The notes below the pieces were generated by a model. It saw nothing but the letters and a program-made list of their open reading frames with translations, did not search any database and was not told where the DNA came from. A stretch of 64,000 nt of DNA from Octopus bimaculoides (taxonomy: Eukaryota): contig NC_068984.1 of NCBI RefSeq assembly GCF_001194135.2, positions 20,869,117-20,933,116 of the forward strand, in the 5' to 3' direction. A program made the position numbers and the translations under genes. Below are positions 1 through 64,000 of the stretch, in pieces. Within the stretch, counting starts at the first letter, position 1, and every line of letters starts with the position of its first letter.

Positions 1-207
1 ACAACAGCCAAATCTCCCTTAAATCACACAAAGTAAACGGAATTTAAAAAATCTAATTACTGCACTGGAAAGTTCAGATCGAGAAAATTCCATTGATGTA
101 AAAATTTTTACGAAAAAGTGGAAAATGTGGATTTCTATAAACTTTTAAAAAGGCTTCACACAGACACACAATTTCAGCTTTATATATTAAGATTACGTAG
201 TTGTGCA

Positions 208-275
<68 letters not shown>

Positions 276-1249
276 CATACATACATACATACATACATAC
301 ATACATACATACATGTACACACACACACACACATGTATATATGATGGGCTTTCGTTGTCTCTCTCTCTCTCTCTCTCTCTCACGTACATGGAAACTTGCA
401 AATACACATTCATTTCACATCTATATGCGTGTAGACAGCTGTACATACTTGCACCCATCCTTTTACGCATGCACAGGCATGCAGAAACATACACATACAT
501 GCATGTACACGTACACGTACACGTATATGTGTACATGCATGTACACATATGCAAGCTAGATTCAACTAGTCACACAAATTCACAGGTATCCGTTGTATAA
601 AAACATTAAAAGCTACATATAAAGCATACACATAGAAAATGCATGTTAAAAAGTATTCTCGATAGAGGAGAAAGCGGAGAAAACGGGAGAGTAAGCTGGG
701 ATCTGGACAGAGAGAGAACAAGAGAGAGAGAGGGGGGACAAGAGGGAGAGAAAGAGCGTGATAGAGAGAAAGAGAGCAAGTGCGAGAAAGAGACGAATAT
801 ATAAAGTGTAAAAGTAAAGAAAGCTGTAAGAATAAGTAAATTCTCTGAGACAATGGGGGAAGACAACAAAAGAATGGTTGGATTGAGGGAAGTGAAATGA
901 AGCAGTAAAAATGAAAAGTGGAAGGAAAATGAGAGAAAATTGATGAAGAAGATTTGTATCTATATAATGACATCTAATGAATACATGTTTTGGTTTATTA
1001 ATGTCATAGGTGATACGCATAACTAGTTGTACATACACATCTGTTTGCATACATGTGCAGATAGATTTAAGGTCAGCCGTCACTTGCAGGCGAGAGTGAC
1101 GTAGTTACTTGCAACGCACTTTCACTAATTGTGTTAGGGTGTCTATATCTACTGACGACAGAATATTGTCGTCAATAGACATAGACACCTTCTCGAAATT
1201 CCCACCCTTGACACCTGCATATTATCAAGAATATGACAGGTGGAAAGAA

Positions 1250-1420
1250 ATAGAGCTGCACCGACAGTCGGCTGGTGTTCGTTTTCAACTGAGTTAGTTT
1301 GAGCAACATGAAACGATGTGTCTTGCATTAAAAAAAGCCCGACTCACCGCGCCCGTTTAAGACACGAACCACAATTTTATGACTGTGAGTCGAATACTCT
1401 AGCCATTAGGCCCCGTGTCT
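1250..1420 (-). mobile_element. tRNA-derived SINE, degenerate
   Basis: Minus strand reads GGGGCCTAATGGCTAGAG (A-box-like) ... GTGGTTCGTGTCTT (B-box-like); layout resembles the heads at 27083 and 46548. Boundaries approximate. Confidence 0.55.
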
Positions 1421-2281
1421 TTATTTCTCAGATTCATGTACAGCAGCCACACACGCGCGCGCACCCACACACAACATAACACAACACGTATACGTAGGCA
1501 TGCATATGTATACGCGTGTGTGTGTGTGTGTGTGAACACATACAGATACATGCTCATATAATGATAATAACACATTTAGGGATTATACATAAAGCGGTTT
1601 CATATCTAGAACTTGACAAAATGTCAAGACATTCACTTAGGGCGGGTTGTGTTTGCTCATTTGACGATTCATGTCAGGATATGAATATTACTTCAGGAAT
1701 ATTACTTCAGGATATGAAACTTAAAGTTACAATGTGTGATCACTAAGAGTATTACAATCATGAAAAAGCAGAGGTATGCAAATTAGACTATCCTCTAACA
1801 TGCTATCTGAGTTACTGATTGCTTTATAGAGACGCTGACCTCTGTTACTGTTTGCGGAAAGAAGCCAAGTACGTCTTCTCTGAGGAACGATCAACAAATT
1901 GTGAAATAGCCCGCTAAGAGACTTCCTCATATTAGTAGAGAAAGAGAGAAAGAAAAAGAGGGAGAGAGAGGAGGAGAGAGAAAGAGAAAATGAGAGAGAT
2001 AGAAGAAAAGAGAGATTATATATAATGAAGACGAATTACCTAAAGTAATTTAAACGGAAAAGAGCTAAGAGAAATAACTCAGTAACACTCCCACCAACAA
2101 CAATGACGCGAACAAAGCCATCAAAGATAAATTGTTGATTTATTGAAATTATTTCCACGCGTAGAGAAAGTAATCTCAAGAATAAAGAATTCTCTAATAT
2201 AGATACAGTATTAAGAAAAAGACATGAGGACCGTTGTGGACATATTGCATATTCATTCATTCATACTAACTACACATATAC

Positions 2282-2732
2282 ATAAAATAAAAAAAGTATG
2301 GAGTATATGGCATAACGTTTATTCCATGGTTTACAATTGTTTCAACAACTTGAAGTGCCCAATAACACATCATGTCTATAGACAATGGTGACAACGACGA
2401 TTTAGACAGCATTTATGTAATATTTATTACATAATAACAGCGACAGTTGTTTCTTCAGAACCGATTGAATAAGGTAATATAGGGAATCATTTAGTTGCTT
2501 ATTTAGGCGACCAACCAAATAATTCTTTGTACTACTTTATTCAATCGGTTCTGAAGAGACAACCGTCGCTGCTATAATGCAATATGTATTACAAACAATG
2601 CGTGACTAAATCGTCGTTACCATCAATTCTGTGGACATGATGTATAATTGGTTACTTCAAGTTGTTGAAACAATTGTAAACTATGGAATAAACGTGATAC
2701 CATAAATTCCATTCTTCACTTATTTTATTTAT
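2282..2732. repeat. Foldback/MITE-like long imperfect inverted repeat (~200-bp arms, ~55-bp loop)
   Basis: 2282-2478 is the reverse complement of 2533-2732, e.g. TTTACAATTGTTTCAACAACTTGAAGT and TCTTCAGAACCGATTGAATAA occur in opposite orientation. Confidence 0.85.
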
Positions 2733-3232
2733 AGTCTACAACAAAATTAAACCTTAGGGATTTTCTGTTTGTTCGAAACCGGAGTTTCCACGGCAGAAAT
2801 GTTCCTTTATACAGCTTCACATAGCTACTGGTAGTTTAGTGTTTCTTGTGTTNNNNNNNNNNNNNNNNNNNNNNNNNNNNNNNNNNNNNNNNNNNNNNNN
2901 NNNNNNNNNNNNNNNNNNNNNNNNNNNNNNNNNNNNNNNNNNNNNNNNNNNNNNNNNNNNNNNNNNNNNNNNNNNNNNNNNNNNNNNNNNNNNNNNNNNN
3001 NNNNNNNNNNNNNNNNNNNNNNNNNNNNNNNNNNNNNNNNNNNNNNNNNNNNNNNNNNNNNNNNNNNNNNNNNNNNNNNNNNNNNNNNNNNNNNNNNNNN
3101 NNNNNNNNNNNNNNNNNNNNNNNNNNNNNNNNNNNNNNNNNNNNNNNNNNNNNNNTACACCCACATCCATACACTCCCACTCACGCGCAACACCTACATC
3201 CATACACTCCCACTCACGCGCAACACACACAT

Positions 3233-3279
<47 letters not shown>

Positions 3280-3360
3280 CTCTATCTCTCACACACACAC
3301 ACACACACTCTCTCTCTCACACACACACTCTGCTCTCTCTCGCTGTCTTTCTCTTTCTTC

Positions 3361-3401
<41 letters not shown>

Positions 3402-3523
3402 GACATGGTCATATCGAATTACATAAACAGCATTGCATAGTTTTACTGAGTACATACACTAAACAGTAAGGGCATTGTTCAATGCTGTACAGCAGCAACA
3501 ACAACAACAACAACAACAACAAA

Positions 3524-3569
<46 letters not shown>

Positions 3570-3959
3570 GTTGCTGCTGCAGCTGCTTCCACCACCACCA
3601 CCACCACCATCACCACCACCGCTACTACCTGCTGCTGCTTTTATGATAACCGTTTGAGTCGACGACGGAGCCATTAATTTTTGAACTTGCTGGAAGGAGT
3701 AGCCAAATCATCATCAACTTCTGCACTCTGCAGTTATGCATATATATAGTGGTCACTGCTATACAAAAAGATGTGATGGTCACGGCTGAAATGCTTTTCA
3801 TCATATGACTGCGAGGTAATTTTCTGTAAATCAGCGTTTTCAGCTAAGCTTACAAGACTTGTCGGAACTATGGTAAGCCAGTTTGATATTACTGTTCATA
3901 TATTTCTTTTTTTTTTCAAATGTATAGGTGAGTAATCTTCTGTAGAATGTCAACAGACA

Positions 3960-4115
3960 TGGCTGCGAGGTTAAGAAGCTTGCTTTGCAGCCACGTGGTT
4001 TTGGATTAGTTCTACTGTACGGCACTTTGGGCAAGTGTCGTCTACTACATCCCGGTCCGACCAAACTTTGTGAATAAATTTGGTGGACGGAAACTGTGTA
4101 GAAGCTCGTTGTATA
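3960..4115 (+). mobile_element. Octopus-type SINE family B (AAGAAGCTTGCTT...GGCACTTTGGGCAAGTGTC...GGAAACTG), representative copy
   Basis: Same sequence recurs at ~10115-10225, 14845-15000, 54050-54205(-). An associated tail module (CGCTTGACAAC...GATAGAATAAGTAC...GACTGAAAC) recurs at 15170-15250, 29660-29805(-), 35335-35500, 47600-47815, 53850-54030(-). Confidence 0.75.
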
Positions 4116-4239
4116 TATGTATATATATATATATATATACGCGCGTGTGTGTATGTATGTATGTATGTATGTATGTATGTATGTATGTATGTAGGTAGGT
4201 AGGTAGATGCTAAAAACGTTAACAATGCCAGAAAGCAGT

Positions 4240-5230
4240 TGGAGTTAATGACATCATTTTCAGTTGACATAGAAATGAAATTTCACCTGAAGAAATGCTC
4301 ATATTTGATTGTTGACCATGGGAAAACAGTCCTCCAGACCCAAAACCTGTGCATCAACGACCTCACTATCTCTCCTCTTCCACACAAAGAATGCTACAAA
4401 TACCTAGGCACTTAATTTATCGACCCCAAAAGGATGAAAGGCAAAGTCGGCCTCGGTGGAATTTGAACTCAGAACGTAAAGACAGACGAAATACGGCTAA
4501 GTATTTCGCCCGGCGTGTGATTAAAGGTAGAATGACCTGCGAATAATGCACCAAACTTAGAAAAATATGGCAGTCGGAAATCTCCTGTTACAACAAATCA
4601 GTATTCCACAATGCATTTACAGTACTAATGCTGATTCCAAGACGTGAGATATTTCACTGATCTGTAAAAAAAAAATCCACTCCTTACATATTAAAACTCT
4701 CAAGGTCCTGACATGAATTGGAAACTTCCAAAGAAACAGTGACATTGACAAGCTCTACCCAAGAAAAGACGAAAGACAATACCCGCTTAACAACAGCAGC
4801 AAAAATAAATTCATAAACTTAGTGCTGAAAAGTGAAAAGAACATCTTATGTGTCAGCAGTGAGCTCCCCAGGAAGAACTCTCTCCTTGATGACCTCCCAT
4901 ATAGTCCCAAATCAGCCGGACTAAAAGACCTGGAACTGAAAAGCTCAACGTAGCAAAAAATAAAATAAAATACAATTAAAAGAATAATATAAAAAATGGA
5001 CTATGCATAGCTATATTTGCTGTGGACTCGCAATCGCTGCATAACATCACATTTTGGAGGCTATGCTTTTGTAATCCAAGAGATTGCTGCGAAATACCTA
5101 GTAAACAAAAGAGTCAGTGAAGTTCTTGGAGCCCGCAGATGCAACAGAAAATGTAGATTATGCTGTCTTTTTTGGGAAAAACATCACACATATGATTAGA
5201 AGATGCTACATTATTTTATCTATCCCAAAA
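4240..5230 (+). pseudogene. R4/Dong-like (RLE-clade) non-LTR retrotransposon RT fragment, degenerate, interrupted by a SINE at ~4390-4520
   Basis: Translates as FSVDIEMKFHLKKCSYLIVDHGK...ECYKYLG, then after the SINE KIWQSEISCYNK..HNAF and SDIDKLYPRK, matching the post-YxDD region typical of R4-like RTs; stops and frameshifts. Confidence 0.75.
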
Positions 5231-5809
5231 GGGTGAAAAACAGAGTTGACCTTAGTAGGATTTAAACACAACGCAAAGAGACAGAGCAAACACGGCGAAG
5301 TATTTATTCCGGTTCTTTATGAGATTTTTGCTTTCTATTCCTTCGTGGGTGATTAAATAAAGTACCAATCAGATATACTGGGATCGATGGTACCAACCTA
5401 CCTGCTCCCCTTAAGACTACTTTTCTTGTGCCTAAATTAAGTAGAAACCAGGTAATGTTAATAATTATATAAATAACAGGCAATCATTTTAATTTACTTT
5501 AACTAATTAAAGGCTGAATATCTAAAGAAGTATTGATCCTATTGGATATCTTGCTGTGCACCTTCAAGGAGACAGTCAGGCAGTCATTGCAATAAGGTGA
5601 CAGAACACATGAGCAAATGTCTGAGTATATTTTTGAAAGCCCACCAAAAAATAAACTACCAATAGTCAACGAGAGAATCTCTACGTGGTCGCTCAACTAG
5701 TCAGAAATAACCAAATCTCTCCCCCATCCCAATTACTCTCTGTCTCCCCTTAGAATATAAACACAGATTGGCTGATGTAGTCCTAGGCGAAATGATTACC
5801 AGTGGAATA

Positions 5810-5985
5810 TCACCGATCATGGGTCATCTTCGTCGATGCTAACTCAAGGCTAAACAACAACGAAATTGTAACGAAAATTTGTTTTAAAAAAAAGGAAGAA
5901 AAAAAATCCACGGGATTGTAATTAATAAAAGAACGCAATGCATGTATGGCTGCTTCAGTTCCATTTCTGAGTGACAAAACGCATT
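5810..5985 (-). pseudogene. Possible CRE/NeSL-like RT fragment
   Basis: GTEAAIHALRSFIN resembles the GxEAAxHAxR segment of CRE-like RTs; very short and decayed. Confidence 0.35.
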
Positions 5986-8261
5986 TAATGAGGATATAAA
6001 TAATGGACACGTTGTATTTTAAGCAAATGTGCATGCCATATTTAGACAACAAGTTTTATTGTGTTGCCAACAACTATTGGTCGTATGTTCCCATTCTTCC
6101 TTTTTGTTTTATGGTAGAAGAATAGGAAGTATTGTTATTGTTACGATTTGTTTTCACTGCGTAACCTTGTCTATGTTCAGAGTTTTATTTCGTTTTGTAT
6201 ACTTTTATTGTATTGAAAGTACTCTACATAATATATATGCAGTGCTTAGTGTGATGTTTTCTGGGCAATGTTTTTGTCTCTAAGTTGTACAGTTTAGGTT
6301 ATATATTTATCTGTATATCTTTTTATCCCCCTGCATGCACTTACAATAAACTTCCCAAATAATGGCAAACTCTGGGATTCGAGATGTCGTTGTTGTGAAC
6401 ATTTTAACATGCATTCATTAAGTAAATAAAGAGGGTACGGTAAATAAGAAATAAAGATAAAGTATAATGAATACCACTGTATTAGCTCAGTGCAGAATAA
6501 ACAATTTGCGAAAGGAAAAAAAAAAAAAAAAAGCAACGGAAGCAGACATAACAAATTAGCACATTGCCAGCAGCTTTCACTTAAAATTTGAACTCTTTTT
6601 GCCACTAAGCAACTCCTTGACGAAACCGCATTTTACTACCACGAAGCACGTCTTACACATCTCTGTTACACATATCAGAAGTACAAGAAATAAATATAGA
6701 CGAGAAACATCACATGACATAGCACTCCACCCAACATAACTACAGTTAACCTGACAGGTAGATCCTTTTCCCACGTAGTAAACACTTTTACAGATTCTAT
6801 AAAATACTTAAAAGGAATATCATATAATTATCACGCTCTACTTCACCGAATTTTCCACACACCCTAACTTCTTGTAACATATACAAACTCAGCTCTACAA
6901 ACTAACAATGCTAACTAATTGCGTAAATCCTAAACTTGCTCTTGAATTCCAAATACATAGTCAGAGATATAGTTTACCAATGCAATTTTACCTTCAATAA
7001 CTCAATGAACACATATATAGTGTTAACTTCTACTCCGTTGAAATCACGTTATAAATCAAGTTACACCCACCCATTCAAAGAACCCTTACAGAAAAATAAA
7101 ATGAGATATTTAGCTAAGTACCTCAAATATAGTAAATTCAACCCCCCCCCCTGGGGTCGACATTACATTTCATCCTTTCCGAGTCTACAGTAAAATGCTT
7201 TACTTCATCTAAACAGCTATAGCCTCTCCAAAATATCCACCCTTGTGAGTACAAAATGCTTGACATTATTGTGCGTCTTTCGTGCGAAACGTCTTTCTGC
7301 AGCTCGTCTCCATAGACCTAGATGCAACCGTATACCTTGATTAGACGTTTGGCATCTAGAATGGTCCCTTTCAATCATTGCAGACCTGGAGTTAAATAAT
7401 CACCACAACAAAGCTTGAAGGACGAGAGAGTAGGACTGGTTTTGCACAAACCACGCGCACTATAATAATAAAGTCCTTCTGCATATTGTGTAATTTACTG
7501 AACGTTTAAAAAAAAGCTAACAGAGTAAATTCCTACAAGAGATCCTACAGGGACCCTAAGAAAGACATGTACAATTTTATTTAATCAATATCTGGCATCC
7601 CCTGCGGCTCCATGGATGCTGCAAACGTATTGACTCGTCTTTCCTTCGTGGCATATTCATGAGTGGACAGGTGGTAATTGTAGTTGGGGCAAGGCATTCA
7701 GTTCTGGAAACAGCCCTGGTACAACAGAGTTTGTTAAGTTACGATGAAAAGGCCAACCATGTTACTGTGTTGGTTGTCATCGCTGTTGCGGTAACTGATA
7801 TTCTTGGTTTTATTTTTGTTTTTACTACTGTTCTTACTGATATTGATACTTTGGTCGTCAACCCTCAGCTAGCAGATCAACAACCGAATGCATTCCGTCC
7901 GTTGTCATCCCAAACTTTCCCTATACACAGAAAACTCAGAACCACATTATCTAAGATATCCTTCTATAAGACAGTGGAGCGTGATTTGAAGAAGATTTGG
8001 GTGCCACCCGCTGAGGCAAATGTCTTCCATCGTAGACACGAGTGTCCAATAACCTTGCAGATGAAATGTAGTAAACAGAAGCTGTACGGAAGCCTGTCTT
8101 GAAAGTCCTTCTTTTCCGGTCGTTCCATTTATATTGACTTTGGTCATAGCTCTGACTAACATGCAACTACTAATACTTGTGATGGTAGCGGTAGTGTTGA
8201 GGATGGTGGTGGTGGTGGTGGCGGTAGTATTAGTTGTAGCAGCAGCAGCAGTAGTATTATT

Positions 8262-8866
8262 ATTATTGTTCAGTAGTTTTATTTTTATAACGTGCTTTCA
8301 CTTCACTACCGAGCGCAGCTCTGTGCGCCTTGGGTATGTGCTGTGGTTTGCTGTGGTGCTCTTATGTTTACTGTATTGAAAGTGTTTTGCGTAGAATGTG
8401 TGCAGTACCCAGTAGTGCAATTTTCTGTATGTTATATATATTTGTAAGTCCTGGTATTTTTGTTATGTATTTGTCTGAATATTTTTTTTATTATACCTAA
8501 GCCACCTATGATAGGAATTGTTTCTGTTTTTAGATTCCACATTCGAGTTACCTCTATTTCCAGGTCTTTGTATTTTGAAAGTTTTTCCATTTCTTTTAGA
8601 GAAACGTTGTCATCTGCTGGTATTGATACATCAATTAGAAAGCATTTTTTTTCTTCATGATCTTTGACAACTATGTCTGGTCTATTTGCCTTAATTTCTC
8701 TATCTGTGTGTATTGGCATATCCCAGAGTATGGTTGCTTTCTCGTTTTCTGTGACCTTTTCTGGCGTGTGTTTATACCATCTTTTTTCTGTTGTTATTCC
8801 ATAGTGTTGGCATAGCTTCCAGTGTATATAGGTCCCAGCTCTGTCGTGTCTGTGAATATATTCCTG
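8262..8866 (-). mobile_element. 5'-truncated R4/Dong-like LINE: restriction-like endonuclease domain plus 3' UTR and (AAT)n tail
   Basis: Minus strand EYIHRHD..IHWKLC..WYKHTPEKVTENEKATILWDMPIHTDREIKANRPDIVV..IDVSIP..KLSKYKDLEIEVTRMW..GLG (PD-D..K-KY RLE motifs); one frameshift near the T-run at ~8485, then KIALLGTAHILRKTLSIQ*; (ATT)n on both sides. Confidence 0.9.
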
Positions 8867-8891
8867 TAGGATCTCTTGTAGGAATTTACTC

Positions 8892-8965
<74 letters not shown>

Positions 8966-9391
8966 GTAGTAGTAGTAGTAGTGAATAAATACGTAAATAA
9001 AGCAAACCAGGAGACAATAAACTGAAATCTTTTAGCCTAATTTTGTGTGTGTGTTTGCGGTGGATAAAATCGGTTTGGAAATAACAAATGCCGGTAAAAT
9101 TATTCAGGTTGAGCTTTTAAACAAAGGTCGTTTCATAACAACTGCCGCCATTACCACCACAACCACCTCCACCATTGCAAGTTGTGTCACTACTACCTTC
9201 CACTAACACATACACCCACAACACACACGCACACACACAATGCTATCACACACACACGGAGTACTATAACTTAATTGGAAAATAAAAAATAAAAACTTTC
9301 ACGAAATGAATTAACAAAACATTCACTAAACTATGGTTCAGAGTGTCTGTGTTTTATTTCTAAATTATGTAGAGAATTGTACTGCTGCTGC

Positions 9392-9427
<36 letters not shown>

Positions 9428-12095
9428 GAGGAGGTGGTGGAGGAGGAGGAGGACAATTGTTGGGGTTTTGTTCTAATTGTTGTTTGGTCCAACATTCATC
9501 CGTCTTTACGGTCTGTGTTCAAACTTCACAAAGGTCGGTTTTTGCGTTTTATCCATTCGGAATCGATGAAGCAAGTACCAGTTGTGCACTGGGGTCGATG
9601 TAGTCGACTTAACCCAACACTTAAAACTGCTGGCCTTATACCAAAATTTGAGAACCAGAGAGGGTGGAATGTATTCTCAAACCGGAAACCTGGCCTGAAG
9701 TGGACTTCGCTTAAGGCACTCAAAGTTTCAAGGTGGTTGTGTTAAACCAGGTGACAGTTTGTCTACCGTTTATGGGCAAAAGCGTTCTAACCTGACCACA
9801 CCTCAACAGTATTGTACGTTGGGTGCATGGTATTTTGGCAAATCGATTGACAGCGCAGTGAGGGGTCTTCTGGTTGTGTTTTGTCCCAGGTCAGCTTTAA
9901 TCGTGCAGGTTTGTGGTCAAAGACATCAAATCCATTACCCCACTGTTTTTTGTTTCTTTTTCATACTCTGAATTATATTGTCCGATGAATCCTTCCTTTA
10001 CTTAAGATAACAGAGCGTGATTTGAGGAAGTTTTGGCTGCTGTTTCTTGCCAATCTAGTCTTTGACCATCAGTCAGTGGATCTGGGGACCATACTAACCA
10101 ATATACGTATGTGTTTATGTATGCTTAGAGGTAAGTGTTTTCTACAAGCCTTGAATCTACCCAGGCCTTGTGAACGAGATTCGTTACACAGAAACATTGT
10201 AGAAGCCCGCCGGGTAGATTGTACCAGTAAATTTTAAGGTCCAGCCTTGGCACTCACTGTTACACTGATTCGGCTAAAAAATTGCTTTAAGGTTGCGCAT
10301 GTGTGTAGAGTACTCAATTATAATACAATTAGCAGGTATAATTAGTTGCAACAATCAGAACAATCATTCATCAAAACCGATGCCAGATATATTCATTCAC
10401 ATGTATCTGTATGTACACATGCTCTTTTACACTTATACTCCCTTCACTCAGTAGATTACGGTCATGCTGAGTCACCGCCTTTACAGGTTTAGTTGATCGA
10501 ATCGATCCAAGCATTTTAAAGTTTGGTACTTATTCTAAAGTCTTCTTTTTGTTCAACTTCTTTTTGTTCAACTTTTTGTCAAGCAGTGAGAAACATACAA
10601 AAGGTACGGTAGCCAAGCAGTGAGAAACAAACAAAAACAAAAATGCACACGCTTATGTGATGGGTTAGGGTTAAGGTTAGAAATGAAAGCAATTCGCTGT
10701 AGAAGCTGTCTTGGCTTAAAAATTAAATCGATATAAAGACTTGAAACAATATTAAATTAAAATAACGATGTGTGACATTTGTGCGGTGTATACAAATGCA
10801 GAACAGTGCTAGCTCTAATGTTTTGTCTCAGTGGAACTTAATTCAAGAGACTTAGTGTGTTAAAAACACAAAGTTCGCTCAAGATAACGTCAGGGAATTG
10901 GCAAGACCGATGTTTCGGTCTATTTTTGTCCCTTCAGTGATGAAAATTCTCGAACGTTCTAAGCTATGTCGGAATCTTCATTCCTATATAGAAATCGGTA
11001 AACATAATATTCGCTGATTTGTGTGAAATGTCAGAATGATTTGAAACGTAGAAAAAAATGTGTCTAGTATAAATCAGTTGTCCAGTAAATATTAACGTAG
11101 TATTAAAGACAAAAAAAAAAGGAAAACATCAATCCTGAACTAATGAGAAGTCTGCACTTTCTCCATCCAAATTATAACTTTATACTATAATTGTGATTGC
11201 TGGAGCACTTTATTATGGTTAATAACTGCTTCAGCATCCAATATCGAAAAGTTAGGCCTCACAAAATTAGAAAGGATATAGCTAATTAGATATTATAATT
11301 AGAAAACATTAATGGAACTGTGAAAATATGTAAAACATTCCAGAAATATAGCCTACAATAGACACATATGCATGTATAGATATACGAACATATTTATATG
11401 TACACCTACATTTTTATACATGCAATAGCACACATGCGCACACACGCCTCACAAAATCAGAAAGGGTAGAGAAAACTAAAATATTATAATTACAAACCAT
11501 TAATGGAGCTCTGAAAATATGTTAAACATTCCAGAAACATAGCCTATAATAGACATATCTACACGTATAGACATACAAGCATATTTATATGTACACTACA
11601 TATTTATACATGCGATATCACTTATGCGCACGTACCTACCTACCATTGAAATTCGAATGAAGGAGCCTTGGATCTAGGTTAGAAACTGGCCCTTTCTCTG
11701 TTGGCGAGAAATTAAAAAAAATAAAAGCTAAATAACATACATACAAGCATAACGCACACACACACACACACACACACATACATAATTGCATTTACGAGAA
11801 TGTCTGAAAACGCTGTTTTCTGTAAAAATACATAAGTATACATAAATACACATTTTATAGAGGTATGCAAATTGGTACTGTTCATGTTGTTTTTTTTTGT
11901 TGTTGTTATTATTGCTAACATTGTTGCTGTTGTTGAATTTGCCGAGGGATCCAGATGTTGCCTAGTGGTACAGTTCACTGCAATAGTCTTGTAGTGAAAT
12001 CGGTCAGCTGGAACTGAAAAACGATAACGGATACCCCCATTTTATACTAAAACACCCATTTCTCGTCAATTTACTACTTTGCGAATTTACTCCCG

Positions 12096-12206
<111 letters not shown>

Positions 12207-12250
12207 GTTTTTGTTGTTGTTGTTGTTGTTGTTGTTATTATTTAGCAGGA

Positions 12251-12480
12251 AAAGCGGTGAGCTGGCAGGATCGTTAGCACGCTGGGCAAAATATTTAGCG
12301 GTATTTCGTCCATCTTTACGTTCTGGGATCAAATTCCACCGAGGTCGACTTTGCTTTTCATCCTTTCGGGCTCGATAAATTAAGCACCATTTACCTACTG
12401 GTGTCGATGCAATCGACTATCTCCTACCCCCAAATTTCAGGCCTTGTGCCTATAGCAAAAAGGATTATAATTATTATTAT
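12251..12480 (+). mobile_element. tRNA-derived Octopus-type SINE family A, near full length (representative)
   Basis: GGTGAGCTGGCAGGATCGTTAG head, GATCAAATTCC B-box-like segment, CCTTGTGCC end and (ATT)n tail. Other copies at ~4390(-), 5280, 9490, 21735, 21850, 23790, 24085(-), 32075(-), 36285(-), 39053, 50340, 54290, 54705, 59054, 59277. Confidence 0.85.
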
Positions 12481-12697
12481 TGACTTACTCGGACGTGTTT
12501 ACATTGACTCTGATGGTTTGTTAAATTTTGTTTGGAAAAAGTTGTTTGTTAGAAATTCTTTTGTTCGGCAGTTAGTTTATACCAGCTTCACTTTGGTAAA
12601 GAATGAAATCACTGAATTGTACCCTAAAAGGCACAACTCTTGTAATTTTATGTCACTCTTGTCTGTTTTTTTGTTGTTGTTTGTTTCGTTCTAAGTT

Positions 12698-14030
12698 ATG
12701 GCAGCACTAACGCCCACAAACTGTTTCAATGAAGAGGTAGCAAGAGAGTCTCGCACCACTACCAGCTTCATTAGAGAGCAGGTAATGGAGAACAACAACA
12801 ATATCATTACCATCATTAATAATGCTAGTGAAGACAGCAGTCTAGTCATGGAAGGGGAGGAGAACGCTACATTGACCATAGTTCAAAGTCCAACAAAGGA
12901 GAGCAGCTGTAACAGCAACAAGACCATCAGCACCTGCGGCGTCAGTTGTAACAAGAGCAACAGCAACAACAGCGTTCGCAAAAGCAGCCGTCAGTGGTAG
13001 TAGCAGCGACGTTGGCAGCAGTAGCGGCGGCAAAACAGCAACAGCAGGAAATAGTGGTTGCAACAACAGCGATAGCAACATTCGGCAGCAGCAGCACTAA
13101 CGTCAATAGCAACAATAAAAGGATTGGAAGCAGCAGATTGGAAAGCAGTAACGGCTGGAGCAGCAGCAGCAAGGGCTGTAACAACACCACGAATAGCAAC
13201 AATACTAAGGTTTCTTTCACTGGGATGGCTGCCACAAAAGACCTTTTTACTCTCTCCTTGGAGGATGAATCTTCATAACGGGCGGATCCAGCTGAATTTA
13301 GGAAAATTGAGGTCGGGTCGGTAGAGCAGAGCTCGTTCCCCATCTCCGAAATTCTTGTTGCAGCTTCTAAGAAACAGTTACTTTCAGATTCACCAGCGTT
13401 AAATCTAGGCGACTGAAAACTCTTCCAGACGCCCAGATTGAAAGGGCTCTCGACGATATATATAGTACGACACCAGCTATACGTCTAGGGTAAGGCAATT
13501 CGGCGGGCTCCTGTTTTATTTAAGACTGAGGCCCTTGCGATCCAATGTTCAGTGACCGCTCGCTGTAGTGAGGATTTTGTTCTCTTCTCTACCTATTTGC
13601 GAGGAAGGGCGGTAAAAATAACTGTACCAGTGATCCCACCAGAATTAAATATTTAATGAATACTTGCTTGCATAGTCCTCGAAGGTAGTAGTACTCTCCT
13701 GGCTGTTTAAAGAACAGTGGGGCTACACTAGCGATACTTCTCTGTGTAAACCTGAGCAGCTGAACAGGTTCTCAGACATGATCTCTCAACCGAAAAGGGC
13801 AGAGCTACATGTTACTGTGGAGGGCAAGCGATCAAGATGCAACATCTGTAGAACAACGAAGTATCTCCGAGCGTTCTTAACTCAACAGCCAAAACAGGAA
13901 AGGCGAAAGTGGGAGATCACTGTTGCAGATATCATCGCTGCTACAACAACAATAACAGTAGCAACAATAACAACTTCAAAACTGTGCAACAGTAGAAGCA
14001 GTAACAATCGTAGTAGCGAGGAAAAATAGG
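12698..14030 (+). pseudogene. Decayed gag/ORF1-like reading frame with degenerate CCHC zinc knuckle
   Basis: Low-complexity N/S-rich start, then frameshifted ETVTFRFTSVKSRRLKTLPDAQIERALDD..GRAVKITVPVIPPEL..VTVEGKRSRCNICRTTKYLRAF (C-x2-C-x4-[H>Y]-x4). Followed by T/S-rich and A/C-rich tails; no RT motifs seen adjacent. Confidence 0.55.
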
Positions 14031-16043
14031 AGGAAAAAATAAGACCTGGATTAATAACATTAGCAACAACAGAAAGATCGACAACGTCCACAATTGTAGC
14101 AGAAACTGTGGAAACTGCAACAACAGTGACACCATTAACATTAACATCAACTTCATCTAGCAACGAATGTGACGAAGAATATTGACAGTCAAAATGTAAT
14201 GGCCACTCAGAGGCATTCAAACATTTCTCCTCCGTTCCTGTTTGCTCCCCACCTACAAGTGAAATTGCAGATATAATTACAGGAGGAAACATGCACCTAC
14301 CCCTGTGCGGGGTGGAGTCTTCAGATCGGACATCAGGTGACGAGGAGCGAAGGCAAAGAAAGCAGAAAAAAAGTTAAAAGAACGACAAAAAATCAAGAAA
14401 AGAAACAAAGCACAAAGCAACATCAACTCAACATTGATCCTAAACAACACAAAATTTACAACGAATACACCATCTCTACAAAGAGCAACAAATCAATGAT
14501 ACACACACGAAACAACAAATATACAAGGGGAAAATCAGAAGAGAAACACCCAAATGCAGAAAACCATACCGACAAAAACACACCACCATCACAACCAACA
14601 ACAAATTGCACCCAACTTTCTTTTAGTAAGAAGGAAAAATGAAGAACTGCTCTCTTACATAGTGCAAAAATGAGACAGAGACAATCCGCCGGAGGGACCG
14701 AAATTGGTTAAACTGCCAGTTAGTTGTTATAGGGAAATGAAAGAATTTCTCACATGACATTGGGAACCCACGCGTCACGGGCTCGAATAGGCTACTCAAG
14801 GGTTTTCCCCTCAGAAACCCCATACAGAAAACGAGGCATAGATGTGTGATAAGAAGCTTTCTTCCCAACCACATGGTTCTGGGTTCAGTCCCACTGCGTG
14901 GCACCCTGGGCTAGTGTCTTCTACTGTAGACTCAGGCCAACCAAAACCTTGTGAGTGAATTTGGTTGATGCAAACTGAAAGAAGCCCGTCGTACATATAT
15001 ATATATANNNNNNNNNNNNNNNNNNNNNNNNNNNNNNNNNNNNNNNNNNNNNNNNNNNNNNNNNNNNNNNNNNNNNNNNNNNNNNNNNNNNNNNNATATT
15101 GTATAAAGATCGTAGGTAAGGCCAAAACAATAGATATGTGTGTGTATGTGTACGCGCGTATGTGTACGCGCGTATGTGTGTCCATGTCCTTGCTTTTGTG
15201 TTCACCCTTCCCCCACCGCTTGACAACCGGTAGTGGTGCTGTTTCGGAAAGACTGAGCTTCGTGATATAGTTGATTTGAAGCCGGGTAATAAGTTGGTGA
15301 TCCTGGACGTAAAAACAGTGGTGCCTTCAGACTATGTATGGCCCTATTGGGGTTGGAGTAGGTGAATTTTGTCAGGTGTTTGGAGGTTTTCCTTGGGATG
15401 TCACGTTCTTTTGTTCCTGTAGGTGATTGGGCCGCCATTTTGGATGCACCTCTGGACTGTATGAGGCTAGCTGACAGGAGAAGTGCGAGTAGAAACAAAA
15501 GTAATGAGATTATTAGTGCAGAGTAGAAAACCTAGTTGTTACATTTGAGAAACTTGAAAGAGAGAGAGAGAGAGAGAGAGAGAGATAGTGGCGTAGCTAT
15601 GATTTATGTGTATGCGGAATAAATAAATGGTTAGAATGAACTTGGAATATACTCCGAGAAAGTAAATAGGCTTGTATTTACCAATGCATATATTTTGTTC
15701 TTTGCGTTCTGGGATATATGGATACTTCAGTAACTACTCGCTTTTTTTCAACCGATTAAGAAAAGAACAAATTCCCAGGAAGCTTTGTCATAAATAGCAC
15801 TTGGTCACAAAGATTTGGATGCAAAACTCCTAGTACGAGCAAGGGGTAATAAAGCGAATGCGATTATATACAATTGGAAAAAACCCCGTCTGAGATTGTG
15901 AAAATACATTCAGAGCGATCTGTTGTGTGTGCGCCGTGTACGCTCACACGCACCTACACATACACACGTAATTAGATCATTCGGAATGTGCTGCGTTTAA
16001 CAAGTGTTTACACCGCACACCCACACAATACGCACGCACGCAC

Positions 16044-16148
<105 letters not shown>

Positions 16149-16245
16149 TGTATATGTGTATGTATGTGTGAGTGAACGTGGGTGTGCGAACGCGCGTTTG
16201 TGTTGCTGTTAAGCAATTATACGGTTTCCCATTTACAGTGCCTGG

Positions 16246-16308
<63 letters not shown>

Positions 16309-16940
16309 TGTATGTATGTATATATGTATGTATGTATGTATGTCTGTATGTATATACTTACAAACGTGCCTCGTATATAGGCCTGCTCAATCAGGGCTGA
16401 CCTGGGGGCTAGACAACAAGTATTCTCTTCTCTGCCAAATTAGGTATACCTGTCTCTTTCGACGGATGGTAGACGTAGTTTAAACAACTAATTTTTGATT
16501 ACTTCCTATGTACAAGGTTCTATAGAGACTATCAGTCTAGACGATGTGTGAGCGGGTCGAATGTCTTGGTACAGAAACAGTGAGTTAGGGTATGTGGAAA
16601 TGTCTCGGTTTTGGAGTCAGCAGGGTGTTCTCAGAGATAATTCAAGATAGGTGTACACCTTGTATGTATGTATGTATGTATGTATGTATGTATGTATGTA
16701 TGTATGTATGTATGAATTATATATATATATATTTATATATGTATATATGTATGTATATGTATGTATGTGTATATATATATNNNNNNNNNNNNNNNNNNNN
16801 NNNNNNNNNNNNNNNNNNNNNNNNNNNNNNNNNNNNNNNNNNNNNNNNNNNNNNNNNNNNNNNNNNNNNNNNNNNNNNNNNNNNNNNNNNNNNNNNNNNN
16901 NNNNNNNNNNNNNNNNNNNNNNNNNNNNNNNNNNNNNNNN

Positions 16941-16984
<44 letters not shown>

Positions 16985-17545
16985 CGTGAACATATATACA
17001 TATATACTCATATAAACAGATGGATCTCCGTCGGTTTCGACGACGAGGACTCAGTTGTTCGATCAGTCGCGTGCACATCAACTTAACGTGTAAAGTGGCT
17101 GAATATTCCAGAAACATATTCTCGTAATTATCTGAAAGAATTAGCGTGACACAGTGTGTGACAAAGTTTACTCTTTTAATAACATGTGTAATCCAACTAA
17201 TAGACTTCTGTACAGAGTCCGTCCGCGCAATCTCAAGGACAATCCCAAAATGTTACACTGAGATCGAACAGAGAACCTCATGGTTGTGAAGCAAACTTCC
17301 CAACCATTCGGCTATACTACTACTTCTACTACTACTACTAACGTACACTCATACACACATGTATGTTATACATACACACAAAAACATATCTCTATCTACA
17401 TTGCAACCAAAAGACAAAAAACTCCCTCAAGGGAGAAAAACTTCCTGTAGTGGGAAGACTATGTCTTCTATTTAGGTTGTATGGAAATGTCTTGATTTGG
17501 AGTCAGTGGGGTTTTCGAACAGATAATTTCAGATAACTATATATC

Positions 17546-17661
<116 letters not shown>

Positions 17662-17824
17662 TACGTCAGCACGATCAGTTATTACGTTCGTGGGAATGTC
17701 TATTAACAATGTGCGCGCATATGTATTACTGTACAGGCGTTGATGAAAGTGGTTAAACCTGCGCTGTTCACTTAACTCACTCAACCTCTCCGTCTCTCTA
17801 AGTCGTTCTGTGTTTCTGTTTGCG

Positions 17825-17889
<65 letters not shown>

Positions 17890-17989
17890 GTACGTGTGTG
17901 TGTGTGTATGCAAGTGTGTTTGTGTGCGTTTACATGCATATTACATATTAGACTCGCTCGCACACACACAAACACTCAGAAACACACAG

Positions 17990-18213
17990 ATACTGTTTTT
18001 CCAGAGTTAACATAAAGAATAATGCCTCCCGCAGCATCTTCCAGTCTGTGAAGCAGGGTAGTGGCTCCTGCAGTCGTAACTGTTATTAGAGCTAAAACAT
18101 CGGCATAATGTAAATTTGTTATTGTTGAGGGTGGGTATCTGGAATTTCTTGATTTTGTACGGGTAAAGCTAAGTTTCTTGCTGTTATCTACTGAAGTGCG
18201 GAGTGCATAAACA

Positions 18214-18283
<70 letters not shown>

Positions 18284-18800
18284 TCTAAATGAGTAAGGTA
18301 TGAGGGTGTCTCCTTGTAAAACTCTAGCAAGAATGTCGAAAATGCCTTGATCGAGTGAAAGTACTTTAGCTCGTGTGTTTTGGTGAAGCATCATTGTTAC
18401 CGCTACTGTTTCTTGGAAGATTCCAAAGGCTAGTAGAATTTGTTGTGTCTTATTTCTGATTGAAAGGCTTTTGAAAAATCCATAAATATCAAACAGACTA
18501 GCAAGAAGATTCTTTGCTTGGCTGTCCTCTATAATTTGTCTGACAGTTTATACTAAACTATTTTCTTGAGCGGTTCTTTCTTTATCCATTCTAGTTTATG
18601 CGAAGAATTTTCTTGAACTTCGGTTAGATACGATTGTGTATTGTCATATTAAAGATCTTAGTTGTTATAGCTATTAATGTAATACTCTGGTAATTCTACA
18701 CTAAATTACATGTTTTAGAGAAAAGTGTGATAAAACTCTGAGTCCATTTATTGATTGGATTTTGATTGTAGTCAGAGTTGCAATTTGGAGAAGTATTTCA
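17990..18800 (-). pseudogene. RTE-clade LINE RT core fragment, degenerate, split by a (TA)n(GA)n microsatellite
   Basis: Minus strand CNSDYNQNPINKWTQSFITLFSK..NYQSITLIAIT..RKNRS..FMDFSKAF..MMLHQNTRAKV..LQGDTLIPYSF..HYADVLAL..VNSGK. Confidence 0.8.
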
Positions 18801-19439
18801 TTAATCTTGATATTGGCACTGTTGTGCAGAAAGGTCTCCTGAACTGCATCCTGGGAAGATCCACTCGACAAATTGATATTCAGACTCTAATGGACCCACT
18901 CCAGGCTTGGACCTTTAGGTACACTTTTCTTCTCTCTGCCTTATCTATTGCAACTAAAATGGCTTCCATTCCTTGGCGCAGGCTGGTCTCGTACCTCCAC
19001 CTTTCTTCATTTTACCTTCCGTCACTCTTGGTGCATCCAACACTCACAGCACCGCACTGACCGTTAGGCCTAATCCTTTCTTCACAGGGTATTTGTTCTC
19101 TGAAATCTTTTCTCTGATCATGTTTTTCTTGCTGCTTTGACTTTAACAGTTTAAATGAATCAGTAATAACATCAAGGTCAAGTCTCGGGGCGCCTGCGAG
19201 CGTCATGGATAATGCATTTTCCTGCAACAAGTGTCAACAAGATAGAAAAGAAGAAAGAAACGTCTCAGCCGATGTTTTTCCAAGCCAGTTGCATTCCTGA
19301 TTTTGAGTTTGGTCAGAGTCCCTATCCATTTGCCGTGAAGTTGACGCATTTGATATTCAGTTCGTATTTTATAACAGTTTTTCCAGGCCTGTTAGTGTTG
19401 ACAAGTTTCTCGCCAAAACATTCTTTAGGCTGCCATCTG

Positions 19440-19970
19440 AAATCAAGAAGCTCGATGAAACCAATGAATTCTATCATGTACCGTGGAAGCGACATAGTGT
19501 TTACAGATATTATACTATGTATTGGTAAAGCTTGGGCAGGACTTAAAAGTTTCAACATTGTTTGGAAATCCAAAATCCTGGCAAAGCTTAAGAGGAACAT
19601 CCTCAAAGTGATTGAACCTGTGTCTTTATGAATCCTCTACCTGATTACTAATCAAAAATATTGAAAATATATTGGATGACACCTATATGCACATGCTTCA
19701 CGTCATTGTAATTATGAACAGGAAAAACACTTCTCCAAAAGAAAATTATGCCACTAGGTACATAAAAGTATCAGACACATTAGAGAAAGAAGAGTTCGCT
19801 GTGCTGGACATTAGTGAAAAAGTAAAGAGGAGCTGCTTAGTGACACGCTACTTTGGTCAGTCTGTGAAGACAGACATTGCTCATTTAGCAAATAACACTG
19901 AATGTCACCGAGAGGGACTAGCACGTGTCATCTAATAAAAAGACGAGTGGAGGATCAGGGACATGTGAAT
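19440..19970 (+). pseudogene. RTE-clade LINE RT thumb/3' fragment
   Basis: MYRGSDI..DIILCIGKAWAGLKSFNIVWKSKILAKLKRNILK..LDDTYMHML matches the RTE FKYLGS..IGKAW..LDGTYTRML region. Confidence 0.75.
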
Positions 19971-20063
19971 CCGAGCGAGATCGACCCAATGATGATAATG
20001 ATAATGATGGTAATGATGATGATGAGGAGATATATGTATGTGTGTATATTTGTTTATCTTCCT

Positions 20064-20121
<58 letters not shown>

Positions 20122-20253
20122 CTATCTGTATGTATGTATGTATGTTGTATGCATACGCACGCATATATCTACATATACTCACATTATATATATATATATA
20201 TAAATATATATATATGTATAAATATATATATATATATATAGATAAATATGTAT

Positions 20254-20298
<45 letters not shown>

Positions 20299-21242
20299 AA
20301 TATATATATATATAAATATATATGTATATACACACATATATATAAATATGTATATGCATACATATACACACACTATGCACTCAGACATATATGCACATGT
20401 ATATATATATATATATATATATATCCTCTCTCTCTCTTACAAACACACTCACATACGTAGACTTACACACACACTCAGCTTCTTACTTATCCATTTTGCT
20501 AATGACCTTCCTACATTCTCAGCCACCTAACAAAACCACCACCTTACTCACTAACCGACGCGACACTAGTTTATATACCACACAAGTTCTCTCTCATCCC
20601 ACGTGCCCTGTTTGATGTTTTCCTTACCTATATCTATATCAAAGCTTCGGCTACCGCCCATAGATTCTCTCAAGTGTGGACACTTTCAGTGATCAGCGTC
20701 CTTTCTCCCTCTTACAGCTTCTCAACTAACTTTCTGAGAACAAAGTCAGTCGACATTTTTTCTTTGTGATTTTTCTACGTTACGTGTTGTGTTACACACA
20801 CATACTACACACACTCACTCACATACGTTCACTCTTTCTTTCTTTCTTTCTTGCTCGCACGCACACGCACGCACACGCACACAAATACATTTTCACGAAC
20901 GTGCATACATTATACAAACACTTACACTCTCTCGATGCGTGTGCGCACGTACATGCGTATATACATATATCAATACATGCATGCATGTGTAGGTTTATGT
21001 GTTTCTGTACGTGAGTGTATAGGTTCCCGAGCAAAACAATGCACTGGAGCCCATAGTATTTATTTATTAACAGTAAACCACAACATACATAGATTAATTA
21101 CCATTGGGCTATTAGCTCCGCGGAAACACCAGGGCAACTGCTCACTGTTCTCAAACCTCTAGATAGCACTTAAAACACCTCTCCCTCTCTTCCCCCTTTA
21201 TTGTATTGGATAAGTCACTACATCGACTTCACGACAGAGAAA

Positions 21243-21430
21243 TCTGGTAAATTTTCAGATTAACACCCGCACGATTTTCACTAGGGTGTTAGGGTTAGGG
21301 TTTTAGGGTTAGGGTTAGGATTCTAGGGTTAAGGTTAGGGTTAGGGTTTTAGGGTTAGGGTTAGGGACGGGATTCCCACCCTAACACCCTAGTGAAAATC
21401 GTGCGGGTGTTAATCTGAAAATTTACCAGA
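21243..21430. repeat. 53-bp perfect inverted repeat enclosing a (TTAGGG)-variant array
   Basis: 21243-21295 is the exact reverse complement of 21378-21430; the interior is TTAGGG/TTTTAGGG/TTAAGG units. Confidence 0.9.
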
Positions 21431-24359
21431 AATTTTACCCCTGTAAAATGCTTCTCGCTGTTGTTGCTTTCGGCTCTGACTGAACAGACCTATGAGTAGC
21501 TATTCAAGCCAAGTCTACTCCGTCTTATTAAAGACAAGGATCCACAGTTTCTTTCTGTCTTAAGTCAGTAGGGGAAGATCTGGGTGAGTTTGAAATGTTA
21601 ATTCTAGCAGACTTGAATATATTTTTGTCATTCTGTTGGTTAGATATTCACAAGTATATAGACTCCTTTTTATTAACGCTTTAACAATAAGTGTTTGAGG
21701 TGGCAAATTCGGGAGTCGATAGAGCATCGGAAAGAATGTTATTGCGGTATTCGTTCCGGATATCTGTGTTGTGTTCAAATCGCGCCGAGTTCAGTTTTGC
21801 CTATCATTCTTACGTGGTCGATAAATGAAGTACCAGTCCAGGAGGTGGGCTTGGCAGAGTTATTAGAACGTCGGAAAGATGCTTTATGGTATTTGCTACA
21901 GTTCTTTCTTTTCGTTCTGAATTCAAATCCTACGTGGATACCGCCGGCGGTGAGAACTGCATTGTTCCGGCCTTACACAACAAATCTCTTTATATATATA
22001 TATATATATCGATAAATGTATGTGTATTTTTTCAATGTGTACAAATAACACAACAGATAAATAAAGAAACGGAGTTAAACGCAGGTATTATTCAAATCCT
22101 TATACTTCCGACATATGTTTCGAAGAAAACATTGGTATTATTCCAGAGGGAAGAAAATTATGTAAAACAATGCGATCTTCTCATCAGGGAAAAAAAGAGA
22201 AACAACATCAGTAAGCCATTTTAACCGAATGGTTTACTGNNNNNNNNNNNNNNNNNNNNNNNNNNNNNNNNNNNNNNNNNNNNNNNNNNNNNNNNNNNNN
22301 NNNNNNNNNNNNNNNNNNNNNNNNNNNNNNNNNNNNNNNNNNNNNNNNNNNNNNNNNNNNNNNNNNNNNNNNNNNNNNNNNNNNNNNNNNNNNNNNNNNN
22401 NNNNNNNNNNNNNNNNNNNNNNNNNNNNNNNNNNNNNNNNNNNNNNNNNNNNNNNNNNNNNNNNNNNNNNNNNNNNNNNNNNNNNNNNNNNNNNNNNNNN
22501 NNNNNNNNNNNNNNNNNNNNNNNNNNNNNNNNNNNNNNNNNNNNNNNNNNNNNNNNNNNNNNNNNNNNNNNNNNNNNNNNNNNNNNNNNNNNNNNNNNNN
22601 NNNNNNNNNNNNNNNNNNNNNNNNNNNNNNNNNNNNNNNNNNNNNNNNNNNNNNNNNNNNNNNNNNNNNNNNNNNNNNNNNNNNNNNNNNNNNNNNNNNN
22701 NNNNNNNNNNNNNNNNNNNNNNNNNNNNNNNNNNNNNNNNNNNNNNNNNNNNNNNNNNNNNNNNNNNNNNNNNNNNNNNNNNNNNNNNNNNNNNNNNNNN
22801 NNNNNNNNNNNNNNNNNNNNNNNNNNNNNNNNNNNNNNNNNNNNNNNNNNNNNNNNNNNNNNNNNNNNNNNNNNNNNNNNNNNNNNNNNNNNNNNNNNNN
22901 NNNNNNNNNNNNNNNNNNNNNNNNNNNNNNNNNNNNNNNNNNNNNNNNNNNNNNNNNNNNNNNNNNNNNNNNNNNNNNNNNNNNNNNNNNNNNNNNNNNN
23001 NNNNNNNNNNNNNNNNNNNNNNNNNNNNNNNNNNNNNNNNNNNNNNNNNNNNNNNNNNNNNNNNNNNNNNNNNGTTCTACTACACTTTGACAATTTTCGA
23101 TTTCTTGGCATCTGAAGCAGCTGGAGGTGCGATAGTTTGACCAAAAGAACCGTCTTTTGCAAGCAAAAATAAATATTAAAAAAAAAAAAAAAAAATAAAA
23201 ACGCATTTGGCCAAATTTAACATAATAGCAACTATTTATTCTGCTTTTCCTTCAGAATACGGATGGTTTCGTCCTTATCTTCAAAGTAGTTTTGGCATTC
23301 ATTTATATGTCTTCGAGCACACTCCACCTATCTCTCTCTCTATATATATATATACATGTATACACGCACACACACGCGCACACACACGCACACATATGGT
23401 GGGGGATGTAGTGATGCTGATTATGAATATCAACAATATGGAAAATACATCAAATGAGCATTCTGCACACTAAACCCAACCGTATGTGTACTAAATATAC
23501 AGTAGAATTACAAGATGTAACCATTTTGTCATTTTGTTTTGCTTATCTTTTCTTTTTAAACGATGGGACATATTTGGGGAAATTTCAGCTGCTACTTTTA
23601 ATTGTTCGAACGAGTATCTAGTGACACCTAGTGACTCTCGTTGTTGTCATAATCGGTACATGAAGGTTTCTATTTCTATTTATAGAAAGGTTAGCAGTAG
23701 TAAAGTATTTTGAACATTTATACAGTGTAGTCTCAATACCGGGATTCGAACCTCCGATCCTCCACCGATTTTCTGATACGATATCCACTTGGCCAGCTGT
23801 GAATTGATTCCTGTAGAATTTAGTTATGGTCTTTTACGTTCTAAGTTCAAATTCCGCAGAGGTCCATTTATCATTTCATTCTTTCGGATTTAGACAAAAT
23901 ATAGTAACTTGTCAAGTAATCGTATCGATTTAACATCGTCAAAGCACAAAAATATTAACAAGTTTTTCTACTAAAGGCATAAGACCTGCAATTTTAGAGA
24001 AGTGGGGGTTAGTCGATTACAACTTATTTTGTCGACCCCGAAAGGATGAAATAATAATAGTAATAATAACAACAACAATAATAATAATGATATTTTCTAC
24101 TCTAGGCACAAGGCTCGAAATTTTTGGGGAGGGGGCCAGTCAATTAGATCAACTCCAGTACGCAACTGGTACTTAATTTATCGATCCTGAAAGGATGAAA
24201 GGCAAAATCATCTTCGGCGGAATCTGAACTCAATAATAATAATAATGATAATGGAAATTTGGTTTGTGGAGTTACTTATAACCAGAGTGAGTTAACTATG
24301 TATAAATTGTCAATCCACCTATTCAGTTACAACGTAAACAATTTCTTTTCTACTTTGGG

Positions 24360-24402
<43 letters not shown>

Positions 24403-25027
24403 CCACATAAGCTAATCAATCGATTCGCCTTCAGTTATATACACACACACAACTACACACCCACGTGCTTACATGCAGTAACACCACACACAAACACACA
24501 CCTATGTACATATACACATGCACACATGCGTACACACTCACCTACATCCACCCACACTATAAACATATTGTCAGTGGCACGTCCACGGTCCTATACGTCA
24601 ATATGCTTCCTTTTATTAAAGAACTGATCGCTCGCTTATTGTTTCCTTGGACAAACTTTCTCTTAGTTGTGAAACCTAATTCTCTATTTTGTTCTGGTCA
24701 CTTGTCCACACACACATACACTCACACACTACACTGTCACACTATACACCAAACAACAGCACTCACACGACATTACTTCACTATCCACTATATTACAACA
24801 TTACCCACCACACTCCACACTGCAATACTCCTCACCACACAGTAGCGTTATCATAACATTGCCTACCACTTTGCAACATTATCCATCACACAACAACACT
24901 ACCCACCACATTATAATACTACCCACCACTCCGCAGTATTACTCAACATTTAAAAAAAAATTCCTTATTTTGTAAAAAAAATAAAAAAAAATTTTAAAAA
25001 AGAGAGAGATTTCGTATGATTATATAC

Positions 25028-25805
25028 ATATTTATTCTTATTACGTCTAGACAGTTTCAGATGCAAAATATGTTTATTGCTGTTATTTAGGAGAATAACT
25101 TTTCTTTTATGACGAGAGCGCGATTAACACACATCGAATTCTGGGACACCGGTATTTCGATATGCTGTGTCTAGTCAGTCAGAAGCACCCGAACCATTGA
25201 GGCTAAACCGAGCCGCTGGCTTTGTTTATACTTTCAGCGAACAAATTGTTTGCTGATCAGTGCTTATATCTGTCATCTGATAATTAAAAAAATCGTTATT
25301 TGCACCGTGTAGAGCAAGATCTGGAACGAATATTTGCATATTTATTCTTAATACGTCGAGTCAAGATCATATGCAAAATATGCTGGTGGCTGTAGTGTAT
25401 GTCACGAGAGAATAACTTCTCTCTTTTACGACAACAAACTGTTCAACGCTCTCGATTCATTGGTGCAAGGGATTCTGGTACAAAGGTGTCTCGACTGCTG
25501 TACACGATGCAAATAGCGATTTTTTTTATCGGTTGGTCGATAGAAGCACCGATCATAAAAAACAGTTTGTTCGCTGAAAGTATAATCAAAGCCAGCAGCT
25601 AGGTTTAGGCTCAATGGTTCGTATGCTTAAAGCTGATGAGACACAACACATCGAAACACTGATGTCTCAAAATCCTGTGCGCTTTGAACCAAGTGTGTTA
25701 AACATACAGTCGTCGTAAAAGAGAAGTTATTCTCCTGTGACGTTGAACATATTTTGCGTCTGAACCTGCATATTTATTAAGAATGAATATGCAAATATTC
25801 GTTCT
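25028..25805. repeat. Nested inverted repeats (Penelope pseudo-LTR-like) with two decayed hammerhead motifs
   Basis: 25028-25315 is an inverted diverged copy of ~25490-25790; 25325-25440 is an inverted copy of ~25700-25805. Hammerhead-like motifs at 25139-25184(-) and 25627-25672(+). Confidence 0.75.
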
Positions 25806-26440
25806 TATTTTGTAGCCCATTGTTTTATCCCAGTTAAAACCAATAATGCTCTCTACAAAAATCTACATTTTTCTATCTTCAACAGTCTTTATTGTCGACG
25901 GCAGATTATTGAATAGTCAAGACTGCATTATAATACTTATGTATCTATGTCAGAAAATTCTCTATACAAAGAGTAAACACATTCTTCACTAGACAATACC
26001 CCACACATGAGAAATTCATAGTATCTAGAATACCGCTTGTTTGATAAGAATACTCCACTAATCAACATTCTATAACTTCTGAATACAGTCTATCCTCCCA
26101 ACAACGCTCTCTGCTCTTTTGTAGTTGTTGAGTGTGTATATTCCTCTACAGTTTTCCTATTGTCTCTTCTGTTATCACTCGTCTCATCTCATTGTAAACT
26201 CTTTTTTCTTCGTTAGGTCCTTCCCACAGAACGTTCTCAATCACTTCCGTCTAACACTATTCGGCTATTATTGTTGCTAGCTCTCTCACACGACTCAAAA
26301 CTGTGTCTTCAGATTCACTTTTGGTACATCTTTGGCAATAATGTTTGTTAATTAATTCCCTGCATCCTATTATTTTATAGTTAGAACGTTTCATGTTGAT
26401 GAAGTAAAATAGTGCTATTGCTAAAATATGAAGGATATAT

Positions 26441-26474
<34 letters not shown>

Positions 26475-26984
26475 TGGGGGAGGGAGAGAAGTCGACCACC
26501 ACGTTCATCCAGTTACTAAGCTGTCCTAATCTCAAACGAATATTTTTGAAGTGAAGAATATTCTTAATTGGAATGGAATGCTAAGTTATGATGCCAGATA
26601 TGGTGATAGAGTTCGTGTTGCTTCTGTTGATCAGCCACGGTTTAAAATAAAAATCCAGACAAATAGTATTAAGTATCTTGTCTAAGGACATATGTAATTC
26701 AACACCTAGAAGGGGATATATAATCTCAAAACCATCTGCAAAGTGTTTATGATAAAACATTCACCCACAAACGTCAAATCTACTCGACACGCCAGCAGTT
26801 CAGCCAGGTGCCTCTTCAACAGTCCATGAAGAATTGAAAAATAATATTGTTTACTCTAATAATAAAGAAAAAAAGTACCATGTTACGCAACTATATTGAT
26901 TTTAATATTCTGGTGATCCCAGTGCACTTCAGAACATCGGGAAATATTTTAATATAAATTACTTAAACAGACTTCTCCCTTCAC

Positions 26985-27020
<36 letters not shown>

Positions 27021-27082
27021 CTCTCACACTCTCTCTCTCTCTCTCACACTCTATCTCCTCTCACAGTTCTCCATCACACGGT

Positions 27083-27210
27083 ATGGAAGGCACGTAGTCT
27101 AGTGATTAGGGTGTTGGGCTTGCGGTCGTGGGTTCGATTCTTCTACTGGGCAACGCGTTGTGTCGTTGCTCCAGTTCTCTCAGCTGAAAATGAGTACCAG
27201 CAGCAATTGA
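27083..27210 (+). mobile_element. tRNA-derived SINE head
   Basis: GTAGTCTAGTGATTAG (A-box-like) and GGGTTCGATTCT (B-box) with tRNA-like spacing. Confidence 0.6.
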
Positions 27211-42057: not shown

Positions 42058-42413
42058 TGCACTATGTAAAGTTTTTCAAACACTACATTCTGCACAAATA
42101 AATCTGATATAGAACCTCGAGCACATACATACATAATACACACATACACACATACATACATACATACATACATACATACGTACCTAAATACATACATACA
42201 TACATACACTCGCGACATCTGGACGATCTGTAAATGTTAGAATTAACCAAAAAGAACAACTTACACGAACTTTACAGATGCAATCTGTAACTGGAACAGT
42301 GAAAATATGCAAGATTTACTGAAAGTTCGATAAGTAGCTATTATTGTCATTGTTATTCAAATTCCAACGACAGTTTCTTAGAAACCAGTTCCCTGCTTTT
42401 AAGAAAAAACATT

Positions 42414-43172
42414 GGATCTTTGGGGTTTGACGGGCAACATTTGTTTTCTTAACGAAACACTTTCAAACTTGGGACACTGATAGAATGTGTCATATAAAAC
42501 AACTTCTTCTCTTATACATCGCACGTTATTTCATGTTAAAGTTATCGTATTTCTGTAATTTCAACCAATCACTGACGTCTATTCAGCTGAATACAGTTAC
42601 TGCTGATCGGTGTCAAGTGTGTTATTCCCTGTTTAATTATATCATTATTCCCTAGTAAGGGTTTAGGGTTTTAGGGTTAGGGTTCGGGTTTTAGGGTTAG
42701 GGTTTTAGGGTTAGGGTTGGGGTTAGGGTTGGGGTTAGGGTTAGGGTTAGGGTTATGGTTATGAGTTATAGGGTTAGAGTTAAGGTTATGGCAAAAATAA
42801 TCATAACCCTAACCGTAATCCTAAAACTAACCCTAANNNNNNNNNNNNNNNNNNNNNNNNNNNNNNNNNNNNNNNNNNNNNNNNNNNNNNNNNNNNNNNA
42901 CGGGTAGTTGTTGTTGACAAACAACGGGACTAATTTTATTCAAGGGAAAAGATCCCATGACACCGTTACGGCATTAATTGTTTTCATCTCAATAGACGTC
43001 AGTGATTGGTTGAAATTACCGAAATACGACAATTTTTTACATAAAATAACTTCGAATACAAAATTTATTATCTGTTCTATACCACAAAATATACAAATAT
43101 TCGAAGTTTGAAAGTGTTTCGGTACCAAAAACACTACAAAAAAAATTGTTGCCCGTCAAACCCCAAAGATCC
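42414..43172. mobile_element. Non-autonomous DNA transposon (MITE), 26-bp TIR, 8-bp TSD AAAACATT, Merlin-like; internal TTAGGG/CCCTAA tracts
   Basis: TIR GGATCTTTGGGGTTTGACGGGCAACA at 42414-42439 and inverted at 43147-43172; AAAACATT at 42406-42413 and 43173-43180; small N gap inside. Confidence 0.85.
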
Positions 43173-44629
43173 AAAACATTAATGAATTTTTAAGAAACTG
43201 AAAGCATACATATATAATTATTGGTGCACTCGGGATTGTTAGCAAACGTCTAGTGCCAATCTGGAAAAGGTAGGATTTACAGGCAAATGAAGAATAAATA
43301 AATAAATAAAATAAATAAATAAAAGGGACTGGTTAGCCTGCACTTTACAAGTCAATTTGCAAATGGAACGGTAAAAATATGCAAAAATTTTCAACATGTG
43401 ACATTTAACGCTGTTGTATTGCAAATTCCGGGATGAAGATATACATACAGATGTACATATATAGCACTTAAATACTAAAGAGACATGTACACAGTGCAGG
43501 TGCAAACCCTGAAAACTGTTTTGTTTTCACTTTGTTAGTGAATGACTTGTAACTCTATTAAGAACTTAAATAAATCTCGAAGAAAAGCATTCTTTCACAC
43601 AAATACATACACATACTTATCCCCACTTAAACGTGGATGTCCCGTTAGAACAAACTATACTGTGGTAGGTGCAATGGAAGAAAGTCTCATGTTGACTTTT
43701 AGTGTAAAATGTACTCTTGTTTATATCGCTAGCGGTCGAGCGTCCATCACTGATAAAACCAAAGAAGGTCGAAATAACGTGATTTGGTGTCTCGGTGCAG
43801 GAGATGTACATACACACATACATACATACATGCATACATACATACATACATAATACATACATGCATACATACATACATACATACATACATACATGCAGAC
43901 AGACAGACAGACAGACAGACATATATACATACATACACTTACGAGCAAGAAGGATCATTTACACGCCACCATCCGAAACAAAATATTGGACTGTTTGTTG
44001 AATTGTTGTTGGTTTAGGACTGCTTCCCCTAGTTATATGTATCATCTAGATTCCACACTCACAACACAGTATTCACGTTAACATTGTTTAGCCACATAGG
44101 TCCACCCTAATCGGGTAAACCTATAATAAAATACGTCCAAACCGTAACCATCACATATTTTTGTATATTCAGATCTCGATTGTTCAATGTGCTATTTCTT
44201 TTGTAAGATTTTTTCTCAGAAAAGTATTTTGCTATTTTTAGCAGTTGTCACTTGTTTGTTTAGCCTCAGATCACCCCAAATCAAAGGTTATTCCAGTTGT
44301 GGGCATCCTGTCATTATAGAAATATATAGGACTACGCTGACTATTATGACCTTCTTTATTGGAAGAAAAATATGATGATTTCATGAGTACTTTTTGCAGA
44401 TTGGGCAAGCCGGTTGCGGAACCTACACTGGCTTGACGTTTATGGAACTGACGATATTAATGCTACCTGATTTGGCAGTGACGTGGTTTTGGCAGCCCTG
44501 TGCGGTAGCCAAATTGGCCGCTTCCTTAAACGTAACATACTTTCAACAAAATCAAACGTGCGTTTATAATAAACCGGACACCGGTTGACCTTAACCAGTT
44601 GAGCATGTCCCTTAGTAGTTAACGATATG

Positions 44630-46305
44630 TTCATCTATGATTCCTTTTCAGTTGATGCCAAGAACATGTTTTCCAATGGCTATTGTGAATCCATATCACT
44701 ATTCAACAAGGCCAAAGACATAATCATTGTTGGTCTTTACAGGCCTCCCCAAGCACCTCTAAAGTGCTCTGAAGAGTGCCTCAACAAAATCAATTCCTTC
44801 CTTCAAAAATACAACTCCGGAAACATACTAGTGATGGGTGATTTTAACCTCCCTCATATAAACTGGCCCATAAATACTCTGAAGTTAGGCAAATGCTCTA
44901 CACCTGACAAAGCAGCAGCAGAATTACTCTTTAATCTGCTGGATGATTTTTTCCTGACTCAGCTAGTGCTAGAACCAACAAGACAGAATAAAACGACCTT
45001 GGATCTAATATTAACCAACCACTCTAGCTCCGTTCACAGTATTTCAGTTGAAAAAACTCTCCTCTCAGACCACGACATAATACTCTGCAACTTTAATTTC
45101 TGGTATACCAAAACCAAACCAGCCAATCGCACTCCATTGCACTTATTTGACAAGATAAACTGCCACAAAGCGGACTGGGGAGCAATCAGAAAGAATCTGT
45201 CCTTGATCGATTGATCCTTCACTTTCAGTTCCACTGACATTGAGACCGCACGGCAGCACTTTGAGGACATTGTCACCTTATACATGCTCAAAACACGCTG
45301 TTACGAAATCCACTAACACAAACAGAAACCGGCTCCCTAGAACGAAGAAAAATACTCATCAGGCGCATCAAAAGACTTAATTAAAAAAAATCAACTAATT
45401 AAAATACTCCCACGTACAACATCCACATTCAACAACAATGAAAAGGCTAGAGTTGGAAAAACTTCATCTGCAGACCGACATGAAAACCTCCATTGAAAAT
45501 CAAAGAGCTGCAAAGGAACAGTGGGTAATCAAAAAAATCGAACAGAACCCAAAAGTGTTCTATTCGATGATAGCGGCATTCCCCAACACGATGCTAAAGA
45601 AATGGCAGAAGTACTGCAGAAACAATACTGCTCTGTCTTTAGTGACCCCACTGATATTGACGTAAGGGAAGCGAACGAAGTTGATTCCCACATGAAATCT
45701 CGGACATAACCTTCACTGCCTCAGACATCACAGCAGCAATAAATGAGGTCAAATACTATTCTGCTGTAGGTCCTAATAGATTCCCCGCTAGTCCCCTGAA
45801 AGAATGTAGACACCAACTTACAGTCCCTCTGACCAACCTTTGGAGAAATTCTTAAGACTCAGCTCCTACCCAGTCTGTCATTCCGGTTTTCAAACAGGGA
45901 AACAGATCCCTCGCAGTCAACTATCGCCTAATCTCATTCACCTCCCACATCATTAAAGTGTTTGAAAGAGTGGTAAGATCAAGGACAGCTGGCTTCCTGG
46001 AGATCCACAAACTCCTAAATTTAAACCAGCATGGCTTTTGTTGTGGCAGGGACTGTCTAACACAGCTCTTACGCCAACCACATCGATGATATACTTAAAG
46101 CCTTGGGAACAGGTTCAAACTCTGAAGTCTTATATCTTGACTTCAGTAAAGCGTTCGACAAAGTTGACCATAGTATCTTACTCTCAAAATTGGCAAATGC
46201 TGGAATCCGTATAGAACACTTCTGCATTGGATTCAGTATTTCCTGGCGAACAGAACACATGTTGTGGTCGATGGAGTCGCCACATTTAAACTCAACATTT
46301 AAACA
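44630..46305 (+). pseudogene. CR1/L2-type LINE ORF2 fragment (APE endonuclease plus N-terminal RT), frameshifted and truncated
   Basis: YRPP, GDFNLP, LDLILTN, SDH APE motifs in ORF 44627-45214; downstream IPVFKQG..NYRLIS..QHGF and YLDFSKAFDKVDH. Confidence 0.9.
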
Positions 46306-46355
46306 TACTAATCTAATTATACGTATTTATCTAGATTTATTATTATTATTATTAC

Positions 46356-46427
<72 letters not shown>

Positions 46428-46436
46428 AACAATAAC

Positions 46437-46499
<63 letters not shown>

Positions 46500-46547
46500 T
46501 TTAGTCAAATACGTATAATTAGATTAGTGTGTTTAATTGTTGAGTTT

Positions 46548-46640
46548 AAATGGCCCAGTGGTTAGGGGCAGCGGACTCGCGTTCGGAGGATTGCGGTTTC
46601 GATTCCCAGACCGGGTGTTGTGTGTGTTTATTGAGCGAGA
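46548..46640 (+). mobile_element. tRNA-derived SINE head (not a tRNA gene)
   Basis: TGGCCCAGTGG A-box and GGTTTCGATTCCC B-box, no acceptor stem closure, runs into GTTGTGTGTG body sequence. Confidence 0.65.
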
Positions 46641-46936
46641 ACATACACGTACGTGTGTATGTATACATGTATGTATGTGTGTGTGTATATATGCACGAAC
46701 ACGACAATACTTGCCTAAGTATTAATCTTCCTTTCACCTTCTACTCTCTTTTTCTTCTAAGTAGTTACGACAGCGAAAGCTGATTACGTCATTTTATCTA
46801 AACTTGAACGTATGCTTTCTATGCTCATATTTTTGCGTTTATCATATTTTCTGCTTTTATTCATTCTTGAACTTGATGGGCATATAACAGCAAGTCAGCA
46901 GACATTAAAAATCTCTAGTGAGACTTCTTTATCAAT

Positions 46937-46981
46937 GTACCTGAAGAGACCCAGACTGATGGGTCGAAATATATGTTGTAT
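46937..46981 (+). ncRNA. Minimal type I hammerhead ribozyme motif (slightly decayed)
   Basis: GUAC-CUGAAGA-GACCC-agacugau-GGGUC-GAAA-UAUAUG-UU-GUAU: intact core boxes, 5-bp stem II, 4-bp stem I with one G.U; the sister copy has C at the first stem III position, implying CAUAUG. Confidence 0.65.
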
Positions 46982-47028
46982 CTAATAAAAAGTCTAATAC
47001 GAAATCTCTCTCCTACTATTAATTAATA

Positions 47029-47062
<34 letters not shown>

Positions 47063-47315
47063 TCTATGAAACAGACCATGTACAAATTCGTTCTTCACAA
47101 CATCTGGAACTGCTTTCAGATATGATCCATCCCATTCTTATAAAAATGATAATTCTGTCCAAATTGATGTGCTCAACTCAAATTATTGTTTATGCAAAAC
47201 TTTAATATTTACTCCACAAATGCTTTGTCGTTAATGCTGCACTTTCCTGTATCACTTGTTTCAACATGAATGTAATACACACACACACACAAACACACAA
47301 ATTATGCCTTTTTAA

Positions 47316-47344
47316 CCCCGAGCAACGCCGGGTATCTCTGCTAG
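47316..47344 (+). mobile_element. Helitron-like 3' terminus
   Basis: Hairpin CCCG-agcaacgc-CGGG followed 8 nt later by CTAG and then T; matching 5' end not identified. Confidence 0.5.
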
Positions 47345-47871
47345 TTTTATTTAAACTTGAACGTATGCTTTCCACGTTCATATTTGAATTTTTTGCGTTT
47401 CTATAATATTTTTTTGCTTTTATTCATTCTCAAACTTGATGAGCATATAACAAGCCAGCTGATGTTAAAATCTGTTGTGAGATTTCTTTATCAATGTACC
47501 TGAAAAGACCCAGACTGATAGGTCGAAACATACGAAATCCATCTCCTACTATTTATTAATACTATATATATACATATATACATATATACATCTATGAGTG
47601 CATGTCCTTGTGTCCGTGTTTGACTCCCATCACCGCTTGACAACTGGTGTTGATGTGTTTACATCCCAGTAACTTAGCGGTTCGGCATAAGATACCGATA
47701 GAATAAGTACTATGCTTAAGGAATAAGTCCTCGGATCAATTTGTTCAATTAAAACCCTTCAAGGCAGTGCTGCAGTATGGCCGCAGCCAAATGACTGAAA
47801 CAATTAAAAAATAAAACAATCATAGAACATGTGTGTGTATGTGTGTGTGTGTAAATATATATATATATATA

Positions 47872-48237
47872 TATAAAGAGAGAGAGAAAGATAAAGAGAC
47901 CAATGGCAAAGTTAGAAATATATTTTATGGATAAAGTCTTACAGCTGTTTCAGGGAAAATCCAATGTATCCCTTCATCGGAGACGGTAATAGTAGAGGAA
48001 TAGATTATTACATCTATAAGAGGAGATTTGTAGTAAGAAGTGAGAGCGATGCGCTGAAAAAAGAACAAAGAAGAAACAGTACTTGGAGCGTAGCTTTTGC
48101 TTGTAATAATCTATTCTACTATTACCGTCTCCGATTAAGGGATACATTGGATTTTCCCTGAAACAGCTGTAAGACTTTATCCATAAAATATATTTCTAAC
48201 TTTGCCATTGGTCTCTTTATCTTTTTCTCTCTTTATA
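47872..48237. repeat. Near-perfect ~135-bp inverted repeat with 89-bp spacer, each arm carrying a hammerhead-like motif
   Basis: 47872-48012 vs 48102-48237, only a few differences; motif at 47936-47984(-) and 48127-48175(+). Confidence 0.9.
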
Positions 48238-48593
48238 CATACACACGCTAATACACGACAGGCGCAAGACTAGCCGGTATATAGCACTTACTCGGTATTA
48301 CCTGTATCTTTGGGTTTGGTTGAATCCAATACCCTTCATAACCTATATATATGTATATACANNNNNNNNNNNNNNNNNNNNNNNNNNNNNNNNNNNNNNN
48401 NNNNNNNNNNNNNNNNNNNNNNNNNNNNNNNNNNNNNNNNNNNNNNNNNNNNNNNNNNNNNNNTATATATATATATATATATATGTAAGGATTTTTAATC
48501 CAATGTATTATATTGTACGTATGAATTTGCTTCGAGACACATACTTCTCACAAACGTTTATACGTAGATATAACACGCGCATGCGCGCGCTTC

Positions 48594-48657
<64 letters not shown>

Positions 48658-48967
48658 ATAGATATAAGGAAATGGAGTAAAAAAAGAGGGACAGTAGAGT
48701 ATATAAAATGTTGTGAGTCATTTGCGTGTTAGAGTCCGTTGCTTGACCTTTCGTGATCAGAGCTATGTATCAATAGGTGATCAGGTCTATTGACCTTTCT
48801 TCAGATTGATCAGTGGTACCTGTTCCCGACAGCTAAGTGCCCAGAAACATAACAAAACACCATTAACGGATTTGAACACACAATCCACAAATGCCTGGGC
48901 CAATAAGGAACCTATTCGGCCTTTTTCCTTCACCCTTCTACATGCACACATACACATTCACAAGCAC

Positions 48968-49021
<54 letters not shown>

Positions 49022-50641
49022 ATCTTTTTACAGTCTATTTATACATATACATTCATAAATCCATGTGTGTGTGTGTGTGTGTGTGTGTTTATGCAAATAG
49101 ACATAAATATAGATATACATACTCATAACCCTAAATATAGATATATGTGAAAATACATTTACATATACGTACATAAGTATATGTGCAAAGCATATATGTG
49201 TGCATATATGTACCTGTTTGCATATATGTCTGTGTAATGCATGTTTATGTAGGTCTGTGTGCGTGTGAGTTGAAATTTATGTATGTTTTTCTCCATGCTA
49301 ATCTTGAGTCTACTCCATTACAAATATTTGAACCAGGTATCCGACTTGAGGAGAACATGATATGTAGGTAACTTCTTCCTGCTGCAAAACTCTGTAGTAA
49401 TTTGACTCGCTAAAAATAGAAACTAAATGCTCCTCAATTTACGCCCTGTCGCCTTAAAACAAGGACACATTTGATAATGCCATAGATAGACAAAGTCACG
49501 GCTGTTATACCTTTAATGTTAGGTTTGCATGATCAGAGTAGATTTCTTGTGAACTTCCTCACAAAACAATTGCATACTTAATCCGCTAGAAATAACAGCC
49601 AAATTTCCTTCAGCCTGCTAGAAATACCACTCAACTTACTATTCCATCTGCTAGATATAACATCCAATTTTCTTTAAATCAAACCCTACCGTTTATGATG
49701 CTAACTACAGTTAGAAAGTATTGCATAAGATACGTAAAATCTGGAAAAAAAGTACGGGATGGTCATGACTGAGATGGTTGTGGTCATTGGTTTACTGCCA
49801 CATAAGTCCAGTAGAAGTCAAGTGGGCTGCTTTCTGTTTTTGGCAATCATCCCACCTCACCGTATTTGATAAGCAATGTGATTTCTTCTTTTCTCAATCT
49901 AAGTAAACATACATACACTGACGAACATAAACAACTTCATATACATATATGCACATATGCACATACACTCTCTCTCATTAATACACTTACACAGACACAT
50001 ACACACATATAGCCAGGCTCACACGAAACGAAACTCCGACAAGTATATATATATATATCAATAAAATAATTATCAACATGAAACTAGTCCTGGGATCAAT
50101 GTGATAAACCAAAACTCTTCTGATAGAAAAAAAATCTGACCCCAAAGAGTTTACTCTCAATTATTTGACTGCAGTCGGTAAGATAATTCTGGGATAGACT
50201 CAGTGTGATACAAGTGTAACGAGGCAGGTCCTTAAGTCATAAGCACCATCCATTCGACAGGTTCTATTTGGAACCTTCCTTGGAGATCGTATACTCTTTC
50301 CTTTGTTCCACGGAAAAATACACTATTAATTACTTACTTAATAGGTGGTGAACTGGTGGGACAGAATGCTTAGTGGCATTTTCTCTAGTCCTTTACGTCC
50401 TGAGTTCAAATCCTGCCAAGATCAGCTGTGACTTTCGTCTCTTTGAAGTCGATAAAATGAAATATCTGTCTAGTACTGGGGTTGGTATAATCGACTTGTC
50501 CCTTCCCCTCAAAATTGCTGGCCTTGAATTTTGCAATGAGCCAGCGTCTCGTTCAGAGGGAATGTGATCTCAGTCACTTATAATTCATAGAAACTGAGTA
50601 ACCGGCCTTGGGAGTTCTAGAGCTTAATGATAATAGTAATA

Positions 50642-50682
<41 letters not shown>

Positions 50683-50689
50683 AATAATA

Positions 50690-51150
50690 ATAATGAAAAA
50701 GATGGGCTACAACAAATATACTGCTCAATACCACAGAGTTGCTTGACTATAACCTGTTGAGCATATCTCTTATTGACTGACGATATGTGCATCTCTGATC
50801 ACGAGCAGAAGTAGCTGGGGAGCATCATTGCAATGTGTTCAGAGGAATGCTTTGGCGTTTGAATAATTCACCTCTGAAAACATGGGTGTTTCGTTTACAT
50901 TCTTAAACAACCCTTATTCAGGGACCTTTTGAGTAGGATAGGCTACTCGATCTGTAGAAAATTCTAACTGGGCTCCACCTGCAAGGTCATGAACTGTTTA
51001 TCTTGATATGAAATCACCATATTATGCGCATATAGTTGTGATGCACGTACCTGGTGTCATCTTATCAGACGGGTAGTCATGATGGGTATACTGGACTTCG
51101 TATATTTTACCCCAGTGTCACTTTGATGGAATGCGTTGCTCTCTCGCTCA

Positions 51151-51217
<67 letters not shown>

Positions 51218-51220
51218 GCT
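50690..51220 (+). repeat. Interspersed repeat family (GAGCATGTCCCTTAGT...GATATGTGCATCTCTGATC) ending in (AAT)n
   Basis: Homologous segments at ~44580-44630 and 58840-59040(-); the (AAT)n tail suggests a retroposed element. Confidence 0.55.
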
Positions 51221-51957
51221 TTATAATCCCCAATAATATTATGCAAATTAATATTTTGATTGTTAAATGATGTTAGGTAGAAGCCTTTACAAGTAATACT
51301 TTGTCATTGGGGAGATTGAAGTCGTTGATGCTCATTTTAAGCATCTGAAGGTCGGTGTCTGCAGGGAAAAAGGTAGGCGGTGAGGAAATTCCAGAGATTC
51401 GTGGTTATTGTAGCGGAGTGATGGCTGTTATGGTGATGGCTGTTATGGTGATGGTTGGTGTTGTGGCTATAGTAGTTGCTAGTAATAGTTGTGGTGATGG
51501 TGGTAATGGTTGTGATGGTGGCGATAGTTGTGATGGTGGTGGTGATTGCTGATGTGGTGTTGTAGTTGGTGGTTATTGGGGTAGTTGGGTAATAGTTGTG
51601 CTGGTCACCGGCAGTGGTAGTGATTGTGTTGGCGGTGGTTATGGTGGTCGCTATGGTAATAACCGTTAGTTGCGGTTGATGTGTTAGTAGGGTGTTGGCG
51701 GTGGTGAAAATTGTTATATTTGTTCTGGCTGTTATTGTTTAGTCGTTGGTCATCTCTGATCGTGCAGACTTAAGATCAAAGGCATTCCAGTCGTAACCAT
51801 CCCGTATTTTACTTATGTGTCGATAATCCAGTTCATTCTCGTCATTGTTTCTTCTAGGGTGGGTGGGGTGTGATTTGAGTGAGATTTGGTTGCTATTTCG
51901 AGCGGGTAGTCAGTTTCTGGTGAAGATCTACGTTGTGATTGTGGTTGTTGGTGGTGA

Positions 51958-52018
<61 letters not shown>

Positions 52019-52021
52019 CGT

Positions 52022-52088
<67 letters not shown>

Positions 52089-52624
52089 ATGGTGGTGGTG
52101 ATGGTTGCGGTGGAAGTAGTCGTAGAAATGGTGGTGGGGTGCTTGAGGTGGTAGTATAAGTAGTGATGGTGATAGTAATAGCAGCAACAGCAGTAATAGT
52201 AGTGGTTGTAGTGGGAGTGGTGATAGTGGTGGTGGTGGTGGTGGCGGCAGCGGCGTATTCTTATTTTGGTAGAATTCTTTTTGTATTTATACGAATCAAC
52301 TAGTGAGAAAGTAAGTCACGTGACGAAAACTTGGTTTGTGAAGTCAGAAAAAGAATGAATGACGGGAGATAAAGAAAGAAAGAAAGAAAGAAAGAGATAG
52401 AGTGAGAGAAAGTATGAGGACGTTAACCGAGAAAAGAAATCAGTCAGTAATAAAACAATATGGAAAGAAAAAGGAGAGGAAGAAAAAGAGAGGTAAATGA
52501 GGAAGAGAAGAAGAAAAAAACCGTAAATAAGTATGAAAGTAATTTAAAGCGATATAAAAGTTTTAGAGAAAACCACAGAAAAAGAAGAATGAGAGAAAGA
52601 GTGGGGAGAGAGGGAGGAGACTGA

Positions 52625-52656
<32 letters not shown>

Positions 52657-53176
52657 ATGGTTGAAGGAAGATATATAGAAAGATGTTAGCAACAGTGTGT
52701 TGAAAGGAAGTGGATACAGTGAAACACCTACAAAGAGATTATTCAAATGAGTCACGCGTTATCGTACGTGAACGTAAACGACGAAGCTAAGCTTGGAATT
52801 CATTGAGAAATCTCGCCTGTTACAACTATTATCAGTTTGCCTTACCCTTACTTCACCCTCTTTGTTTGTCTTCAATATGCGAGTTTCACCTTCTCTTTGC
52901 CTACTCCTTGACATTTCTTCTTCCTCCTATCTCTATCCTTGACTCATTTTTTTTTTAGTTACATTCCCACTTATACTTTTATTACACTAAAATTTCATGT
53001 CATCTCCTTTCCTACTTCACTATATCTTTATCTCTATAAATACTAGCATGTCAAGCACCGTAGATTAGTGGTAAGACCACCGGCGAATCGGCAGTCAGCC
53101 AAGTTCGGTTCTTAGGATAGCTATTTCTGCTTCATTCAATTCTTGTATACCTGAAATTTTGGTCTTGGTTTTGGCT

Positions 53177-53253
<77 letters not shown>

Positions 53254-53410
53254 GGAGGAACTACACCAGATTGATTTAATTGCGGAAATGAATGGAATTT
53301 TCAACGGTGATCTCTTACCGCATTCATATTTGTAAGATATTTGATTTCTCAATTAAGCAAAATGCTACAAACTGTTGGTTAAATAGAATTCAGGACTTGA
53401 CTGGTTTTAG

Positions 53411-53547
53411 TTATTTGACAACGAAAGCATCAACAAGACATTTTCTCTGACAATCTACCGATTCTACCAACGAGAACAGTTGTCTTGGAAAGAAGGTCAA
53501 TATGATGAGATCATTGATGTGGAAAATTTGAAAATTACTATAGATAG
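53411..53547 (+). CDS. Weak candidate exon
   Basis: TTTTAG|...AG|GTGATA around an open frame LFDNESINKTFSLTIYRFYQREQLSWKEGQYDEIIDVENLKITID; weak splice signals, no recognised homology. Confidence 0.2.
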
Positions 53548-54989
53548 GTGATATTTTCTAGCCTAGGCCACAGTCAATTACATCGGACCCATGTTAATTA
53601 CAAAGGCATTATAGATTTATCTATGTTAGAAAAAAAAACCCCCAAAAAAACTGGAGCAGAGAGATCAAGGCAAATTCTTTTGCCCTCTTGCTATAATGGA
53701 CCATAGAACATATCAATAGATTTACTAACCAACATTGCGTGTTAGAACAATTGTAAACAATGCGTCTGTATATGCTTGTGGTTATAACAAGAAGGAACAG
53801 CTATACGTACGTTTCGACTGGATTGCGACCATGTTAGGCTACCGTCTTCAAAAGACGGTACCCCTGCATGGCCACAGATCAATGGCAGGTTTAGTCGATC
53901 AAATCTATCATAGTACTTATTTTAAATCTGGTATTTGATCTGTTGGACTCTTTTGATGGACAACTAAATTACGGGGACGTAAGCAAACCATCACCGGTTG
54001 TCAAGCAGTGAGAGACAAGCACAAGCACACGCACACAGACATGTGCTTGACGGGCTACGGGCTACTCGCAGTTCCTTTCATATTCACGCGAGGCATTAGA
54101 TAGCCCGAGACTATAGTAAAAGACACTTACCCAATGTGCCTCGCCGTGGGACTGTGCCTAAAAACACGTGAATGCGAGCGAACTTCTTAACCACAAAGTC
54201 ATACCTGCATCCATGATATCTACAGTTTGAAATGTCTTATTTAATCGTCATTACAATGTTAGGTTTGTCTGGAAATTCGATTCTCTTTTCTTTAGTGCGT
54301 CGGACAAAAGTGCTTAGTAGCATTTCTTTCGGCTCTTTACGTTCTGAGTTCAAATTTTGCCTAAGTCGATCTTACCTTTCACCCTTTTGGGGTTGATAAA
54401 ATAAGTACAAGTTGAGCAGTGGGGTCGATATATTCGACTTACTCCTTCCTCTAAAATAGCTGGCTTTTTGCCAAAATTTGATACCAATATTTACATCGAC
54501 AGCTTCATTTATATGTTCTGAGAATTGTTTCAGAACTAATGGAGTTCCGTTAGAAATTATAAGTAGGTTTGAATTTCTGAAGAATGTAACAAATGATTCT
54601 ATTAACAAATGTAGATAGAATGGCGGAATTTGTAGCATGTTGGTACGATAATTTGCAAACTGACTGACTGATTTTTGTTAAGCTCGAATGTGGTTATCGT
54701 AGCAACACCGTGGCGAATTGTCACAGTCTTTAGAATATCGGACGAAAAAACTTACGATATCTATTCACCTATTCTTATGCTCTGACATAAAATCCTGCCG
54801 AGGCTAGCTTTTCCCTTCATCCTTCCGAGATCGATTAATAAGATATCAGTTTAAGGTAGTGAACTGGTGAAATCGTCCAGAGTGTCTGACCGGTAGCTTT
54901 GCGGTATTTGTTTCAGCTTCTTGCGTGTCAAATTCCGCAGTGGTCTAATTATTACTTAGGCTCGTCCAGGCTGATTGGCAGAGATAGTG

Positions 54990-55230
54990 TAGATTGCTTT
55001 TATATTTGTAGCCTTGAGTAATGTGAATATATCTGGATGTTCAGGGAACTATACGGGTTTGAACTAACTGCGGCAACTAACTGCGCTCGTATGAAGCTGT
55101 GTGTATTTTGCATAGGTACGAAGAGAATGTGTAGATAGAGCATGAACAGAAGGGGTGAAACTGCGGATCTTTGTTGTACTCCTTTCGAGAAATTAGAGGT
55201 TCTTGAAGTGTTTTTCATCTACACTCATAG
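54990..55230 (-). pseudogene. Short LINE RT fragment
   Basis: KGVQQRSAVSPLLFMLYL resembles the GVxQGSxLSPLLF RT motif. Confidence 0.45.
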
Positions 55231-55299
55231 GCTTGGCGATCTGATAGTTAATTTGGTAGCCACTGTTTTGTTATTTCTTCCTCGGTGAAAGGAGAGCGT

Positions 55300-56070
55300 T
55301 CCTTAAGACATCCAGAGACCCAGCAAGAATAACTGTATTATTAGCAAAATCCAGATCAGTAATCCTGGTTTCACTAATGAACGCTCCACAACTTGATCGA
55401 ACAACCATCCGGTCAAGAATCCAGGCCATGCAGGCATTGAAAAGAGTGGGAGCCTAAACACAACCTTATCAAACCACTGAGCTGTAACTGTGAAACAGTC
55501 AGATGCTGGGCCCCCAATCCGAACTACACTAGCTGTTCCAGTATACAAAGCCACCATTGCCTAACTAGTCGGGGAGGTATAGCTCGCAGCACCAGAATCA
55601 TCCAGAGTATACCCCTGTCCACCGAAGTGAACGCCTTGCAGAGGTTGACACAATTTACAAATAGCCTCTGCTGAAAACTCTGCCTTGCGCTCAATGAGTA
55701 CACGGAGAGCCAAGATCCTGTCAGTATTTGACCTCTTTGGCGTAAACCCTGACTACACAGAAGCAAGCAGATGATTTCATATTATGTTTTAGCATTACTC
55801 TTGCAAAGATCTAACGGGGCACTGAGAGGAGTATAACAGCCCTATAATTGTTCAGTTGTGGCGGTCACCTTTACCTTCTCAGATAATTATGTCCTTCTAG
55901 TTAGGCGGTGTGATGCCACTGTTCGAAATTGAGCAGATGATCTGTCACAAAAATAAGACTGCAGCAGGCTCACTTTTGCTTCATAATTTCCCCATAGATG
56001 CCACAAACACCAGCAGCTTTCCCACCTCTCAGCTGATTTACTGCCGCACAAACCTCGTCTGTGAATAGTG
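55300..56070 (-). pseudogene. RTE (BovB-like) LINE RT fragment
   Basis: KGDRHN..GFTPKRSNTDRILAL..NLCKAFTSVDRGILW..ALYTGTASVVRIGG..; many frameshifts. Confidence 0.75.
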
Positions 56071-56379
56071 GAATATGACACCATCCAAAAAAAGAACATC
56101 AATAAAACACTATACAAAGCATTATCATCAACGACAATGATTACACTCAACCTCAAATATAACCACACTGCAACATCATATCAATTTTTTTTTGAAAATC
56201 AGCCACCTAGCAGCGAAGACAGGAACACAAAGTAAAGTGCAGTTTCTACATAGACAATAATGATTTTAGCCCTTACCTTCTATCCAGCACTTAAAAAGCA
56301 AACGGTGGATACAATGACATGCTGCAACGGCTCATGGCTCCATACCTGACCTGACCATGTTGTAACACATGTTTGGCAG

Positions 56380-57010
56380 TTTTCTGGGGGTGGGGTAATG
56401 ATTTATAATTTTTTGTTACTCCATGTTTAATTGTTTGATGCTGTTCGGCTCTGGGTGGTTTTAGTGAAATGTGTTTAATATTGTTCTGTCTCTGGTTCTC
56501 ATGAGATTAGCTATTTCCGGTATGTAAACAGGATACTATTTTTTGTGTTGTCTTATGGAATATGTATTATTTTACGTATATTTATAACTCTTTTCTTAAA
56601 TGTACATACTGCTGTGTTGATGTTGGTGATTGTGTCGCTGCAGAATTCTGAAAAAATTGTTTTCGTTTGTCAATGAAACTCGATCCATTGTGATATTTTA
56701 AAGCTTGTATGAAGACTTTGCTATCTTTATTTATATGCATGCTTTTGAGAGGATAATTGGTAGGTGGTCCTTGGAAAGTTAGGAACTTCTTTGCCAGGTG
56801 CATATGATAGTTTGTAGAGAAGGTGATACCTGGGGGAAAATTTTGGGGGTTAGCTTGATAATGAATGTTTGTGAATTGTTTAAGATATAAAGAGAATCTA
56901 GTTTTGTCATCTGTACTGTTTGAAAACTAGCCTTGACTGTATTGAAGCTTCTCCTAAATGATGGTGTTTGTGAGAATGTTAAATTGTTGTACTTGGAGTA
57001 TAAAACTTGG
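56380..57010 (-). pseudogene. Possible Penelope-like RT C-terminal remnant
   Basis: Highly decayed frames (e.g. YSIRQHKK.YPVYIPEIANLM..RTILN) resemble the IFNRNTxKxSYSCMPN..II..HN..IL region of Penelope RTs; by-eye similarity only. Confidence 0.4.
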
Positions 57011-57091
57011 TGGGACGGTTGGAGAGGTCATTGGTGCTGTGTGTGTGTGTGCGTGCGTGCGTTTGTGTATGTGTGTGAGTGTGTGAGTGTA

Positions 57092-57133
<42 letters not shown>

Positions 57134-57678
57134 CTTATATTAATGTAATTCATGTTTTTTTTATTGCTCAGCCACATGGCCAACAAAAAGTGCAACCAAA
57201 TTCCCCTGAAACACTACCCTGACATTTCCTAAAATATTTAAACATATGGAAATATACCAATACTGAATATGATATGGCCAAAGAGAAGACGTTATGGTCA
57301 CGGCTAGGATGCCAGTCAAATTTTGTGTGCATGATACCCAGGCTTATTTCTCTTGCTTCAATGCTGCCATAGAACAACTGCTAAGAATGTGTTCAAAACG
57401 GGCTTTAAAACGCCTGCAAAGGTCAGTGTCTTACAATGTCTAGAAAATATAAAAACAGCACCAAATACAATAGAGAACAAATAATCCAGAAAAATAACTG
57501 ATTTTATAAAAGCTGGAAAAAATATTGCTAACACCAGTAACGATATCAAGACGTATCGTTGTTATCTCCCTTCCCTACGTCACAAGCCTGCATAAAATAT
57601 ATGTCAAGTATGAATGTTTCACAAAAAATATATTTATAATTATGATATAAATATTAAAATTTTTTTATAGTAAATCAC

Positions 57679-58429
57679 GGATCTAGTTCAAAACGGGGGC
57701 ACCAGTTTTCATTTATGTTTTATGTAGTGTTTTTGTTACCGAAAGACTTTCAAACTTTGTATACTTATCTATTTTGTGTTATAGAACAGAAAAAAAATTT
57801 TGTATTCGAATTTATTTCATGTAAAAAATTGTCTTATTTCGATAATTTCAACCAATCACTGACAAGTATTCAGCTGTTTACAGTTACTCCTTTGGCAGTT
57901 TAAGCGGTGTAAAGCGTATTTAATCTCCAAGGGTTAGGGTTAGAGTTAAGGTTAGGGTTAGTCCTAGAAATAGCAGCCAAATATTCCTCAAATCACGTTA
58001 CATAGAAAATTAGCGAAAAGTTGTTGAACAGAAAATAAATACAAACACAGATATGCACAGCGTATATAATTGACTTGCTCCTTCCCTCAAAAACCAAGCC
58101 TTGTGCCTATAATAGAAAGGTTTATTAGCTCCTGCCAATATGCTTCAGCCATCTTTTGACAAGGAAATAATAATTTTATCACCGCCAGAATCGTTTGAGA
58201 ACCGTTTGTTTACGTAGTCAGCACTCACTGTATTCGACTGAATGGACGTCAGTCATTGGTTGAAATTACAGAAATACGACAACTTTAACATGAAATAAGT
58301 TGCAATCTAATACTTTTTCTTAAGAAGACTAAGAGAAAAAGATGTTTTATATGACACATTCTACCAGTGTCCCAAGTTTCAAAGTGTTTCGTTAAGAAAA
58401 TACTGGCGCCCCCGTTTTGAACTAGATCC
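57679..58429. mobile_element. Non-autonomous DNA transposon (MITE), 27-bp TIR, 8-bp TSD TAAATCAC, Merlin-like; internal TTAGGG-like tract
   Basis: GGATCTAGTTCAAAACGGGGGC(A/G)CCAG at 57679-57705 and inverted at 58403-58429; TAAATCAC at 57671-57678 and 58430-58437. Confidence 0.9.
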
Positions 58430-59053
58430 TAAATCACTTACAACAATAAAAGAAAATACACATCTGTGGAATTTTAAAAAAAACTATCATCACTCACAAT
58501 ATTCACGGGGCAAATAATTCAGGAAACTACATAATTCTGAATTATTTTCAAATTAGACTATAGAAATGCTTTCACAGCGGTAATGGTGTCATAACGTATA
58601 AAAATGTGAATTTAATATATAGATATTAGAAATGACATTTGTAAATTGTAATATGAAAGGCTACTACGAGATCCACTCCTTGACGCGGTGTGCCTCAATG
58701 ACTTTGAGAGCTATGCTAGCAAAGTGCAAGCTCCTGGTACGACCTCCCATGCTAGACAGGTCGAACTGATATGAAACGCCTCTTCTCAATGGGTATGCGT
58801 TGAGCCAACATTCCTACCTACAAAAATGCAAAGTTGATTAGAGATGCATATATCATCAGCCACTAAGGGACATGCTCAATTGGTTAAGGTGAAACAACTG
58901 ACAAGCAAATCTGTGGTATTGAGTAGAATATTTACTGCAACCCATCTTTTATACTAAGACAAAAACTGCGCATGATGATAACACTCCAAATCAATTAAGA
59001 TCATAAGCCATGAGAGCCACTGCCTGGTATTGCATCAGGGCATTTATTATTAT

Positions 59054-59495
59054 TGAGCTGACAGAAGCGTTAGCACTCCGGACGAAATGCTTAGCGGTAT
59101 TACGTCTGTCTTTACGTTCTGAGTTCAAATTCCGCCGAGGTCGACTTTGCCTTTCATCCTTTCGGGGTCGATAAATTAGGTATCAATTGCGTACTGGGGT
59201 CGATCTAATCGACTGCCCCCCCCTCCTCCAAAATTTTGGGCCTTGTGTCTAGAGTAGAAAAGATTATTATTATTATGAAGGCAATGAGTTGGCAAAATCG
59301 TTAGTATGCCGGACAAAAGGCTTAGCAATAATTTCCCGGCTCAGAACGTTTCTAAGATCAAATCCGCCGAAGTCAACTTGGCCTTTCATCCTTTCCGGGT
59401 CGATAAAATAAAGTACTAGCTAAATTCTGGGAATGATGTAGTCGACGAACTCCTTTCCTCTAAAATTACAACTCTTGTGTCAAAAATAGAAATAA
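59054..59495 (+). mobile_element. Two head-to-tail copies of SINE family A
   Basis: 59054-59276 (GTTCAAATTCC B-box, ATT tail) immediately followed by a second copy 59277-59495. Confidence 0.85.
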
Positions 59496-59873
59496 TTGTT
59501 GTTGCGATTGTGGCGGCGGCGGCGGCGGCAGTGGTAGTATGGGAGTGATGATGACGATGGGGATACTGAGCGTGGTGCCGATGATGATGCGTTCGTATTG
59601 TTTTTAGTTTTTGTTGTTGTTGCTAAGCATAAATAAAGGCTTCCTTCAAGTACGAGGAAATGCTTTAGATTGATAAAGATCTTTGCATACTTTAGGGGCC
59701 AAAAACCAGGTTTTCCTTTCCAAAATTTAGTAAGGAAATATTTTCGTAGCATTTCTTACTTTCGTTCTATTTCTTTAATTTCCCCCTTCATTTTCTGTCG
59801 TCCCGCATACCTACCTACCTACCTACCTACCTACCTACCTACCTACCTACCTACCTACCTACCTACCTACCGC

Positions 59874-59926
<53 letters not shown>

Positions 59927-60049
59927 ATGTCTGTCTGTCTGTCTGTCTGGTCGTCTATCAGTCTGTTTGTCTGCCTCACCGTCTGTTTGCCCATATACAT
60001 ACATGCATACATACATGCATGCATGCATACATACATACATACATACATA

Positions 60050-60106
<57 letters not shown>

Positions 60107-61289
60107 CGTGTCACTCCGTCGGTTACGACGACGAAGTATGTACATATATGTATGTATATTTACAAATATATATATATATATATANNNNNNNNNNNNNNNN
60201 NNNNNNNNNNNNNNNNNNNNNNNNNNNNNNNNNNNNNNNNNNNNNNNNNNNNNNNNNNNNNNNNNNNNNNNNNNNNNNNNNNNNNNNNNNNNNNNNNNNN
60301 NNNNNNNNNNNNNNNNNNNNNNNNNNNNNNNNNNNNNNNNNNNNNNNNNNNNNNNNNNNNNNNNNNNNNNNNNNNNNNNNNNNNNNNNNNNNNNNNNNNN
60401 NNNNNNNNNNNNNNNNNNNNNNNNNNNNNNNNNNNNNNNNNNNNNNNNNNNNNNNNNNNNNNNNNNNNNNNNNNNNNNNNNNNNNNNNNNNNNNNNNNNN
60501 NNNNNNNNNNNNNNNNNNNNNNNNNNNNNNNNNNNNNNNNNNNNNNNNNNNNNNNNNNNNNNNNNNNNNNNNNNNNNNNNNNNNNNNNNNNNNNNNNNNN
60601 NNNNNNNNNNNNNNNNNNNNNNNNNNNNNNNNNNNNNNNNNNNNNNNNNNNNNNNNNNNNNNNNNNNNNNNNNNNNNNNNNNNNNNNNNNNNNNNNNNNN
60701 NNNNNNNNNNNNNNNNNNNNNNNNNNNNNNNNNNNNNNNNNNNNNNNNNNNNNNNNNNNNNNNNNNNNNNNNNNNNNNNNNNNNNNNNNNNNNNNNNNNN
60801 NNNNNNNNNNNNNNNNNNNNNNNNNNNNNNNNNNNNNNNNNNNNNNNNNNNNNNNNNNNNNNNNNNNNNNNNNNNNNNNNNNNNNNNNNNNNNNNNNNNN
60901 NNNNNNNNNNNNNNNNNNNNNNNNNNNNNNNNNNNNNNNNNNNNNNNNNNNNNNNNNNNNNNNNNNNNNNNNNNNNNNNNNNNNNNNNNNNNNNNNNNNN
61001 NNNNNNNNNNNNNNNNNNNNNNNNNNNNNNNNNNNNNNNNNNNNNNNNNNNNNNNNNNNNNNNNNNNNNNNNNNNNNNNNNNNNNNNNNNNNNNNNNNNN
61101 NNNTGTGTGTGTGTGTGTTTGTATGTGTGTATGCATGCATGTATGTATGTATGTATGTATGTATGTATGTATGTATGTATGTATGTATGTATGTATGTGT
61201 ATACATACATGCATATATAGACATTAAACAGGAACACAAGCGTATGTATATGATTATGTATATGAATATATATATATATATATTTTTAT

Positions 61290-61615
61290 TTGCTGAGTCT
61301 GGAGGAAGAGGCAGTGGCCATGACCTTTGCAAGCCCTTCGAAAGCGGTGAGCTGGATGCCATTAATGTTCCATATAAACTGTCGCAGGTCAACACCTGCA
61401 GGAAAGACATGAACAGGGAGCAGATTCTAGACGGGAGATGTTTATAAGAGTAAAGTCTGGGTGAAGTGATCAGTTCAGGGGTGGTGGTGGTGGAGGACGC
61501 ACCAAGTGTGATGTGAGGTAGAGTGAATCAAGGGTACGTGAGTGGAAGAGGTAAGAAATCAGCCATCTCCGAGAAGTAGAGTATATTACAGAAAAGAAGT
61601 GGTGAGGCATTAATA
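61290..61615 (-). pseudogene. Jockey/CR1-group LINE 3' end fragment
   Basis: Decayed TDHFTQT..TS.V.NLLPVHVFPAGVDLRQF resembles the LWNxLP..VFP...DL..FK C-terminus of such ORF2 proteins. Confidence 0.5.
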
Positions 61616-62058
61616 CTGTACGTATGTGTGTATGTAAATATATATGTGTGCATGTCTATTTACCTGTCTGTCTGCCTGTTTCTCTCCCCGCTCTTTCTCT
61701 GCGAACTCTGTCTTTTCAGTTCTGTTTATCCAATAACCTTATTGTCCTCTCGCATCTTGAACAGTGATTAAAAAATCAATCCTTTTTGTTCTATCTCAAT
61801 CAATCTAAACCGTTAGCACCACCACCACCACCACCACCACCACCACCGCCGCCGCCGCTAGTTCTTCTTCTTCTTCTTCTTCTTCTTCTTCTTCTTCTTC
61901 TTCTTCTTCTTCTTCTTCTTCTTCTTCTTCCACTACCACCACCATCACCACCACCTCCCCTCCCCTTCCTCTTCCTCCCCGTTCCAAGTGGTTTTCTGTA
62001 AAGGACATCAGCAGGTCAGAAAGTAAGTAACCATGTTAAGGAATTGCACGCTTCGCTT

Positions 62059-62072
62059 CCACCAGGTGGCGC
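62059..62072 (+). promoter_or_regulatory. CTCF consensus motif
   Basis: CCACCAGGTGGCGC, with TGCA 14 bp upstream of the core start (62045), where the upstream CTCF module usually lies. Confidence 0.4.
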
Positions 62073-62385
62073 ATAAGTCGGATGATTCTCTTAGCCACGG
62101 TCGTCGTCAGATTGTCAGATTTACACAGCTTGAATAGACCATGGAATCGTTGGCCTTTTTTTCTAGTAGTAGTAGTAGTAGTAGTAGTTGTTGTTGCTGT
62201 TGTTGTTCCTGTATGGTTGTCTTTACAGCTATGGTCGTCTTTTATTGTTTTCGGTTTTGTTCATTTTGCTGTTTTAGTCGTTATTTCAACTGACATTCTC
62301 CAGCTTCCTCAACACATATACACACTCTCTTTCGTGTGTACTCGTGTCATACAAATACCCACGTACCACGCTCCCACGCACAATT

Positions 62386-62426
<41 letters not shown>

Positions 62427-62583
62427 CACGTACTCACATATACATAAATACACACTCGCACGTATGTCTAAAAACTTCACTGCTACACAATATGTGTACG
62501 TGTGTGTGTGTGTATGTGCGTGTGTGCATCTACCTATTTTATCTATCTATCTATATCATATATGCGTGTACAGACACTTGATT

Positions 62584-62620
<37 letters not shown>

Positions 62621-62731
62621 CACTTATTCACAGATTAGAATATATTCCTGTGTGTGAGTGTCGTGTGGGCTGTGTGTCATATACCTTTATATGTTCACAC
62701 ACTTGTACACACAAGTTCCTATACACATATG

Positions 62732-64000
62732 TATCAGGTCATCCCATAAGTTCTGTCCGAATTTTCTCATCGCAGATCGGTGGCTATCGGACGCTGACGA
62801 AGGGAAATAACCCTGAAACTCGAGTCCATTCGTGCTACAGATCACGATGAGAGGGATAACTTCCCTTGGCAAAACAAACAGGACACAGAAGTGTGTCGAT
62901 AAGCCAGCTGGAGGAGATGTCCTCCTGGGGCTAAAAACAACAGTAACATCCACCCCTAGGGGTCAGCCACATTTATGTGGCAATATACTTCACTTTATCG
63001 TGCAGTTACTGTTAATACCTCATTTAGAGAATTAACATTAAGTGATCAAATGTTATATTTAATTGAAATTTAATCATCATTGTGCTTTCCCTGATTATCT
63101 ATGACTTTCTTCCATCTATTTACAAGCGTTTTAATCCCATCAATATAAAACTCTTTTGGTTTCAAAGCGAAGAATTCTGAAATGTCAGTTTCGACCTCCT
63201 CTTGGCTTGCGAAAGTTATGTCCCCCAAATGATTCTGTAAACTACGAAACAAATGGTAGTCTGAAGGAGCAAGGTCGGGAGAATAAGGTGGATGAGGAAT
63301 TTTTCCCAACCAAGATCTTCGATCTTCTGTGATGTGATCTTTGCAGTGTGGGGGTCACGCATTGTCCTGATGAAACATCACTCCTTTTCAATTCACTAAA
63401 GCNNNNNNNNNNNNNNNNNNNNNNNNNNNNNNNNNNNNNNNNNNNNNNNNNNNNNNNNNNNNNNNNNNNNNNNNNNNNNNNNNNNNNTGGTAACAATTCA
63501 AAGTGAATTACTCCTTTGCAATCCCACCAGATAGAGAGAAGAACCTTTTTCCCATGAAGTTCCCTTCTCGGTTGTGGTTGAGCTTTCCCCCTTTTACCAA
63601 GCCACTGTTTACGACGTTTAACATTTCGATAGAAGATCCATTTTTCCTTATCAGTCACAAGTCTATCCAAAAAGGGTGAAATGAGTTCGCGAGAATGGAG
63701 AGAAGAGCAGATGTCAACTCGGGATTTGCGGCTGCTTTCGTGCAATTCATGAGGCACCCATTTTCCAAGTTTAGGAACCTTTCCAAGTTGTTGAAGATGA
63801 CGATGAATAGTTGTGGGGTTTGAACTTAGCTTTATTGCCAATTCTTCAACTGATAATGCAGGATTTTCTTCCATTAATGCCTCAAGGAGCTTATCATCAA
63901 ATTCAACTGGACGTCCTGTTCGATCTTCATCTTCAAGGCTGAAATCTCCACTTCTGAAACCGACTGCGTCTAAGAGAGTTGCATTGAATGCTGAAGTACA
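62732..64000 (-). mobile_element. Mariner (DD34D) transposon, inactive, runs off the window end
   Basis: WVPHEL and HPPYSPDLAPSDYHLF motifs; first catalytic segment VTGDEKW mutated to VTDKEKW; stop and frameshift near 63310-63360; TA plus TIR-like TCAGGTCATCCCATAAGTTCTGTCCG at 62732-62759. Confidence 0.9.
62788..62832 (+). ncRNA. Minimal type I hammerhead ribozyme
   Basis: CGGACG-CUGACGA-AGGG-aaauaa-CCCU-GAAA-CUCGAG-UC-CAUUCG: complete core, 4-bp stem II, palindromic stem III, GUC cleavage triplet (after 62826), stem I 5 of 6 pairs. Confidence 0.8.

What the first reader, a model, noticed from the sequence alone, without database searches (positions are those of the whole stretch)
62771..63018. 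248-bp hairpin-rich, hammerhead-bearing insert inside the mariner end: candidate retrozyme-like element
Seen: between the mariner stop (63070) and its TIR (62732-62759) lies a 248-bp segment flanked by CTCAT direct repeats (62766-62770, 63019-63023). It holds a complete hammerhead core (62788-62832; GUC site; palindromic CTCGAG stem III) and a second hammerhead-like remnant (ACGATGA-G-AGGGA..TCCCT, 62844-62866). It also has GACACA-gaag-TGTGTC, GGAGGA-gatg-TCCTCC, palindrome ACCCCTAGGGGT, GCCACA-ttta-TGTGGC and a 9-bp stem 62939-62947/63005-63013, and no coding signature I recognise. Established: minimal type I hammerheads with palindromic stem III act as dimers and mark Penelope pseudo-LTRs and metazoan non-LTR retrozymes (small structured circRNAs). 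Inference: a non-autonomous self-cleaving retroelement monomer that inserted into a DNA transposon, possibly an undescribed cephalopod family.
Basis: partly seen in the sequence, partly recalled or inferred. Interest (0 to 1): 0.8.

Follow-up and report, generated by a model that had tools for sequence, protein, structure and literature searches.

The report
Hammerhead-ribozyme retroelement copy inside a mariner
A dead mariner transposon carries a ~250-bp insertion that looks like one unit of a retrozyme, a known class of small self-cleaving, circle-forming animal retroelements; this is a normal fossil for an invertebrate genome, and no second copy could be found to confirm a family.

Summary
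All listed features sit at the stated coordinates.

- **Hammerhead motif:** 62794-62826 (+) has a complete type-I core, CUGACGA / GAAA / GUC. Helix II is 4 bp, helix III is 2 bp plus tetraloop inside the 8-nt palindrome ACTCGAGT, and helix I pairs 5 of 6. A structural descriptor finds 2 such motifs in the window, against 0.002 expected per shuffled window.
- **Insertion:** Two relatives of this mariner have 105 and 78 nt from stop codon to element end. The window has 336 nt, so a ~250-bp insertion is real.
- **RNA structure:** The + strand folds far better than shuffles (z -3.7).

Two points change.
- The "second hammerhead remnant" CGATGAG is the 3' strand of a helix that pairs with CTCATCG and extends helix I into an 88-nt arm.
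- The left CTCAT therefore probably belongs to the element. The pentamer repeat fits a slightly more-than-one-unit copy of a 253-nt circular or tandem template as well as it fits a target-site duplication.

Weak points: no Rfam hammerhead hit, an A10.1-U11.1 pair instead of G-C, only E=0.11 with an independent model, one copy, and no tandem array.

Best reading: an inert solo unit of a retrozyme or Penelope-derived element. It is a new member of a known kind, and the host taxon is unverified.

The parts
62732..62733 (.). TA dinucleotide flanking the mariner end (mariner's own target-site duplication)
   Evidence: Direct reading. The same TA follows the terminal inverted repeat in relative L001.
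62734..62759 (-). 3' terminal inverted repeat of the mariner (TCAGGTCATCCCATAAGTTCTGTCCG on +)
   Evidence: Aligns at 85-88% to both terminal repeats of the full-length relative L001.
62760..62765 (-). Mariner subterminal spacer (AATTTT on +), alignable to AAAAAC in L001
   Evidence: Manual alignment of the 3' ends printed.
62766..62770 (+). Left CTCAT. It is part of the helix CTCATCG/CGATGAG at the base of the ribozyme arm and is probably element sequence.
   Evidence: I15: 62765-62772 / 62845-52, 8 nt, 100% complementary; fold.
62771..63018 (+). 248-bp inserted segment. With one CTCAT it makes a 253-nt unit. Sense strand is +, antisense to the transposase.
   Evidence: Absent from relatives. 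GC 0.48 versus 0.17 in the flank. Fold z -3.74 linear. Circular fold z -3.54 for 248 nt and -5.72 for 253 nt.
62765..62852 (+). 88-nt ribozyme arm. Helix I is extended by 5-, 4- and 7/8-bp segments separated by small internal loops, closing on the three-way junction.
   Evidence: MFE -33.4 kcal/mol, with all outer helices predicted.
62794..62826 (+). Type-I hammerhead core with helix II and helix III. Predicted cleavage lies between C62826 and C62827.
   Evidence: descriptor, 0.002 expected; independent model, 14.3 bits, E 0.11.
62818..62825 (+). ACTCGAGT, a perfect 8-nt palindrome spanning helix III. It could form an intermolecular helix III in a ribozyme dimer.
   Evidence: Direct reading. 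Same design as mussel ACGCGCGT, axolotl ACACGTGT and coral ACAGTACTGT. Cofold dimer -70.5 versus -66.8 for two monomers.
62853..62866 (+).
   Evidence: Folds. No C3/U4 and no GAAA box.
62882..62933 (+). Two hairpins: GACACA/TGTGTC (62882-62897) and AGCC..GGAGGA/TCCTCC..GGCT (62902-62932)
62939..63013 (+). Branched domain closed by the 9-bp stem AACAGTAAC/GTTACTGTT. It contains ACCCCTAGGGGT and GCCACA/TGTGGC.
   Evidence: (I10).
63019..63023 (+). Right CTCAT (target copy, junction microhomology or terminal redundancy)
63024..63069 (-). AT-rich mariner 3' UTR between the stop codon and the insertion
   Evidence: Aligns to L001 and L008. GC 0.17.
63070..64000 (-). Mariner transposase pseudogene. 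It has in-frame stops, an assembly gap at 63403-63487, and runs off the window.
   Evidence: Pfam PF01359. 80-83% DNA identity to L001 and L008.

Best explanation
The segment is a single, circularly permuted unit (253 nt counting one CTCAT) of a non-coding retroelement that carries a hammerhead ribozyme. It belongs to the class of metazoan non-LTR retrozymes, which are thought to derive from the terminal repeats of Penelope-like elements. It was reverse-transcribed into the 3' UTR of a mariner copy, antisense to the transposase.

**Shown**
- It is an insertion relative to mariner relatives.
- It has a complete type-I hammerhead with the invertebrate-retrozyme design.
- The ribozyme sits at the tip of an 88-nt arm.
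- The + strand RNA is unusually stable.

**Inferred mechanism in an active source copy**
- Multimeric + strand transcripts pair two ribozymes through the palindrome ACUCGAGU and cut after C17.
- A host ligase closes the unit into a circular RNA.
- A reverse transcriptase supplied in trans, most likely from a Penelope-like element, copies the circle.

**Inferred for this copy**
- The element ends lie 56 nt from the cleavage site rather than at it.
- The insertion is one unit plus 5 nt.
- The left CTCAT is part of an RNA helix.
- Together these fit one turn of copying on a circular or multimeric template, with CUCAU microhomology at the junctions, better than insertion of a self-cleaved linear monomer.
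- With one ribozyme, a 2-bp helix III and a more stable alternative fold, this copy is probably inert.
For: **Insertion**
- Stop codon to outer end of the terminal repeat is 336 nt in the window, 105 nt in L001 (80-83% identical, full length) and 78 nt in L009.
- GC is 0.48 in the segment and 0.17 in the flanking UTR.

**Hammerhead**
- All invariant core positions and all three helices are present.
- The descriptor finds 2 hits in the window against 0.002 expected. It recovers 3 of 4 experimentally validated retrozyme ribozymes.
- The 2-bp helix III with a palindromic tetraloop, the 4-bp helix II and the 6-position helix I match the published mussel, coral and axolotl retrozyme ribozymes. The literature calls this helix III design 'similar to invertebrate HHRs' (PMC7229834; PMC4209133).
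- A covariance model built only from three published retrozyme ribozymes ranks the motif 4th in the window, at 14.3 bits and E 0.11. It finds three more hammerhead-like sites at 15-21.7 bits. In 16.5 kb of other animal contigs nothing scores above 7.5 bits. Hammerhead-bearing repeats are therefore common in this genome.

**Structure**
- z = -3.74 on + versus -2.17 on -.
- The circular 253-nt unit has z = -5.72. A validated coral retrozyme has -3.32.
- The 7-8 bp helix CTCATCG/CGATGAG extends helix I coaxially.

**Agreement with the class description**
- Size, GC below 50%, absence of LTR/PBS/PPT features, and a flanking repeat longer than 4 bp all agree with PMC7229834.
- Dispersed solo monomers are reported for such families (bioRxiv 10.64898/2026.07.22.740005).
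Against: - Only one copy is available. There is no other copy in the window. Nothing was found in the protein, metagenome, prokaryote-genome or viral collections. Repetitiveness, tandem arrangement and conservation of the core are untested.
- No tandem repeat exists at the locus.
- Rfam hammerhead models give no hit even at E<=10 on 116 nt.
- The independent model gives only a marginal E of 0.11.
- The 10.1-11.1 pair is A-U. G-C is described as highly conserved (PMC4209133).
- Helix I has a C.A mismatch.
- The hammerhead fold of the arm is 8.6 kcal/mol less stable than its MFE fold.
- The empty-site comparison rests on one same-family locus and one distant relative. A second same-family copy (L008) has unrelated sequence after the UTR.
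Confidence: 0.55

Rival explanations
1. The segment is a fragment of an autonomous Penelope-like element: a 5'-truncated 3' end or a piece of a terminal repeat, carrying that element's own hammerhead. It would not be a dedicated non-autonomous retrozyme.
For: - Penelope-like elements carry type-I hammerheads in their terminal repeats, near the 3' end. They mostly occur as truncated single motifs and give target-site duplications of variable length (PMC4209133; PMC8557442).
- Retrozymes and these terminal repeats are reported to be phylogenetically interleaved.
- Several other hammerhead-like sites in the window sit next to microsatellites or in inverted pairs, as described for these elements.
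Against: - The ribozyme has the canonical retrozyme design: 4-bp helix II, and 2-bp helix III with a tetraloop.
- No reverse transcriptase or GIY-YIG coding remnant adjoins it, because both flanks are mariner.
- The pentamer redundancy and the closed 253-nt fold fit a unit-length circle.
Confidence: 0.2
2. The insertion is unrelated DNA, such as another kind of transposon fragment or filler DNA captured during repair. On this reading the hammerhead is a chance match in a hairpin-rich sequence.
For: - No Rfam hammerhead hit.
- E 0.11 with the independent model.
- A-U at positions 10.1-11.1 and a C.A mismatch in helix I.
- My descriptor thresholds were fixed after I had seen the motif.
- A genome of a few Gb would hold on the order of 100 chance matches at 0.002 per 60 kb (inference).
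Against: - The expectation is 0.002 per window, and several hammerhead-type motifs occur in the same 64 kb. True motifs therefore outnumber chance ones by orders of magnitude.
- Features the descriptor did not require are also present: the palindromic tetraloop, helix I continuing for 16 more base pairs, and the + strand bias of folding energy.
- The segment has no terminal inverted repeats, no LTR ends and no Helitron ends (direct reading).
Confidence: 0.12
3. The segment is native to this mariner subfamily's 3' UTR and was deleted in the lineage represented by L001.
For: - Only one same-family copy has an intact 3' end for comparison.
- The other same-family copy, L008, is rearranged in the same region.
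Against: - L001, at about 1.26 kb, and the more distant L009 both have the usual short mariner 3' end of 105 and 78 nt.
- There is a sharp GC discontinuity.
- A direct repeat sits exactly at the junctions.
Confidence: 0.06
4. The segment is a Pol III SINE that happens to contain a hammerhead, like the Schistosoma Sm-alpha elements, inserted as a linear RNA by LINE machinery. The comparison with Sm-alpha is from my own knowledge.
For: - It is short, non-coding and structured.
- A LINE with an APE endonuclease and a tRNA-like SINE head are present elsewhere in the window.
Against: - No tRNA, 5S or 7SL similarity was found (ARAGORN; Rfam).
- There is no A-rich or microsatellite tail at either end.
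- A 5-nt repeat is short for LINE-mediated insertion (own knowledge).
Confidence: 0.07

Closest known systems
Metazoan non-LTR retrozymes (Cervera & de la Pena 2020, PMC7229834), e.g. mussel Mg353 and coral Amil224
   Same: - Canonical type-I hammerhead: 4-bp helix II, helix III of 2 bp plus a palindromic tetraloop (mussel GAAAC-GCGC-GUC, here GAAAC-UCGA-GUC), and a 6-position helix I.
- Non-coding unit of 170-400 nt with GC below 50% and no LTR/PBS/PPT features.
- Strongly self-paired RNA. The circular fold z-score is comparable to or better than the coral control.
   Different: - A single unit at this locus instead of a tandem array.
- A10.1-U11.1 instead of G-C, and a mismatch in helix I.
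- No sequence similarity outside the core to the published units.
- No evidence of expression, circular RNA or copy number.
Minimal hammerheads in the terminal repeats of Penelope-like elements (Cervera & de la Pena 2014, PMC4209133)
   Same: - Type-I topology, palindromic helix III and expected action as dimers.
- Mostly found as dispersed single motifs from truncated copies.
- Variable target-site duplications.
   Different: - Those motifs typically have a 7-8 bp helix II, a 4-5 bp helix I, an unpaired nucleotide 5' of helix II, and little or no helix III.
- Here helix II is 4 bp with no extra nucleotide.
- No Penelope-like ORF lies nearby.
Hammerhead-bearing satellite and SINE-like repeats of newts, schistosomes and cave crickets (cited in PMC7229834; details from own knowledge)
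   Same: Short repeats carrying type-I ribozymes with a weak helix III that cleave efficiently only as dimers.
   Different: Those are high-copy tandem or Pol III-driven families with demonstrated cleavage. Nothing of the kind is shown here.
Plant LTR retrozymes (PMC4918200)
   Same: Non-autonomous, hammerhead-processed elements with circular RNA intermediates.
   Different: Plant retrozymes have type-III ribozymes inside LTRs, PBS/PPT features, 4-bp duplications, 600-1000 nt units and high GC. None of these is present here.

Membership tests
Hammerhead ribozyme, type I | Catalytic core CUGANGA ... GAAA ... UH with A15.1-U16.1 | tested here: met
   CUGACGA 62794-62800, GAAA 62815-18, U16.1 at 62825, C17 at 62826.
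Hammerhead ribozyme, type I | Three helices around the core, helix I open-ended | tested here: met
   Helix I pairs 5 of 6 and continues for 16 more base pairs. Helix II is 4 bp. Helix III is 2 bp plus a tetraloop.
Hammerhead ribozyme, type I | G10.1-C11.1 base pair (highly conserved) | tested here: not met
   A62801-U62814. Conservation is stated in PMC4209133.
Hammerhead ribozyme, type I | Match to the curated Rfam hammerhead covariance models | tested here: not met
   No hit at gathering score or at E<=10 on 401 nt and 116 nt. The best hammerhead-like site in the window by my own model also gets no Rfam hit, so sensitivity for short-helix-III variants is doubtful.
Hammerhead ribozyme, type I | Self-cleavage at the predicted site | not testable with these tools
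   Requires in vitro transcription of monomer and dimer constructs.
Metazoan non-LTR retrozyme | Canonical type-I hammerhead with short palindromic helix III | tested here: met
   ACTCGAGT palindrome. The architecture equals the mussel, coral and axolotl constructs.
Metazoan non-LTR retrozyme | Tandem repeats of the unit (dimers to multimers) | tested here: not met
   One unit plus 5 nt at this locus. No TRF array and no second copy in the window. Solo monomers are known for such families.
Metazoan non-LTR retrozyme | Unit of about 150-450 nt, GC below 50%, no LTR/PBS/PPT, non-coding | tested here: met
   248/253 nt, GC 0.48. No protein similarity.
Metazoan non-LTR retrozyme | Highly self-paired RNA | tested here: met
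   z -3.74 linear and -5.72 circular for 253 nt. Coral control -3.32, mussel control -0.99.
Metazoan non-LTR retrozyme | Multi-copy family expressed as circular RNA | not testable with these tools
All collection scans were empty.
Penelope-like element (terminal repeat) | Hammerhead inside direct repeats that flank an RT plus GIY-YIG ORF | tested here: not met
   Both flanks are mariner sequence. A truncated fragment cannot be excluded.
Penelope-like element (terminal repeat) | Minimal-hammerhead design: long helix II, extra nucleotide 5' of helix II, helix III absent or 1 bp | tested here: not met
   Helix II is 4 bp with no extra nucleotide, and helix III is 2 bp plus a tetraloop.
Plant LTR retrozyme | Type-III hammerheads in LTRs, PBS/PPT, 4-bp duplication | tested here: not met
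   Type-I topology, no terminal direct repeat longer than 5 nt.
tRNA/5S/7SL-derived SINE | Pol III head related to a small RNA, plus an A-rich or simple-repeat tail | tested here: not met
   ARAGORN found none. Rfam found none. No tail is present.
Mariner (host element) | Transposase with the mariner DDE domain, about 28-bp terminal inverted repeat, TA duplication | tested here: met
   Pfam PF01359. The terminal repeat matches both ends of full-length L001. TA lies at 62732-33. The element is a pseudogene with in-frame stops.

The most novel reading that the evidence does not exclude
The insert would be a one-turn, more-than-unit-length cDNA of a 253-nt retrozyme circular RNA from an undescribed family in this genome, which may be a cephalopod. 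The family would still be expressed elsewhere in the genome. The clean filled-versus-empty site inside a mariner, with a 5-nt terminal redundancy that is part of the RNA structure, would then be junction-level evidence for how animal retrozymes integrate: rolling-circle reverse transcription with microhomology at both junctions. So far that step is only hypothesised in the literature.
Probability: 0.15. Interest if true: 0.6.

Novelty: new member of a known kind. Interest (0 to 1): 0.3.

Why it matters
Hammerhead-bearing retroelements occur in thousands to over 100,000 copies in many animal genomes, so one more copy is not surprising. What this locus offers is context: the element sits inside a recognisable transposon whose relatives give the empty site, so both junctions can be read. 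The ends are permuted relative to the cleavage site, and the 5-nt repeat is part of the RNA fold. If other copies confirm a 253-nt unit, this is the footprint expected from copying a circular or multimeric RNA, and it would bear on the unproven integration step of animal retrozymes. The window also shows that this genome holds several decayed hammerhead families, which is useful for repeat annotation.

Tried and rejected
**Searches that found nothing useful**
- Rfam at gathering score on the whole window, and at E<=10 on 401 nt and 116 nt, gave no hammerhead. It returned only chance snoRNA-like hits in the AT-rich UTR. A further search on the site at 43741 also gave nothing.
- BLASTN of the segment and the mariner against the window found no second copy.
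- Six-frame translations of the segment, joined into one query against 5.8 billion proteins to catch spurious ORFs from other copies, gave no hit at E<=10.
- The hammerhead pattern scanned against JGI metagenomes and viral contigs, and the mariner terminal-repeat pattern scanned against metagenomes and prokaryote genomes, gave 0 hits.
- Contigs for transposase hits P0001, P0004 and P0012 are only distant mariners, so they served only for the UTR-length comparison.
- A LINE ORF search meant to identify the host returned unnamed proteins. The SRA run numbers are not in the literature library. The taxon is therefore unverified.

**Ideas considered and dropped**
- Homology between this element and the other hammerhead-like repeats in the window: none beyond the core.
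- Terminal inverted repeats, TG..CA LTR ends or Helitron ends on the insert: none seen by direct reading.
- The loose-pattern hit at 25633 is not a hammerhead. It lacks helix II and is an internal CTGATG repeat.
- The fourth published ribozyme (Ax330) was left out of the model because MAFFT misaligned it.
Full report
**1. What is in the sequence**

- CTCAT lies at 62766-62770 and 63019-63023.
- The motif at 62794-62826 on the + strand reads CUGACGA-AGGG-AAAUAA-CCCU-GAA-A-C-UCGA-G-U-C.
  - This gives all invariant hammerhead positions: C3 U4 G5 A6, G8 A9, G12 A13 A14, A15.1-U16.1 and C17.
  - Helix II is 4 bp.
  - Helix III is 2 bp plus a tetraloop, and lies inside the perfect 8-nt palindrome ACTCGAGT.
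- Helix I (62788-62793 with 62827-62832) forms 5 of 6 pairs, with one C.A mismatch.
- The other hairpins and the 9-bp stem 62939-47/63005-13 are present.
- A joined six-frame translation of the segment found nothing among 5.8 billion proteins.

**2. Is the hammerhead more than chance?**

- I wrote a structural descriptor: core boxes, at least 4 bp in helix II, at least 2 bp in helix III with a loop of 8 nt or less, and at least 5 of 6 pairs in helix I including 1.1-2.1.
- It finds two sites in the window, 62794 and 46941. In 1000 dinucleotide-preserving shuffles the mean was 0.002 sites per window.
- It recovers three of the four experimentally validated retrozyme ribozymes printed in the supplement of PMC7229834. 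The fourth fails because of its known U.U pair in helix II.
- I fixed the thresholds after seeing the candidate, so I also built a covariance model from the coral, mussel and axolotl-353 ribozymes only.
  - With filters off, the candidate scores 14.3 bits and E 0.11, which is marginal.
  - Three other sites score higher: 43741-43793 (21.7 bits, E 8e-4), 47989-47931 on the minus strand (15.5 bits) and 46936-46982 (15.0 bits).
  - In 16.5 kb of other animal contigs nothing exceeds 7.5 bits.
- Hammerhead-type motifs, mostly decayed, are therefore frequent in this genome. That makes a chance origin of the one complete motif unlikely.
- Against this, Rfam reports no hammerhead at its gathering score or at E<=10 on 401 nt and 116 nt. 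It also misses the 43741 site, so I treat this as limited sensitivity for short-helix-III variants. I could not calibrate that.
- The A10.1-U11.1 pair departs from the G-C pair described as highly conserved (PMC4209133).

**3. Is it an insertion?**

- The transposase on the minus strand is a mariner pseudogene (Pfam PF01359).
- Two proteins from the homology search lie on contigs 80-83% identical to it at the DNA level.
  - L001-L007 are one locus seen in seven sequencing runs.
  - L001 is full length, with both terminal inverted repeats. These match 62734-62759 at 85-88%.
- From stop codon to the outer end of the 3' repeat, L001 has 105 nt, the more distant L009 has 78 nt and the window has 336 nt.
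- In the alignment of the 3' ends, the window's extra sequence lies between ...ATTCTCTAAATGAG and AAAATTCGGACAG... on the mariner sense strand.
- GC is 0.48 in the segment and 0.17 in the adjacent UTR.
- The insertion reading is therefore well supported. The caveat is that only one same-family copy has an intact end, and the other (L008) is rearranged there.

**4. Two corrections to the anatomy**

- TCTCATCG (62765-62772) is perfectly complementary to CGATGAGA (62845-62852) (I15).
- Folding 62765-62852 gives an 88-nt arm. In it, this helix, GAUC/GAUC and GUGGC/GCUAC stack below the proximal helix I, separated by small internal loops (MFE -33.4 kcal/mol).
- So the CGATGAG of the supposed second hammerhead remnant is the 3' strand of an extended helix I. 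AGGGA-UAACU-UCCCU is a separate hairpin. There is no C3/U4 and no GAAA box.
- The left CTCAT is built into the RNA structure of the element.
  - If it were merely duplicated target DNA, five specific bases would complete a coaxial helix by accident, at about 1 in 1000 (inference).
  - The circular fold improves from -76.7 kcal/mol (z -3.54) for 248 nt to -85.8 kcal/mol (z -5.72) for 253 nt.
- The pentamer may therefore be terminal redundancy or junction microhomology rather than a classical target-site duplication. This cannot be settled from one copy.

**5. How it most likely works**

- The ribozyme has the design that PMC7229834 describes for invertebrate retrozymes: two base pairs in helix III capped by a tetraloop. 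Compare mussel GAAAC-GCGC-GUC with GAAAC-UCGA-GUC here.
- Such ribozymes are weak as monomers and cleave as dimers through the palindromic helix III (PMC4209133; PMC7229834).
- In silico:
  - The catalytic fold of the monomeric arm is 8.6 kcal/mol above its MFE fold.
  - Two arms are predicted to dimerise through the palindrome region, at -70.5 against -66.8 kcal/mol.
- The unit size, GC below 50%, lack of LTR/PBS/PPT and strong self-pairing also fit the class. The + strand folds better than the - strand, which points to RNA-level structure.
- Inferred life cycle, following the published model:
  - Source arrays are transcribed.
  - Ribozyme dimers cut after C17.
  - A host ligase closes the unit into a circle.
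  - A reverse transcriptase supplied in trans, most likely from a Penelope-like element, copies the circle.
- At this locus the ends lie 56 nt upstream and 192 nt downstream of the cleavage site. The template was therefore not a self-cleaved linear monomer. One turn around a circle or multimer, plus 5 nt, fits best.
- With one ribozyme and no tandem partner, this copy is probably inert.

**6. Rivals**

- A fragment of an autonomous Penelope-like element is the closest rival (0.2). The two classes are reported to be interleaved phylogenetically. The ribozyme design and the closed unit favour the retrozyme reading.
- Chance motif in unrelated inserted DNA: 0.12.
- SINE with a hammerhead: 0.07.
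- Native mariner UTR: 0.06.

**7. Limits**

- No second copy could be retrieved. The window has none, and the protein, metagenome, prokaryote-genome and viral scans were empty.
- The host could not be identified.
- Family status, tandem arrays, covariation, expression and cleavage remain open.

**8. Verdict**

The best reading is a solo, permuted unit of a hammerhead-bearing retrozyme or Penelope-derived retroelement inserted in a mariner 3' UTR.
- It is a new member of a known kind and of modest interest.
- The one feature worth following up is the junction anatomy, which bears on how such elements integrate.

Noticed in passing
window 43741-43793 (+): Decayed canonical type-I hammerhead: CUGAUAA core (G8 to A) and a near-palindromic helix III, AUAACGUGAU. 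It is the best hit of the model built from published retrozyme ribozymes (21.7 bits, E 8e-4). It lies about 10 nt before an (ACAT)n microsatellite. Rfam does not report it.
   Followed up: partly
window 46800-47030 and 47353-47560 (+): Two copies of one short repeat, each ending in a microsatellite. Both carry CCUGAAGAGACCCAGACUGAUGGGUCGAAA, which is a hammerhead core plus a 6-bp helix II. Only the first copy completes a full hammerhead (46941-46977), and only because of a 24-nt insertion. The second copy has G8 to A and no cleavage site.
   Followed up: partly
window 47870-48241: Foldback or MITE-like element with 127-nt arms that are 96% complementary, set between microsatellites. Each arm holds a hammerhead-like string, CCGAU(G/U)A-AGGGA...UCCCU-GAAAC-AGCU-GUA. 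It has U4 to C and a palindromic AGCU loop.
   Followed up: partly
window 44627-46300 (+): Remnant of a non-LTR (LINE) retrotransposon. An intact 195-aa APE endonuclease ORF (Pfam PF14529, PF03372) is followed by frameshifted reverse-transcriptase fragments. The remnant is cut off at an AT-rich microsatellite.
   Followed up: partly
window 46545-46620 (+): tRNA-like SINE head (GGCCCAGTGGTTAGGG...GGTTTCGATTCCC), followed by a microsatellite. ARAGORN does not call it a tRNA.
   Followed up: no
window 63000-63092 (-): Weak C/D-box snoRNA-like Rfam matches (snoR31, SNORD61 and others; E 0.35-9, about 20 bits against gathering scores of 43-52). They lie in the AT-rich mariner 3' UTR and transposase end, and are most likely chance.
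   Followed up: no
L008:1122-2085 (ENA ERZ25070786 contig): A second same-family mariner copy, 81-83% identical. It loses homology about 50 nt after its stop codon and has no terminal repeat in the next ~960 nt. It appears to have a different insertion or rearrangement in the same 3' UTR region.
   Followed up: no
whole window: Twelve assembly gaps totalling 3868 N, and very dense di-, tri- and tetranucleotide microsatellites. Overall GC is 0.38. No convincing host protein-coding exon was seen among ORFs of 110 aa or more.
   Followed up: no
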